Assembly (NCBI GenBank): GCA_965223545.1
Contig: OZ245006.1
Coordinates: 2,880,001-2,944,000, forward strand
Length of the DNA stretch: 64,000 nt
Reading direction: 5' to 3'
From: Planctomycetota bacterium
Lineage (GTDB): Bacteria > Planctomycetota > UBA1135 > UBA2386
The translations under genes were made by a program, and so were the position numbers. The notes under the pieces were generated by a model. The model was not told where the DNA came from and did no database searches. It was given only the letters and a program-made list of their open reading frames with translations. Shown here piece by piece: positions 1 through 64,000 of the stretch (the stretch's first letter is position 1; each line of letters starts with the position of its first letter).

Positions 1-1268
1 CCGCGCAACCGGAAGCGTCCGTCGGCGCCGGTGCGTGCCGACGGCGACGCGGCGCCAGTGGCCAGGACCAACGCCTCCAACGCGGCGGGCAACTCCGACA
101 CCGTCGCGTGCTCGTGGTCCGCCGCCGAACCGTGGTCCCCGAGCATGGCGTCCATCGGCACCGACAAGCCGGCGAAGGCATCGTCGGGCACCACGAGCCG
201 CACGTCCGCCCCCGCGACCGCCGCACCGTGCTCGTCGAGCACGCGCCCCTCGACCGACCGCGCCCGCGCGACGACGAGCACCCGGTGGTCAGCAGGCGTG
301 GCGGGGTGCACGATGCAGCTGCGCAGGCTCTTGACCGTGCCGTCGTCGATCCAGAGCACCGCGTGTTCGCCGTACAACGAGAACGCGAAGCCGCCGTCGG
401 CGGCGGCGACGACGCGGGTCAGCACCCGATCCATCGCGATCGACACCTCCGCGCCGCCGACGGAAACACCGCTGCCGTCGATCACGCGCCCGCCGGACAA
501 CGTGACCCTCGGCGTTGCGGCGGCCGCGATCATGGCGTCCTCGCGACGAGGCTGCGCGGCACGCGCCGCGAAGCCACCCACCCGTGCAGTGGAGTCCCGC
601 ACGTCCGCCAGCGTCGGCGGCGACACCGCCGGGCTCGACGCCAGGACGAGCCAAGCGGCGCCGACCACCACGGCCGCCGAGACCGCGAGTCCGCCGAACC
701 GCGGCGCGAACGACCGGCGCGCCACCGCCGACGGGTCCACCCAGTTCGCCAAGATCGCCAGCCAACCGCCGCGCGAGCCGCAGGAACGGTCGAGTCGGGC
801 GCGCAGCACGGCGAGCGCGCGCGCCAGCCGACTGCGCACCGCCGCACTCGTCGATCCGGTGCGCGCCGCGATGACGCGCGGCGGTAGATCGTCGAAGTAG
901 CGCATCACCACCACCTCGCGGTCGCGCGGCTCCAGCGCCATCACCGCGTCGAGCAACCGGCGCTGCAGCTCGGTCCGCACCACGGAGTCGGCCGAGGCCG
1001 GCAGGCACTCGTCCCGCGCCGCGCCATGCTCCCTGCTGCGTCGCCGCCGCTCGGTGCGAGTGACGGTCGCCACTCGCCGCCGCACGACCCGCGCCAGCCA
1101 GGCGCGCAGCCCCGCCTCGTTCGCGGTCCGCGGAGGACGCTCGAGAGCTGCCACACAGACGTCCTGCACGGCGTCTTCCGCGCCGTGCGCGTCGCCGATC
1201 AACTCGACTGCCAGTGCGCGCAGCCAAGACGTCTGTCGCAGCAAGAGCTCGGGATCGATCGCAGCCAT
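1..1268 (-). CDS. ECF sigma-70 factor with long C-terminal extension (partial, runs off window start)
   Basis: Manual translation from ATG 1268: MAAIDPELLLRQTSWLRALAVELIGDAHGAEDAVQDV (region 2) ... DREVVVMRYFDDLPPRVIAARTGSTSAAVRSRLARA (region 4). Absent from the ORF track, probably because there is no stop inside the window. Confidence 0.88.
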   Translation of the reverse strand, partial: MAAIDPELLLRQTSWLRALAVELIGDAHGAEDAVQDVCVAALERPPRTANEAGLRAWLARVVRRRVATVTRTERRRRSREHGAARDECLPASADSVVRTELQRRLLDAVMALEPRDREVVVMRYFDDLPPRVIAARTGSTSAAVRSRLARALAVLRARLDRSCGSRGGWLAILANWVDPSAVARRSFAPRFGGLAVSAAVVVGAAWLVLASSPAVSPPTLADVRDSTARVGGFAARAAQPRREDAMIAAAATPRVTLSGGRVIDGSGVSVGGAEVSIAMDRVLTRVVAAADGGFAFSLYGEHAVLWIDDGTVKSLRSCIVHPATPADHRVLVVARARSVEGRVLDEHGAAVAGADVRLVVPDDAFAGLSVPMDAMLGDHGSAADHEHATVSELPAALEALVLATGAASPSARTGADGRFRLR

Positions 1269-1314
1269 CGGTCTACGCAAGAGAGACACCGGCGGCGGCG
1301 GATTGTCGCAAACT

Positions 1315-2862
1315 TCAGCGCGTATACACCGTCCAGTCCGGCATCCCGGGCAGCTCGATCCGGCGCGAGAAACCCGGCAGCCGTTCCGGTAGGCCCGCGG
1401 CACGCTTGCGCTTGAAGAGCAACACCCACTTCATGTCGGGGGGCAAGTGCCGGCGCCAGTGCTCCTCCGAGATCGGTACGCCCGCGGAGCTGCGGTCGAA
1501 CAGCGACCACGCATAGTGATACAGCTCGCCGTCGGCCATCAAGGTGGACAACGTGTTGAGCGGGAAGTAGGCCTGGCCGGGGTGGGCGACGGCGAAGTCG
1601 TAGGCCTGCCGCTGTTGGTTGTGGGCCACTTCGGGCAAACGCGCGAGCCGATGCACCGTCTTCTGCGGCCAACACATGAAGACCAGGGCGATCGCCATGC
1701 CGACGGGCAATGCGACCCGCTGCAGCAGGGGCTCCCGGTCCACGTCTCGACTCGCCTCTGCCGCTGCCAGGACGGCCAGCCCGATGGCCGCAACCATGTA
1801 GTAGAGGGTGTGGTAGCTGTTCATCCACCCGCCGATCTTGGCGCGCGCGATCCAGCTCATGGGAAACAGGGTCAGCGCGGCCAGGCCCGGCAACAACCAG
1901 GGCGCCTTCACCCAGCGCCGGCGGGCGCGCGGGGCCGTGAAATGCAGCAACCCCAGCACCACGACGAGCGGCAAGCTCCAGCGCGAGAGCTCTCTCAACA
2001 CACCGAACAAGCCAGCCATCGGGTGGGCCTGCGGCACGGTGAACACGTTGAACCACATGTTCTCGAAGCCAAATGCACCGACGAACACCGGCACCGACAG
2101 CGCGCCGAACAGCGCCAGCCGCAACAAGTAGCGCCACACCACGGCACCGCCAAACCCGACCCACAGCCAGATCAGCTGGCCTGGAACCATGGTGATCTCG
2201 ATCTGCTTCGCCCACACCGAGAGCACGGCGCACAGTGCCGACAGCGCCAGCCGGCCGCCCCCGGGGGCGAGACCGTCCGGCCGCAGCAGGGCCGCACAGC
2301 TCAGGAGCCCGAGCCCCACTGCCGTCGAGTCGACGTGGATGCCGGCCACCATCGAGCGCGGCCCGGGAACGAACAGCTGGAGGGCGACCGTGACGAGGCA
2401 GGCGCCGATCGCGATGGGGCGGCGCACGGGATCGCGCCATCGCCCCTGCATCAGCAACACGAACATCGGCACCACCCCGGCGAGCAGGTTGATGGTGCCG
2501 CCGATCAGCATCGCCGACGTGATGTCGGGCGCAACCATCGCCGGCAGCATCAACAACGGCATCACCGGTCCGTACAGCAGGGGCAACACGGCACCCTCCT
2601 CGGGCCCCGGATACAGCGGCACGCCATGCGTCATGACCGCCGCGAACGACAGTCGCGCGGCGCTCCAGCCGCGGAACGGCACTTCGGCCACGATCCCGAC
2701 CATGCCGAGCAGCAAGAGCAGGCAGGCCAAGGGCGTGACGGCCACGACGAACCGCAACCCCGGCGACAGGTCGCGGCGGTGCACACACCGCCACACGGCG
2801 ACCCCCACCGCGAGCACGGCCAACGCGCCGACGCCAATCCACCACCCGACCGGCGTCTGCAC
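1315..2862 (-). CDS. Polytopic membrane protein, probable GT-C (ArnT/PMT-like) glycosyltransferase
   Basis: 515 aa with many TM segments; YGP, HVD and WAKQ motifs resemble GT-C transferases; lies directly downstream of the GT2 gene. Confidence 0.6.
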   Translation of the reverse strand: MQTPVGWWIGVGALAVLAVGVAVWRCVHRRDLSPGLRFVVAVTPLACLLLLLGMVGIVAEVPFRGWSAARLSFAAVMTHGVPLYPGPEEGAVLPLLYGPVMPLLMLPAMVAPDITSAMLIGGTINLLAGVVPMFVLLMQGRWRDPVRRPIAIGACLVTVALQLFVPGPRSMVAGIHVDSTAVGLGLLSCAALLRPDGLAPGGGRLALSALCAVLSVWAKQIEITMVPGQLIWLWVGFGGAVVWRYLLRLALFGALSVPVFVGAFGFENMWFNVFTVPQAHPMAGLFGVLRELSRWSLPLVVVLGLLHFTAPRARRRWVKAPWLLPGLAALTLFPMSWIARAKIGGWMNSYHTLYYMVAAIGLAVLAAAEASRDVDREPLLQRVALPVGMAIALVFMCWPQKTVHRLARLPEVAHNQQRQAYDFAVAHPGQAYFPLNTLSTLMADGELYHYAWSLFDRSSAGVPISEEHWRRHLPPDMKWVLLFKRKRAAGLPERLPGFSRRIELPGMPDWTVYTR

Positions 2863-2864
2863 GG

Positions 2865-4301
2865 CTACGACAAACCCAGCCTCTTGGCGAAGATCAGCTT
2901 CAACATGCGCAGCGCGGTCTTCGACACCTTGAGAAACCCCTCGGAGTGCTTCGACTCACCACCGACCCGCGGGTAGTAGCTCACCGGAATCTCGACGACG
3001 CGGCGGCGCGCGCGCAGCACCTCGATCATCATCTCCGGTGAGAACTCCGGCCCGACGCCGTTGACCGAGTCGCGGATCTTGTGCCACGACTCGCGCCAGA
3101 TGGCCCGGTACGAGCAGCCGACGTCGGTGAACCGAGGCTCTTGGCTCCACCACATCAGCTCGACGATCTTGCCGACGACGATGTTTCCCAACCGCAGCAG
3201 GCCGCCCATGTTGGAGCCCTGCTCGATCATCTCACGCGTCGTGCGCGTGCCGATGACCATGTCGGCATCCTTCATGTACTGAAGAAACTTGCCGAGGTCC
3301 TTGGCGCGGAACGAGTGGTCGGCTTCGACGACGACCAGGACGTCGCCGATCGCGTGATCCAGGCCCCACTTGATCGTGTCGCCGTACCCGACTTGCTGCA
3401 CCGTTTCGACGCGAGCGCCGTTCTCTCTGGCGACCTCGACGGTGCGATCCTTCGAGGAGTTGTCGACGACCAAGACCTCGTCGGCGACATCGACGAAGTC
3501 GCGCACGACGTAGCCGATCGAGTCCTCCTCGTTGTACGCGGGGATGACGATGCTGATCTTGTACTCCGAGAAGGAGCGGCTCCGCGCCTTGTAGTTGGCG
3601 TAGTTGTAGTCCTCGATCGAGTTCACGTTGAGGTAGTCGCCGGAGAGGAAGAACGGTAGCACGAGATCGCCGCCACGCGCAGCGTCCCGGACGACGTCGG
3701 TCAGCTCGACGCGCTTGGAACGCGGGCTCGGGGCCGTGTCGCGGATGCGACCGAACAGCTCGGGCGTGAAGACCCACGTACCACAGCCGAGCAGGTCCGT
3801 CGTGACGTTGACGGGCTTCTCCTCGAGGTCGGTGATCCGGCCGTCGTTGATGACCAGTGAGTAGTTTTTCTCGATCAACCGCGGATTGTCGGTCTGCCGC
3901 ACGGCGCACACCGCGAAGAACTCGCCCTCGGGCACACGCAGCTCGGAGTGGTTGCTGCCGAGATAGAGCTCGTCGCCGAGCACCGTGACGAAAGGGCGGT
4001 CCAACAGCGGCTCGGCGAGCAGGACACCGCGCGCCAGCCCCACCTTGGGCTCGGCACAGTGCACGTATCGAATCTGGACGCCGAAGCGCTCCCCGTCACC
4101 CAGAAACGCGCGCACCTGATCGGCGAGGTAGCCGACGATGACGACGATGTCGCGGATGCCGAGCTGGTCGCGCAAGATCTCGATGTTGCGCTGGATCAGC
4201 GGCTTGCCCGCGATCTCGAGCATGACCTTCGGAATCCAACTCGTCGCGGGATAGGCGCGCACTCCGCGCCCCGCAGCGGGAATCAGTCCGAGGTCGAGCA
4301 T
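2865..4301 (-). CDS. Sugar-phosphate nucleotidyltransferase fused to a GT2 (polyprenol-phosphate glycosyltransferase-like) domain
   Basis: N-terminal LIPAAGRGVR..PKVMLEIAGKP and EEKP motifs. C-terminal SIVIPAYNEE, VVDNSSKD, EADHS, FTDVGCSYRA, EIPVSYYPRVGGESK. Start set at ATG 4301. Confidence 0.88.
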   Translation of the reverse strand: MLDLGLIPAAGRGVRAYPATSWIPKVMLEIAGKPLIQRNIEILRDQLGIRDIVVIVGYLADQVRAFLGDGERFGVQIRYVHCAEPKVGLARGVLLAEPLLDRPFVTVLGDELYLGSNHSELRVPEGEFFAVCAVRQTDNPRLIEKNYSLVINDGRITDLEEKPVNVTTDLLGCGTWVFTPELFGRIRDTAPSPRSKRVELTDVVRDAARGGDLVLPFFLSGDYLNVNSIEDYNYANYKARSRSFSEYKISIVIPAYNEEDSIGYVVRDFVDVADEVLVVDNSSKDRTVEVARENGARVETVQQVGYGDTIKWGLDHAIGDVLVVVEADHSFRAKDLGKFLQYMKDADMVIGTRTTREMIEQGSNMGGLLRLGNIVVGKIVELMWWSQEPRFTDVGCSYRAIWRESWHKIRDSVNGVGPEFSPEMMIEVLRARRRVVEIPVSYYPRVGGESKHSEGFLKVSKTALRMLKLIFAKRLGLS

Positions 4302-4450
4302 GCAGGGGAGGAAAGATAGCGGCGGCGCCCGGGAATCCCAACTCGGGTGACCCGGCAGCACGCGGGGGAATGGGTGCAGCCCACGTTGGCGCCGAGAGAA
4401 TCGGGCCCCCCTCGCCATTCGCGACGGTCGGCGCCTATGGTGACCGCTGT

Positions 4451-5725
4451 ATGCGCCCCGCCTCGCTGCCCCTCATCGCCGTCTTGCTGCTGCCGACCGC
4501 GGCCTATCTGGTCGCGGTCGGGATCGCCGTGTTCGGCACGCCCCGGGCCCGATTCGAGACCGGCGACTACGTCGTCGCCGCCATCGTCGGGCTGTACACG
4601 CTGCTCGTGTTGGTCATCGCACGCTCGCGCCGCGGGGCAGCGCGCTTCGCCCTGCTGACGGGTTCGTGCCTGCTGGCCTGGGTGGGGTTCGAGCTGGCGT
4701 ACCGGGCCCTGGGGCCTCTTTCGGTGACGCCCTGGGTGCCGAACCTCAACGCGTCGTTCGACGTCGACCCATCGATCCCGGGACTGGGCGGCGCGGTGAA
4801 CGTGACCACCAACCGCTACGGCCTGCGCGGCGACGAGCGCGCGCCCGAGGAGGTCGACCATTCCGTTCTCGCCCTGGGTGGCAGCACGACCGAGTGCCTC
4901 TACGTCGACGACGCCAAGACGTGGACGCAGATCCTGCAGCGCAACCTCGAGCAAGAGCTCGACCGCAGCGTCTTGGTCGCCAACGCCGGGCGCGCCGGCC
5001 ACCGCCTGTTCCAGCACACGTTCATGCTCCGCCACTACCCACCGGCCGCCGACTTCGATTGGGTGGTCGTGCTGGCGGGCTTCAACGAGGCCTTCTGGCT
5101 GTTCCGCGGCGACTGGAAGAAGTCGCGAGGCGCGCAGCTCGCCAACACGTTGATCGGCTACGACCCGAAGGCGGCGCCCTACAAGCAGCTCGCGGCCTAT
5201 CGCCTGATCGCCGCGATGCTGCGCAGTGGACGCAATGTCGGCGAGGGGACGATCCAGGACGCCAACGGGCTGTGGATGGTCCGCTTGCGCGAGCAGCGCC
5301 AGGCGATGCTGAAGAAGAACGTCATCCAGGGCTTGCCCGCCGATCTGGACGCCGCGCTGGAGCAGTATCGCGCAGACCTCCTCGATCTGGTCGCCGCGAC
5401 GCGCGAGAACGACCAGCGCCTCGTGCTCATGACGCAACCGTTCTTGCCGCGCGAAAACCTGCCGGAAGACCTCGAGGCCCTGCTCTACACCGGCGTCGTC
5501 GCCAAGGTCGGCGCCTACCCGACGGCCACGATCGCCGCGGTCGTGCGCCGCTTCAACGACGTGACCCGCCAGGTCGCGCGCGAGGCCGGGGTCGCCTGCC
5601 TCGACATCGCCGACCGCTTGCCGCCCGACACGACCACGTTCTACGACGACTGCCACTTCAACATCTCGGGGTGCGCGCAAGTGGGCGCGCTCGCCACCGA
5701 GGGCATGCTGCCGCTGCTGCGCTGA
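4451..5725 (+). CDS. Membrane-anchored SGNH/GDSL hydrolase-family protein
   Basis: Three N-terminal TM segments; LGGSTT (block I), NAGRAG (block II), GFNE (block III), DDCHF (block V). Confidence 0.8.
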   Translation: MRPASLPLIAVLLLPTAAYLVAVGIAVFGTPRARFETGDYVVAAIVGLYTLLVLVIARSRRGAARFALLTGSCLLAWVGFELAYRALGPLSVTPWVPNLNASFDVDPSIPGLGGAVNVTTNRYGLRGDERAPEEVDHSVLALGGSTTECLYVDDAKTWTQILQRNLEQELDRSVLVANAGRAGHRLFQHTFMLRHYPPAADFDWVVVLAGFNEAFWLFRGDWKKSRGAQLANTLIGYDPKAAPYKQLAAYRLIAAMLRSGRNVGEGTIQDANGLWMVRLREQRQAMLKKNVIQGLPADLDAALEQYRADLLDLVAATRENDQRLVLMTQPFLPRENLPEDLEALLYTGVVAKVGAYPTATIAAVVRRFNDVTRQVAREAGVACLDIADRLPPDTTTFYDDCHFNISGCAQVGALATEGMLPLLR

Positions 5726-5760
5726 CGCGCTGACGCGCGCAGGGTCGTCGGCAGCGAGCC

Positions 5761-8700
5761 TCAGCGCAGGTCGGCCGAGCGGTCGGCCACGGCGTCGAAC
5801 CGGCCGGGCGGCTGCCGCGCGGCCCAGGCCATGGCGCGGAACAGCAGGCGCCGATAGAGCGGGTCGTTGTAGGTCCACGTGGCCTGACCGATCGCCAAGC
5901 CCACGACCCGAGCGTCCCCGGCGGCGTGCGTCCACAGAGCGGGGTGCTCGCTGCCGTCCTCCGCACGCGCCATCGCCAAGATCTCGACGCCGGCTCGGTC
6001 GCCGCGCAGCGGGAGGAGCTGGTCGAGGAACTCGACCCCCTCGAGCTCCAGCCCCGCCAGGATCGGATGCTCCGCCGCCGCGGCCTCGACGCGCAGGGTC
6101 ACGGTCTGCGACGTCCGCGGCAGCTCGACTTCGGGGTCCATGCTCAGGCCGACGTACGAGGCGACGGCGTCGCCGCGCAGCGCGGCGTTGACGAAGACGA
6201 GGCCCTTGCCCGCGTCGCGAATCTGCGCCAAGCCCTTCCACGCTCGCTCGGAGATCAACACTCCATCGCGATAGCAGACGGCGAGGTCGACCCCCTTGGC
6301 GCGAAAGATGTCCCAGTTGGCGTTGGGCACCACGACCTTGGTGTCCGGCGCTCCGCCGAGCAGAGTCTGCCACGCCTTCTGCCAGGTGAAGAATTCGTAC
6401 AGCCCTCCACCGCTGTCGGCCGAGGCGTCACCGAGCAGCAACAGCCGCAGCGCCGCCCGCCCGCTCTCCGAACTTGCGGGGCGCAGGCGCGCGGCCAGCT
6501 CTTCGGCGTCGCGAGCCGGGGGCCAACCGGGCCGATTCTCCGGCAGACGGCCAAAGGCCACCGGATCGAGCATCAAGTGATCCAACAGCTGCGCCATCCC
6601 GGTCTCGCCGAGGCGAGCGGCGAGACCGTCGGGCATCGTGGACATGGCGGTCGGCGTGAGCGACTCGATCGCCGCGGCGTCGATCTGGTGGGTCACACCG
6701 GCCGCGTCGGTCACCGCAACCTGCTCTCCCGCACGGGTGAGGAACCCCACGCGCTCGTTGCCGTCGGCCAGCTTCACTTCGTGCGTCACGTAGTCCGGAT
6801 TGATCGCCGCGCTCGGCTCGCGGATGTCGCGGATGACCGACGCGCGGTCGCGGTGTACCAGGTTGTCGAGGTTGGGCCCGCCGGGGTTGCCGACGCCGCG
6901 GTGCAAGTGGCACGCCGAGCATTGCGACAGAAACAGATCGCGGCCCGACACGAAGCCGCCGGCGACCGGCTCGTGCTCGACCGGTGGCGCGGCGGGCGGC
7001 CGCGCGCCCGCGCTCACCCAGGGGAGTAGCAGACGCTCGATGCCGACGGGGTCGCGCCAAGGCGCGTCTCCCACTCTCAGCGTCACGCGCCCGGTGGGCA
7101 ACGACGCGCTGCCGGTGGGCATGACGAGCTCGAGCGAGACCGGCGGCCGATCGGCTGCCGCCGCGATGCGCACCTCCCCCATTGCCGCGATCTCGCGACC
7201 GTCCACGCGAGCGCTGCTCCCCGGCGGCGCCTCGATCCGCAGCACGCAGTCCCCGGCGGGCAGGTCCACCTGGGTCTTCATCGTCAGGCGGCCGGGCTCG
7301 CGACAACGCGCCCAAAACGCCTCGTGCGCGGCGCTCCCCCGCGTCAAGACGTGGCTGGCACCGAGGTCGGTGTGCGGCAACCACACGGACTGCGCCGCGG
7401 CCTCGCCCTGCCAATGCGCGACCACTCCCGTCAGGGTGTAGTCGAGCTCGATCGACTGACCGACTGCGGCGGCGCCGTCGACGTCCGGCACCGGCAAGCG
7501 CAGGGCGAACCAGTTCCACGCGTGGGCCGCCGGCGTCGACGGAGTGCGCGCGAGATAGCTCGGGTGCGGATCGGTCCGCACCACCACCGTCCGGCCCTCG
7601 TCGGCGAGGGACACGCCTTTGACCGGCAGCCGGAACCTGCGGTCGCCGCCCTCTTCTTGGCGCGCCTGATAGCCGGGCTTCTTCGTCTCGAAGCGATCCC
7701 CGGCGCGCACGGCATCGCCGAAGGTCAGCTCCACCGCGGACAGATCGCCGAACGCTTCCGCCGGCAACGGCCGATCGAACGCCACGCGCACCTCGTCCTC
7801 CGCCGCGGCCCAGGCGATCACCGGCTGCGGCCGGTCCCTCCCCGTGTACCGCACCTTGAACAGCGCGCCCACGCCCTGCGGACCACTCCCCCAATCCGGG
7901 TCGCCGCCATGCCCGGCGACGACCAGGCCGTTGTCCGGCGTCAGGCACTGATCGACGATCAGGGTGTCCGCGACCGCCCAAGTGACGTTGCGCGCGACGT
8001 AGCCTTCGGGGGTCTTGGCCACCGGCGTGCGGAACAACCGGCCGCGGGAGAAGCCCGCCACCAAGGCATCGCCCCGCCACTCGTCCGGGCCGAAGCCGGC
8101 GCCACCGGCACTCCCCTCGTTGAACACCAACCCACACGTGCACTGGTGCTGAGGGCCGTAGTCGTAGAGCGACGCCGCGTCGTGGGCGTCGGGCAAGAAG
8201 CGCGGATGCCGCGGCGGGAAGCCGTAGTGCCGCCCGCGCTGGATGTGCAGCAGCTCGTCGAACGGATTGCCGTTCTTCAGCCACGTCGACCCCTCCTGGT
8301 CGGTGGCGAACAGGTCGCCGGCCGCGTTCAGCGCCAGCCCGACCGAGAACCGCACGCCGGTGCTGAGCTTCTCGCTGCGCCACCGCCCATCGGGGTTTTC
8401 TGGGTCGGGGCGCGCCACGTGGATCGCGCCGCGCACCGAGGCAGGGTCGTAGTGCGCGCGCCCGCCGCGACGCAGGTAGGGGTTGCTGAAGTCCGTCGTG
8501 CCGACCCCGTAGTAGATGCTGCCGTCCGGGGCGAACACCGCGCCGAACGCGTCGGTGCCCCCGCCCGAATTCCAGGGCTTCTCCCACCCGTCGGCGATCA
8601 CCACCTCGCGGTCGGCAACGTCGTCGCCATCGACGTCGAGCCACAGCGCCACCTTGCCGACGCCGGCGATCAGCACGCCATCACCGAGCGCGAAGCCCGG

Positions 8701-9069
8701 CGGCGTGACGTCGAGCCCGACCGGATGCTTGACCGGCTCGCGCAAGAACTCGCGCGCGTCGTCTTCCAAACCGTCGCCGTCGGTATCGCGCAGCAAGTAG
8801 ACGCGGCCGTTGTAGCCCATCGCCACCAGCGTGCCGTCGGCGCGATAGCGCACGTTGTTGACGTTCGGCAGCTCGACGGGGATGCGCTGCGCCTCGAAGC
8901 CGGGCACCAAGAACTCGATGGGCGCGTCGGCGTTTGCGCCGGGGTGGCGGGGTACGAGGTGCGCGACCTCGTAGGGCCAGGGTTGTTGCTGCTCGCCGCA
9001 TGCGGCGAAGAGCAGTGGTAGACCGCTCAAGAGAGTCCGAGCGGCGAGTGCTCGAGTCCTCACCGACAT
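5761..9069 (-). CDS. PVC-type heme-c binding lipoprotein: sorbosone-dehydrogenase-like propeller + cytochrome c + ThuA-like domain
   Basis: Lipobox LFAAC; DTDGDG repeats and propeller; CSACH followed by GPNL..IREPSAAINPDY..STMPDGL; C-terminal HPIL..HPALW..IGQ..W ThuA-like segment. Start uncertain (9069 chosen). Confidence 0.8.
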   Translation of the reverse strand: MSVRTRALAARTLLSGLPLLFAACGEQQQPWPYEVAHLVPRHPGANADAPIEFLVPGFEAQRIPVELPNVNNVRYRADGTLVAMGYNGRVYLLRDTDGDGLEDDAREFLREPVKHPVGLDVTPPGFALGDGVLIAGVGKVALWLDVDGDDVADREVVIADGWEKPWNSGGGTDAFGAVFAPDGSIYYGVGTTDFSNPYLRRGGRAHYDPASVRGAIHVARPDPENPDGRWRSEKLSTGVRFSVGLALNAAGDLFATDQEGSTWLKNGNPFDELLHIQRGRHYGFPPRHPRFLPDAHDAASLYDYGPQHQCTCGLVFNEGSAGGAGFGPDEWRGDALVAGFSRGRLFRTPVAKTPEGYVARNVTWAVADTLIVDQCLTPDNGLVVAGHGGDPDWGSGPQGVGALFKVRYTGRDRPQPVIAWAAAEDEVRVAFDRPLPAEAFGDLSAVELTFGDAVRAGDRFETKKPGYQARQEEGGDRRFRLPVKGVSLADEGRTVVVRTDPHPSYLARTPSTPAAHAWNWFALRLPVPDVDGAAAVGQSIELDYTLTGVVAHWQGEAAAQSVWLPHTDLGASHVLTRGSAAHEAFWARCREPGRLTMKTQVDLPAGDCVLRIEAPPGSSARVDGREIAAMGEVRIAAAADRPPVSLELVMPTGSASLPTGRVTLRVGDAPWRDPVGIERLLLPWVSAGARPPAAPPVEHEPVAGGFVSGRDLFLSQCSACHLHRGVGNPGGPNLDNLVHRDRASVIRDIREPSAAINPDYVTHEVKLADGNERVGFLTRAGEQVAVTDAAGVTHQIDAAAIESLTPTAMSTMPDGLAARLGETGMAQLLDHLMLDPVAFGRLPENRPGWPPARDAEELAARLRPASSESGRAALRLLLLGDASADSGGGLYEFFTWQKAWQTLLGGAPDTKVVVPNANWDIFRAKGVDLAVCYRDGVLISERAWKGLAQIRDAGKGLVFVNAALRGDAVASYVGLSMDPEVELPRTSQTVTLRVEAAAAEHPILAGLELEGVEFLDQLLPLRGDRAGVEILAMARAEDGSEHPALWTHAAGDARVVGLAIGQATWTYNDPLYRRLLFRAMAWAARQPPGRFDAVADRSADLR

Positions 9070-9252
9070 TTGTTTCCCACGGTTCTCAGCCCTGCGTGAC
9101 ATTTCGTTTCGGTGGTGTCCAAGAGTCAATCGACCTTTCGGCGCAGATCTTACGGCGGCAGACGCACCCGTCTGTACCGTCCATGATGCCGGCGTTGTGC
9201 CGGGGGGCGATGGTCGCGTCCGAGTCGTCAGCATCGCCGCGACCGAGACCGG

Positions 9253-9657
9253 TCAGTAGTCCCCGCGAAGCACGAGTCTCGATCGCGCCGCCAACTCCTT
9301 CTCAATCGCCATTTTGCGACTCTTGGTGAGCGCTGGCTCGATCCCATCACCCGGGTGCGGCCACCCACCGATCTCAACGTGTCGCTCGTAGGTCACGTCG
9401 TCGCGAACGGCCGTCAGCCCAGCATCGCGCACGTCGCGGACCGAGAGTGCTGCCCAGCCCTTCAAACTGGCGACGCGACCGGGTGAAACATACTCTTCGG
9501 CGATCGATTCGATCTCTCTCGGGCCGATTCCATCCGTCTGACATGCAGACGTGAACCCGTCGAACGCACGACTCCTAACGACACGTCTCTCCTTGCCGTA
9601 CGCCTTCTTCGAGTAAATGAAGTTCGCAATCTCCGAGTCTGGCTTCAGGACGCACAT
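9253..9657 (-). CDS. Hypothetical protein, putative ADP-ribosyltransferase-like toxin
   Basis: 134 aa with RAF..FTS..G and ERHVEIGGWP pattern; last gene of a coupled three-gene operon. Start could be 9657 or 9711. Confidence 0.45.
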   Translation of the reverse strand: MCVLKPDSEIANFIYSKKAYGKERRVVRSRAFDGFTSACQTDGIGPREIESIAEEYVSPGRVASLKGWAALSVRDVRDAGLTAVRDDVTYERHVEIGGWPHPGDGIEPALTKSRKMAIEKELAARSRLVLRGDY

Positions 9658-10148
9658 GGCCGACGTCGCGATGCGAATCGGACGAGGTTGACCTGAAGTT
9701 CGGGCGGCCACTCGCCCCCGAACCTAACCGATCCGTTCTGTCTCGAACACGCGAAGCGGCAGGCGTAACTGACGCCACCTCCCTCGTTGAGGCTGACCTC
9801 GAACGTCCATTCGGAGTCATCGAACCACTCCATACGGATATCGCCGTCGGTGTCGGCAAACACATCAGGCTCCGGGAAACCAGGGGGAATCGCTTCAACG
9901 AACTTCCTGGCCAGCGCCACAGTCTCAGTGCTCACCGCGGGCGAGCCCCGCCCGTCCCAATTCTCAGTCGACGCCTCGAGAGCGACACGATCCAACTCGG
10001 CCAGCGCTTCGAGGTTGGATTTCGCGCTGGAATAGGAACTACCGCCAGACTGGTCGAACCCGCATTCTACCTTGGAGGCGGTCGCGCTCGGTGCGAGCGC
10101 GAAGAACAATCCAGTGGCCAAGGGCGCGCGATTCAGGACCCGACTCAT
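9645..10148 (-). CDS. Conserved hypothetical WDG-motif protein, putative antitoxin
   Basis: NWDGRGSPAVS..A..FVEAIP...PEPDVFADTDGDIRMEW motif; ATGA overlap with the upstream gene. Confidence 0.6.
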   Translation of the reverse strand: MSRVLNRAPLATGLFFALAPSATASKVECGFDQSGGSSYSSAKSNLEALAELDRVALEASTENWDGRGSPAVSTETVALARKFVEAIPPGFPEPDVFADTDGDIRMEWFDDSEWTFEVSLNEGGGVSYACRFACSRQNGSVRFGGEWPPELQVNLVRFASRRRPCAS

Positions 10149-10876
10149 TCGTATCTCTCGATCACCTTATCGGTCAGCGTGCTAAAGAAGACAGAGTTCT
10201 TCAGCTCGCGCAGTTCACCGAGAACAGGAAGCAGGCTCTCTTCCTCGGACTTGAACGACCCCGCCTCGAAGGCATCGATGTCCAAACGAACGGCGAACCC
10301 TCCGTCAGCCGGGAGCATGGCCTGGGTCACGAAAACCGCGCGATGCTCCGTCACTCGATGTAGCGTCCGAAGCTCATACTGCATCACATCCGACGGAACG
10401 CCATCGGGTCCGCGCAGGGGCGCTTCGAAGATTTCGTCGAGACTGAACTCGCCGCGCTTGAACGTCATGTGGTTGATGTAGCGCACAGCAACGCGCGAGA
10501 CGTTGCCAATCGGACCGAGCTCGTCGACGTAGGCCGACCAACCCCTCATGGCGTTACCGACAACGTGTTCCCAATCTGTGTAGGGCTTCAGCCTGCTGAA
10601 CGTGAAGCCGTTGATGCGAAATTGCACGACTTCGCTCTCTTGCCGGAAGTGAAACCCGACGAGCGCGTGGTCCACCTCTCCTGGGTCGGACTGCACGCGA
10701 GATCGAAACCTCGCCACGAAGTCCTGCTGAACCTCGACGATGGGGAACTCGCGTGCGCCGACCGAGTCATGGAGCCGGTCCTTATCGTCAACCGAGATCG
10801 ACACGGAATCTGCTAGCCTCAGGTCGATCACAGCTTCCGTGATCGGAGCGTTCTTCAGCTTGCGCTGACTACCCAT
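10145..10876 (-). CDS. TIGR04255-family protein
   Basis: LKNAPITEAVIDLR, VVQFRINGFTFSRLKPYTDWE, SRVAVRYIN, LDID, LRELKNSVFFSTLT match the family pattern as recalled. Confidence 0.85.
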   Translation of the reverse strand: MGSQRKLKNAPITEAVIDLRLADSVSISVDDKDRLHDSVGAREFPIVEVQQDFVARFRSRVQSDPGEVDHALVGFHFRQESEVVQFRINGFTFSRLKPYTDWEHVVGNAMRGWSAYVDELGPIGNVSRVAVRYINHMTFKRGEFSLDEIFEAPLRGPDGVPSDVMQYELRTLHRVTEHRAVFVTQAMLPADGGFAVRLDIDAFEAGSFKSEEESLLPVLGELRELKNSVFFSTLTDKVIERYE

Positions 10877-11282
10877 TCGATGAGCCCGCGGGTTCCATGG
10901 CCGCAACTCTAGGATTGCAGAGTCTTCCCCCACACCAGCACTCCCAAGTTTCTCCAGGCTGTCTCGTCAAGAGTGGCGCGAACATGCGGCCATGGCGTGA
11001 AGGCGGGTTCGTCCTCCGCCAACGTAGTGGCACACCGAGCCTCGGTGGTCACATGCGAGAGGCCTTGGCTCACCCGTTCACCTCATCGCTCCAAAGTTCC
11101 CGATCGCGCTAGCAGTGGTGTGAATCAGGAATCTGCGGCATTCTCCGAGGCCATCCGCGGCCATCGCGGCGTTGCTGCGTTCCTGCGTCCTCGACGTATC
11201 CACCGATATGCCTGCGGCGCAGCGCGTACTCGCGCCGCGACCCGACGCGCAAGTCGCGCCGACGGCCGCTTCGGGACGAAGT

Positions 11283-11308
11283 GCCGTAAACCCGTGAGGG
11301 TTTACGGC
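11283..11308. terminator. Perfect 11-bp hairpin just 3' of tRNA-Asp (terminator or processing signal)
   Basis: GCCGTAAACCC-GTGA-GGGTTTACGGC, 7 nt beyond the tRNA CCA end. Confidence 0.6.
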
Positions 11309-11315
11309 CTTCGAA

Positions 11316-11392
<77 letters not shown>

Positions 11393-11520
11393 AGACCAGG
11401 GGGCTGCAGACTCTAGCGCCGCCCCCTCGAGTTGCAAGCGCGTTCGAGCCGCGGATCCGCGCCCCTCCGCCGCACGCTCGCCACCCGCGCGCCCGCCGCG
11501 CACGACGTATTCTCCCGGCC

Positions 11521-12519
11521 GTGCTGAGCATCGGTTTCGTCGGCGCCGAGCCGCTGGCCACGCCCCATCTGTCGGTCGACGGCATGACGGTGTCGGGGCC
11601 CAACTTGTCACACTGGCCGGGCAACCGGACGCCGGCGCGCTACAAGGCCGATCTCAGCACCGGCATCTGTCTGGCGTTCGCGCGGGCGCCGGCGGAGGAG
11701 CGCGCGGCGTTCTTGGCGGGGGCGCGCATGGTCGTCAACGACCACTTCGATACCGATGGGTTCTTGTCGATGCTGGCCGTCACCAGGCCCGACGTGGCGT
11801 TGCCGCGGGCGGCGCTGTGTCTCGAGGCGGCCGCCACCGGGGACTACCAGGCCTACCAGGGCGAGGCCGGCTTCGCCGTCGACCGCATCGTGCTGGGGCT
11901 GCTGCGCCACCCGCGATCGCCGCTGGCGGCCGAGCTGCCGGCGATGTCGCCGCCGCACCGCGCGCTGCGCGGCTATCGCTGGTTGCTGGAGAACGCCACG
12001 TTGGTGCTCGACCAGCCGCAGGAGCTGGCGTTCCTTTGGCGCGACGAGCATGCGCGGATCACCGCGGAGCTGGCGGCGGCGCGGGCCGGCGCGCTGCGGC
12101 GGCAGGAGTTCGGCAGCGCCGGGCTCGCGGTGCTCACCAGCGAGGGCGACGTCGCGCGGATGGTGCTCAACACGTGCGCCGGCGCGTTCCGCGTCCTGCA
12201 CGTCCAGGGCGGCGAAGGCGGCCCGCGCTACCGCTACCACGACCGCACCGAGAGCTGGTTCGAAGTGGTCACCTTCCGGCCGCCCCCGCGCCGGGATCTG
12301 CGGCCGCTGGCGGCGCGCCTCGAGCACCTGGAGCGGCGGGCGACCTCCGCCCCCACCGGTCAGTGGTGCGCCGACCCGCCCGACGACCCGGTCCCGGAGC
12401 TCTACTTCGGCGCGCCGGCGGCTCAGGAGTATGGGGAGATCACGCGCACGCTGACACCGAGCGCCCTCGCACCGGGGCTCGTGGCGGAGGTCCTGGCCGC
12501 GGGGTTGGACATTCCCTGA
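11521..12519 (+). CDS. DUF6687-like protein (DHH-phosphoesterase-like)
   Basis: LSVDG, LSHWPGNRTP..KADLST, NDHFDTDG, AATGD motifs. Confidence 0.6.
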   Translation: MLSIGFVGAEPLATPHLSVDGMTVSGPNLSHWPGNRTPARYKADLSTGICLAFARAPAEERAAFLAGARMVVNDHFDTDGFLSMLAVTRPDVALPRAALCLEAAATGDYQAYQGEAGFAVDRIVLGLLRHPRSPLAAELPAMSPPHRALRGYRWLLENATLVLDQPQELAFLWRDEHARITAELAAARAGALRRQEFGSAGLAVLTSEGDVARMVLNTCAGAFRVLHVQGGEGGPRYRYHDRTESWFEVVTFRPPPRRDLRPLAARLEHLERRATSAPTGQWCADPPDDPVPELYFGAPAAQEYGEITRTLTPSALAPGLVAEVLAAGLDIP

Positions 12520-12657
12520 ACTCCGCGGAATGCCGCCGCCGCTGGGCGGTAGGTCGCCCGGATCGGCCTGGGCCGGCGGCGCAATGGAGTGCCGCGCCCG
12601 CGCCGGACTGGAACTAGAATCCCGATCGGGTCGACTCCCCGATTCACGAGCAGACCA

Positions 12658-13911
12658 ATGCGACGATCCCTCATCCTCGGACTCACTCTGACCTCACTCG
12701 CCACGCCGCTCTTCAGCCAGGGCTCGGCGCTCGTCGTCCGCACGACGCAGGAGCGCCTGGCGCGGCGGATGAACGATTCGATGGGCGATGGCACCGACGT
12801 CCCCGCCCTGCAGGAGGGCGAAGTCTGGGAGGTCCTGCTCGACGACGGCGGCCGCGCAGTGGTCCGCGCCGCGCAGGCCGAGGGCCACCTCCTCGAGCTC
12901 CGCGCCCGCCCCGCCGCCCTGATGGAGCTGTTTGCCGACGAGGTCCGCCGCTCACAACGGATGGCGGATGGGATGGCGACACTGGCCCTCGGCCGGATGG
13001 GCGTGCAGCCCAAGGACGCCATCGGCATGGCGCGCGCCGTGTTCGCCTGGCCCAAGCAGTGCGACACGTTCGCGCTGCGCATCGACGCCGACCCCGACGA
13101 TCCCGGTGCAGGCTTCCACGCCCAAGTGTCGATGACGCCTGCGGCAGAGAGCGACTTCGCCGGCCTCTTGCAGAAGCTGACGCCGGCGGGGGAGGGCGCG
13201 CCGCGGCTCACGCAGACCAACGCGACCATGGCGATGCGCTTCGCGCTCGATTTCGGACAGTTGTCGGGCGCGCTGACGGCGATGACGGAGTTCATGGCTT
13301 CGATCGGCGCACCTTCGGCCGAGGCCGCCGAGCAGCGCAATGCGATGATGCAGCGGTACTGGGACGCGCTCGGCAACGGGTTCTCGATGGCGATGGACTT
13401 CGACAGCGGAGAGCTGCAGTTCATCTCCCGCGTCGCCGACGCGGCAGCCATGCGCGACATCATCGCGACCGAGGAGTTCACCGCCTGGACGAGCTCCGTG
13501 GCGACGATGGCACCCGGCCTCGAAGCCGAGGTCGAGCGCGACGCCCTGGTGCACCGCGACGTGTCGCTGCTGCGCACGACCTTGACGACCGACGATCCCG
13601 ACGCGATGCCCAGCCCGATGCTCAAGAACGGGCGGTCGGTATCGCATTCCGGCCTGGCCGGCGAGTTCTTGATCGGCACCACCGGCCTCGCCCCGGAGGC
13701 CATCACGCGGTTGATCGATCGCGCGCTCGACGGTGAGATCGAGTTGCGCCCGCTCGCCGAGAACATGATCGGCGAGGTCGAGGTGCGGTTCCGCGACCTG
13801 GTCGAGTCGAGCGGGCAGGGTCAGGTCCCGACCGATAGCATGCCGCAGACGGTCGAGATCAAGATCGGCAACCCCGGGAACGCACTGCTGATCGACATCC
13901 GCGGGGCGTGA
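12658..13911 (+). CDS. Secreted hypothetical protein
   Basis: Signal peptide MRRSLILGLTLTSLATPLFSQ followed by a long open frame; no family recognised. Confidence 0.7.
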   Translation: MRRSLILGLTLTSLATPLFSQGSALVVRTTQERLARRMNDSMGDGTDVPALQEGEVWEVLLDDGGRAVVRAAQAEGHLLELRARPAALMELFADEVRRSQRMADGMATLALGRMGVQPKDAIGMARAVFAWPKQCDTFALRIDADPDDPGAGFHAQVSMTPAAESDFAGLLQKLTPAGEGAPRLTQTNATMAMRFALDFGQLSGALTAMTEFMASIGAPSAEAAEQRNAMMQRYWDALGNGFSMAMDFDSGELQFISRVADAAAMRDIIATEEFTAWTSSVATMAPGLEAEVERDALVHRDVSLLRTTLTTDDPDAMPSPMLKNGRSVSHSGLAGEFLIGTTGLAPEAITRLIDRALDGEIELRPLAENMIGEVEVRFRDLVESSGQGQVPTDSMPQTVEIKIGNPGNALLIDIRGA

Positions 13912-13963
13912 TGCTCAGCGCAGCCGAGCACGCAGCCAAGGGCCGAGCGTTTCGCGGCGGCAC

Positions 13964-14893
13964 ATGAGCTCGCTCTACGCGATCCACAAGGTGCGCGCGT
14001 TCTTGCGCGGCACGCTCGGCATCGCCGCGATCGTGTTCGGCGTCCTCATCAAGCAGCCCGTCGTCACTTTTGTCGTCGTCGCCTACGGCACGCTCGTGGC
14101 GGCTTCGGCCTATACACGACTGATCCGCATCTACGCGCAGGAGCAGCGCAGCCCGGACTTGTTCCGCCAGGCGCACGAGAGCTTCGCGCGGGCCAGCCTG
14201 CCGCGGCAGGTGTTCTGGTTGTTGTTCGCCGTCGCCGAAGCCGATGGCCGGCCCGAGAACGACGAGCGCGAGCTGGTCCGCAAGTTCCTGCTCGAGCGCT
14301 TCGTCGACCCGATCACCACGCATGACCTGCGCACCTGGGAGGCGCAGCGCATTCCGCCGGAACAAGTGGGAGCCCTGGCGATGCAAGTGCGCCGCGTGCT
14401 GCTGCCCGCCGAGTGCGAGACCATCTTCTACTGGGCTTGTTTGGTGGCGTTCGCCGACGGCACCTTCCGTCCGCTCGAGCACGAGGCTCTGCAGGACGTG
14501 TCCAAGGGTCTCGGGCTCGACCCCCAACAGGCGCGCGCGGTGTTCCACCACGCCAAGGCGCGAGTGCTCGGCGGCGGCGACCCCAGCGGCACGCGCACGT
14601 GGGGCCGGGCCAACAGCAACGGCTGGCAGCACGGTCCGCGCGGGGCGCACTACGGCGGCCAGCGCCACGACCGCGCGGGGCAGGGTTCCCGACGCGCCCC
14701 GACCCGGGTGCAGGCGTTGGCGATGCTCGGTCTCGAGGGCGACCCCTCCGACGACGACATCCGCAAGCGCCACCGCGAGCTGGTCAAGCGCTATCACCCC
14801 GACGCGCACGCGCACCTCGGCGAGGTCGCGGCGGCCGAGGCCGCCAAGCGCTTCCGCGAGGTGCAGAAGGCCTACGAGTATCTCGTGCCCTGA
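13964..14893 (+). CDS. DjlA-like co-chaperone (TM + TerB-like + C-terminal J domain)
   Basis: VAEADG and VAFADG TerB-type motifs; C-terminal LGL...KRHRELVKRYHPD...FREVQKAYEYL J domain with HPD. Confidence 0.85.
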   Translation: MSSLYAIHKVRAFLRGTLGIAAIVFGVLIKQPVVTFVVVAYGTLVAASAYTRLIRIYAQEQRSPDLFRQAHESFARASLPRQVFWLLFAVAEADGRPENDERELVRKFLLERFVDPITTHDLRTWEAQRIPPEQVGALAMQVRRVLLPAECETIFYWACLVAFADGTFRPLEHEALQDVSKGLGLDPQQARAVFHHAKARVLGGGDPSGTRTWGRANSNGWQHGPRGAHYGGQRHDRAGQGSRRAPTRVQALAMLGLEGDPSDDDIRKRHRELVKRYHPDAHAHLGEVAAAEAAKRFREVQKAYEYLVP

Positions 14894-14925
14894 CCGCGGC
14901 GGCGATTCGCGTATTCTCGAGCTCC

Positions 14926-15342
14926 ATGGTCACGATTGACGCGCGCTACGAAGGCACGCTGCGCTGCACCGCCCGTCACGGTCCGTCCGGCGCGGCCCTC
15001 ACCACCGATGCCCCGGTCGACAACCACGGCCGCGGCGAGGCGTTCTCCCCCACCGATCTGTTGGCGACGGCGCTCGCCACGTGCGCGATGACCATCATGG
15101 GCATCGTGGCGCAGCGCGAGGGCATCGACCTCGCCGGCATGACCGCGCGCGTCGACAAGCACATGGCCGCCGACCCGCGCCGCGTCTCGGCGTTGCCGGT
15201 CACGTTTCGCATCCCGACCGCGCTCGACGAGCGGCAGCGCGCGACGCTGGAAGCGGCCGCGCGCGGCTGCCCGGTGGCGCGCAGCCTGCACGCGGATCTG
15301 ACGCAGACGCTGCGCTTCGAGTACGGGGCTGAGACCGGGTAG
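14926..15342 (+). CDS. OsmC-family protein
   Basis: TDAPVDNHGRGEAFSPTDLLATALATC ... GCPVARSL with both conserved Cys. Confidence 0.92.
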   Translation: MVTIDARYEGTLRCTARHGPSGAALTTDAPVDNHGRGEAFSPTDLLATALATCAMTIMGIVAQREGIDLAGMTARVDKHMAADPRRVSALPVTFRIPTALDERQRATLEAAARGCPVARSLHADLTQTLRFEYGAETG

Positions 15343-15381
15343 AAGAGTCGGCGGGTGATGAACGGGAGCCTGACCTGAAAC

Positions 15382-16764
15382 TCACCCAGCCTCGGCGATC
15401 GGTACGAGCTTGTACCCGAGGGATTTAGCGTTCTGTCGGAGTCCGACGATGCGTCGCTGGGTGAAGCGCTCCTCGTAGGCCTTGGCGCCTTCGTCTACGT
15501 AGTCCTGGCCGAACTTCAGCATGCGGTAGATGAGCAGGGCCAGTTTGCGGGCGATGGCAAAGATGGCGACGTTGCCGTCCTTCGCGCGGGCGATCTTGCG
15601 GAAGTGTGCGCCGAGAGCTGTCTGAGTACGTTGGAGGGACAGGGCGGCCATCCGGAGGACCGTGGCGATCCTGCTGACCGCGATGTTGTTGCGGTGCTTC
15701 TTGATGCGCTTTCCACCCGAGACGGCTTGACGTGGGCACAGGCGTAGCCAGGAGACGAAGTGCTTCTCGGTCGGGAAAGCTTCGAGGTCGTAGCCGACCT
15801 CGGTGAGCACGATCATGGCCGTGCTCGGGCTGATACCGTCGATTCGCGTGAGATCACACCCGACGAGCCGGCAGAGGGCATCGCGAAGCTCCCGGCCGCC
15901 CTTCGTTCGGATGCTCCTCTCCTTGCGGGGGTCTGGATGCTCGGGGACGTCGGCCGTCTTGGCTTCCTCCGGTTGCAGGTCCTCGATCATCGCCATCAAT
16001 CGCTTCTCGACCGACTCGATCTCGTGGTCGGTGTGCTCGAGCATCCGCAAGCCCGAAGCGAGAGTGAAGATGTGCTCCTCGATCCAGGTCCCTTGCAAGT
16101 GATCCGCGAGCTCCTTCTCGGAGATCTTGCAGCGCGGATCACGCAGTCTGGCGAGCGCTCGAGGGTCGCGTTCACCAGCGAGAATCGCGCGGATGATCGC
16201 GAGGCCGGTCTTGCCGGTGATGTCCGTTACCGCGCGATGGATCGCCACGTTCATCTGATCCAGTGACCGCTGCATCAACTGCGTGTGGCGCGTGCGCTGC
16301 GCGATCAAAGACGCGGCATGGCGTTGCAGGGTCCGCAACGCACAGATGTCCTTCGGAGGCCGGAACGAAGCGCGAATGAGGCCATAGGTGTGTAGCTTCT
16401 GCAGCCAACTGCAATCGCTGGCATCGGACTTGGAGCGGCCCGGCACGTTCTTCACCTCGCGGGCATTCGCGAGGATGACCTCGAAGCCTCTCGACTCGAG
16501 TAGCTCGTAGACGGGAATCCAGTAGACATAGGTGCTCTCCATCGCGACGGATCGCACTCCGAGCTCCTCCAGCCAGTCCGCGAGCGCCTCTAGCTGGGGC
16601 GTCGTCGTTCCGAATCGCTTGATCGGACGACTGCCGTCGGGTGCTGCTGCGCACACCCAGTGCTCGCGGCTGCCGATGTCGATTCCGGCGGCGTTGGGCT
16701 TCACGACTGGCAATACTTCCGCTGCGGGCTTCTTGCCCTTCCTCGTTCTGCTCTTCCCAGCCAT
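15382..16764 (-). CDS. IS110-family DEDD recombinase/transposase
   Basis: AGIDIG, VAMEST, KSDASDC (DEDD RuvC-like); C-terminal IDGIS..TEVG..F...FVSWLRLCP..AVSGGK (catalytic Ser) and AIARKLA. Confidence 0.96.
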   Translation of the reverse strand: MAGKSRTRKGKKPAAEVLPVVKPNAAGIDIGSREHWVCAAAPDGSRPIKRFGTTTPQLEALADWLEELGVRSVAMESTYVYWIPVYELLESRGFEVILANAREVKNVPGRSKSDASDCSWLQKLHTYGLIRASFRPPKDICALRTLQRHAASLIAQRTRHTQLMQRSLDQMNVAIHRAVTDITGKTGLAIIRAILAGERDPRALARLRDPRCKISEKELADHLQGTWIEEHIFTLASGLRMLEHTDHEIESVEKRLMAMIEDLQPEEAKTADVPEHPDPRKERSIRTKGGRELRDALCRLVGCDLTRIDGISPSTAMIVLTEVGYDLEAFPTEKHFVSWLRLCPRQAVSGGKRIKKHRNNIAVSRIATVLRMAALSLQRTQTALGAHFRKIARAKDGNVAIFAIARKLALLIYRMLKFGQDYVDEGAKAYEERFTQRRIVGLRQNAKSLGYKLVPIAEAG

Positions 16765-16769
16765 ACTTC

Positions 16770-16960
16770 ATCCTCATTGTTGTGGTGGGCCCGGCCCGAG
16801 GCGGCGATCAAACGAATCTGACCTGCGGGAGTGGGCACGGCGACGTGCCCCTCACCAGTGAAGGATGGCCAACTCGGACCCAGACTGGCTCTGGGGCAAA
16901 CGTGCTCCAGTGGCTATTGGGGGCGTAGCTGCCGGGCCCCTCACACGTTCCCCTCCCCCT
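16770..16960 (-). ncRNA. Putative IS110 bridge RNA (ends approximate)
   Basis: Contains an 8-nt match to the left flank plus core (16929-16936), a 5-nt complement of the right flank (16904-16908) and an 11-nt match to the predicted circle junction (16815-16825). Confidence 0.75.
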
Positions 16961-17028
16961 TCCTCAGCGGCTAGTTTCCTGCCCTGAAGGGCCGACAAAT
17001 CTGCCGGGGCAGGACTGGCTCCGTACGT

Positions 17029-18057
17029 TCATTTGGCGCAGCGGAAGCCGGTGTGGGAGAGGCCGGTGTCGGGGGAGGACTTCATGCGGGCGGAGGGTCG
17101 GTAGCCGGTGCAGTACTCGTCGCTGCAGAGGAACGAGCCGCCGCGCAGGACGCGCTTGGGCAGGCCGGGCTCCATCGGGTCGTAGCTCTCGGCCGGTCCT
17201 TGCGGATTGGTCTCGGGCGAGCTGCGGTAGTAGGCGGGGTGGTACCAGTCGGCGCACCACTCCCAGACGTTGCCCGACATGTCGTAGAGGCCGAAGCCGT
17301 TCGGCTTGAAGCTGCCCACCGGGGCGGTGCGCGGGTAGCCGTCGGTGGCGTCGTTCTGGGTGGGGAACCGCCCCTGCCAGATGTTGGTGTGCCAGACGCC
17401 GCCGGGGACCTTCTCGGCTCCCCAACAATAGGTCTGTCCAGCCAGTCCTCCGCGGGCGGCGTATTCCCATTCGGCCTCGGTCGGCAAGCGCTTGCCGGCC
17501 CACCGCGCGTAGGCCACCGCGTCGTCGTGCGCGACGTGCACCACGGGGTGCTGCTCGAGTCCGTCGATGGAGCTGTCGGGGCCGAGCGGGTGGCGCCAAT
17601 TCGCGCCCGGCACCCAGCTCCACCACGCGGCGAAGTCCTCGAGACCGACGGCGTCCGGCGGCGGCGTGAACACCAGCGAGCCGGCGGTCGGCTCTTCCTC
17701 CACGGGACCGGGGAAGTCGAGCACGTTGGGCACCTTCTCGGCGACGGTCACGTAGCCCGTCGCTTCGACGAACGCCGTGAACTGCGCGTTGGTGACCTCG
17801 TGCGCGTCGATCCAAAAACCGTCGAGGACGACCTCGTGCACCGGCTGCTCGTCGGCGAAGCCCTCGGCGGAGCCCATCGCAAAACGGCCCCCCGCGAGCC
17901 AGACCATGCCCTCGGGTGGTTGGTCCGGTGCCGGAACTCGGGCCGGGTCCTGGGCAGCGGTCGCCCCGCCGGCAACCGGGCCGGTTGCCGTGGCCTCGGT
18001 GCAGGCGGCGCCGGCACACCACGTCGAGCTGGCGATCAACAGCAGGGCGGCACGCAT
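17029..18057 (-). CDS. Formylglycine-generating enzyme (SUMF1/FGE-sulfatase) family protein, exported
   Basis: FAMGS, HEVTNAQF, HPVVHV, KRLPTEAEWEYAARGG, NGFGLYDMSGNVWEWCADWY, RGGSFLCSDEYCTGYRPSAR, HTGFRC. Confidence 0.95.
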   Translation of the reverse strand: MRAALLLIASSTWCAGAACTEATATGPVAGGATAAQDPARVPAPDQPPEGMVWLAGGRFAMGSAEGFADEQPVHEVVLDGFWIDAHEVTNAQFTAFVEATGYVTVAEKVPNVLDFPGPVEEEPTAGSLVFTPPPDAVGLEDFAAWWSWVPGANWRHPLGPDSSIDGLEQHPVVHVAHDDAVAYARWAGKRLPTEAEWEYAARGGLAGQTYCWGAEKVPGGVWHTNIWQGRFPTQNDATDGYPRTAPVGSFKPNGFGLYDMSGNVWEWCADWYHPAYYRSSPETNPQGPAESYDPMEPGLPKRVLRGGSFLCSDEYCTGYRPSARMKSSPDTGLSHTGFRCAK

Positions 18058-19295
18058 CACGCCAGCAGGATAGCGCGAAAGTCGTTGACGTTGGTGCGGG
18101 TCGGCCCGGTGTGGAGCAGATCGCCAAGAGTGCGGAAGAACGCGTGACTGTCGTTGGCGGCGAGCGCTCGCTCCGCGTCGAGGCCGACCGCGGCGGCCCG
18201 CGCCAGCGTGTCGGGCGCGACGAGGCAGCCCGCGTTGTCCTCGGTGCCGTCGACGCCGTCGGTGTCCGCCGCCAGCGCCCACACTCCCGGCGCACCCGCC
18301 AGCGCCCGCGCCAACGCCAGTGCGTACTCGCCGTTGGGACCACCGCGTCCGTCGCCGCGCACCACCACCGTCGCCTCGCCACCCGATAGCAACACCCGCG
18401 GCCGCGGCGCCAACGCCGTCGCCAAGGCTGCGCGCGCGTGCTCCACCGCCAAGGCGCTCGCCTCGCCCTCGAGCGCGGCCCCGCAGAGCACCGGCTCCAC
18501 GCCGCGCGCCCGCGCCCGGTCGGCCGCCGCGCGCAGCGCTTGCGCCGGCGTCGCCACCAGCGTCCACGTCGAGCGCGCCAGCCGCGGATCGTCGGGCTTG
18601 GGCGTCTCGTGTGCAGCCAGCGCCCGCGCCACGGCTGGTGGCACCGGCACGCCACGGCGCGCCAGCACGGCGCGCGCTTCGTCGGCGGTGGTCGGGTCGC
18701 CCACCGTCGGCCCCGACGCGATCACCGACGGGTCGTCCCCGGCGACGTCCGAGATCAGCAGCGCATGCACGGCGGCGGGCGCCGCCGCCGCAGCCAACCG
18801 CCCCCCCTTGATCGCCGACAGGTGCTTGCGCACGCAGTTGAGCTCGGCGATCGGCGCGCCACTGCGCAGCAATCCCCGCGTGACCGCTCGCTTCTCCTCG
18901 AGCGGCACCCCGTCGATCGGCGCGGTCCACAGCGCCGAGCCCCCGCCCGAGAGCAGACACAGCACGAGGTCCTCGGGCCCGAGGCCGGCGACGCGGCGCA
19001 GCACCTCTCGGGCGGCGTCGAGCCCGGCGCCATCCGGCAGCGGATGGCCGGCCTCGACCACCTCGATGCGCCGGCAATCGACGCCGTGGCCGTAGCGGGT
19101 GACCACGAGGCCGTCCACGTCCGGCCACTCGCGCTCCACCGCCCGGGCCATCGCTGCAGCAGCCTTTCCGGCACCGACGACGACGACGCGGCCGCGCGGC
19201 CGCGCCGGCAAGTGCGGCGCCACCACGCGCTCGGGCGCCGCCGCAGCGACGGCCGCTTCGAACAACTCGATCAGAAAAGCGCGCGGGTCGATCAT
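18057..19295 (-). CDS. Glycerate 2-kinase (TtuD/GckA, MOFRL family)
   Basis: VGAGKAA, EAGHPLPD, LSGGGSAL, RKHLSAIKGG, SDVAGDD..IASGPT, GGEATV, GRGGPN, DTDGVDG, TGPTRTNVNDF. Confidence 0.95.
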   Translation of the reverse strand: MIDPRAFLIELFEAAVAAAAPERVVAPHLPARPRGRVVVVGAGKAAAAMARAVEREWPDVDGLVVTRYGHGVDCRRIEVVEAGHPLPDGAGLDAAREVLRRVAGLGPEDLVLCLLSGGGSALWTAPIDGVPLEEKRAVTRGLLRSGAPIAELNCVRKHLSAIKGGRLAAAAAPAAVHALLISDVAGDDPSVIASGPTVGDPTTADEARAVLARRGVPVPPAVARALAAHETPKPDDPRLARSTWTLVATPAQALRAAADRARARGVEPVLCGAALEGEASALAVEHARAALATALAPRPRVLLSGGEATVVVRGDGRGGPNGEYALALARALAGAPGVWALAADTDGVDGTEDNAGCLVAPDTLARAAAVGLDAERALAANDSHAFFRTLGDLLHTGPTRTNVNDFRAILLA

Positions 19296-19639
19296 GCACT
19301 CAGCGTGAACCCCGACGCATGATGCGCTGCCGCCTGTCCGCGGACCAGCCTCGACGACCCAGTCCGGGGCGTCGGGCTCGACACAGCCGCCCCGCCACGC
19401 TCCCCTAATGCCTCGGCTCCTTGTGGAACTCAGCGCGGCCGAGGCCGCAAACCAAACACGGAGCATTCCGCGACCCGAGCGTCGGTCGCCGGTCCCGCGG
19501 TCGCCGGCGGCCCGCGCTGAGCCCAGAGGCCAGTGTTGTCTTCGAGCCTCCGGGAGCTGCGTTGTCGAAGTTCCAGCGGCATCGAGCCTTCCGAAAGGTT
19601 GTCGCCGCGCGAAGATTTGCGGACCCTGAGGCTCAGAGT

Positions 19640-21025
19640 ATGAGCATCGCCATCCAGTTCTTGGGTGCCGCCCGGCACGTCACCGGCAGCAAGTACCTGA
19701 TCTCGATCAACGACAAGAACGTCCTGCTCGAGTGCGGCATGGTCCAGGGCCCGCGGGAGATCGCCAACCGAGCGAACCGCAACCTGCCGCTGGACCCAAC
19801 CAAGGTCGATGCCGTCGTCCTCTCCCATGCGCACATCGACCACTCCGGCTCGCTGCCGCGGCTGGTCAAGACCGGTTTCGACGGCGCGATCCACTGCACC
19901 GAGGCCACCGAGAGCTTGCTCGGCATCATGCTGCCCGACTCGGCGCACATCCAGGCCTCGGACGCGCGTTACCTGGCGCGCAAAGGACACGAGGTCGAGC
20001 CGGCCTACGACATCGACGACGTCAAGCGCACGCTGCGCATGACCCGCGGCGTGCCCTACTACCAGCGGACCGAGGTGCTGCCGGGCGTCTCGGTGGAGTT
20101 CCTCGACGCCGGCCACATTCTCGGCGCGGCGATGGTGGTCCTCGATCTCGACGACGGGCAGCACCAGGTGCGGCTCTCGTTCACCGGCGATCACGGGCGC
20201 AAGAACCTGCCGATCCTCCGCGATCCGGACCGACTGCCGCCCAGTGAGTTCGTGCTCACCGAATCGACGTACGGCAACCGACTGCACGAGTCGCAGACCG
20301 ATCTCGAAGAGGCGCTGGCGTCGGTCGTCAACGACGAGATCCGCGACCACGGACGCATCCTGATCCCCGCCTTCTCGGTCGGCCGCACCCAGAGTGTCGT
20401 GCTGTTCTTGGGCAACCTGATGGCGCGCGGCGCGATCCCGGAGATCCCGATCTGGGTCGACTCACCGCTCAGCACCAAGGCCACCAAGGTCATGGCACGC
20501 CACCCCGAGGTCTTCGACGACGAGACGCGCGCGATCTTGGAGAGCAATCGCAACCCCTTCTTCTTCGATGGCGTGCGCTACGTCGCCGACGTCGAGGAGA
20601 GCCGCAGCCTCAACGACGTGCGCGAGGGCGTGATCGTCTCGGCGTCGGGGATGTGCGAGTCGGGCCGTATCCTGCACCACCTCAAGCGCACCATCCCTCG
20701 CCGCGAGGACTGTGTGCTGATGGTCGGCTACCAGGCAACCGGCACGCTCGGCCGCAAGCTGCTCGACGGCTACGAACAGGTGCGCGTGCTCGGCGACCGG
20801 CTGCCGGTGCGTTGTCGGGTGCGCGCCGTCGGTGGCCTGTCGGCGCATGCCGACTACAACGAGCTGATGGAGCACACCGATCACCTCGCCGCGGCCGCGG
20901 AGTGCGTGTTCGTCGTACACGGTGAGGAAGATCCGGCGATGATCCACGCCGATCGACTGCGCGACGCCGGCTTCGGCAACGTCGAGGTGCCGGTGCGCAC
21001 GCAGCGCTTCGTGCTGCGCAAGTAG
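19640..21025 (+). CDS. MBL-fold/beta-CASP ribonuclease (Ysh1-like)
   Basis: GAARHVTGS, LSHAHIDHSG, AGHILG, FTGD, ESTYGNR, PAFSVGRTQ, SASGMC..GRILHH, SAHAD, VHGE. Confidence 0.95.
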   Translation: MSIAIQFLGAARHVTGSKYLISINDKNVLLECGMVQGPREIANRANRNLPLDPTKVDAVVLSHAHIDHSGSLPRLVKTGFDGAIHCTEATESLLGIMLPDSAHIQASDARYLARKGHEVEPAYDIDDVKRTLRMTRGVPYYQRTEVLPGVSVEFLDAGHILGAAMVVLDLDDGQHQVRLSFTGDHGRKNLPILRDPDRLPPSEFVLTESTYGNRLHESQTDLEEALASVVNDEIRDHGRILIPAFSVGRTQSVVLFLGNLMARGAIPEIPIWVDSPLSTKATKVMARHPEVFDDETRAILESNRNPFFFDGVRYVADVEESRSLNDVREGVIVSASGMCESGRILHHLKRTIPRREDCVLMVGYQATGTLGRKLLDGYEQVRVLGDRLPVRCRVRAVGGLSAHADYNELMEHTDHLAAAAECVFVVHGEEDPAMIHADRLRDAGFGNVEVPVRTQRFVLRK

Positions 21026-21159
21026 CGCTCGGGCGAGATCAGGTCGCAAGCCGTTCCCGGCGAGTGACCGCCGCGGTGGCGCAGACTACCAGACCCCGTG
21101 CACAAGTCTCGCTCACGTCGGGCGAGACCGTGTACGCATCACGGACTAGGGGGTCACTC

Positions 21160-22162
21160 ATGCAAGCTCGTTCCTTGTGCGCAGTCCGCTCGGACTCACC
21201 GCACCCATTGCCGCTCAGCCCCAAGTGGCCCCGACCGGCTACGAAGGCATCGAAGGGGAGACATATCTGAACGGCCTTGCCGGCAGATTGACTCGGGTAC
21301 AGCAGATTCACGGCGACATTCGCGGCCCGCGCACGATCACTGCCCTCGCCTGGCGGCGCGATGCACTGGAACCAACGGGGCCCCTGACGAACCCGCACCA
21401 ATCCAGGTCATCGTGCGTGTCGGAATGGGAGACCCCGCGCGTGCCACCGGCGACTTCAACGCCATTTTCATCGGCGGATCGACCATCGTCTACTCCGGGC
21501 CGGTCTGGCCGCCGCAATGGCGTTCGCCGGCCGCGTCCACTCCGGCGCCGTTCGACTTCGGGATCGCCTTCAGCCAACCGTTCGCCCTGCCGGCCGGGCC
21601 GGGGTTCGTGTGGGAGATCAGTGCGGCCTCCGACGTCCTCGGCCACGCAGACATGGTGCCGCAACACAACCTGGCTGTGGCCGAACCACTCGGCACGGGC
21701 TGCCTCTCGACTCCACAGACGAGAAGGACGGCCGGCAGTGCCGTGACTGCGATCGATCCGACGCAGCAGCTGGACATGCTGGTGTACGGCAGCGTGCTGA
21801 CTCCGCTCGCACCCGCCGCACTGCTCCTCGGCGCCAGCGATCCCAACCTGACCGTGCCGGGCCTCTGTTCCGCGGTTCGCAGCGACGATCTGATCATCGC
21901 GCCGACCACGACGGACGCGGGTGGCAACGCCAGCGTCCGCCTGCAGACGGCGTTTCGTCCGGCCTTCCTGGGAGGCTCGATCTACGCGCAGTTCGCCACG
22001 CTGGACGCGAACCAACCCGGGTTGCCGATCGGTCTCTCCAACGGGCTCCGCCAAACCGTGCCAGCGCCCAGGCCGGCCCCATCCGGCACCGCTGTGCTGA
22101 GCCATGGCGGCCCCACGCCACAGGTGTTGAGCGACTACGCGATCGTCACTCAGGTGCGGTAG
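21160..22162 (+). pseudogene. Secreted hypothetical protein split by two apparent frameshifts
   Basis: ATG 21160 gives MQARSLCAV; a second frame continues LGLTAPIAAQPQVAPTG..ALAWRRD; a third frame continues from ~21395 as PIQVIVRVGMG..LSNGL to the stop at 22162. Confidence 0.6.
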
Positions 22163-22178
22163 CAAACGCGGCGCCCAC

Positions 22179-23558
22179 TCAGTCGCCGATCACCAACACC
22201 AACCCCTGCGTCATCGCGACGAGCCGGACCCGCAGCGGATCGAACACGACGGCCTGCGCGTGCAGCCGCATGCCGGTGAGCGACGGATCCAGTGGAATCG
22301 GCACGGTCTGTCGCTGGCTGCCACCGAGGCTCGTGGTGCGCCAGGTCGCGTCGAGCAGCCGGTGCGGATCGAGCCACCAGACGCAGCGGTCGTCGAGCGG
22401 CCGGGGGCCGGCTCCCGCCGACAACAGAAAGGCCACTGCGTGCAGACTCGGGGCACCGGCGATCGCGAGCGAGAAGCTCGAGGAACCGAGAGCCGGAACG
22501 CCCGACGCGGACAACAGCGGCGTCGACACGCCTCGACCGCAGCCAGCACCGATCGTCTGCACCGAGGCCGGCACTGTGTTGCCGTAGACCCAGGCGTCGC
22601 GCTGCCACAGCGTCGTCCCGTCCAAACCTCCGTACAGAACCAGCCGCTGGCGCGTCTCGTCGTAGGCCGCCCCGGCTCCTGCCCGTGCGGTCGGAGCGGT
22701 CCCGAACGAGCGCAGCTGCCAGCTCCGCCCGTCCCATTCCCACGTGTCGCCGAGGAGCCCACCACCGTCCCGATCACGACCGCCGAAGAGGACCACAACG
22801 CCGCGATCGCGGTCGTACGCCATCGCGTGTTCCCCGCGCGCGGCCGGCGCCGGACCGGCGATCGCGCTCCACCCGACGCCATCCCAAGCCCAAGAATCCG
22901 CCAATCCCCGCCCGATGGTATCGAACCCGCCGAACAAGAGCAGCCGACCGGGGCTCGCACCGGCAACCAGGCGGTGGGCCCGCCGGGGCGGTGGCCTCAC
23001 AGCCGGCGCACGACGGGTCCACGAAGTACCGTCCCATTCCCACGTGTCGTCGAGCAGACTCCCGCTCGCATCGGAACCGCCGAACAGCACGACGCGCTGG
23101 CGCGCGGGGTCGTACCCCATGGCGTGACGCGAGCGTCGCGGGGGACTGCCGGTCGACTGCCGAACAGTCCAAGCACTTCCATCCCACTCCCAGGTGTCAC
23201 CGAGGATAGCCCCATTGCCGTCCTCGCCTCCGAACAGCACGACCCGCGCTCGAGCCGCATCGTACACCATCCCATGGTCGCGCCGCGCCCCCGGGCCACC
23301 TGCCCCGCCAGCCGCCGACCACGCGACGCCATCCCAAACAAAGGTGCCGCCGAGCACGATCCCCGCCATCCAGGATCCGCCGTGCAGCACGACCTGGCGG
23401 CGCGCCGCGTCGAACGCCATGTCGAACCGGTCGCGTTGCGAAGGCTGGCCGATCGCGGTCTTCAGCACCCACGAGGGCTGCGTGACCTGGGCATCGACCA
23501 CTGACGAAACCAGGCCCGCGACAGCCAAACAAAAACCGATGCGGGTGTTCTCTTGCAT
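22179..23558 (-). CDS. Secreted Kelch-like beta-propeller protein with C-terminal beta-rich domain
   Basis: Signal peptide; about six R..H.MAYD..R..VVLFGG...DTWEWDG..W repeats. Confidence 0.88.
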   Translation of the reverse strand: MQENTRIGFCLAVAGLVSSVVDAQVTQPSWVLKTAIGQPSQRDRFDMAFDAARRQVVLHGGSWMAGIVLGGTFVWDGVAWSAAGGAGGPGARRDHGMVYDAARARVVLFGGEDGNGAILGDTWEWDGSAWTVRQSTGSPPRRSRHAMGYDPARQRVVLFGGSDASGSLLDDTWEWDGTSWTRRAPAVRPPPRRAHRLVAGASPGRLLLFGGFDTIGRGLADSWAWDGVGWSAIAGPAPAARGEHAMAYDRDRGVVVLFGGRDRDGGGLLGDTWEWDGRSWQLRSFGTAPTARAGAGAAYDETRQRLVLYGGLDGTTLWQRDAWVYGNTVPASVQTIGAGCGRGVSTPLLSASGVPALGSSSFSLAIAGAPSLHAVAFLLSAGAGPRPLDDRCVWWLDPHRLLDATWRTTSLGGSQRQTVPIPLDPSLTGMRLHAQAVVFDPLRVRLVAMTQGLVLVIGD

Positions 23559-23581
23559 GGGCGAGATACGGGCCGGAGGGT

Positions 23582-24277
23582 TCAGACTCCCCGCAGCGCG
23601 TCGAGCTGCTCGCGCAGTTGGGCGAGCTCGGACTCGAGCTGTGCAACGCGAGTCTCGAGAGCACGGAAGTCGTCGTCCGAGAACGCGGGGGTCGCAGTGG
23701 TTGAGGGAGCGGGCGTCGGCGGGGCCGTGGATGTGGGGCGCGGCACGAGGGTGTCGCCCTCAACGGCCGCCTCAGCGCTCGCCTCAACCTCGGTGCCGTC
23801 GCCCAGACAGTGCGCCCAACGCGCGTCGCGCTCGCGCGGCCGTCGCGGCTGGAGCTGCGCGAGCGGATCGCCGACGCGCTCGCGCAGCGAGGCCAGCACC
23901 GCCAGCACGTCGTCGGGCCCACCGTGGAACCCCATCCGCGCAACCCGCGGTTTGAGCGCGCCCGGTGCCTGTGGACCGCGAACCAACAACTCGGCGAGCA
24001 CTGCCTTCTGCCGTTCGTCGAGCCCGAGTTTCTGATCGACGTCGTGCCGGTAGTGATCGGCGCGCGCCCCCTCGACCTTGATCACCCAGCCCTCGAGCTG
24101 CAGGGCCATCAGCGCGCCGGCGATCTCGAAGTCTTCGAGCTCCATGACGGGATCGCGGTTGCTCTTCTGGTTGCAGCCGGCGAGCAGCGCATTCAGAGTC
24201 ATCGGGTACGAGTCGGGAACGGCGAGCTGCTTCTCGATCAGCACGCCGACGATGCGCTGTTGGGTCCGGTCCAGCAT
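23582..24277 (-). CDS. YceH/DUF480-family protein
   Basis: RIVGVLIEKQ..PDSYPMTLNAL..GCNQKSNRDPVM, LLVRGPQAPG, C-terminal coiled coil. Confidence 0.93.
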   Translation of the reverse strand: MLDRTQQRIVGVLIEKQLAVPDSYPMTLNALLAGCNQKSNRDPVMELEDFEIAGALMALQLEGWVIKVEGARADHYRHDVDQKLGLDERQKAVLAELLVRGPQAPGALKPRVARMGFHGGPDDVLAVLASLRERVGDPLAQLQPRRPRERDARWAHCLGDGTEVEASAEAAVEGDTLVPRPTSTAPPTPAPSTTATPAFSDDDFRALETRVAQLESELAQLREQLDALRGV

Positions 24278-24356
24278 GGCAGTCAGGGGTCGTCGCGGAC
24301 CGCCAGTCTTCGCACGCCGGCTGCGGATTTGGAAGCCCCGCCCCACGGAGCGGTGA

Positions 24357-24845
24357 TCAGAGCCGCTTGGCGAAGCACCGCACGAGCCCGGCATCGGCGA
24401 AACCTACGGCGCGGTGCGCAGCCACGCTGACCGCATTGTCGGGCGCGGCGTCGGAGGCGAACTCGACACAACCCTGCGCGCGCCCCCAGCTTTCGGCTGC
24501 CGTGACGAGGGCGCGGCCGACACCCTGCCGCCGGGCGGAATCCCCGACGAACCAGCCCTCCAGATACGCTACGTGACTCGTCGCGCAGCCCTCAGCGTAC
24601 GGACGAATGGATACTTCCGCCATGCCGACGGCCTCGCCACCGCGCCAGGCGATCAGTGCGATCCAAGGACCACGCGGGAACTCGCCGGCGAAGTACTGCT
24701 CGACCTCGTCGCGATGCTCGTCGGCGGAGCCGTCGGGCCAAAGGGCGCGGCGCATCGCGGTCCAGACCGCGGCATCGGCGGGCTCGACGGGAAGCACGCG
24801 GAGTGCTCGGGGTGCGTCTCGTGCGTGCGCTCGGGAATCCGTCAT
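24357..24845 (-). CDS. GNAT acetyltransferase, AAC(6')-I-like
   Basis: MRRALWP, AEVSIRPYAEGC, AYLEGWFV, RRQGVGRAL, GCVEFASD, N..S..AH.AVGF. Confidence 0.85.
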   Translation of the reverse strand: MTDSRAHARDAPRALRVLPVEPADAAVWTAMRRALWPDGSADEHRDEVEQYFAGEFPRGPWIALIAWRGGEAVGMAEVSIRPYAEGCATSHVAYLEGWFVGDSARRQGVGRALVTAAESWGRAQGCVEFASDAAPDNAVSVAAHRAVGFADAGLVRCFAKRL

Positions 24846-24924
24846 CGGCGAAAGGAGAAGGGACCGAGACCCGCCGAAGAGGGGCTGGCACTCAGCGGCC
24901 GGGTCGTCGAGCATCTTCGCCGAC

Positions 24925-26187
24925 ATGCCGGGGCTTCTCCATCCCAGCCGCCGACAGCTATTGGCCGCCGCCACCGCTGGTGCCGCGCTGCGTCCCCTGC
25001 TCGCGGCCAGCGTCGGTCGACGCCCACACCGCGCCCCGCGGCCCGGAGCAGCCGATGAGTACACGCTGAGCGCCGAGGTCACCTACCTCAACCACGCCGC
25101 GATCGGCACCATGCCCCGCGTGCTTCAGGAGCAACGCGCTGGCTACCTCGCGACGCTCGAAGAGAACCCGTGGCTGTACCTCTGGGGTGGCGGCTGGGAC
25201 GCGGCCAGGGAGCGCACGCGGGCAGCGATGGCGGCTTTGCTCGGCGCCACGGCCGAAGAGCTCGCCATCACCCACAACACCACCGAGGGATTCAACCTGC
25301 TCGCGTCGGGGCTGCCGCTCGCCGGGCCGCGCGCGGTCGCGTTCTCCGGCCTCAACCACCCCGGCGCAAGCGTCGCGTTCCGCCATTGGGGCGGCCGCCG
25401 CGGCTACAGCGTGCACGACATCCCCCTCGCCTACGACCGCGCCGCGGCGATGGACGACGCGGAGCTCGTTGCCGCGCACTGCGACGGTCTGGATGAGCGC
25501 ACACAGTTGCTCGTCTTGCCGCATCTCGACAACGCCATCGGCCGACGCCATCCTCTGCCCGAGCTGGTGGCCGCGGCGCGGCGGCGCGGCGTGCGCTGGG
25601 TCGCGGTCGACGGCGCGCAGACGGTCGGCATGGTCGACGTCGACGTGCGCGCGGCCGGCGTCGACTTCTACGCAACCAGCCCGCACAAGTGGCTGCAGGC
25701 ACCCAAGGGACTCGGCGCGCTGTACGTGGCGAACCGAGTCCTCGACGTGCTGCAGCCGATGTGGGTCACCTGGGGGCAGGAGCCTTGGGCTGGAACGGCG
25801 CGGTTGTTCGAGGACTACGGCACCCGCAATCTGCCGGAGGTGCTGGTGCTGGGCGACGCCGCGCTGCGGATGCGGACGCTCGCCGCGGGCGATCGCGACG
25901 AGCACCTGGGCGGACTGTGGCAGCGCCTGCGCGACGGCACCGCGGCGCGGCCACATTTGCGCTGGGAGGCCCCCGCGGACTGGGAGCGCGGCGGCGCGCT
26001 GGTCGCGATCGGGGTGCGCGGTCGCGACAGCCGCGAGGTGGCGGACCGGCTATGGCAGGAGCGCGGCATCGTCACGCGCGCGTTCCACAGCGAGGGCCTC
26101 GACGCACTGCGCGTCTCGCCCGGCCTGCCTACCACGGCGAAAGACGTAGACGCTCTGTTCACCGCGCTCGACCAGATGCGAGGCTGA
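24925..26187 (+). CDS. Class V PLP aminotransferase (isopenicillin N epimerase-like) with Tat signal
   Basis: SRRQLL Tat motif; YLNHAAIG, NTTEG, VDGAQ, SPHKW (PLP Lys), LRVSP. Confidence 0.88.
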   Translation: MPGLLHPSRRQLLAAATAGAALRPLLAASVGRRPHRAPRPGAADEYTLSAEVTYLNHAAIGTMPRVLQEQRAGYLATLEENPWLYLWGGGWDAARERTRAAMAALLGATAEELAITHNTTEGFNLLASGLPLAGPRAVAFSGLNHPGASVAFRHWGGRRGYSVHDIPLAYDRAAAMDDAELVAAHCDGLDERTQLLVLPHLDNAIGRRHPLPELVAAARRRGVRWVAVDGAQTVGMVDVDVRAAGVDFYATSPHKWLQAPKGLGALYVANRVLDVLQPMWVTWGQEPWAGTARLFEDYGTRNLPEVLVLGDAALRMRTLAAGDRDEHLGGLWQRLRDGTAARPHLRWEAPADWERGGALVAIGVRGRDSREVADRLWQERGIVTRAFHSEGLDALRVSPGLPTTAKDVDALFTALDQMRG

Positions 26188-26191
26188 TGCC

Positions 26192-26950
26192 GTGCTCGCC
26201 CTCGACGACGGCTATCACGAGCATCCCGTAGACGCCACGCTCGCCGCCACCGCGGAGTGTGTCTGGACCTTCGCCCCGGGGCGCGGCGCGCGGCATTCGA
26301 CGTTCCGCGTGCTGCCCGACGGCTGCGTCGACGTGCTCGTCGACCTCGCTGCCGGCACCGCGCGGCTCGTCGGCCCGATGACGCGGGCGATCGTGGTGGC
26401 CCAGGACCGACCGCACCTCGCGGTGCGGCTACGGCCGGGGCGCGCCGGCCGCCTGCTGCCGCTGCCGGTCGACGCATTGACCGATACCGTGGTCCCTCTG
26501 GCTGAACTGTTCGCCGAGGGTGAGCAGCTAGCCGAGCGGGTCGCGGCGGCGACCGACTTCGCGGTCGCACGGCGGCGCTTGTGCGCGTTCTTCACCCTCG
26601 ATGCGGCCGGTGAGTCGACCCATCACCGCCTCGCTGCGGCGGCGGCGGACGCCCTGGCCCGCCCGGCGGCGACGGTCGAATCCGTCGCGCGCGGACTCGG
26701 CGTCAGCCGCCAGCACCTGACACGGGTGTTCCGCCGCCACGCGGGACTCAGCCCGGTGCAGTGGACTCGGATCGCCCGCCTGCAGCGCGGCGTCGCGCTG
26801 GCACTCGACCCGGCCCCGTACGGCGAACGCCCTTCGTGGGCAGCGATCGCCGCGCGCGCGGGCTACGCCGATCAGTCCCACCTGATCGCGGAGACCAAGG
26901 CGCTGTGCGGGGTGACGCCGACCGGGCTGATCGCGGAGCGCGGCGAGTGA
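26192..26950 (+). CDS. AraC-family transcriptional regulator
   Basis: VLPDGCVD N-domain; VSRQHLTRVF..GLSP and GYADQSHL..E HTH motifs. Confidence 0.92.
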   Translation: MLALDDGYHEHPVDATLAATAECVWTFAPGRGARHSTFRVLPDGCVDVLVDLAAGTARLVGPMTRAIVVAQDRPHLAVRLRPGRAGRLLPLPVDALTDTVVPLAELFAEGEQLAERVAAATDFAVARRRLCAFFTLDAAGESTHHRLAAAAADALARPAATVESVARGLGVSRQHLTRVFRRHAGLSPVQWTRIARLQRGVALALDPAPYGERPSWAAIAARAGYADQSHLIAETKALCGVTPTGLIAERGE

Positions 26951-27039
26951 ACGCGAAGCGAGAAAATCGAGTCTGACTCGGTACGGGTCGGTTCCGAATC
27001 TTCAAGTGCTGGCGGGCGGGGGGTGGCACGCTGCGCGGC

Positions 27040-27426
27040 ATGAAGAAACTGACCCCGATTCTCTACGTTGACTCGATCGAGAGCTGCCTGCCGTTTTGGT
27101 GTGAGCGACTGGGCTTCACCTGTCACTTGAAGGTGCCGGGCGAGGACGGGCTGAACTTCGCCGCGGTGCAACACGGGGAGATCGAGGTGATGCTGCAGAC
27201 CCGGGCAAACGCGGCGGAGGACGCGCCGGAGTTGACGGCCGGAGTGACCGGGGCGACCGTGCTGTTCGTCGAGGTGGACGCACTGCAACCGATCGAGGAC
27301 GCCCTGGCCGGAGTCGAAGTGGCGATGCCAAAGCGCAAGACGTTCTACGGCGCTACCGAGATCGCGGTGCGCGAGCCGGGTGGGCATCTCGTGGTGTTCG
27401 CCGAGTTCGAACCCCGCGCGGAGTGA
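27040..27426 (+). CDS. VOC/glyoxalase-family protein
   Basis: LTPILYVDSIE...FW..RLGF ... TFYGATEIAVREPGGH. Confidence 0.9.
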   Translation: MKKLTPILYVDSIESCLPFWCERLGFTCHLKVPGEDGLNFAAVQHGEIEVMLQTRANAAEDAPELTAGVTGATVLFVEVDALQPIEDALAGVEVAMPKRKTFYGATEIAVREPGGHLVVFAEFEPRAE

Positions 27427-27465
27427 TGCAGTAGGTGCCGGGTTGCCGGAGATTGTGCTCGCCTC

Positions 27466-28149
27466 TTGCCCCGGCGCGATCCGCCCGCTCCGCTGCCCAG
27501 CGTGACGGCATCCCTCCCCTCGACCTTCCGGCTCATCTTCTGGCCCACCGTGATCACCTGCGCCGTCGGCGCTCTACGCCTCTGGCTCGAGGTGCAGGGA
27601 TCGGTGACCGCCGCGACCGGAGGCCGGCTCCACCCACTCGGCATCACCTGGCTGGCGTTCGTCTTCGGCGGCTACTTCGGCTGGCGACTGCGCCGCGGCG
27701 GCTCGGCACCCGGCCTGCGCAAGGCGCCGCTGTGGGCGTTGCTGGCGATGATCGGCGTCGTTGCCGCGGTGATGATCAACTTCTCGCAGATCGACCCCAC
27801 CGATCGCTCGCAGGCGGGCTACGAAGCACTGCGCGGGGCGGTGCGCAACATCATCCTGATCGCGATCGCGCTCGCGCTGCTCACCGTCGCCATCTGGCGC
27901 CGGCTGGCCTGGACGCTGTTCTGCTACGGCCTGCTGGTCCGTTTGTTCGTCGTCGCGCAGACCTGGCTCGCGAAGAGCCAGGGGTGGGACACGCACTACA
28001 CCAAGTTCGGGCCCAGCGGCATCGAGCGGCCGATGGCCGAGACCATGTCATCGGCGAGCTTCGCGCAGCTCGGGTTCTGGGTCGCGTTCACGATGGTGGC
28101 CGGCGGCCTCGTCGGCTGCGTCGCGGGCGCCCTCGCCCGGCGGCGGTGA
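27466..28149 (+). CDS. Hypothetical membrane protein
   Basis: About six hydrophobic segments; start uncertain. Confidence 0.7.
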   Translation: MPRRDPPAPLPSVTASLPSTFRLIFWPTVITCAVGALRLWLEVQGSVTAATGGRLHPLGITWLAFVFGGYFGWRLRRGGSAPGLRKAPLWALLAMIGVVAAVMINFSQIDPTDRSQAGYEALRGAVRNIILIAIALALLTVAIWRRLAWTLFCYGLLVRLFVVAQTWLAKSQGWDTHYTKFGPSGIERPMAETMSSASFAQLGFWVAFTMVAGGLVGCVAGALARRR

Positions 28150-28173
28150 CGCGCGACGGCGAGCGCACGACGG

Positions 28174-28961
<788 letters not shown>

Positions 28962-28965
<4 letters not shown>

Positions 28966-30575
28966 CGCCCGTCGGCTCCCGGGGGCGGTGGCCAGACGCG
29001 GCGCAGAGCGGCGACCGGGATGACGTAGCCCATCGCCGGCGTGTAGGGCCCTTCCGGTGTGCGCTGTACGCGCGTGACCACGCCGAGGATGTTGCCGCGG
29101 CGATCGACCGCGGGGCCGCCGCTGTTGCCGGGGTGGACCGCGGCGTCGACCTGCACGTAGGGACCGACGACCCGGCTGACGATGCCTTTGAACGTCGAAG
29201 CGATCACGACGTCGCCCGCTTGGATCGCCATCTTGCCGAGCGGAAAGCCCGACAGGTAGACCTCACTGACCGACGACGGCGGCGCGCGGGTCACGTCGAT
29301 CGACTCGATGTGCGGCATGCCCTCGAACGGCTCGATGGACAGCAGCGCCATGTCGTCGTTGTTCTCGTAAACCGATCGCACCACGGCGGCGGGGTGGCGC
29401 TCGGCGGTGCCGTTGAACACGACCTGCACCTCGGTCTCGACCTCGAGCATCGAGCGCATGCGGACCACGACCGGGTTGGTGCGGCCGGGGTCCACGACGT
29501 GGGCGTTGGTGAGGATCCAGCCATCCGGCCCGACCGCGAAGCCGGAACCCGACGCCTCGACGGCGAACGGCTCGCCGCGGCCGTCGAGGTTGAATCGCAA
29601 CGTCGTCTCGTCCTCTTCGACCCGCAGGTAGTCACCGCCATCGGGTTGCCGCAGGCGGGTGGTCGCCTCGATGTAGACCACCGCGCGGGTGACGCGTTCG
29701 ACGGCCGCGAGCTGCGGCTGCTCCAGACTGACGTGATTGAAGCGGTCGAGCTTCTGCTGGGTCGTCGCCAGCTGCGCGCGCAGGCCCTCGAGCCGCGAGG
29801 CCGAGGTGCCGGCGTCGTTCTCGAGCTTGCCGATGCGCTGCATCAGACCGACGCGCTCGGTCTCGAGTCGGGTGCGCTCCTCCGACCAAACCGCCTCCTG
29901 CAGCGCCGCCGCGCGCGCCGCTGCCGAGCGCTGAGTCTGCAACTCCTGCCGCACGCCCTCGAGCCGCTCCGCCAGCGCCTCGTTGAGCGCGCGCAACCGC
30001 TGGTTCTCAGCACCGGCCTGGGCGCGCGTGGCCCAGAACACGCCGGCCGTCGCGACCACGGCAACGCTGAAGGCGGTGGCGACCAGGATCGTCGTCCGCC
30101 GCCGGTTGCCGCGAATCAGGTCGTCGACGTCGACGTTCTTCGGCACGCCGAGCGCATTCTTGATGCGCACCAGCGCGCTCTGCGTCAGATCCCGGTTCTC
30201 GCGGCTCCGCGGCAGCGGCACTCCGGGGAGCGTGTCGCGCAGCACGCCGCCACAGACCGCGGCAAAACGCGGCCCCATGTGGCCGAGCTGCACGATGTCG
30301 CCGTTGGCCAACCGCCGCTGCTCGACGCGTTCGCCGTTGACCAGCGTCCCGTTCTTCGAGCCCAGATCTTCGATCACCGGTATGCCGTCGATCAACCGGA
30401 CGCGGCAGTGCGTGCTCGACACGTAGGGGAACCGCTCCTCCGAGATGGAGACCTCGTTGGTGTCGGCGCGCCCGATGGTCACGCCGTCTTCGCTGACCTC
30501 GATGCGGGCCGACACGCCCTCGATGTCGGCGAGGGGCTTGAGCAGCCATTGGTCGTTGCAGTCTTCTGGGCGCAT
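28962..30575 (-). CDS. FHA domain + TM + coiled coil + trypsin-like serine protease
   Basis: IGRA..VSSTH..DLGSKNGTLVNG (FHA); TM segment; SGSGF, LTNAHV, DMALL, HPGNSGGP (catalytic triad). Confidence 0.92.
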
Positions 30576-30746
30576 GCGCGGTGCACCCGAGTGTATGGCG
30601 ACGGTGCCGAGCGCGCGCAACGGCGCGGCCAGAAACCGCCCGCGGTCGGCCGCATTCGTCGGCACCGCGCGATGGGGTCACGACCGCAGCGCGAAATCCG
30701 TGAATTGCCTGCATCACCGGATCCGCGCCGGGGCTCTCCACCAGCG

Positions 30747-33083
30747 ATGACGCACGGCAACCGATCCCTGGAGACCACGCTCGCCCAGCACGCCCGCTTC
30801 GTGCGCGGCATCGCCACCGCCCTGACCCGCGACCACGACGTCGCCCACGACGCCGCAATGGCAGCGCTGCTGGCGCCATTGCCGACGGGAGTCCGCGACC
30901 CACGCGCTTGGTGGCGCCGCGTCGCGCAGAACGCCGTGCGCCGGCTGACGCGCGACCGCACGCGCCAGCGCTGGCACGAGGGCCGCACCGCCCCCCAGCC
31001 ATCGGCCCCACCGACCGCCGAAGTCGCGGAGAAGCACGAGCTCATCGAGAGCGTCGCCCGCGAAGTCGCCCGCCTGCGCGAGCCCTACCGCGCGACGATC
31101 CTGCTGCGCTTCTACGACGGGCTGTCCGCGCGCGAGATCGCCGAGCGCCAACAGGTCCCGCTCGCGACGGTGCGCAGCCGGGTGCAGCGCGGCACGGCGC
31201 AGCTGCGGGATGCCCTCGACCGGCGCCACCGCGATCGCGAAGACTGGCGCCCGGCGCTGGCTGCGCTGGCGCGACGGCCTATCCCGCTGACGCCGGCCAG
31301 CGGCCTGGCACGCCGCGTGCTGATCGGGGCGGCGGCCGCCGCCGCGGTCACTGCTCCTCTTCTCGTGTGGAGCGGTGCGACGCCGACTGGCCCCAACGCT
31401 GACCCGCTCCCGTCCGCCACCGTTCTCACCGAATGGGCCGACTTCGAGGGGGGCGACGCCCGCGCCGCGCGCGACGGCAGCCCCCCTGCAGCAAACCCCG
31501 TCGCGACAGTTCCCGCCCCGCCGCCGCGGACGGCGAGCGCGAGCACCGAGCCCCCTGTCTCGCCAATGCCGCCTCGCCTCACCTTCGTTCACGGCGTCGT
31601 CCTGGATCCGTGGGGGCAACCGCTGCCGAACGCCACGGTCTACCAGGGGACAGCCGATGCGTTGCGACCCGGCCCGGTCTCGGACGCCGACGGGCGCTTC
31701 GCGTTGGCGATCGAGCGCAGCTGTGCGTTCGCCGCCCTCCACGCGCAGCACGGCGCCAGCGGCAGGACGAACGTGGAGGTGTTTCAGACGCCGCTGCTCC
31801 ACATCCCGCCGAGCACCGCGGTCACTCTGCAAACCCGCGGCGATGGGGTCGGGGTCGCTGGCCTGATCGTCGATGAAACGGGCGTCGGCGTCGGCAACGC
31901 GACGGTGCAGATCACGCCATCCGCAGCAGGCGGTGACCCGGGCACACCGGCCGCGTTCGAGGTGCGAACGGACTCGGGCGGACGGTTCCGGCTGTTGGGG
32001 TTGGCACGCGGGTACCACCGCGTCACCGCCATCGACACGGGCGCTTGGACCGACGTGTATCTCAGGCCGGGCGCGACCGCGGAGGTGCGTCTCGAGCTGA
32101 CCGCCGGCGTCTCCATCCACGGAGTCGTGCGCGACGACAACGGTGCGTCGGTGCCGGACGCGGAGGTCGCAGTACAGTTGGACCGACACCACCGCACCGG
32201 CGAAACGTGGACCGACGAAGAGGGACGGTTCGCCCTCGAAGACGTGCCGGCGGGTCGGTGCCTGCTCGTCGCGATCGGCCCCCGGGGCCACCGCGCCGAG
32301 TGCTGGATCGACGCACTCCCAGGCCAAGCCGTCGAATGGCAGCCGACGCTTGGCCACGGTGTGATCTTGCGCGGGCACCTGCGCCACCCCGACGGCTCCC
32401 CGTGCGACGAGGTGCAGATCCGCGCGCACAGCGAGGCGGCTCCCGAGTGGCGCCGCACGGTCGAGCCCGCCGCGGACGGCAGCTTCGCGATTCCGCAGTG
32501 CCCCGGCCCCGTCCACCTCGAGCTCTGGTCGGGCGACGCCCCCGGCGACTGGCCCCTGCGTTCCACCGGGCCGCTGTCGCCCGGCGACAACCCACACCTC
32601 ATCGAGATCGACGACCGCGACTGGAGCGCGGAGGTCGCGGGACGCATCACGCCCGCCAGCGCGCTCGGCCGCCGCCAGCTGCGCCTCGAGCACGCGCTCG
32701 GCCAGCGGTCCGAACACCTGCAGGTCGACCCGGAAACCGGCGAGTTCGCGGCCGCCGGCTTTCCACCCGGCAGCTACCGCCTGGTCGTGACCGGTGAACC
32801 CTGGCAGTGGGCGCCGCTGGCCGAAGTCCGGCTGCGCAACGAAGAGCCCGCCGACGCCGGCACCCTCGTCCTGCCGCAGGACGGCACGCTGGTGCTCGAC
32901 GGCGCGGAAACGGCGCGCGCGTGGAGCCTGCATCGAGCCGAACCCGACCGCCTCCTGCTCCGCGGCGAGGGCTCGATCCGCTTGACCGTGCCGCCTGGAC
33001 GCTATCGGGTGGTCGCGGGTTCCGGCACGGCCGAGATCGAGGTCGGGGCGCGGGGCGCGCATCGACTCGCGGTGCCGCGCTGA
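30747..33083 (+). CDS. ECF sigma-70 factor fused to TM and carboxypeptidase-regulatory-like (Ig-type) repeats
   Basis: HARFVRGIA..DHDVAHDA (region 2); LREPYRATILLRFYDGLSAREIA..VPLATVRSRVQRG (region 4); hydrophobic segment; repeated G.V.D..G.P / TD..GRF.L units. Confidence 0.88.
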   Translation: MTHGNRSLETTLAQHARFVRGIATALTRDHDVAHDAAMAALLAPLPTGVRDPRAWWRRVAQNAVRRLTRDRTRQRWHEGRTAPQPSAPPTAEVAEKHELIESVAREVARLREPYRATILLRFYDGLSAREIAERQQVPLATVRSRVQRGTAQLRDALDRRHRDREDWRPALAALARRPIPLTPASGLARRVLIGAAAAAAVTAPLLVWSGATPTGPNADPLPSATVLTEWADFEGGDARAARDGSPPAANPVATVPAPPPRTASASTEPPVSPMPPRLTFVHGVVLDPWGQPLPNATVYQGTADALRPGPVSDADGRFALAIERSCAFAALHAQHGASGRTNVEVFQTPLLHIPPSTAVTLQTRGDGVGVAGLIVDETGVGVGNATVQITPSAAGGDPGTPAAFEVRTDSGGRFRLLGLARGYHRVTAIDTGAWTDVYLRPGATAEVRLELTAGVSIHGVVRDDNGASVPDAEVAVQLDRHHRTGETWTDEEGRFALEDVPAGRCLLVAIGPRGHRAECWIDALPGQAVEWQPTLGHGVILRGHLRHPDGSPCDEVQIRAHSEAAPEWRRTVEPAADGSFAIPQCPGPVHLELWSGDAPGDWPLRSTGPLSPGDNPHLIEIDDRDWSAEVAGRITPASALGRRQLRLEHALGQRSEHLQVDPETGEFAAAGFPPGSYRLVVTGEPWQWAPLAEVRLRNEEPADAGTLVLPQDGTLVLDGAETARAWSLHRAEPDRLLLRGEGSIRLTVPPGRYRVVAGSGTAEIEVGARGAHRLAVPR

Positions 33084-33144
33084 GGGCCCACGCGTTCCGC
33101 CACTCAGAGCGCAACAGGCCGCGGGTCCGGCTATCCTGAACGCA

Positions 33145-36100
33145 ATGCGCCGCCACCATGCCCCCACGGTCCGCAGCGCGGCCGTCGCCCTGCTCGCCGC
33201 AGTCCCCATTTCCGCGCAGCCCGGCCCCGGCCTCGGCAACCTGACCTACGCGGGCAACGAGCTGTTCCAGCCCGCGGCGGTCATTCGCAGCCAGAACGGG
33301 CACGGCACCGCACTGATGGTCAGCGGCTATCTGATGCTGGTGGACGCGGGCGACAACTCGCCCAATCCGATCGCGATCGAGTTCTGGGATCTGTCGAATC
33401 CGCGCGCGCCGCGGTTGGCGCACCGGCACGCCGACGGCAACACGGCTCGGCTGGGTGAGTCGCACAGCTTCGCCGTGAGCGGCGGCTACGGTGGCATGCA
33501 CGTCGCGTTCCAGTCGCGCCGCGGCGTGCAGATCTGGGAAGTGAGCAACCCGGCGGCACCGGTGTTCGAGAGCGAGCTGCAGCTGCCCAACATCCAGGGC
33601 GTGTACGGTTCGATCTGGTGGGTGTTCTGGCAGGCGCCATACCTCTACGTCGCGGGCAGCAGCGCGGGGCTGTACGTGGCCAAGGTCGACGACGTGCGCA
33701 ACCCGGTCTACGTGAAGACCATCCCGCCGAGCCAGCTCGCCGGCATCGCGCCGAGCCAGGTGTTTGCCTGCGGCAACTTGATGATCCTGCGCCAGAGCAA
33801 GGAGTTCGGCTTCGTCACGCTGAACGCCGAAGACCCGCTCAACCCCGTCTTCGCGCAGACCATCCGCGGCGAGCGCGGCTACAGCAGCATCTTCGCGGCG
33901 GGCAAGTTCATCACCTCGGGCGGCGACGGCGGCCCCGTGCAGATGCTGGTGCACGACGTCACGCACGGCGGCGCGATGTCGTTGGTCGGCAGCGCGGGCT
34001 CCGGCTTCAGCAACGGCGCCTACGGCTCCTACCAGGACGGGTTCTTCCACACCGGCATGTCCAATGTGTACGCGAAGATCGACGTCGCCGGCCTGTCCGT
34101 CGCCGGCACGGCGACCACGGGGATCGCCAACCGCGACGAGGACTTCTGTCAGGTGCTCGGCAACCTCGCCTTCGTCGGCGATGACCACGGGGTCGGCTCG
34201 GGACTGTACGTGCACGACACCGACCCGGACCGGCGCGGCCCCGACGTGCACTGGGTGCACCCCGCGGACGGCGCGACCGGCGTCGGTCTCTCCAGTCGCA
34301 TCGGCATATCGATGTCGGACAACGTCGACTTCGCCAGCCTCGACGGGTCCACGTTCGCGGTCCGACCGCTGGGCTCGAGCACTTCGATCTCCGGCGTACA
34401 CAGCGGGCAGATGGGGCTGTGCAACTTCACACCCGACCAGCCGCTGATGCCGGCGACGACCTACGAGGTGTCGGTCACCGGCGTGCGGGATGTCGCCGGC
34501 AATGCGGGAGGCTCCTTCCGCAGCACGTTCACGACGCGCCCCGCGGCGACCGGTGGTGCACCGGTGACCAACTTGGCGGCGGCCAGTGGCAAGGCCTACC
34601 AGAACGGCACCCTCGCCCAGGGGGCGCCGATGTACATCGACCGCACCTACAGCTACTCGGCGATGCCGCCGCGCTTCGACGGCCAGCCCTACGTGCTCAC
34701 TGCCAACGACGACAAGTTCGGCACGGGGCCGGCCTACGTGACGTTCGACCTTTCCGCCGCCTCGCAGGTCAACGTGTTGTACGACGAGCGGGCCACGCAG
34801 CTACCGGAGTGGCTCTCCGCCTTCACGCCGACGGGCGAGAACACCAGCGGCTTCGACGTCCATGCACGCACATACCCAGCGGGCACGGTCATTCTCGGCG
34901 GCAATGCCAACCCGCCGATGGCGGGCGCGCAGAGCATGTACACGGTCGTGGTCGTGCCGCTCAACACGCCGCCGCGCTGCGATCCGCCGACGTTGAACGC
35001 CACCGAGACCGGCGTGTCGGCAACCCTCACTGCCAACGTCGTCGGTGGAACACCACCGTTCTCCTACAGCTGGGACTTCGGCGACGGCAGTCCGCCGACG
35101 GCCCCGTCGAGCAACCCGGTCGCGACCCACACCTATGCCGACGCCGGTCGTTATCCGGTGGTCGTGCAAGTCACCAACGCGCTCGGCACGACCTCCTGCT
35201 CCGCGCTGCAGATCATCCATGATCCGGTCACCCCCACGCCCCCGGCCGCATCGACGACGATGCTCTACCACTCGGGGCGCGTCTACTGCGTCAACGCCGA
35301 TCAGGACACGGTGACCGCGTTCGGTGCGCCCACCATGCGCAAGCTGTGGGAGCTGCCGACCGGAGACCACCCGCGCACTCTGGCGCTCGCGGCCGATGAC
35401 GAGCTTTGGGTCGTCAACCAAGACGACGCGTCGATCTCGGTCTACGAGACCCGGTTCGGCACGCGCACGCGCGACATCGCCCTGCCGCGGGGCTCCCAAC
35501 CGTATGGCATCGCCTTCGCCCCCGACGGTTCGGCGGCGTTCGTCTCGCTGCAGGGCGTGGGCGGCGTGGTCAAGGTGGACCGCGACGGCCAGATCCTCGG
35601 CCGGAAGTGGCTCGACGGCCGCGCGCGGGGGGTCGCGGTCACCGCAGACGGCCAGCGCGTGCTGGTGACACGCTTCATCTCGACCGCACCTGCAACCACC
35701 GGGATGCTCTGGGAGCTGGACGCCGCCACGATGGCGACCCTGCGCGTCTTCCCGCTGCGCTTCGACCCCGGACCGGACACCGAGAGCAGTGGGCGGGGCG
35801 TGCCCAACTACCTGACCTCGGTCCGCATCAGCCCATCCGGCAACGCGGCACTGGTCCCGTCGAAGAAGGACAACACCGCGCGCGGCCTGTTTCGCAGCGG
35901 CGAGCCGCTGACCTTCGAGAGCCGCGTGCGCACGATCGTCTCGCGCCTCGATCTCGCGGCGGGCGTCGAGGACACCGCCGCCCGGATCGACCTCAACGAT
36001 CGGGACATGGCGCAAGCCGCGATCTACAGCCCGCTCGGCGACCTCTACTTCGTCGCCGCGCAGGGCTCCAACGTCGTCGACGTCTTCGACACGGCGAGCA

Positions 36101-37044
36101 ACGCACTGGTCGCCACCTTGCCGGTGGACCTGGCACCGCAGGGGCTCGCCATCGACAGCGACCGCGAGCGCCTGTTGGTGCACAATTTCATGTCTCGCTC
36201 GGTCACCGTGTTCGACATCGCCGCGATGCTGGCCGGCACGACCTACGTCGCGCCACGCCTCTACGAGGTCGGCACGACCGCGCGCGAAGCGCTCCCCGCA
36301 GAGGTGCTGGTCGGCAAGCAGATCTTCTACAACGCCGACGACCGGCGGATGAACCTGGACGGCTACCTCAGCTGCGCATCGTGCCACCTCGACGGCGGCG
36401 GCGACGGCCAGGTATGGGACTTCACGCAGAGCGGGGAGGGCCTGCGCAACACGATCCCGCTGCGCGGCCGCGGCGGGCTCAACCACGGCAACGTGCACTG
36501 GACAGCGAACTTCGATGAGATCCAGGACTTCGAGCACGACATCCGCGACGGCTTCGGCGGGCGAGGGTTTCTGACCGCGGCGCAGCTGGCGGCAGCATCG
36601 ACACCGCTTGGGCCGCCCAAGGCCGGCATGTCCGCCGAGCTCGACGCGCTCGCCGCGTACGTCGGCTCACTCGATGCGTTCGACGAGAACCCGTTCGCAC
36701 AGGCCAGCAGCCCGACGGCCCGTGTGCGCGGCACCTCGGGCAAGGCCATCTTCGATCGAATGCAATGCGCGCGATGCCACGTGCCACCGACCTACACCGA
36801 CGGCCTGCGCCACGATGTCGGCACGATCCAACCGTCCTCCGGTCTGGGCCTCGGCGCCCCGCTGCCCGGCCTCGGTTTCGAGACCCCGACCCTGCTCGGC
36901 CTCTGGAACTCCGCGCCCTATCTTCACAACGGCCAAGCCGCCAACCTTAGCGAAGTGCTCGACAACGCAATGCACGGCAACACCGACACGCTCACGCCTG
37001 ACGAACGCAAGCGGCTGGCGCGCTATCTCCTGCAGCTGCGATGA
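33145..37044 (+). CDS. Secreted multidomain protein: LVIVD-like propeller, Ig-like, PKD, YVTN propeller and di-heme cytochrome c domain
   Basis: Signal peptide; WDLSNP and WEVSNP repeats; YSWDFGDG..HTY (PKD); hemes CASCH and CARCH; TPTLLGLWNSAPYLHNG. Confidence 0.85.
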   Translation: MRRHHAPTVRSAAVALLAAVPISAQPGPGLGNLTYAGNELFQPAAVIRSQNGHGTALMVSGYLMLVDAGDNSPNPIAIEFWDLSNPRAPRLAHRHADGNTARLGESHSFAVSGGYGGMHVAFQSRRGVQIWEVSNPAAPVFESELQLPNIQGVYGSIWWVFWQAPYLYVAGSSAGLYVAKVDDVRNPVYVKTIPPSQLAGIAPSQVFACGNLMILRQSKEFGFVTLNAEDPLNPVFAQTIRGERGYSSIFAAGKFITSGGDGGPVQMLVHDVTHGGAMSLVGSAGSGFSNGAYGSYQDGFFHTGMSNVYAKIDVAGLSVAGTATTGIANRDEDFCQVLGNLAFVGDDHGVGSGLYVHDTDPDRRGPDVHWVHPADGATGVGLSSRIGISMSDNVDFASLDGSTFAVRPLGSSTSISGVHSGQMGLCNFTPDQPLMPATTYEVSVTGVRDVAGNAGGSFRSTFTTRPAATGGAPVTNLAAASGKAYQNGTLAQGAPMYIDRTYSYSAMPPRFDGQPYVLTANDDKFGTGPAYVTFDLSAASQVNVLYDERATQLPEWLSAFTPTGENTSGFDVHARTYPAGTVILGGNANPPMAGAQSMYTVVVVPLNTPPRCDPPTLNATETGVSATLTANVVGGTPPFSYSWDFGDGSPPTAPSSNPVATHTYADAGRYPVVVQVTNALGTTSCSALQIIHDPVTPTPPAASTTMLYHSGRVYCVNADQDTVTAFGAPTMRKLWELPTGDHPRTLALAADDELWVVNQDDASISVYETRFGTRTRDIALPRGSQPYGIAFAPDGSAAFVSLQGVGGVVKVDRDGQILGRKWLDGRARGVAVTADGQRVLVTRFISTAPATTGMLWELDAATMATLRVFPLRFDPGPDTESSGRGVPNYLTSVRISPSGNAALVPSKKDNTARGLFRSGEPLTFESRVRTIVSRLDLAAGVEDTAARIDLNDRDMAQAAIYSPLGDLYFVAAQGSNVVDVFDTASNALVATLPVDLAPQGLAIDSDRERLLVHNFMSRSVTVFDIAAMLAGTTYVAPRLYEVGTTAREALPAEVLVGKQIFYNADDRRMNLDGYLSCASCHLDGGGDGQVWDFTQSGEGLRNTIPLRGRGGLNHGNVHWTANFDEIQDFEHDIRDGFGGRGFLTAAQLAAASTPLGPPKAGMSAELDALAAYVGSLDAFDENPFAQASSPTARVRGTSGKAIFDRMQCARCHVPPTYTDGLRHDVGTIQPSSGLGLGAPLPGLGFETPTLLGLWNSAPYLHNGQAANLSEVLDNAMHGNTDTLTPDERKRLARYLLQLR

Positions 37045-37448
37045 TCGCAACCGTATCGGTCCGCCCGCCAGGACCAGGGCTGCACGAAGTCACCGCGAAG
37101 GTGCGCGAGACCGTGCGGCACAGCGGCATCGACGAGGGACTGTGCACCGTGTTCGTCCAGCACACGTCGGCGAGCTTGGTGATCCAGGAGAACGCCGACC
37201 CTTCGGCACGCCGCGACCTCGAAGCGTGGCTGGCGCGGTTGGTGCCGGAGAACGATCCGCTCTACACGCATACTCACGAGGGGCCGGACGATATGCCGAG
37301 CCACATCCGGTCGGCGCTGACTGCGACCTCGCTGGGCATCCCGGTGGTCGACGGCGACCTCGCGTTGGGCACGTGGCAAGGGCTCTTCCTCTGGGAGCAC
37401 CGCCACCACCCCGGCAACCGCCGGCTGCTGATCCACGTCGGCGTCTGA
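37041..37448 (+). CDS. yjbQ: YjbQ/UPF0047-family protein
   Basis: HTSASL.IQENADP, HTHEGPDDMPSHI, LGTWQGLFLWEHR; ATGA overlap with the upstream gene. Confidence 0.93.
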   Translation: MIATVSVRPPGPGLHEVTAKVRETVRHSGIDEGLCTVFVQHTSASLVIQENADPSARRDLEAWLARLVPENDPLYTHTHEGPDDMPSHIRSALTATSLGIPVVDGDLALGTWQGLFLWEHRHHPGNRRLLIHVGV

Positions 37449-37633
37449 CCCAGCGCGGGCCCGCGCGCCGCCGCATCGCCCCACGGTCACCGCACGATTG
37501 GGCAGCCTTCACCGTCCGCTGCCACGGCACCAATCGCGATCGTGTCCACTCCGACCTCGGTGTTTCCCGATGACCGCAAAGAGCGTCCGCATCGACTGCT
37601 GCGGATCTCGACAACGCATCCGAGGAACCACCA

Positions 37634-40600
37634 GTGGCCAAGCACGACTCGCCCGAACCCGGTCCGGAACCGCAGCGCCGCGGCAAATCCCGGCCAGCCC
37701 GCAAGGACAAGCAGCGCCGACGCGAACCGGCAAAGAGGCAACGGCTGCGCGGCGAGAGCATCGAGTCTCGCATTCTGCTCTCGGGCACTTGGATCGATCC
37801 GAGCACCGGAAACCCGCTGGCCGACGCCACGACCGGCGACGATCTGTACGAGGGCTCCCTCGCCGACGACGCCCCCAACTCGGCCGCGGGAGGCAATGAC
37901 ACACTTTGGGGGGCGGCGGGCGACGACACCCTCAACGGCGGGTCCGGCGACGACCTCGTGCTCGGTGGGTCGGGCAACGACACCCTAGACGGCGGATCCG
38001 GCAACGACACGATCCACGGCGGTAGCGGCGACGATGTGATCTACGGCGGCGGCGACGCCGATGTGCTGATCGGCGGTGGCGGCAACGACCAGCTGTTCGC
38101 CGAGTCCGGCAACGACGTGCTGCGCTTCACCGGCGCGCAAGACGGCGACCTCTACACGGTCGACGGCGGCGGCGACATCGACACGATCGACATCACCGAG
38201 TTCGGCAGCGGTGCCCTCCTCTCCGACGACGGGTCGACCATGGTCGTCGACCTCGGCGGTGGTGCTTCCTTCACCGTCAACTACACGAACGTCGAATCAA
38301 TCGTCACGGCCGACACCGGCGGCAACCACGCTCCGGATGCCAACGCCGGGGCTGACATCGTCGTGGACTCCGGCGTCGGCCAGTTCCTGACCGCCGCCCC
38401 GAGTTCAGACTTCGACGGCGACACGCTCACGTATCAGTGGACCCAAGTGCAGGGGCCGCATGTGACCCTGACAGGGTCTACGACGGCGACCCCGTCCTTC
38501 ACCGCCCCCACTGTGACCGAGCCAACCGAGATGGTGTTCGCGCTCGAGGTCTCCGACGGCACGACGACGCACATAGATACTGTCCGCGTGATGGTCACTC
38601 CGACGAACAGTGTCGGAGGCACCAGCGGCGCGGATTCACTGACGGGCACGGGAAACACCGCCGAGTACTTCTTCGGCTTCGACGGCGACGACACGATCAC
38701 CGCGCGCGGCGGCGACGACTACATCGAGGGTGGCGCGGGAGCGGACACCATCGACGGCGGCGCCGGAACCGACACCGTCAGCTACGCCGACGCGGAGGTC
38801 GGCATGACGATCGACCTCGTCGCGGGTACGGCGAGCGACGGCGACACGTTGTCGAACGTCGAGAACGTCGTGGGCACGGCCTACGACGACACCATCGTCG
38901 CCGACGGGAACCCAAACGTGATCGACGGCGGCGAAGGCCGCGACACGGTCTCGTTCGCCGGTGGCACGGCCATCGTCGCCGACCTCACGACCGGCAGCGT
39001 CGGCGACGACACGCTGATCGACGTCGAGGGAATCGTCGGCACCAGTGGCGCGGACACCTTCAGTCTGTCTTCACCGGTCGCCGGCGAAACCTACACGATC
39101 GATGGTGGCGCCGGCGGGTTCGACCAGATCGTACTCAGCGGCTACGCCTCGACGGCGGCGACGTTTGGCGATGGCTATGTCGACATCGATCTCGGCGGAG
39201 GGCAGTCGTTCCGCGTCGAGTACGCCAACATCGACTCGATTGCGTTCAGCGACGTCAACGCGGATGTCGTGACGAGTTCGATCAGCGTCAGCGGTCTCAA
39301 CGGCGAGCGTCTCTTCCTGAGCGGAGGCGACGCGGTACGGGTCAGCTACAGCGGTGCCGGTTCGATCGATGTCGACTACGACGGCACCACGGACACGCTT
39401 GCGGTCACGGGCTCGCCGGGAACTCTCAGCGGCAGTGCGCTGTCGATCACGGATCTCGACTCCGGTGACTTGACGATCTCTTCGATCCAAATCGACAGCG
39501 TGCTGTCTTCGCTGACGACCAACGTCGACGTCGGCACCATCAACTTTGCGGCCGCGGCGGAACTCACGAACGCGACCATCGCGGGCGGGGCCGGCACGGT
39601 CGATACGGTGTCGTTCTCAGGCCACCTGAGCAGCCCGACGACCGTCAACGGCAACGTCACGACGATGATCGTGGCGGGGACCATCTCCGGGAACGCACCG
39701 CTGACGATCAATGGCAACCTGGATGCGCTCAACGTCGTCTCGTCGGTCTACGGCGACGTGCACGTCACTGGCAACCTCGGTTCGCTATCGACCGCGAGCA
39801 TCGGCAACAGTCCGGCAACGGAGATCATCGTCGACGGTGACCTGGGCAGCCTGACAACCACGAGCACCTCGACCAACTACGGCTCGATCACGGTCGCCGG
39901 CTCCGCCGGGACACTGGACTTCGCCGGCGACCTCATCACCGACGTGAGTGTCGGCGGTAACCTGACCAGCCTCAGCGGCGTCAAGCACACTCACAACGGA
40001 AACTTGGTGGTCGGCGGCAGCGCGGGGTCGATCACTTTCACCGGCGGCGCGTTCGGACACTACTTGATCGAGGGAGACCTCGATGCGTTCTCCGCCGGCG
40101 AGCTGGTGGCCGTCGTCGTAGCCAATGGCGTCACGGGATCCCTGACGGTGACGAACGGGGCGTTCTCGGACACGTCGAACTACGCCACCGCGACGCGCAT
40201 CGAGTTCGACGGAGTGAACGACACCATCACTGCCTGGGCACCTCAGGCGGGCACGGCCGCGGGGGACAACCTGACGGGAACCGCCGGTGACGAGTTCCTC
40301 GACGGACAAGACGGCGACGACACGCTAGACGGCGGCGCGGGCGACGACGTCCTGCGCGGCGGTTCCGGCAACGACACGTTGATCGGCGGCGCAGGACACG
40401 ACGTCGCTGACTACAGCGACGCAAGCGGCGCGGTCACGGTGGATGTCACCGCGGGAACCGCGACCGGAGCGGCCGGCACCGACACTCTGTCCGGCATCGA
40501 GGGTGCAATTGGTGGCTCCGGAGTCGACAGGTTCGAGTTCTCCAACCCGGTCGACGGAATGACCTACACGGTCGACGGCAAGGATGCGGGATTGAGCACG

Positions 40601-43600
40601 AACTACATCGACTTGGGCGCATACGCCAGCACCGACGTCACCTTCGGCGATCGCTCGCTGACGGTCGACATGGGCGGCGGCCAGTCGTTCACGATCGAGT
40701 ATCGAAACATCGGAACCATCCAGTTCTCCGACATCGACGCCTCGGTCTTTCGGGATGACGGGGGTGGCTACGGCAACTCCGCCTACTCCGGCAAGTCCAT
40801 GTACATCACCGACCAGGGCGCGTTCACCGTGGAACTGTCCGGCGGCGGAACCATGTACCTGGCCATCGACGCGGACACGCAGCAGGTGCAGATTCACAGC
40901 ACCAGCGGTACCTCCAGCGCGACTTCCATCGAGATCGTCGAGCTACAGGACTCGGGGTTCACGGCGACAAACCTCACCGTCTCCACCGAGATCGAATCAC
41001 TCGCCACCGATCTCGACATCGGGACACTGACGGTCGGCGTCTCCGGCAGCCTACAGACCCTGACCCTCTCCGGCGGCACGGGCACAGCGGGGACGATCAA
41101 CTACGTCGGCGCGATGGCCTCGACGTTATTCGTCGAGGGCAGTGTCGGGCTCATCAGCGCCAACAGTGGGTCCGGGACAATCACGGTCACCGGCGACCTC
41201 GACGCGTTCTCCTCCGTCTCCGCGTTCACCGGCACGGTCGAGGCGTACCGCGCGGTGGGCGCGTACTCCGTGACCTCCGGTGCCTTCAGCGACAGCACGA
41301 CCTACGCGGAACCGACGAACTCGTTGTTCGACGGCAACACCAACACGCTGGGCCTCGGACTGCACCAGTTCGGCACCTCGGGTGACGACGAGATGCTCGG
41401 GACCGGCGGCGACGACACCTTCCACCCCGGTGGTGGCGACGATTTCATGGATGGAGACGACGGCTCCGATGTCGTCGACTACAGCGATGTGACCGGTCCC
41501 GTGACCGTCGACCTGGGCGACCAGCTCGCGCAGAACACGGGATCTGCCGGCACCGACACGCTGTGGAGCGTCGAGGGCGTGATCGGCACCGAGGAAAGCG
41601 ACACGTTCCGCATCAGCGACCCCGAACCGGGCACGACCTACACCGTAGACGGCAACGAAGGGGCACTCGACATCCTCGACCTCAGCTGGGTCGTCGCCAC
41701 CAATGTGACCTTCGGCAACGGCACTCTGCAGGTCGACCTCGGTGGCGGGCGCTCGTTCTCGGTCAACTACAGCAACATCGACCGCATCGATTTCGCCGAC
41801 GTATCCGCGACGGTCGTCGGCACGGCGAGCGGGTTCTCGGGTACGACCCTCGGCGACAACATCTGGATCCACGAGGACAGCGCGTTCCGCATTGCGATCG
41901 GCGGGGGTGGTTCCACGACGTTCTCCTACGACGTCGGGACCGACGTCCTCGACTTGACCGCGACGTCCGGCACGAGCGCCGCAAGCACGATTTCGGTCGA
42001 ACACCTCACCGGCGTGGGCAGCACGGGCGATGTGACCCTGCAGTCAACCGTCGGCACGCTCACCATCGATGGAAGCCTCTCGTCCCTCACCTTGGACGGT
42101 GGCGCTCAGCTCGAGCAGCTCGATCTCGGCGGCTCCGGAACGGTCACCGACATCACCTACGGCGCGGGCTCCGACCTCGCGACGAACCTCGAGGTTCGCG
42201 GCACGGTCGGAACCCTCACCCTGAACGGAACCGGCACACAGACCGCCGAGATTCACGTCACCCGCGACCTCGAGTCGTTCACGTCGGTACAGGACTACTT
42301 GGGCGTTCTGCGCGCTGACGCGGTGATCGGCAACATCGAGATCACGGACGGAGGCTTCTACACCATCCAGAACATCGCCAGCACCTCGGCGATCTCGTTC
42401 GACGGTCCGACCAACGGCTTCGTCACCGGTGTCAACACGACCGGCACGGCCGCCGGAGAGATCCTCACGGGTACCGAGGCCGCAGACACGATCGACGGCG
42501 CGGACGGCAACGATACGATCTCGGGTCTCGGCGGCGATGATGTCCTGGTCGGCGGCATCGGCGACGACACCATCGATGGTGGCGACGGCCACGACACCGT
42601 CAGCTACGCCGACGCGGCCTCGAAGGTCCGCGTGGACGTGACGCAGGTCGGCCCACAGGACACGCTCGGGGCGGGCACCGACACGCTGACCAACGTCGAG
42701 GGCGTGATCGGCACCAGCCACGCCGTCGACGAGTTTCACTTCAGCAATCCGGTCGCCGGCACGACCTACACCGTCGACGGCGGCACCGGCGCATTCGACT
42801 CGCTGTTCCTCGACGGCTTTCAGTCGTCCGCCGCGACCTTCGCCGACGGAGTCGTGACGATCGACATGGGAGGGGGCCAGAGCTTCAGCATCGAGTACAC
42901 CGGCATCGAACGGATCTACTTCGCCGACATCAGCGCCAATGTCATCACCGGACCGTACGGGTTCGGCTCCTTCTCCGGCGATCGACTGTTCATTTCCGGA
43001 GAAACGATCTTTCAAGTGACGACAGCAGGGCCCGGAAGCATCGACTTCGACTTCTACCCCGCGTCGAACTCCTGGGTGCTCGGTGCCACTACTGGTACCG
43101 ACGCAACCACGTCCGTCGACTTCACGACGATCATCGGCGCTCCCGTCTTCACGACATCGGTAACGTTGGACAGCGATCTCGCCACGCTCACGTCTTCGAC
43201 CGACATCGGTACGCTCACACTCAACGGCTCCGCGCAACTCACGACTCTCGATCTCGGTACAGGCTCGGTCGACGCGGTCTCCTACGCGAGCAACATCACG
43301 ACCGACCTCAACGTCACCGGCAACGTCGGCACTCTGGCAGCCGCCGGTGGCACGGCGGCGGTGGCGATCAGCGGAGACCTCGATGCGATATCGTTCTCCA
43401 GCGACTTCCAGGGCACCATCAGTGCGACAGTCATCGGTTCTCTCGACGTCACGGACGGCGCAGCGTCGACCAGCGACACCTACAGGACACCGCGGGCCGT
43501 CACCTACGACGGGGCCACCAATACGCTCGCCAACACGCCGATCGAAGGCACTGCCGGCAACGACACTCTGGTCGGCACTCCGTACGACGACACGATCTAC

Positions 43601-46600
43601 GGCTACGACGGCGACGACTCCATTTCCGGTCTCGCCGGCGACGATGTGCTCGCCGGCGGTGCTGGCAACGACACTCTCCTCGGCGGCGCCGGCACCGACA
43701 CTGTCGACTACTCCTCGGCAACGGGCGCCATCACGGTCGACCTGACGATCACGACCGCACAAGACACCGGCGAAGGCTTCGACACCCTCGACAGCATCGA
43801 ACGCGTCATCGGCAGCACGTTCAACGGCGACACGTTCTTGTTCAGCAATGCTCAAGACGGCGCGACCTATGCGGTCGTCGGCAACAGCTGGAACAACACG
43901 ATCGACCTCAGTAACTACGCATTCGCCGACGCGACCTGGTATGACGGCTACGTCGTCATCTCGATGGGAGCGGCACAGTCGTTCCGCATCGACTACACGC
44001 AAGCCAACTTCCGCTTCTCCGACGGATGGATCGGCACCGTCGACCCCTCGGCTCCCGGCCGCTCCGGTTCGGGCGCGGCAACCTACGTCGTTGGCGACCG
44101 CGTCTTCCGACTGCAGGCGGCCGGCTACAACTTCTCGTACGACTTCAACAACGAGACCCTCGACATCACGCATACGAGCTCGTCCAGCAGCTCGACCACT
44201 TTGCAGGTCACCGAGTTCGCCGGAGAGATCGCGATCGGCACGATCTCGCTCAACTCGTCCCACGGCGACATCGTGATGCCGAGTGATATCGCGGCCATCA
44301 ACGTCGCCTCCGGCGTCACGCTGGGCTCGGTCACCGTCGATGGCGGGACAGGAACGGTCGGCGCGATCACCTATGCCGGCTCCCTCGACGCAGACCTCAC
44401 GGTCAACGGCAACGTCGGTTCGATCAGCGCGACGACCGGCTCCGGCGACATCACCGTCACCGGCGATCTGGATGCGCTCGTCTTCACCAGTGACTACTCC
44501 GGCACCCTGCGTATCGACGCGGTCGTTGGAAGTCTCGACATCACCGACGGTGCGCACACGGACTCCACCACGTATGCCACGCCAACCGCGATCGCCTACG
44601 ACGGCGACGCCCAGGTACTGGCGACCGTCATCTCCGGCACGGCGTTCAACGACTATTTGGTCGCCACGGCGAACAACGACTACCTCGACGGCGGCGACGG
44701 CACCGACACCGTCGACTACAGCGGCGCCAGCGCCGGAATCACGGTCGACCTGACCATCTCGGGGTCGCAAGCGACCGGCGGATCGGCCAACGACACGCTG
44801 TCGAGCATCGAGCGCCTGATCGGTAGCGGATTCGACGATACGTTCTCGTTCAGCGGCCCCGCAGACGGTGCGTCCTACTACGTCGACGGCGGCGCCGGCA
44901 ACAACACCATCGACCTGACGTCGTTCGCCAGTGCGGCAGTCACCTACTCAGCGACGCAGCTGACCGTCGACCTCGGCGGTGGGCAGTCGTTCGTGGTTGC
45001 GTTCGACAACGTCTCGACCATCCTCTTGGCCGACGCCACGGCCGCGGTTCTCGCCGGATCAACGAGCCGTACGGCGTTCTCCGGATCCGAGGTCTTCATC
45101 GACGGTGATCAGGTGTTCCGCGTGGACGTCTCGGGGGCCGGGTCGATCGACTACTCCTACGACGCGACGACCGACACGCTCACCGTCACCGACAGCACCG
45201 CCACCGATGCCACCACGACCGTCGCGATCACGGACCTTTCCGGCACGGATCTCGTCATCGACACGATCACGATCGATACGACGCTGGCCTCGGCGACGAG
45301 CAACGTCGACATCGGCACCATCTTCGTCAATGGGGGCGCCGAGCTCGGCACGGTTTCGGTGGCCAGCGGAACCGGGGCGATCGGCCAGCTGACCTACTCC
45401 GGGAACGTCACTGCCACCACGACGATCGATGCCAACGTCGAAGCGGTGTCCGCGCAGCAGGTGACCGGAACTCTTGAAGTCACCGGCAACCTGACGACCG
45501 CCAGCGCGACCCTGTTGAGCGGACACCTCGAAGTCGGCGGGGAGCTGTCGACCTTGAACCTGTCCAGTGGACTGACCGGGACGATGCACGTTGGCGGCGA
45601 CGTCGGCGCGATGAACCTCGGCACCGCCGGCGACAGCTCCAGCTTCCCCATGTCGGTCGTCATCGATGGTTCGCTCGGCACGTACACGACCTCTGGCAGC
45701 CTCCATGGCACGATTCACGTCATCGGCGACGTCAGCGGCGGCATCGACATCGGTCGGATCGAGTCGGGCGCCACACTCCAGGTCGACGGGTCACTGCACT
45801 CACTGCATTCGACCTGGGACCTGAACGGCGCTCTCACCATCGGTGGTGATGCGGGAACCGTGCGCCTCGATGGCGGCATCAACGGCGGTACGGTCTCGGT
45901 CACCGGGAATCTGGTCAGCTTCCGCGCCCTCGGCAGCCTGACCGGCGCTGGCAGCTTCTCTGTGGGTGGAAATGCCGGCAGCCTGGACTTCGATGGCAGC
46001 GGCGACGTGGCGATCACCATCGGCGGCGACCTGGATTCGTTCCGTTTCGGCAGCGGATACTCGGCCGTCCTGCAGGCCAATCAGGTCGTCGGTAGCTTGT
46101 CGATCGTCGACGGTGCGTACTCCACGGCACACTACTACGCCACCGCAACAGTGGTCAGCTACGACGGGTCGACGAACTCAGGCGTCGGCACACCTCCGTC
46201 CAGTGGGACCTCCGGCGACGACGTGCTGACAGGAACCGCGGGGAACGACTTCCTCGATGGTCAAGGCGGCAACGACACCCTCTATGGGCTCGACGGCGAC
46301 GATCTACTGCGCGGCGGCACCGGCAACGACATCATCGACGGTGGACTCGGCACGGACGTCGTGGACTACGCCGACGCGGGCGCGGCTGTCACCGTCGACA
46401 TCTCCTCCACCAGCGCGCAGGACACGGTCGGCGCGGGAACCGATACATTTGCCGCGATCGAGGGCGTCCACGGCTCCGGCTTCGACGACACGTTCAATCT
46501 CGCGACTCCGGCGAACGGAGCGACGTACATCGTCTCGGGCGGCGCGGGTACGGACACGCTAAACCTCGGCGGATACTCGTGGTCCAGCGCGACGTTCGCC

Positions 46601-49600
46601 GACGGGATCATCACGATCGCAATGGCTGGCGGTGGGTCGTTCACGATCCAGCACGACACCATCGAGACCGTGCAGTTCTCCAACGGCACGGCCATCTTCA
46701 CGGACGTCCCCGTCACGCAGACCGGGTTCACCGGGACGCAAATCGTCGTCTCCGGAGCAAACGCAACCCGCATTTCCCTCGTCGGGTCCGGCACCATGGA
46801 TTGGTCCTACGACCCGATGCGGCACGAGCTGACCGTCGACGGGACGGCCTCGACGAACTCCGGCACCGATATCACGATCGACGACCTGAACGACACCGGG
46901 CTACGTGTAGAGAGCGTGCAGATCGACAGCGGAATCGACGATCTCATTGCTGACGTGGACATCGGAACCGTGACGGTTGGCAACTCCGGGTATCTGATCG
47001 ATGTAATGCTCGGTGGCACCGGGACCGTGGAGCAAATGGTGTTCGGCGGCAGCACGAACGCCAACTTGACTGTCGATGCGAACGTCCAATCTTTGACGTT
47101 CGCCGACAACGTATGGCATACCATCACCGTCACCGGGAGCGTCGACTCCCTGGACGTCGCCGGCTACGTGAGCACGAACGGTTCCTTTGCCATTTCTGGT
47201 GATGCCACCACGGTTTCCGTAGCCGGCAATGTCCTCGGTACCGTGCAGGTTGACGGAGCTGCCGGGCAAGTCAGCGTCGGTGGAACCCTCGGCTCATCGG
47301 TCATCGTGCGCGGCGATCTCGGAACACTGGACATATCCGGTGACGTCACCGCCAGCGGCGCGGTCGTGGTCGGCGGTGACCTCGGGGTACTCACCGGCGG
47401 CAACGACCTCTTGACGGGCGCGACGATCCGCGTGGCCGGCAACGCCGGGACGATCAGCTTCACAGGAACGAGCGACGAGCGCATCGAAGTCGGGGGCACC
47501 TTGCAGGTGTTCTCGTTCACCGGTGACTACACCGGAATCCTGTGGATCGGCAACGCGTTCGGCGACGTTTCGATCAGCGACAACGGCACCTCCGATGTCA
47601 TAACGTTCTCGGTGCCTACCGAGTTCATCTACGACGGGCTGGGAGGACTGACGCCGGGTGATGGTGGGACGTACGTCGGAACCGCAGGGGACGATGTCCT
47701 CGTCGGCGATGTCACAGACGACCTGATGGTTGGCCTCGCCGGCAACGACGTCCTGGACGGCGCCGACGGCAGCGACGTCCTCAGAGGAGGAGCGGGCGAC
47801 GACACCCTCATGGGCGGCGCTGGCACCGACACTGCGGACTACAGTACCGCGACGAGCGCGATCACCGTCGACCTGACCGACACATCCGCGCAGAACACCG
47901 GCGGAGCCGGAGTTGACACGTTGCTCGGCATCGAGCAAGTGCTTGGCACTTCGTTTGATGATACCTTTGCGTTCGCAACGCCGACCTCGGGAAGCGTGTA
48001 CAAGGTCTTTGGAGGCGCCGGGAGCGACACGATCGACCTGTCCGGCTTTGCCTCGACCGACGCGACTTTTTCGGATGGCTCCGTCGTCATTGACTTGGGG
48101 GGTGGGCAGTCGTTCCAGATCGACTATCAGGATGTCGAGTCGATCGTATTCTCCGACACCACTGCACAACTCATCGAACCGCCGCCGGGTTTGACCGGAC
48201 TCGAAAGCTTGGGTGGCGTGTCGGTGGTCTACTCATCCACCGAGCTCGACGCGTGGTCCGGTACGATGATGTTCGTCGATGGCCCACAGACGTTCACCAT
48301 TTCCCTCACGGGGGCGGGAACCGCCGACATCACCTACGACGCGATCACGGACACCGTCTCCGTGCTCAATGTCGACGGAACCGACGCCAGTACGTCGCTC
48401 GTCATCACCGACTTGTCCGGATCCGATCTGATCGTGGACTCCATCGTGCTCGACGAGAGCGTTGGTTCGTTCACGAGCAACGTCAATATCGGCACGCTCA
48501 CCCTTGGGGCCAACGCCACCATCGACTCGGTCGTCATCGATAGTGGGCTGGGCACGATCGACCTGATCGAGAGCACAACGAGATTCTACGGTACGGCGAC
48601 GATCGACGCGAACGTCACCAATGTACAGATGCCCGGGGTAAGCGGGAACCTCACCTTCAACGGCGACGTCGGCACGTTCACGAGCACGGCGTCCTACGAA
48701 TCGGCGACGATCGTGATCAACGGAGACGCGGGACGGATCGAAACCAGCGACTTCAACTACTCATCTCTCACGGTTACAGGGAGCGTGACAACGCTCGACT
48801 CGAACGACGACGTACGCGGCTCTACAATCAACATCGGTGGCGATCTCGGCTTGTTCGAGGTACGAGATCAGATCAACAGCGGCCCTAATACGATCACCGT
48901 CGGCGGCAACGTAGGCACTATTGATGTCGACAACCGCATCAGCGGCGCCGACTTCGACATCGGCGGCGATTTGCAGACGTTCGATGTCGGCGATGCGGTC
49001 GGAAGCAGTCAGAGTTTCACGAACGGGAGTCTCGTCGTCGGTGGCACCCTGACCACCTTCAGCGTCTACCACTACATCCAGAACGTAGACGTCGAAGTCA
49101 GTGGCAACCTAGGCTCGTTCACCATCGGAGAGGACGTGGATGGAAACGCCAGCGTCCTGGTCCACGGCTCGACTGGCACGGTCGATGTATCCGGCGATCT
49201 CGCCGGCAGCTTTGTGACTGGCGGGGACCTGGACCAGGTCACCTTGGGCAGCGTCTCCGGTGTTTTGCTCGCGGGGTCGGTAACGGGATCGTTCGACCTG
49301 ACGGATGGCACGTATACCTATACCGATACGTACGCAACAGCGACAATGGTCCGTTACGAGGGTGGCGGGTCGGAAGGCCTCTTCACATCGTCCGATTCCA
49401 ATGTGATCTTCGGCACCTCCGGAGCCGACAGCTTGATCGGCACCGCCGGCTCCGACCTCATCCTGCCGCTCGAGGGTGTCGACAGCGTGTCCGCCGGGGA
49501 TGGGGACGATGTCATCTACTACTCGTCCGGTCACGGTGACCTGACGGTGGACGGTGGATCTGGCACCGACGAGTTCCTGTTGCATTCGTCGGCCTCGGTA

Positions 49601-52600
49601 GGGATCTACAGCGCGGCACGACACAACGCCCTATGGGGAACGAGCTACGCGTCCGATCACGTGATCGTCAGGGTCAACGGCGAAATCATCGACCTCGTCA
49701 ACGTCGAGCGAATCACGATCATCGGCACCAACGCCAACGAGTACCTCACAGTGGACGGGGATTTCACCCCGACCGCACTGGCAACCGATGGAATCCGCTT
49801 TGTCGGCGGTGAGGGTGTCGACCGAGTCTACGCCGACAAAATCACTTCCGCGCACAACGTCGATGTCCGCACTGGATCCGGAGGAGAGACCATCTTCACC
49901 GGGGCTGGCGACGACACCATCGAGGGTGGCGCCGACAACGACGGAATCGAAAGCGGCGCCGGCGCCGACACCGTAATCTGGCGGGTCGGGGATGGGTTGG
50001 ACACTATCGACGGCGGCGCGGACAGCGACTTGCTCGATCTGTTCGGCTCCGACACCGGCAACGGCACGTTCCTCGTCGAGGACGCGTCGACGTACAACGC
50101 GCGGACCGGTTCGTCCATTGCGGCTGACCACATCTTGATCAGCTACAACGGTGTCCTGGTCGTCGATGCCGTCAACGTGGAGCACATCCGCATCAACTCG
50201 GGATTGCTCGGCGATGCCGTCACCATCTCGGGCGATTTCACGCTCACGACGCTTGCAAGCCAACCGTTCGAGGTCGTCGGTTGTGATGGGTCCGATGTCG
50301 TGGACGCCTCGGGGGTCCTGTCGGCTCACGGCGTGATTCTCGTCGGTGCCGGCGCGGACGACACATTCACTGGTGGCGCTGGTTTCGACACCGCGCGCTT
50401 CACGGGCAACTACGCGGACTACACGATCACCGACAATGGCGGTGGATCCTTCACCGTCACCGACAACACTGCAGGCCGCGATGGCTCCGAGACGTTGGTC
50501 GGTGTCGACGAGTTCGCATTCGCGGACTACACCCTCGACCCGACGACGCTGGCCGATCCTGCGCCGAGCGCCGACGCGGGACCGGATCAGACCGTCTCCG
50601 AGAACACGACGGTCACGCTGGATGCCAGCGCGTCCAGCGATCCGCAGGGACAGTCTTTGACTTACACCTGGACTCAGACCGGGGGGCCGGCCGTCACCCT
50701 CAGCGATGCCAACGCGGTGCAGCCCACCTTCACGGCGCCCGACGCTGCTGGCAACTACACCCTGACCTTCGATGTCGCCGTCAGCGATGGCACAACCACG
50801 ACGACCGACACCGTCGTCATCACGGTCAACGCAACCGACGCCGCGCCCACTGCAAACGCTGGGCCGGACCAGACCGTCTCCGAGAACACCACCGTCACAC
50901 TCGACGCCAGTGCATCCAGCGATCCAGAGGGGCAGTCGCTCACCTACACCTGGACCCAAACCGGTGGCCCGGCCGTCACGCTCAGCGACGCCAACGCCGT
51001 CCAGCCCACCTTCACGGCGCCCGACGCCGCTGGCAACTACACGCTGACCTTCGACGTCGCCGTCAGCGATGGCACGACCACCACGACCGACACCGTCGTC
51101 ATCAGCGTCAACGCAACCGACGCGGCACCCACTGCCAACGCTGGGCCGGACCAAACCGTTTCCGAGAACACCACCGTCACGCTCGACGCCAGCGCATCCA
51201 GTGATCCGGAGGGGCAGTCCCTCACCTACACCTGGACGCAGACCGGGGGACCTGCTGTCACGCTCAGCGACGCCAACGCGGTGCAGCCCACCTTCACGGC
51301 GCCCGATGCCGCGGGCAACTACACCCTGACCTTCGATGTCGCCGTCAGCGATGGCACGACCACCACGACCGACACCGTCGTCATCAGCGTCAACGCAACC
51401 GACGCCGCGCCCACCGCGAACGCTGGACCCGACCAGACCGTCTCCGAGAACACCACCGTCACCCTCGACGCCAGCGCGTCCAGTGATCCGGAGGGGCAGT
51501 CCCTCACCTACACCTGGACGCAGACCGGCGGACCCGCCGTCACGCTCAGCGATGCCAACGCGGTGCAGCCCACCTTCACGGCGCCCGACGCCGCGGGCAA
51601 CTACACGCTGACCTTCGATGTCGCCGTCAGCGATGGCACCACCACCACGACCGACACCGTCGTCATCAACGTCAACGCTACCGACGCCGCGCCCACCGCC
51701 AACGCTGGACCCGACCAGACCGTCTCCGAGAACACCACCGTCACTCTCGACGCCAGTGCGTCCAGCGATCCCGAGGGGCAATCCCTCACGTACACCTGGA
51801 CGCAGACAGGCGGACCCGCCGTCACGCTCAGCGATGCCAACGCCGTCCAGCCCACCTTCACGGCGCCCGACGCCGCGGGCAACTACACCCTGACATTCGA
51901 CGTCGCAGTCAGCGATGGCACGACCACGACGACCGACACCGTCGTCATCACGGTCAACGCCACCGACGCCGCGCCCACCGCCAACGCTGGACCCGACCAA
52001 ACCGTTTCCGAGAACACCACCGTCACCCTCGATGCCAGTGCGTCCAGCGATCCGGAGGGGCAGTCGCTCACCTACACCTGGACCCAAACCGGTGGCCCGG
52101 CCGTCACGCTCAGCGACGCCAACGCCGTCCAGCCGACGTTCACGGCACCCGACGCTGCGGGCAACTACACGCTGACCTTCGACGTCGCCGTCAGCGATGG
52201 CACCACCACGACGACCGACACCGTCGCCATCTCGGTCAACGCAACCGACGCCGCGCCCACCGCCAACGCTGGGCCCGACCAGACCGTCTCCGAGAACACC
52301 ACCGTCACTCTCGACGCCAGTGCGTCCAGCGATCCGGAGGGGCAGTCCCTCACCTACACCTGGACGCAGACCGGCGGACCCGCCGTCACGCTCAGCGATG
52401 CCAACGCGGTCCAGCCCACCTTCACGGCTCCCGATGCCGCGGGCAACTACACGCTGACCTTCGATGTCGGCGTCAGCGACGGCACCACCACCACGACCGA
52501 CACCGTCGTCATCAACGTCAACGCTACCGACGCCGCGCCCACCGCCAACGCTGGACCCGACCAGACCGTCTCCGAGAACACCACCGTCACTCTCGACGCC

Positions 52601-55600
52601 AGTGCGTCCAGCGATCCCGAGGGGCAATCCCTCACCTACATCTGGACGCAGACAGGCGGACCCGCCGTCACGCTCAGCGATGCCAACGCCGTCCAGCCCA
52701 CCTTCACGGCGCCCGACGCCGCGGGCAACTACACGCTGACCTTCGACGTCGCCGTCAGCGATGGCACCACCACCACGACCGACACCGTCGTCATCACGGT
52801 CAACGCCACCGACGCTGCACCCACCGCCAACGCTGGGCCCGACCAGACGGTCTCCGAGAACTCCACCGTCACCCTCGATGCCAGTGCATCCAGCGATCCG
52901 GAGGGGCAATCCCTCGGTTACACCTGGACGCAGACCGGCGGACCCGCCGTCACGCTCAGCGATGCCAATGCCGTCCAACCGACGTTCACGGCGCCGGACG
53001 CTGCTGGCAACTACACGCTGACCTTTGACGTCGCCGTCAGCGATGGCACGACCACCACGACCGACACCGTCGTCATCAGCGTCAACGCAACCGACGCCGC
53101 GCCCACTGCCAACGCTGGACCCGACCAAACCGTTTCCGAGAACACCACCGTCACGCTCGACGCCAGCGCATCCAGTGATCCGGAGGGGCAGTCCCTCACC
53201 TACACCTGGACCCAAACCGGTGGCCCGGCCGTCACGCTCAGCGACGCCAACGCCGTCCAGCCGACGTTCACGGCACCCGACGCTGCGGGCAACTACACGC
53301 TGACCTTCGACGTCGCCGTCAGCGATGGCACCACCACGACGACCGATACCGTCGTCATCTCGGTCAACGCAACCGACGCCGCGCCCACCGCCAACGCTGG
53401 GCCCGACCAGACCGTCTCCGAGAACACCACCGTCACTCTCGACGCCAGTGCGTCCAGCGATCCGGAAGGCCAGTCCCTCACCTACACCTGGACGCAGACC
53501 GGAGGGCCCTCGGTCACGCTCAGTGATGCCAACGCCGTCCAGCCGACGTTCACGGCACCCGACGCTGCTGGCAACTACACGCTGACCTTCGACGTCGCCG
53601 TCAGCGATGGCACGACCACCACGACCGACACCGTCGTCATCACGGTCAACGCCACGGACGCGGCACCCACTGCCAACGCTGGGCCGGACCAAACCGTTTC
53701 CGAGAACACTACCGTCACACTCGATGCCAGTGCATCCAGCGATCCAGAGGGGCAGTCCCTCACCTACACCTGGACACAGACCGCGGGACCGGCCGTCACG
53801 CTCAGCGACGTCAACGCCGTCCAGCCCACCTTCACGGCTCCCGATGCCGCGGGCAACTACACGCTGACCTTCGACGTCGCCGTCAGCGATGGCACAACGA
53901 CGACGACCGACACCGTCGTCATCACGGTCAACGCCACGGACGCGGCACCCACTGCCAACGCTGGGCCGGACCAGACTGTCTCCGAGAACACCACCGTCAC
54001 GCTCGACGCCAGTGCATCCAGCGATCCAGAGGGGCAGTCGCTCACCTACACCTGGACACAGACCGCGGGACCGGCCGTCGCGCTCAGCGACGCCAACGCC
54101 GTCCAGCCCACCTTCACGGCTCCCGATGCCGCGGGCAACTACACGCTGACCTTCGATGTCGCCGTCAGCGATGGCACCACCACCACGACCGACACCGTCG
54201 TCATCAGCGTCAACGCAACCGACGCCGCGCCCACTGCCAACGCTGGGCCGGACCAGACCGTCTCCGAGAACACCACCGTCACCCTCGATGCCAGTGCGTC
54301 CAGCGATCCGGAGGGGCAATCGCTCACCTACACCTGGACCCAAACCGGTGGCCCGTCCGTCACGCTCAGCGACGCCAACGCCGTCCAGCCGACGTTCACG
54401 GCACCCGATGCTGCGGGCAACTACACGCTGACCTTCGACGTCGCCATCAGCGATGGCACAACCACCACGACCGACACCGTCGTCATCAGCGTCAACGCCA
54501 CCGACGCCGCGCCCACCGCGAACGCTGGGCCCGACCAGACTGTCTCCGAGAACACCACCGTCACTCTCGATGCCAGCGCGTCCAGTGATCCAGAGGGGCA
54601 GTCGCTCACCTACACCTGGACGCAGACCGGTGGCCCGGCCGTCACGCTCAGCGACGCCAACGCCGTCCAGCCCACCTTCACGGCGCCCGACGCTGCTGGT
54701 AACTACACGCTGACCTTCGACGTCGCCGTCAGCGATGGCACGACCACCACGACCGACACCGTCGTCATCAGCGTCAACGCCACCGACGCGGCACCCACTG
54801 CCAACGCTGGGCCGGACCAAACCGTTTCCGAGAACACCATCGTCACGCTCGATGCCAGTGCATCCAGTGATCCGGAAGGTCAGTCGCTCACCTACACCTG
54901 GACGCAGACCGGCGGACCCGCCGTCACGCTCAGCGACGCCAACGCGGTGCAGCCCACCTTCACGGCTCCCGATGCCGCGGGCAACTACACGCTGACCTTC
55001 GATGTCGCCGTCAGCGATGGCACGACCACGACGACGGACACCGTCGTCATCAGCGTCAACGCAACCGACGCCGCGCCCACCGCCAACGCTGGGCCCGACC
55101 AGACCGTCTCCGAGAACACCACCGTCACTCTCGACGCCAGTGCGTCCAGCGATCCGGAAGGCCAGTCGCTCACCTACACCTGGACACAGACCGGGGGACC
55201 CGCCGTCACGCTCAGCGATGCCAACGCCGTCCAGCCCACCTTCACGGCGCCCGACGCCGCCGGCAACTACACGCTGACCTTCGACGTCGCCGTCAGCGAT
55301 GGCACAACGACGACGACCGACACCGTCGTCATCACGGTCAACGCAACCGACGCCGCGCCCACCGCAAACGCTGGACCCGACCAGACTGTCTCCGAGAACA
55401 CCACCGTCACACTCGACGCCAGTGCATCCAGCGATCCAGAGGGGCAGTCGCTCACCTACACATGGACGCAGACCGGCGGACCCGCCGTCACGCTCAGTGA
55501 TGCCAACGCGGTGCAGCCCACCTTCACGGCTCCCGATGCCTCGGGCAACTACACGCTGACCTTCGACGTCGCCGTCAGCGATGGCACCACCACCACGACC

Positions 55601-58600
55601 GACACCGTCGTCATCAGCGTCAACGCAACCGACGCCGCGCCCACTGCCAACGCTGGACCCGACCAGACTGTCTCCGAGAACTCCACCGTCACTCTCGACG
55701 CCAGTGCATCCAGTGATCCCGAGGGGCAGTCGCTCACCTACACATGGACGCAGACCGGCGGACCCGCCGTCACGCTCAGTGATGCCAACGCGGTGCAGCC
55801 CACCTTCACGGCTCCCGATGCCACGGGCAACTACACGCTGACCTTCGACGTCGCCGTCAGCGATGGCACCACCACCACGACCGACACCGTCGTCATCAGC
55901 GTCAACGCAACCGACGCCGCGCCCACTGCCAACGCTGGACCCGACCAGACTGTCTCCGAGAACTCCACCGTCACTCTCGATGCCAGTGCATCCAGTGATC
56001 CGGAAGGCCAGTCGCTCACCTACACCTGGACACAGACCGGCGGACCCGCCGTCACGCTCAGCGACGCCAACGCGGTGCAGCCCACCTTCACGGCGCCCGA
56101 TGCCGCGGGCAACTACACGCTGACCTTTGATGTCGCCGTGAGCGATGGCACCACCACCACGACCGACACCGTCGTCATCAACGTCAACGCAACCGACGCC
56201 GCGCCCACCGCCAACGCTGGGCCCGACCAGACCGTCTCCGAGAACACCACCGTCACTCTGGACGCCAGCGCATCCAGTGATCCGGAAGGCCAGTCGCTCA
56301 CCTACACCTGGACGCAGACCGGAGGGCCCGCGGTCACGCTCAGTGATGCCAACGCCGTCCAGCCGACGTTCACGGCGCCGGACGCTGCTGGCAACTACAC
56401 GCTGACCTTTGACGTCGCCGTCAGCGATGGCACCACCACCACGACCGACACGGTCGTCATCAGCGTCAACGCAACCGACGCCGCGCCCACTGCCAACGCT
56501 GGGCCGGACCAAACCGTCTCTGAGAACACCACCGTCACTCTCGATGCCAGTGCATCCAGTGATCCGGAAGGCCAGTCGCTCACCTACACCTGGACGCAGA
56601 CCGGCGGACCCGCCGTCACGCTCAGCGACGCCAACGCGGTGCAGCCCACCTTCACGGCGCCCGATGCCGCGGGCAACTACACGCTGACCTTTGATGTCGC
56701 CGTTAGCGATGGCACCACCACCACGACCGACACCGTCGTCATCAACGTCAACGCAACCGACGCCGCGCCCACCGCCAACGCTGGGCCCGACCAGACCGTC
56801 TCCGAGAACACCACCGTCACTCTGGACGCCAGCGCATCCAGTGATCCGGAAGGCCAGTCGCTCACCTACACCTGGACGCAGACCGGAGGGCCCGCGGTCA
56901 CGCTCAGTGATGCCAACGCCGTCCAGCCGACGTTCACGGCGCCGGACGCTGCTGGCAACTACACGCTGACCTTTGACGTCGCCGTCAGCGATGGCACCAC
57001 CACCACGACCGACACGGTCGTCATCAGCGTCAACGCAACCGACGCCGCGCCCACTGCCAACGCTGGGCCGGACCAAACCGTCTCTGAGAACACCACCGTC
57101 ACGCTCGATGCCAGTGCATCCAGTGATCCGGAGGGCCAGTCGCTCACCTACACCTGGACGCAGACCGGCGGACCCGCCGTCACGCTCAGCGACGCCAACG
57201 CGGTGCAGCCCACCTTCACGGCGCCCGACGCCGCGGGCAACTACACGCTGACCTTCGATGTCGCCGTCAGCGATGGCACCACCACCACGACCGATACCGT
57301 CGTCATCAACGTCAACGCAACCGACGCCGCGCCTACCGCCAACGCTGGGCCCGACCAGACCGTCTCCGAGAACACCACCGTCACACTCGATGCCAGTGCA
57401 TCCAGCGATCCAGAGGGGCAGTCCCTCACCTACACCTGGACACAGACCGCGGGACCGGCCGTCACGCTCAGCGATGCCAACACGGTGCAGCCAACCTTCA
57501 CGGCGCCTGATGCCGCTGGTAACTACACGCTGACCTTCGACGTCGCCGTGAGCGATGGCACGACCACCACAACCGACACCGTCGTCATCACGGTCAACGC
57601 AACCGACGCGGCACCCACCGCCAACGCTGGGCCGGACCAAACCGTCTCCGAGAACTCCACCGTCACTCTCGACGCCAGTGCGTCCAGCGATCCGGAAGGC
57701 CAGTCCCTCACCTACACCTGGACGCAGACCGCGGGACCGGCCGTCACGCTCAGCGATGCCAATGCCGTCCAACCGACCTTCTCGGCTCCCGATGCCGCGG
57801 GCAACTACACGCTGACCTTCGATGTCGCCGTCAGCGATGGCACCACCACCACGAACGACACCGTCGTCATCACGGTCAACGCAACCGACGCGGCACCCAC
57901 CGCCAACGCTGGGCCGGACCAAACCGTCTCCGAGAACTCCACCGTCACTCTCGATGCCAGTGCATCCAGTGATCCGGAAGGCCAGTCGCTTACCTACACC
58001 TGGACACAGACCGGCGGACCCGCGGTCACGCTCAGCAACGCCAACGCGGTGCAGCCCACCTTCACGGCTCCCGACGCCGCGGGCAACTACACGCTGACCT
58101 TCGACGTCGCCGTCAGCGATGGCACCACCACGACGACCGACACCGTCGTCATCTCGGTCAACGCGACCGACGCCGCGCCCACTGCCAACGCTGGACCCGA
58201 CCAGACCGTCTCCGAAAACACGACCGTCACGCTCGACGCCAGTGCATCCAGTGATCCGGAAGGCCAGTCGCTCACCTACACCTGGACGCAGACCGGCGGG
58301 CCCGCCGTCACGCTCAGCGATGCCAACGCGGTGCAGCCCACCTTCACGGCTCCCGATGCCGCGGGCAACTACACGCTGACCTTCGATGTCGCCGTCAACG
58401 ATGGAACCACCACGACGACCGACACCGTCGTCATCTCGGTCAACGCAACCGACGCCGCGCCCACCGCCAATGCTGGGCCGGACCAGACCGTCTCCGAGAA
58501 CAGCACCGTCACACTCGATGCCAGTGCATCCAGCGATCCGGAGGGGCAGTCGCTCACCTACACCTGGACCCAAACCGGTGGCCCGGCCGTCACGCTCAGC

Positions 58601-60850
58601 GACGCCAACGCCGTCCAGCCCACCTTCACGGCACCCGACGCTGCTGGTAACTACACGCTGACCTTCGACGTCGCCGTCAGCGATGGCACCACCACCACGA
58701 CCGACACCGTCGTCATCAGCGTCAACGCAACCGACGCGGCACCCACTGCCAACGCTGGGCCGGACCAAACCGTTTCCGAGAACACCACCGTCACACTCGA
58801 TGCCAGTGCGTCCAGCGATCCCGAGGGGCAGTCGCTCACCTACACCTGGACCCAAACCGGTGGCCCGGCCGTCACGCTCAGCGACACCAACGCCGTCCAG
58901 CCGACGTTCACGGCACCCGACGCTGCTGGTAACTACACGCTGACCTTCGACGTCGCCGTCAGCGATGGCACCACCACCACGACCGACACCGTCGTCATCA
59001 GCGTCAACGCAACCGACGCGGCACCCACTGCCAACGCTGGGCCGGACCAAACCGTTTCCGAGAACACCACCGTCACACTCGATGCCAGTGCGTCCAGCGA
59101 TCCCGAGGGGCAATCCCTCACGTACACCTGGACGCAGACAGGCGGGCCCGCCGTCACGCTCAGCGATGCCAACGCGGTCCAGCCCACCTTCACGGCTCCC
59201 GATGCCGCGGGCAACTACACGCTGACCTTCGACGTCGCCGTCAACGATGGCACGACCACCACGACCGACACCGTCGTCATCACCGTCAACGCCACCGACG
59301 CTGCACCCACCGCCAACGCTGGGCCCGACCAGACTGTCTCCGAGAACACCACCGTCACCCTCGATGCCAGTGCATCCAGCGATCCCGAGCAGGGCACTCT
59401 GACCTATCAGTGGAATCAGATCTCAGGACCCACCGTGGCCCTCGCCGGGGGTGACACGGCGACACCGACGTTCGAGTCCCCCGCCGGCACGGACGACCAG
59501 ACACTCGTCTTCGAAGTGCGCGTGTCCGACGGGACCACGACCGTTTCGGACACGGTCGTGGTCCACGTCGAACACGCCAACCTCGCACCGATTGCCGATG
59601 CCGGCGGCGACATCACCCTCACCTCCGGGGACACGGGCACGCTGTTCGGAGCCGGCTCGATCGACCCCGAGGGCCAATCGCTGACGTACGAATGGCGGCA
59701 GCTCTCGGGACCGCCGCTGACGATCTCCGGCGCGACGACGCCCACACCTACGATCGTCGCTACCGGAGACTCGGGGTTCGCGGTCGTGCAACTCACCGTC
59801 AGCGACGGAGAGCTCACCTCGAGCGACACCGTCGGCATCAACGTCTTGGCGGCACCGACTCCCGAGCCAGAACCCGAGCCCGAGCCCGAACCCGAGCCTG
59901 AACCCGAACCCGAGCCCGAGCCGCAGCCAACGCCCGAGCCCGAGACCCCCGTGGCACCACCGACCGAAGATCCGGTTCAGGATCCGTTCGCCACAAGCCC
60001 CGACAACACTGCCGACCCCGACGATCCCGCAGACGATTCCGCGAGCCGCGAGCCGGCCACCGAGCCACCCTCGGCGACGACTTCGCAGACTGCGACACCC
60101 ACCGAAGACGACGACCTGCGCGTCAGCGCCGGATCGGACTTCACCGCTTCCGCGGGGAGCACGGTCACGCTGGTTGGCCGCGTGGACGGAGACAGCGGCT
60201 CCGTGCGCGTTCGGTGGGACCAGCTATCGGGACCGCCCGTCGTGCTGGGCAACAGTCAGAACCTCACCAGCAGCTTCCTCGCGCCGTCGGGAGTCACGAC
60301 CGAGACGGTGTTCGAGTTCCAGCTCTCGGTGACCACCGAGAGTGGCACGACCACGGACCGCGTCGCGGTCACCATCAAGCCGACAGGCGAAGGCGCCGAC
60401 CTCCCACCACTGCTCGGCACTGCACTGTCGGGCGAGGAGGTCGCCCTCCAGCTTCCCACCCTGATGGCACTGACGGAAAGCGCTGCTGAGGTCACCGTCG
60501 ACTGGCAGCAGATCGGCGGGACGCCCGTCCAGCTCGACAACACGTCGGCCACCGCTCCCAAGTTCGAAGCGCCCGCCGTCTTCGTTGCCGAGGACCTCGA
60601 GTTCCAGGTGTCGCGCACCGACGGCACCGAAACGGTGACCGAACGCGTCCGCATCCGCATCGACCCGGTCGAGGTCGTTGCCCGGCGCGACGCGGAGATG
60701 GGAAGCTGGACTCCAGACCCCCTGCAGAGCAACTACGAGGCGCCGGCCGAGAAGGGCGCACGCGGCATCGGCCGGGTGTGGGCGGCGATCGCCGGCATGT
60801 TCACGATCTGGCCGAGGAGGGGAGACCCGAAGCCGCCCGATCTGCGCTGA
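37634..60850 (+). CDS. Giant (7738 aa) RTX/PKD-repeat surface protein with LEPRxLL-type leader
   Basis: Uninterrupted 23.2-kb ORF; RLRGESIESRILLS leader; many GGxGxD Ca-binding nonapeptides; tandem 94-aa PKD-like units; PE-repeat linker. Confidence 0.93.
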   Translation: MAKHDSPEPGPEPQRRGKSRPARKDKQRRREPAKRQRLRGESIESRILLSGTWIDPSTGNPLADATTGDDLYEGSLADDAPNSAAGGNDTLWGAAGDDTLNGGSGDDLVLGGSGNDTLDGGSGNDTIHGGSGDDVIYGGGDADVLIGGGGNDQLFAESGNDVLRFTGAQDGDLYTVDGGGDIDTIDITEFGSGALLSDDGSTMVVDLGGGASFTVNYTNVESIVTADTGGNHAPDANAGADIVVDSGVGQFLTAAPSSDFDGDTLTYQWTQVQGPHVTLTGSTTATPSFTAPTVTEPTEMVFALEVSDGTTTHIDTVRVMVTPTNSVGGTSGADSLTGTGNTAEYFFGFDGDDTITARGGDDYIEGGAGADTIDGGAGTDTVSYADAEVGMTIDLVAGTASDGDTLSNVENVVGTAYDDTIVADGNPNVIDGGEGRDTVSFAGGTAIVADLTTGSVGDDTLIDVEGIVGTSGADTFSLSSPVAGETYTIDGGAGGFDQIVLSGYASTAATFGDGYVDIDLGGGQSFRVEYANIDSIAFSDVNADVVTSSISVSGLNGERLFLSGGDAVRVSYSGAGSIDVDYDGTTDTLAVTGSPGTLSGSALSITDLDSGDLTISSIQIDSVLSSLTTNVDVGTINFAAAAELTNATIAGGAGTVDTVSFSGHLSSPTTVNGNVTTMIVAGTISGNAPLTINGNLDALNVVSSVYGDVHVTGNLGSLSTASIGNSPATEIIVDGDLGSLTTTSTSTNYGSITVAGSAGTLDFAGDLITDVSVGGNLTSLSGVKHTHNGNLVVGGSAGSITFTGGAFGHYLIEGDLDAFSAGELVAVVVANGVTGSLTVTNGAFSDTSNYATATRIEFDGVNDTITAWAPQAGTAAGDNLTGTAGDEFLDGQDGDDTLDGGAGDDVLRGGSGNDTLIGGAGHDVADYSDASGAVTVDVTAGTATGAAGTDTLSGIEGAIGGSGVDRFEFSNPVDGMTYTVDGKDAGLSTNYIDLGAYASTDVTFGDRSLTVDMGGGQSFTIEYRNIGTIQFSDIDASVFRDDGGGYGNSAYSGKSMYITDQGAFTVELSGGGTMYLAIDADTQQVQIHSTSGTSSATSIEIVELQDSGFTATNLTVSTEIESLATDLDIGTLTVGVSGSLQTLTLSGGTGTAGTINYVGAMASTLFVEGSVGLISANSGSGTITVTGDLDAFSSVSAFTGTVEAYRAVGAYSVTSGAFSDSTTYAEPTNSLFDGNTNTLGLGLHQFGTSGDDEMLGTGGDDTFHPGGGDDFMDGDDGSDVVDYSDVTGPVTVDLGDQLAQNTGSAGTDTLWSVEGVIGTEESDTFRISDPEPGTTYTVDGNEGALDILDLSWVVATNVTFGNGTLQVDLGGGRSFSVNYSNIDRIDFADVSATVVGTASGFSGTTLGDNIWIHEDSAFRIAIGGGGSTTFSYDVGTDVLDLTATSGTSAASTISVEHLTGVGSTGDVTLQSTVGTLTIDGSLSSLTLDGGAQLEQLDLGGSGTVTDITYGAGSDLATNLEVRGTVGTLTLNGTGTQTAEIHVTRDLESFTSVQDYLGVLRADAVIGNIEITDGGFYTIQNIASTSAISFDGPTNGFVTGVNTTGTAAGEILTGTEAADTIDGADGNDTISGLGGDDVLVGGIGDDTIDGGDGHDTVSYADAASKVRVDVTQVGPQDTLGAGTDTLTNVEGVIGTSHAVDEFHFSNPVAGTTYTVDGGTGAFDSLFLDGFQSSAATFADGVVTIDMGGGQSFSIEYTGIERIYFADISANVITGPYGFGSFSGDRLFISGETIFQVTTAGPGSIDFDFYPASNSWVLGATTGTDATTSVDFTTIIGAPVFTTSVTLDSDLATLTSSTDIGTLTLNGSAQLTTLDLGTGSVDAVSYASNITTDLNVTGNVGTLAAAGGTAAVAISGDLDAISFSSDFQGTISATVIGSLDVTDGAASTSDTYRTPRAVTYDGATNTLANTPIEGTAGNDTLVGTPYDDTIYGYDGDDSISGLAGDDVLAGGAGNDTLLGGAGTDTVDYSSATGAITVDLTITTAQDTGEGFDTLDSIERVIGSTFNGDTFLFSNAQDGATYAVVGNSWNNTIDLSNYAFADATWYDGYVVISMGAAQSFRIDYTQANFRFSDGWIGTVDPSAPGRSGSGAATYVVGDRVFRLQAAGYNFSYDFNNETLDITHTSSSSSSTTLQVTEFAGEIAIGTISLNSSHGDIVMPSDIAAINVASGVTLGSVTVDGGTGTVGAITYAGSLDADLTVNGNVGSISATTGSGDITVTGDLDALVFTSDYSGTLRIDAVVGSLDITDGAHTDSTTYATPTAIAYDGDAQVLATVISGTAFNDYLVATANNDYLDGGDGTDTVDYSGASAGITVDLTISGSQATGGSANDTLSSIERLIGSGFDDTFSFSGPADGASYYVDGGAGNNTIDLTSFASAAVTYSATQLTVDLGGGQSFVVAFDNVSTILLADATAAVLAGSTSRTAFSGSEVFIDGDQVFRVDVSGAGSIDYSYDATTDTLTVTDSTATDATTTVAITDLSGTDLVIDTITIDTTLASATSNVDIGTIFVNGGAELGTVSVASGTGAIGQLTYSGNVTATTTIDANVEAVSAQQVTGTLEVTGNLTTASATLLSGHLEVGGELSTLNLSSGLTGTMHVGGDVGAMNLGTAGDSSSFPMSVVIDGSLGTYTTSGSLHGTIHVIGDVSGGIDIGRIESGATLQVDGSLHSLHSTWDLNGALTIGGDAGTVRLDGGINGGTVSVTGNLVSFRALGSLTGAGSFSVGGNAGSLDFDGSGDVAITIGGDLDSFRFGSGYSAVLQANQVVGSLSIVDGAYSTAHYYATATVVSYDGSTNSGVGTPPSSGTSGDDVLTGTAGNDFLDGQGGNDTLYGLDGDDLLRGGTGNDIIDGGLGTDVVDYADAGAAVTVDISSTSAQDTVGAGTDTFAAIEGVHGSGFDDTFNLATPANGATYIVSGGAGTDTLNLGGYSWSSATFADGIITIAMAGGGSFTIQHDTIETVQFSNGTAIFTDVPVTQTGFTGTQIVVSGANATRISLVGSGTMDWSYDPMRHELTVDGTASTNSGTDITIDDLNDTGLRVESVQIDSGIDDLIADVDIGTVTVGNSGYLIDVMLGGTGTVEQMVFGGSTNANLTVDANVQSLTFADNVWHTITVTGSVDSLDVAGYVSTNGSFAISGDATTVSVAGNVLGTVQVDGAAGQVSVGGTLGSSVIVRGDLGTLDISGDVTASGAVVVGGDLGVLTGGNDLLTGATIRVAGNAGTISFTGTSDERIEVGGTLQVFSFTGDYTGILWIGNAFGDVSISDNGTSDVITFSVPTEFIYDGLGGLTPGDGGTYVGTAGDDVLVGDVTDDLMVGLAGNDVLDGADGSDVLRGGAGDDTLMGGAGTDTADYSTATSAITVDLTDTSAQNTGGAGVDTLLGIEQVLGTSFDDTFAFATPTSGSVYKVFGGAGSDTIDLSGFASTDATFSDGSVVIDLGGGQSFQIDYQDVESIVFSDTTAQLIEPPPGLTGLESLGGVSVVYSSTELDAWSGTMMFVDGPQTFTISLTGAGTADITYDAITDTVSVLNVDGTDASTSLVITDLSGSDLIVDSIVLDESVGSFTSNVNIGTLTLGANATIDSVVIDSGLGTIDLIESTTRFYGTATIDANVTNVQMPGVSGNLTFNGDVGTFTSTASYESATIVINGDAGRIETSDFNYSSLTVTGSVTTLDSNDDVRGSTINIGGDLGLFEVRDQINSGPNTITVGGNVGTIDVDNRISGADFDIGGDLQTFDVGDAVGSSQSFTNGSLVVGGTLTTFSVYHYIQNVDVEVSGNLGSFTIGEDVDGNASVLVHGSTGTVDVSGDLAGSFVTGGDLDQVTLGSVSGVLLAGSVTGSFDLTDGTYTYTDTYATATMVRYEGGGSEGLFTSSDSNVIFGTSGADSLIGTAGSDLILPLEGVDSVSAGDGDDVIYYSSGHGDLTVDGGSGTDEFLLHSSASVGIYSAARHNALWGTSYASDHVIVRVNGEIIDLVNVERITIIGTNANEYLTVDGDFTPTALATDGIRFVGGEGVDRVYADKITSAHNVDVRTGSGGETIFTGAGDDTIEGGADNDGIESGAGADTVIWRVGDGLDTIDGGADSDLLDLFGSDTGNGTFLVEDASTYNARTGSSIAADHILISYNGVLVVDAVNVEHIRINSGLLGDAVTISGDFTLTTLASQPFEVVGCDGSDVVDASGVLSAHGVILVGAGADDTFTGGAGFDTARFTGNYADYTITDNGGGSFTVTDNTAGRDGSETLVGVDEFAFADYTLDPTTLADPAPSADAGPDQTVSENTTVTLDASASSDPQGQSLTYTWTQTGGPAVTLSDANAVQPTFTAPDAAGNYTLTFDVAVSDGTTTTTDTVVITVNATDAAPTANAGPDQTVSENTTVTLDASASSDPEGQSLTYTWTQTGGPAVTLSDANAVQPTFTAPDAAGNYTLTFDVAVSDGTTTTTDTVVISVNATDAAPTANAGPDQTVSENTTVTLDASASSDPEGQSLTYTWTQTGGPAVTLSDANAVQPTFTAPDAAGNYTLTFDVAVSDGTTTTTDTVVISVNATDAAPTANAGPDQTVSENTTVTLDASASSDPEGQSLTYTWTQTGGPAVTLSDANAVQPTFTAPDAAGNYTLTFDVAVSDGTTTTTDTVVINVNATDAAPTANAGPDQTVSENTTVTLDASASSDPEGQSLTYTWTQTGGPAVTLSDANAVQPTFTAPDAAGNYTLTFDVAVSDGTTTTTDTVVITVNATDAAPTANAGPDQTVSENTTVTLDASASSDPEGQSLTYTWTQTGGPAVTLSDANAVQPTFTAPDAAGNYTLTFDVAVSDGTTTTTDTVAISVNATDAAPTANAGPDQTVSENTTVTLDASASSDPEGQSLTYTWTQTGGPAVTLSDANAVQPTFTAPDAAGNYTLTFDVGVSDGTTTTTDTVVINVNATDAAPTANAGPDQTVSENTTVTLDASASSDPEGQSLTYIWTQTGGPAVTLSDANAVQPTFTAPDAAGNYTLTFDVAVSDGTTTTTDTVVITVNATDAAPTANAGPDQTVSENSTVTLDASASSDPEGQSLGYTWTQTGGPAVTLSDANAVQPTFTAPDAAGNYTLTFDVAVSDGTTTTTDTVVISVNATDAAPTANAGPDQTVSENTTVTLDASASSDPEGQSLTYTWTQTGGPAVTLSDANAVQPTFTAPDAAGNYTLTFDVAVSDGTTTTTDTVVISVNATDAAPTANAGPDQTVSENTTVTLDASASSDPEGQSLTYTWTQTGGPSVTLSDANAVQPTFTAPDAAGNYTLTFDVAVSDGTTTTTDTVVITVNATDAAPTANAGPDQTVSENTTVTLDASASSDPEGQSLTYTWTQTAGPAVTLSDVNAVQPTFTAPDAAGNYTLTFDVAVSDGTTTTTDTVVITVNATDAAPTANAGPDQTVSENTTVTLDASASSDPEGQSLTYTWTQTAGPAVALSDANAVQPTFTAPDAAGNYTLTFDVAVSDGTTTTTDTVVISVNATDAAPTANAGPDQTVSENTTVTLDASASSDPEGQSLTYTWTQTGGPSVTLSDANAVQPTFTAPDAAGNYTLTFDVAISDGTTTTTDTVVISVNATDAAPTANAGPDQTVSENTTVTLDASASSDPEGQSLTYTWTQTGGPAVTLSDANAVQPTFTAPDAAGNYTLTFDVAVSDGTTTTTDTVVISVNATDAAPTANAGPDQTVSENTIVTLDASASSDPEGQSLTYTWTQTGGPAVTLSDANAVQPTFTAPDAAGNYTLTFDVAVSDGTTTTTDTVVISVNATDAAPTANAGPDQTVSENTTVTLDASASSDPEGQSLTYTWTQTGGPAVTLSDANAVQPTFTAPDAAGNYTLTFDVAVSDGTTTTTDTVVITVNATDAAPTANAGPDQTVSENTTVTLDASASSDPEGQSLTYTWTQTGGPAVTLSDANAVQPTFTAPDASGNYTLTFDVAVSDGTTTTTDTVVISVNATDAAPTANAGPDQTVSENSTVTLDASASSDPEGQSLTYTWTQTGGPAVTLSDANAVQPTFTAPDATGNYTLTFDVAVSDGTTTTTDTVVISVNATDAAPTANAGPDQTVSENSTVTLDASASSDPEGQSLTYTWTQTGGPAVTLSDANAVQPTFTAPDAAGNYTLTFDVAVSDGTTTTTDTVVINVNATDAAPTANAGPDQTVSENTTVTLDASASSDPEGQSLTYTWTQTGGPAVTLSDANAVQPTFTAPDAAGNYTLTFDVAVSDGTTTTTDTVVISVNATDAAPTANAGPDQTVSENTTVTLDASASSDPEGQSLTYTWTQTGGPAVTLSDANAVQPTFTAPDAAGNYTLTFDVAVSDGTTTTTDTVVINVNATDAAPTANAGPDQTVSENTTVTLDASASSDPEGQSLTYTWTQTGGPAVTLSDANAVQPTFTAPDAAGNYTLTFDVAVSDGTTTTTDTVVISVNATDAAPTANAGPDQTVSENTTVTLDASASSDPEGQSLTYTWTQTGGPAVTLSDANAVQPTFTAPDAAGNYTLTFDVAVSDGTTTTTDTVVINVNATDAAPTANAGPDQTVSENTTVTLDASASSDPEGQSLTYTWTQTAGPAVTLSDANTVQPTFTAPDAAGNYTLTFDVAVSDGTTTTTDTVVITVNATDAAPTANAGPDQTVSENSTVTLDASASSDPEGQSLTYTWTQTAGPAVTLSDANAVQPTFSAPDAAGNYTLTFDVAVSDGTTTTNDTVVITVNATDAAPTANAGPDQTVSENSTVTLDASASSDPEGQSLTYTWTQTGGPAVTLSNANAVQPTFTAPDAAGNYTLTFDVAVSDGTTTTTDTVVISVNATDAAPTANAGPDQTVSENTTVTLDASASSDPEGQSLTYTWTQTGGPAVTLSDANAVQPTFTAPDAAGNYTLTFDVAVNDGTTTTTDTVVISVNATDAAPTANAGPDQTVSENSTVTLDASASSDPEGQSLTYTWTQTGGPAVTLSDANAVQPTFTAPDAAGNYTLTFDVAVSDGTTTTTDTVVISVNATDAAPTANAGPDQTVSENTTVTLDASASSDPEGQSLTYTWTQTGGPAVTLSDTNAVQPTFTAPDAAGNYTLTFDVAVSDGTTTTTDTVVISVNATDAAPTANAGPDQTVSENTTVTLDASASSDPEGQSLTYTWTQTGGPAVTLSDANAVQPTFTAPDAAGNYTLTFDVAVNDGTTTTTDTVVITVNATDAAPTANAGPDQTVSENTTVTLDASASSDPEQGTLTYQWNQISGPTVALAGGDTATPTFESPAGTDDQTLVFEVRVSDGTTTVSDTVVVHVEHANLAPIADAGGDITLTSGDTGTLFGAGSIDPEGQSLTYEWRQLSGPPLTISGATTPTPTIVATGDSGFAVVQLTVSDGELTSSDTVGINVLAAPTPEPEPEPEPEPEPEPEPEPEPQPTPEPETPVAPPTEDPVQDPFATSPDNTADPDDPADDSASREPATEPPSATTSQTATPTEDDDLRVSAGSDFTASAGSTVTLVGRVDGDSGSVRVRWDQLSGPPVVLGNSQNLTSSFLAPSGVTTETVFEFQLSVTTESGTTTDRVAVTIKPTGEGADLPPLLGTALSGEEVALQLPTLMALTESAAEVTVDWQQIGGTPVQLDNTSATAPKFEAPAVFVAEDLEFQVSRTDGTETVTERVRIRIDPVEVVARRDAEMGSWTPDPLQSNYEAPAEKGARGIGRVWAAIAGMFTIWPRRGDPKPPDLR
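50560..59390 (+). repeat. Intragenic tandem array: 31 near-identical 282-bp units plus the start of a diverged 32nd
   Basis: The TVSEN codons recur from 50591 to 59333 = 31 x 282 bp; unit is APTANAGPDQTVSENTTVTLDASASSDPEGQSLTYTWTQTGG..VNATDA. Confidence 0.97.
59861..59946 (+). repeat. (Pro-Glu)n hexanucleotide repeat linker
   Basis: CCCGAG/CCCGAA/CCTGAA runs encoding PEPEPE... Confidence 0.9.
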
Positions 60851-60888
60851 TCAGGGATCCCAGGGGCCAGAACTCGTTTGCCAGCGTC

Positions 60889-62067
60889 TCAGGTGAGTCG
60901 CACGACTTCACCCAGCGTGGTCACACCGCTCGTCGCCAGACTGACGGCGTGGCGACGCATGCTCTCAATCCCCTTGTCGGCCAGCGATTGCTTGATCGAC
61001 GTGATGTCCGCACGGTTCTTGATCAGGTCGCGTAACTCGTCATCGAGCGCGGCCACCTCGTACGCACCGCAGCGACCGCGATAACCGGTGTCGAGACACT
61101 TGTGGCAGCCCTTGGCAATGGGCACGACGCTGCCCTTGGGAACGCAGATGCCACTCTCGTGTTCGACATCGCGGTCGAGCTTCACGCGTTGGGCACAGCT
61201 ACAGACACGGCGCAACAGGCGCTGCGCGATGACGCCAGACAACGCATGCGCGACGATGTGCGGCTCGATTCCGATGTCGAGGAGCCGCGTGATCGTGGCG
61301 ATCGCCGAGTTCGTGTGCATCGTCGACAGCACCATGTGACCGGTCAGACTGGCCTCGATCGCGATCTCGGTGGTCTCGATGTCGCGCATCTCGCCGACCA
61401 GGATCACATCCGGGTCCTGCCTGAGGATCGACCGCAACCCGTCGGCGAAGCTGAACCCGCCGCGCGGATTGACCTGGCCCTGCGTGATGTCCGGGATGAC
61501 CGCTTCGATCGGATCCTCGAGGGTGACGACGTTGCGCTCGTCGGTGTCGACCGCTCCCAGCATCGAATACAGCGTGGACGTCTTGCCCGACCCCGTTGGC
61601 CCCGTCACCAGCACGAGTCCACCGCTGCTCGCGCAGAACCGCTTGGCGTCGCGCAGCTGTCGCTCGCTCATTCCGAGCTCGGCCAGTGGAATCACCGCGC
61701 TACTGCGCAGCACCCGCAGCACGAGCTTCTCGCCGTGCACCGCAGGAAACGTCGACACCCGCAACGACGTCGGCCGACCGTCCGGGCCGGGCAGCTCCAG
61801 CGTGCCGTCCTGCGGCTGCCTCTTGGCGGTGATGTCGAGCTTCGCCAGGACTTTGACGCGCGAGACGAGGGTGTTGCCGGCTTCCACCGACAGCGGCTCC
61901 AACGGCACCAGCACGCCATCGACGCGCAGGCGCACGCGCGTCTCCTTCTCCTTCGGCTCGATGTGGACGTCCGAAGCCTTCAGCTCGCGAGCGCGATCGA
62001 CGATCTGCTCGAGCTGTTTGGCGGCTCCGTCGGTCGCCGCGCCGTTTCGTGGGGTCGTGCGCGCCAT
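60889..62067 (-). CDS. GspE/PulE/PilB-family secretion ATPase (short N-terminus)
   Basis: ASDVHIEP, RVDGVL, PQDG, GPTGSGKT (Walker A), TLEDPIE, LRQDPDVILVGEMRD, TGHMVLSTMHTN, four-Cys Zn motif; GAGGTGAGG RBS before ATG 62067. Confidence 0.95.
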   Translation of the reverse strand: MARTTPRNGAATDGAAKQLEQIVDRARELKASDVHIEPKEKETRVRLRVDGVLVPLEPLSVEAGNTLVSRVKVLAKLDITAKRQPQDGTLELPGPDGRPTSLRVSTFPAVHGEKLVLRVLRSSAVIPLAELGMSERQLRDAKRFCASSGGLVLVTGPTGSGKTSTLYSMLGAVDTDERNVVTLEDPIEAVIPDITQGQVNPRGGFSFADGLRSILRQDPDVILVGEMRDIETTEIAIEASLTGHMVLSTMHTNSAIATITRLLDIGIEPHIVAHALSGVIAQRLLRRVCSCAQRVKLDRDVEHESGICVPKGSVVPIAKGCHKCLDTGYRGRCGAYEVAALDDELRDLIKNRADITSIKQSLADKGIESMRRHAVSLATSGVTTLGEVVRLT

Positions 62068-62238
62068 CCTCACCTCGCTGGGATGCCCAGGGACCCTGCT
62101 CTCATCGGCATCTGCCGGCGACGACCTTCTGCGAAGTGCCGCCACCATCGCCAGCAGCCGGACAGTCGCGGAGGATGCAGACCAAATGCGGCAACCGTGT
62201 GGGATTCGGCAACCGCACTGCCGATAATTCCACCCCCC

Positions 62239-62490
62239 ATGGACGATCCCATCGAGACGATTCGAGCCCACCTACTCGAGCACTACCTGCAGGGCGTGAA
62301 GCCCGAGCGCATCAAGCCGGCCACGCCGCTGATCACCGGTGGACTGATGCGGTCGGCGGATATCCTCCAGGCCGTGACGTTCTTGGAGCGGCGGTTCGGT
62401 ATCCAGATCGGTTCCGACGAGATCCACCCCGACAATCTCGACACCCTCGAAGACATGGCGCGTTTCGTGGCAGGCAAGCAGTCGCCGTGA
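62239..62490 (+). CDS. Acyl carrier protein
   Basis: 83 aa; TPLITGGLMRSADIL..FLERRFGIQI..EIHPDNLDTL. Confidence 0.85.
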   Translation: MDDPIETIRAHLLEHYLQGVKPERIKPATPLITGGLMRSADILQAVTFLERRFGIQIGSDEIHPDNLDTLEDMARFVAGKQSP

Positions 62491-62592
62491 CTCAAGACGA
62501 GACCCGCGAGCCGCCGACAAGCAGCGCATCGGCTGCGACGGCTCGGGCGCACCGTTGCCGTCCGCCTCGGCTGCAGCTAAGACGGCGAGCTC

Positions 62593-64000
62593 ATGGACAA
62601 GACGCTTCAGTGTAGGATTCGCGCCCAGCTCGAGCAGAACGCCGGCCAGCGTGCGTTGGCGCACGTCGATGCGGAGGGGTGCTTTGCGTGGAAGACCGCC
62701 GGAGACGTCCACCGCTGGGCATCGGGCTACGCGTCCCACCTGACCGAGCTCGGCCTGCGTGCGGGCGACGTCTGCGTCCTCGCCCTGCAGAGCGACGAGG
62801 ACTGCATGGGGACGCTGATGGCGAGCCTGATGCTTGGCGCGAAACCGCTGCTCATCGCGCCACCCACGATCCACGTCAAGAAGGGATTCTCCAACCTCGC
62901 CCGCGTCCTGGGGCACGTCGTCGCCAAGGTCGAGCCGCGCGTCGTCATCGGCCCGACCGAGATCGCCGACATGCAACCCGAGCTGCAACGGGCGCACGGC
63001 GGCGCACGGTTCGTCTTCGGCACCGACGATCTCGCCGGCCCGGGTCCCACCGACCCGATCGAGATCCACAGCACCGCCCCCGCGGACACCGCCGTTCTCC
63101 AGCTGACCTCCGGCACGACGGGCCTACCGCGAGTCTGTGCTTGGACGCAGACAAACGTGATCGCGTCGCTCGAGGGCATGCAGGTGTCCATGGATCTGCG
63201 CGACGACGACATCTGCCTCAACTGGACCCCGCTCTACCACGACATGGGGTTGGTCAACAACTTCTTGCTGTGCTTCACCAGCGGCGTGCCGCTGGCCATG
63301 CTCGATCCCATCGACTTCGTCCGCAATCCGGTCCTTTGGCTGCGAGCCCTGCACGCGACGGGTGCAACACAGACTTGGTCGCCCAACTTCGGCTTCGCGC
63401 TGACCGCCGACAAGGCGCGCGCCGAAGACCTCGTAGGAGTCGATCTCAGTGGCGTACGCGCGTTCTGGAACGCCGCCGAGCGCATCCACCACGAGACCAT
63501 GGAGGCGTTCGCCGAGCGGTTCGCCGAGATCGGTGTCGCACCAGAGGCGCTGAAGACCAATTTCGGCTGCGCCGAGAACGTCGGTGGAGCGACGTTCAGC
63601 GACCCTCATGGTCGGTATCTCGTCGAGACCGTCGACCGGCGCCGGCTGTACGAAGACGGCATCGCCGAACCAACCGAGGACGCCACCCGAAGCGTGCCCA
63701 TCGTCGGCTGCGGCCGGCCCTGGCCCGGGCTCACGATCCACATCCTCGACGAAGATCGACAGCCACTTCCCGACGGCCACGTCGGCGACATCGCACTCGA
63801 CACTCCGTCCCGCATGATCGGCTACCACGGAGATCCCGAGCAGACCGCGACGGCCCTGCACAACGGCTGGGTCATCACCGGCGACCTCGCCTACCAGCGC
63901 GATGGCGAGCTGTTCTGGGTCGGCAGGTCGCGCGAGCGGATCGCGTACTTCGGCAAGAAGCTCGATCCCAGCGACTTCGAACGCGCTTTGCTCGGCATCC
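62593..64000 (+). CDS. Fatty acyl-AMP ligase / AMP-binding enzyme (partial, runs off window end)
   Basis: Manual translation from ATG 62593: LQLTSGTTGLPR, NWTPLYHDMGL, WSPNFGF, NAAERI, FGCAEN, TGDL, GRSRE. Confidence 0.9.
   Translation, partial: MDKTLQCRIRAQLEQNAGQRALAHVDAEGCFAWKTAGDVHRWASGYASHLTELGLRAGDVCVLALQSDEDCMGTLMASLMLGAKPLLIAPPTIHVKKGFSNLARVLGHVVAKVEPRVVIGPTEIADMQPELQRAHGGARFVFGTDDLAGPGPTDPIEIHSTAPADTAVLQLTSGTTGLPRVCAWTQTNVIASLEGMQVSMDLRDDDICLNWTPLYHDMGLVNNFLLCFTSGVPLAMLDPIDFVRNPVLWLRALHATGATQTWSPNFGFALTADKARAEDLVGVDLSGVRAFWNAAERIHHETMEAFAERFAEIGVAPEALKTNFGCAENVGGATFSDPHGRYLVETVDRRRLYEDGIAEPTEDATRSVPIVGCGRPWPGLTIHILDEDRQPLPDGHVGDIALDTPSRMIGYHGDPEQTATALHNGWVITGDLAYQRDGELFWVGRSRERIAYFGKKLDPSDFERALLGI

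Follow-up and report, generated by a model that had tools for sequence, protein, structure and literature searches.

Among the described systems that come closest to the locus treated here, PDC-M32 is an untested two-gene 'phage defence candidate' of PADLOC-DB v2, and in the literature searched it appears as a table entry. According to Payne et al. (10.1101/2024.01.29.577857), PADLOC can be used to search for the 145 candidates of their work that are untested. The same work contains HEC-07, a validated single-protein defence in which an N-terminal AdoMetDC-like domain is followed by a RelE toxin domain. DS-42 (working name PRO1) of E. coli, as presented in the available sections of the DefensePredictor study (PMC13092281), consists of proteins of 238 aa and 190 aa and an MBL protein, and is entered there as defensive=1 and replicated=1. 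The cassette described below starts with a member of TIGR04255, a curated NCBIfam family without assigned function, and a literature search found no paper naming this family.

The window, a stretch of 64,000 nucleotides of contig OZ245006.1 from a Planctomycetota bacterium, was analyzed with regard to the following features:

10145..10876, minus strand: gene 1, TIGR04255 family protein of 243 aa (P0002), the cassette 'head' (NCBIfam match)
9645..10148, minus strand: gene 2, 'NWDG'-motif protein of 167 aa (P0003) (reading frame and homologues after TIGR04255 genes)
9253..9657, minus strand: gene 3, protein of 134 aa (P0001) with a predicted ADP-ribosyltransferase-type fold (structure model)
11316..11392, minus strand: tRNA-Asp (GTC) (ARAGORN)
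9050..11300, no strand: low-GC stretch (0.58-0.66) containing the cassette and its 440-nt upstream spacer (composition profile)

Gene 1 extends from an ATG at 10876 to a stop codon at 10147-10145, gene 2 from the ATG at 10148-10146 to the stop at 9647-9645 and gene 3 from the ATG at 9657-9655 to the stop at 9255-9253, with an overlap of 4 nt between genes 1 and 2 (ATGA at 10148-10145) and of 13 nt between genes 2 and 3 (9645-9657). For gene 3 the ATG at 9657 was preferred to an upstream GTG at 9711, because the family alignments begin at residues 2-12. The three overlapping minus-strand genes of the preliminary description could thus be read directly, and its statements that the trio is more AT-rich than its flanks and lies downstream of a tRNA 3' end were confirmed as well: GC content amounts to 0.58-0.62 over 9350-11150 in the composition profile, compared with ~0.70-0.77 in most 300-nt windows beyond ~8750 and ~11450, and the cassette begins 440 nt beyond the 3' end of tRNA-Asp. 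Searches at the locus revealed neither an att-like direct repeat of the tRNA-Asp 3' end nor a sigma-70-type promoter or a minus-strand terminator, and no integrase was found inside the low-GC stretch around the cassette. In all five genomes of the same family that were compared, tRNA-Asp adjoins a DUF6687 gene and the DNA on the 3' side of the tRNA differs, one of them carrying an integrase/transposase island with a GC of 0.53 on this side; the 3' side of tRNA-Asp is a variable spot in the bacterial family. TIGR04255 was not found genome-wide in four of these five genomes, the fifth having a partial match below the cut-off on another contig, and gene-2 relatives were detected in none of the five, as would be expected of an inserted cassette. 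The window copy of the cassette is not located in a defence island.

Gene 1 is the sole TIGR04255 copy in the genome and matched the NCBIfam model over positions 1-250 of 252 with 98.8 bits (cut-off 30, E 4.3e-28), in agreement with the family named in the preliminary description. Structural matches of its model (pLDDT 93, pTM 0.88) comprised AdoMetDC/prozyme, TBP, the McsB/arginine-kinase (phosphagen-kinase) domain and RepDE, with Z values of 7.0 for TBP and 6.7 for both RepDE and the AdoMetDC-like PDB entry 3C6K, and on this model gene 1 is predicted to be a two-lobed beta-sheet protein with a TBP/AdoMetDC-like fold. SecB was absent among the matches listed for the model in two structure searches, a PDB sequence search returned nothing meaningful, and 0 of 27 gene-1 proteins matched any PADLOC model.

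Gene 2 is composed of an N-terminal tail (residues ~1-55) and a domain of the type NWDG...DGxIxxEW, and the family alignment shows that one short stretch of this tail, G-[VF]-S-[DE]-x-A, is conserved. It matched no Pfam or NCBIfam family, HTH, RHH and AbrB domains were not found in it by Pfam, a PDB sequence search gave nothing meaningful, and the ESM Atlas contained 'hypothetical protein' clusters only. An export signal was considered for the tail, which is signal-peptide-like in the window copy, and was rejected; since most relatives have no hydrophobic core there, we infer that the tail may rather act as a peptide handle. A complex prediction for genes 1 and 2 (ipSAE 0.02 / 0.01, mark 0.32) spoke neither for nor against binding. 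Gene 2 is likely the partner or neutraliser of gene 3. The arrangement departs from the classical type II toxin-antitoxin pattern in having three genes and a gene 2 without a Pfam DNA-binding domain.

Gene 3 is likely the effector of the cassette. Its model (pLDDT 96.5, pTM 0.88) gave VIA-align rows with Z from 6.1 to 2.4, in which 83-99 residues were aligned at a sequence identity of 4-13%, the top rows being Tpt1-type, AvrPphF ORF2, Tse2, CopC, Tne2, DarT, Arr, RES and classical ART toxins; judged by their titles, ART, NADase, Tpt1, DarT, Arr or RES entries account for at least 28 of the 50 best rows. With a VIA-align caution line of Z = 8, the best value of 6.1 denotes likeness at the level of fold only, and Foldseek retrieved no match at E<=0.001 in the PDB or among BFVD viral models. 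In these terms the predicted fold is most like that of ADP-ribosyltransferase-fold proteins, many of which are toxins. Polar residues conserved in the family are Ser37 (98%), His93 (99%) and an Arg on strand 1 (93%), while the canonical ART triads R-S-E and H-Y-E (strands 1, 2, 5) are absent. The conserved Arg/Ser/His would occupy the places where ARTs have R-S-E or H-Y-E, the strands being assigned from the order of secondary structures in the model instead of a residue-level superposition. The window copy keeps Ser37 and His93 but lacks Pro in 'AF.P' and Arg in 'SVFR'. Because Asn12 replaces the strand-1 Arg conserved in 93% of the family, this copy may have a changed activity or none. The earlier proposal of an ART-like toxin with the pattern RAF..S..RHVEIGGW was therefore retained with respect to the resemblance in fold (Z <=6.1), but not as a canonical R-S-E/H-Y-E triad. 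No Pfam or NCBIfam family matched gene 3, Pfam searches of 34 relatives yielded three chance-level matches only, the gene-3 profile found nothing meaningful among PDB sequences, and the ESM Atlas again held 'hypothetical protein' clusters only. No longer or fused forms, as in polymorphic toxins, appeared when 8000 candidates were scored, a weak point against a toxin.

Copies of the cassette are spread over hundreds of bacterial species, ranging from Planctomycetota to Proteobacteria, and some phages carry it as well. Among 400 other Planctomycetota genomes, 17 contain relatives of gene 2, and the three genes follow the same order in 9 of 9 loci read. A census of this phylum covered 87 TIGR04255 loci, i.e., the window and 86 of 88 other matches; the NWDG protein came next in 31 of the 87, and the gene-3 family stood third in 26 of those 31. 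A wider sample was taken from contigs of one genome per species, in which the best 80 of 335 relatives, ranked by gene-1 similarity, span at least 17 named phylum-level groups. Directly downstream of gene 1 in these best 80 loci, the gene-2 family was found in 77 and the gene-3 family in 75, a uniformity that partly reflects selection by likeness to the gene-1 subfamily of the window, and where 1000 nt or more of downstream sequence was available (76 loci), 74 loci contain both families (ORFs in the locus surveys were called naively, from the first start after a stop). This neighbourhood survey upheld the view that the trio is a conserved unit. The 4-nt overlap of genes 1 and 2 is kept in 66 of 77 related loci, and together with homologues of all three genes in the same order elsewhere this argues that the arrangement is more than chance. 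A complete trio was found in the record of the P2-like Ralstonia phage YO139_2; in IMG/VR, both downstream families were present in 6 of 11 loci and a gene-3 relative in 10 of 11. Among 123 nearest-neighbour ORFs, 17 encode restriction-modification, Abi, integrase, resolvase, transposase, RadC or HerA proteins and 106 are neither mobile-element nor defence genes, mostly housekeeping ones. Several copies lie inside type I restriction-modification loci, one cassette being placed between hsdS and hsdM. In three Marinimicrobia-type loci the trio is situated between a tRNA methyltransferase gene and the gene of an NAD-dependent DNA ligase.

TIGR04255 is the constant first gene of modular three-gene cassettes, in which the second gene of the following pair is often of a known toxin type. 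The third genes in Planctomycetota TIGR04255 loci also include PIN (5), PemK (1), Lactamase_B (2, or 3 by cluster), DUF7689 (3) and AAA_21 (1), and in some other TIGR04255 cassettes the middle protein is an Xre-type HTH. On the gene-1 tree the module labels require 26 changes, compared with 53.7 when shuffled, and the NWDG and ART module has at least three origins. The position of TIGR04255 before classical toxins (PIN, PemK/MazF) fits a reading as toxin, partner and accessory.

A second association of the gene-2 and gene-3 families was provided by PDC-M32. The NWDG domain of gene 2 resembles the C-terminal ~110 residues of PDC-M32A; the match of the window copy in PADLOC was weak (E 1.6e-5), covering positions 267-333 of the 375 in the model and not its full length, and genes 1 and 3 had none, with window gene 3 giving no match at E<=1 to PDC-M32B and other PADLOC models. 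Of further gene-2 family members, 7 of 27 matched PDC-M32A at E<1e-3, and 3 of 24 gene-3 relatives matched PDC-M32B weakly (L142, 3.7e-5; L168; L095). In two Planctomycetota loci the genes after a full-length PDC-M32A matched the gene-3 profile (E 1.4e-12, 2.4e-11). Judged by sequence, PDC-M32 loci are an independent link between both families, and genes 2 and 3 are distant relatives of PDC-M32, in a kinship that does not amount to membership. The systems differ in that PDC-M32A has a fused head of 255 aa and the window a separate TIGR04255 gene; the idea that PDC-M32A is a fusion of genes 1 and 2 was dropped, as hhalign gave a probability of 1% for head versus TIGR04255. The PDC-M32A head also occurs in fusion with a different tail, ahead of PIN genes. 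PDC-M32 was found embedded in defence loci, and tblastn of the PDC-M32B-like gene 3 (L142) gave no match in plasmids or phages.

Taken together, the trio is one copy of a widespread mobile cassette that probably constitutes a toxin-based conflict module, serving phage defence or addiction; we assign this reading a probability of about 0.55. The role of effector would fall to gene 3, which would probably use NAD+ by means of Ser37, His93 and the strand-1 Arg of most members, and gene 2 would bind it and keep it inactive through the NWDG domain. Gene 1, with its predicted TBP/AdoMetDC-like shape, may be a common sensor or regulator, which possibly grips gene 2 by the short conserved motif of its tail, until a trigger such as infection would free the effector. 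A more far-reaching and clearly more tentative proposal is that TIGR04255 could be a general 'head', or sensor, of TBP/AdoMetDC-like shape in conflict systems, serving eight or more types of partner and toxin pairs via a handle on the N-terminal tail of the middle protein, that gene 3 could represent a new minimal clade of NAD+-using Arg-Ser-His ART toxins restrained by NWDG, and that DS-42 and PDC-M32 could be two faces of one large, phage-borne family of tripartite immunity or addiction systems that spans phyla.

The same layout would be expected if the trio were a plain three-part addiction module, which stabilises the mobile DNA carrying it, has no part in phage defence and employs gene 1 as a transcriptional or post-translational regulator. 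Such a module would agree with the location of TIGR04255 before classical type II toxins (PIN, PemK), with the trio on phage and viral contigs and with chromosomal neighbours that are mostly not defence genes. Addiction and defence roles often coincide. The observations pointing towards defence are compatible with addiction too, namely that genes 2 and 3 are kin to PDC-M32 of defence loci, that several copies reside inside type I restriction-modification loci and that PMC13092281 enters the DS-42 layout as defensive; on balance the plain module is considered unlikely. A more distinct idea, and an improbable one in our estimation, dispenses with a toxin system and regards gene 3 as a small Tpt1/KptA-like NAD+-dependent RNA/nucleotide enzyme of repair or modification, with gene 1 binding nucleic acid and gene 2 as an adaptor. 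The two best structural rows of gene 3 are Tpt1-type (Z 6.1 and 5.4), gene 1 resembles DNA/RNA-binding beta-saddles (TBP 7.0, RepDE 6.7), and the Marinimicrobia-type loci with their tRNA methyltransferase and ligase neighbours could be interpreted in this sense. However, a housekeeping role is at odds with the sporadic, patchy spread (the trio stands in 26 of 87 TIGR04255 loci and in none of the five same-family genomes), with low GC and phage carriage and with the replacement of gene 3 by PIN, MazF or MBL toxins, and gene 3 corresponds in size to an NAD lobe only, its 134 aa contrasting with chains of 179-206 residues and lacking the other domain of Tpt1.

Carriage by phages raises the question of a prophage-borne weapon that excludes rival phages or, through modification of a factor of host or phage, disables host immunity. 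Phages do employ ART-fold enzymes, and the cassette is present both in the record of a P2-like phage and in contigs of IMG/VR; yet most copies are chromosomal, 106 of 123 neighbour ORFs have no mobile-element or defence character, no structural match emerged from BFVD, and a prophage that excludes superinfecting phages is in effect defending its host, a role that overlaps with the conflict module preferred here. This weapon is regarded as more improbable still. The lowest probability of all falls to a toxin-antitoxin-chaperone system similar to CmdTAC, favoured in the preliminary description, in which TIGR04255 would be a SecB-like chaperone stabilising the antitoxin. Its tripartite logic does resemble that of TAC systems as far as the accessible parts of the sources describe them (PMC11618068; 10.1101/2024.02.24.581848), gene 3 is ART-like in predicted fold, and the extra tail of gene 2 with its conserved motif might be a handle for gene 1. 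The likeness was nonetheless not supported: the order is head, partner and effector and not T-A-C, the only PADLOC match is to PDC-M32A, and gene 1 matches TBP, AdoMetDC and a kinase domain with no SecB among the rows listed. Support for a chaperone role of TIGR04255 did not emerge either. The chaperone-addiction element of TAC systems is C-terminal, unlike the N-terminal tail of gene 2.

With the conflict module as the preferred reading, the locus is of interest for several reasons. The gene 3 family is a predicted, hitherto undescribed ART-fold family of ~130 residues among the last genes of these cassettes, which otherwise include the textbook toxins PIN and MazF and an MBL hydrolase, a kind of effector that has a defensive entry in E. 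coli. Should gene 3 prove to be an active enzyme that uses NAD+, it would rank with the smallest known and its Arg/Ser/His set would be unusual, and if TIGR04255 were the sensor, one family would offer a handle on the switching of many toxin modules. The cassette is short (1.6 kb) and self-contained, and hence directly testable in laboratory strains. Whether the system is undescribed, as had been suggested, has to be answered in two parts: the pair of genes 2 and 3 belongs to no Pfam or NCBIfam family, but it is distant kin of the catalogued, untested PDC-M32, and PMC13092281 gives DS-42, which has the same layout with MBL as effector, a defensive entry.

Compared by layout, and within the accessible part of its source, DS-42 shares with the window cassette three tightly packed genes with the effector last. 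The combination of TIGR04255, a protein of ~240 aa and MBL occurs in three census loci, the MBL proteins of which match LmuA and Avs1A models, the same as named for the DS-42 MBL in those sections of PMC13092281. The difference lies in the effector, an MBL-fold hydrolase and not an ART-like protein, and in a middle protein that is not of the NWDG type. With tblastn, the MBL effector L076 was found in 23 phage records, E. coli being absent among the 15 listed and in the organism tally. CmdTAC, as far as the accessible text of PMC11618068 goes, likewise has three parts, an ADP-ribosyltransferase-type effector and a third protein controlling the neutraliser; it differs in gene order, in the place of the extra tail and in that the gene 3 residues are not the standard ART triad, and no sequence link to it appeared in PADLOC v2.0.0, the models of which may not include CmdTAC. 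HEC-07 provides a structural analogy only, its AdoMetDC-like domain having been compared, in the portion of the source at hand, with PDB 3C6K, which also matches gene 1; it is a single fused protein, whereas gene 1 stands separately and has no PADLOC match. Panacea/PanA, a hyperpromiscuous partner domain of toxin-antitoxin systems (PMC8832971), is similar in that a single conserved family pairs with numerous unrelated toxins, but Panacea is itself the antitoxin domain, whereas TIGR04255 is a separate third protein before the pair and shares no homology with it. For gene 3 the best structural matches of the model are Tpt1/KptA, DarT, RES, Tse2 and Tne2, and next to solved ART-fold proteins it would represent a minimal domain of 134 aa.

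The cassette consists of three genes on the minus strand, delimited from the ORF list and the reverse-strand sequence, and lies behind a tRNA gene:

10876-10145, minus strand: gene 1, TIGR04255 protein, 243 aa from the ATG at 10876
10148-9645, minus strand: gene 2, NWDG protein (named after its motif), 167 aa
9657-9253, minus strand: gene 3, 134 aa
11316-11392, minus strand (that of the cassette): tRNA-Asp(GTC)

The overlaps named in the preliminary description, ATGA at 10148-10145 between genes 1 and 2 and 13 nt (9645-9657) between genes 2 and 3, match the sequence exactly. The higher AT content reported for the cassette was likewise recovered, with a GC content of 0.58-0.62 compared with about 0.70-0.77 in most 300-nt flank windows beyond ~8750 and ~11450, and from the position and strand of tRNA-Asp it follows that the cassette starts 440 nt past the tRNA 3' end, downstream of it as described. 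A repeat of the tRNA-Asp end was not found near the cassette, neither a consensus promoter nor a minus-strand terminator was found at it, and no integrase was found inside the low-GC stretch that holds it. Positions 5761-9234 (minus) contain a 1157-aa ORF with DUF7133 and ThuA matches, in which a lipoprotein-like signal 'LLFAAC' ~45 codons in and a c-type haem motif CSACH were seen by eye; its true start is probably downstream of 9234, leaving ~150 nt after gene 3. At 13964-14893 (plus) a TerB domain and a C-terminal DnaJ (J) domain are combined in one protein (Pfam E 4e-10 and 2e-10).

Five genomes of the window's family retain tRNA-Asp with its DUF6687 neighbour, and the DNA 3' of the tRNA differs in each; the window's ThuA-like gene occurs in none of them within ~6 kb of tRNA-Asp. 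One of the five (G119; locus L182, 1-6201) has a stretch of GC 0.53 after tRNA-Asp, compared with genome flanks of about 0.7, with a phage-integrase fragment and a DDE transposase. Therefore tRNA-Asp is a recurrent insertion site in this family, in line with the general remark of the preliminary description that tRNA 3' ends are integration hotspots. A genome-wide search for TIGR04255 was negative in four of the five genomes and gave in G119 no more than a partial match below the cut-off, on a different contig; gene-2 relatives were found in none. Given these absences and the variable tRNA 3' side, the cassette is a small insertion at a variable spot.

The assignment of gene 1 to TIGR04255 held (NCBIfam E 4.3e-28, 98.8 bits at a cut-off of 30); it is the only copy in the 8.1-Mb genome, and the family is not named in any paper of the literature searched. 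Pfam and NCBIfam scans of genes 2 and 3 gave no match. A weak match (E 1.6e-5) links gene 2 to the C-terminal part of PDC-M32A, protein A of a two-gene PADLOC candidate. In word-seeded searches, gene 2 and gene 3 each had a single close relative (63-64% identity; longest contig given as 2755 nt in both cases). A complete HMMER search of 1.84 billion representatives with gene 3 yielded 37 proteins at E<=0.001, query included. Ser37, His93 and Trp99 are invariant in the gene-3 alignment A1 (34 sequences).

Gene-2 relatives occur in 17 of 400 other Planctomycetota genomes, and the order TIGR04255-like gene, NWDG protein, gene-3 relative is kept in all nine loci read, which were found via gene 2. 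TIGR04255 itself is present in 71 of the 400 genomes (88 matches). Together with the window, 86 of these matches form a census of 87 loci, from which a partial G199 match and one below the cut-off in G119 were left out; for each locus a simple script picked the next two same-strand ORFs, which were then clustered with BLASTP (E<=1e-4). An NWDG-family gene comes next after TIGR04255 in 31 of these 87 loci, 26 of which have a member of the gene-3 family in third place. When the search was extended to bacteria at large, with one genome for each species and a six-sequence gene-1 alignment as query, 335 relatives emerged, the best 80 of which bear record titles of Rokubacteria/Methylomirabilis, Binatia, Acidobacteriota, Chloroflexota, Gemmatimonadota, Verrucomicrobiota, Planctomycetota, Gamma- and Betaproteobacteria, Delta-type lineages, Nitrospirota, Dadabacteria, Trueperaceae, Paceibacterota, Cloacimonadota, Neomarinimicrobiota, Chlorobiales and Deferribacteres. 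With profiles from the phylum set, the NWDG protein was recognised in 77 and the gene-3 family in 75 of these 80 loci, and both in 74 of the 76 with at least 1000 nt downstream, so that the three genes co-occur elsewhere as the preliminary description implied; being chosen as most like the window's gene 1, the 80 loci describe its subfamily rather than TIGR04255 as a whole. The 4-nt overlap of genes 1 and 2 recurs in 66 of 77 cross-phylum loci. In L151, L169 and L171 (two records titled Neomarinimicrobiota, one untitled 'bacterium') the trio sits at one position, between a TRAM/tRNA(U5)-methyltransferase gene and an NAD-dependent DNA ligase gene, which suggests vertical inheritance within this group.

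The predicted structure of gene 3, built with A1 (pLDDT 96.5, pTM 0.88), has the order strand, helix, strand, helix, strand, helix, strand, strand, helix, strand. Foldseek gave no match at E<=0.001. VIA-align against all representatives gave, among the best 50 rows considered, the ADPR-bound entry 9ld3 (Z 6.1), mouse Tpt1 and AvrPphF ORF2 (5.4 each), Tse2 and CopC (5.0 each) and Tne2 (4.9), and in lower rows BC2332, Agrobacterium 6b, VPA0770, TreX, CC0527, Scabin, DarT (four entries), PltA, Arr, Xre-RES, pertussis toxin, SPN, RhsP2, TreTu, diphtheria toxin, SidE/SdeA/SdeC, LT, pierisin, NarE and TccC3. Titles by themselves mark at least 28 of these 50 rows as ADP-ribosyltransferase (ART), NADase or Tpt1-type; several of the remaining ones (Tse2, 6b, AvrPphF ORF2, CC0527, BC2332 and Rhs toxins) are ART-like as well. 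Because no Z reaches 8, the value below which the tool advises caution, a fold-level likeness to ARTs is claimed, not membership. At this level of likeness the ART-like toxin of the preliminary description is supported, and toxicity is presumed. The most conserved polar residues were ranked as the strand-1 Arg (93% of 134 distinct family members), Ser37 at the start of strand 2 (98%) and His93 at the start of the fifth strand (99%), then Trp99 (85%) and Pro100 (81%); mapped by strand order rather than superposition, Arg, Ser and His would occupy the ART R-S-E or H-Y-E positions. The window copy departs from the family with Asn12 for the Arg, no Pro in 'AF.P' and Gln for the Arg of 'SVFR', and its activity may consequently be altered or lost.

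Gene 1 was modelled with alignment A5 (79 sequences: the window, 57 of 75 cross-phylum loci and 21 phylum loci, hand-picked to keep out over-extended ORFs) as a sheet of two lobes that bears helices on one of its faces (pLDDT 93, pTM 0.88). Foldseek matched AdoMetDC/prozyme (E 7.6e-5) and TBP (E 1e-3) at low TM-scores of 0.27-0.31; VIA-align matched the McsB kinase domain (Z 7.7), TBP and taurocyamine kinase (7.0 each), AdoMetDC (6.8), and the spermine-synthase N-domain 3C6K and RepDE (6.7 each). In the gene-2 alignment A6 (65 sequences) a domain NWDG(Y)GA...P.PE...PDGEI.FEW follows an N-terminal tail that is variable except for a motif that at least 70% of the sequences retain, G-[VF]-S-[DE]-x-A; the window's gene 2 reads A-P-S-A-T-A there.

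TIGR04255 also heads cassettes of other composition.

Downstream pairs after TIGR04255 in the 87-locus Planctomycetota census
NWDG protein, then ART-like protein: 26 loci
Xre-type HTH protein, then ~260-aa 'WRQGDC...TQTCD' protein: 11 loci
Xre-type HTH family, then a short, masked or ungrouped third ORF: 3 loci
Xre-type HTH family, then AAA_21 ATPase: 1 locus
small protein, then 'QGDIF...TQDCD' protein: 8 loci
small protein, then PIN: 5 loci
small protein, then PemK/MazF: 1 locus
~145-aa protein, then DUF7689: 3 loci
~240-aa protein, then MBL-fold (MBL) hydrolase: 3 loci (2 over the Pfam cut-off)

Several singleton pairs occur besides, and the TIGR04255 genes of four loci in one family, where dihydroorotate dehydrogenase follows after a gap, probably stand alone. 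The second large cassette type has a middle protein with an Xre-like HTH ('RRLSGLTWEQLA..FGVSRRSVHFWASGK') and a third protein of ~260 aa with 'WRQGDCV.GE' and 'TQTCD' motifs (L014, L015, L019, L021, L022, L024, L025, L027, L036, L047, L058). No Pfam or PADLOC family was matched by this third protein, a possible undescribed effector; related 'QGDIF...TQDCD' proteins occur in L028, L032, L034, L038, L050, L053, L061 and L073. On a gene-1 tree of 84 proteins (quick maximum-likelihood search, midpoint root, related rows sharing labels) the module labels require 26 changes compared with 53.7 when shuffled (none of 200 shuffles as low), and the NWDG-plus-ART label needs at least three origins across well-supported branches, so gene 1 tends to keep its pair, yet pairs have been exchanged.

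By tblastn with gene 1, one phage record and one plasmid were found. All three genes are present in Ralstonia phage YO139_2 (a Peduoviridae record marked UNVERIFIED_ORG; E 2.6e-14 for gene 2 and 2.5e-13 for gene 3). On the mobilisable Crinalium epipsammum plasmid pCRI9333.03 (L094, NC_019754.1 26793-25724), an annotated TIGR04255 gene overlaps by 4 nt the first of two downstream hypothetical genes, which encode 182 and 172 aa and are neither NWDG nor ART-like; this is a further module type. IMG/VR holds 11 loci with a gene-1 relative, six with both other families and ten with a gene-3 relative; on four contigs (L203-L206) a weaker gene-3 relative (E 1e-8 to 6e-5) stands ~600 nt downstream of TIGR04255, and the middle gene, unrecognised by the NWDG profile, may be a divergent partner family. 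Around 75 complete chromosomal cassettes, 17 of the 123 nearest large ORFs are of defence or mobile types (type I or IIG restriction-modification, AIPR, AAA_21, integrase, resolvase, IS110, RadC or HerA), the remaining 106 being unrelated and mostly housekeeping. In a Gemmatimonadaceae MAG (L155, CAZHGS010000002.1) the whole trio lies between type I hsdS and hsdM; hsdS adjoins the trio in L135, L162 and L165 too.

We favour, with a probability of roughly 0.55, a toxin-based conflict module, in which gene 3 would be an NAD+-using ART-type effector, the NWDG domain of gene 2 its neutralising partner, and gene 1 a sensor or regulator acting through gene 2, possibly via the tail motif. What is shown is the gene arrangement, its conservation, the modular setting and, for the models, the folds; toxicity, use of NAD+, the pairs that bind and the trigger are inferred. 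A pure addiction module would share the effector and its partner and is considered unlikely. A Tpt1-like nucleic-acid enzyme set, to which the mouse Tpt1 match is pertinent beside those to toxins, appears improbable, and a weapon on the phage side, for which the trio of phage YO139_2 and against which the many chromosomal cassettes may be cited, somewhat more so. The CmdTAC-like toxin-antitoxin-chaperone reading of the preliminary description, with gene 1 as a SecB-like chaperone, agrees with an ART-like third gene; SecB is absent among the Foldseek and VIA-align matches listed for gene 1, which include AdoMetDC, TBP, kinase domains and RepDE, and this reading is the least credible of all.

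Among catalogued systems, the conflict module favoured here is approached by PDC-M32. The C-terminal part of PDC-M32A is matched by seven of 27 further gene-2 proteins and PDC-M32B by three of 24 gene-3 proteins; none of 27 gene-1 proteins matches any PADLOC model. The PDC-M32A model was found in 13 of the 400 other Planctomycetota genomes. Three loci have it at full length. Two of these have a next gene that matches the gene-3 profile (E 1.4e-12 and 2.4e-11), the third no more than a matching 64-aa ORF (E 6e-6). In three others (L189, L190 and L191, from G149, G143 and G361) its 255-aa head stands without the NWDG domain; it is joined to another tail, which ends '...LP.DL.DN.DHY.YGTPK', and is followed by a PIN-like ORF 'MK.VFAD..YW.A...', whose start resembles, by eye, the census PIN proteins; the remaining matches in the phylum are NWDG-only. 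Judged by these sequences, the PDC-M32A head is therefore modular in the manner of TIGR04255. PDC-M32 thus shares with the window trio the NWDG domain and a gene-3-like next gene, whereas its head is unrelated to TIGR04255 (hhalign probability 1%), and because the pair stands behind both, NWDG plus ART apparently travels with two different heads, each also serving PIN toxins. This pattern is the strongest comparative argument that the head would be the regulator or sensor, the middle gene the toxin-specific partner and the last gene the effector. According to the preprint of Payne et al. (10.1101/2024.01.29.577857), its 145 candidates in PADLOC are untested. A second point of comparison is DS-42, an E. 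coli system of a 238-aa protein, a 190-aa protein and an MBL hydrolase annotated with LmuA and Avs1A, which the DefensePredictor supplements mark as defensive and replicated (PMC13092281). The MBL proteins of the TIGR04255 census loci match the LmuA and Avs1A models too. Of the candidate for an undescribed system put forward in the preliminary description, the gene-2/gene-3 pair under TIGR04255 appears to be new; since PDC-M32 and DS-42 are already catalogued, the cassette is of a partly known kind and not categorically new.
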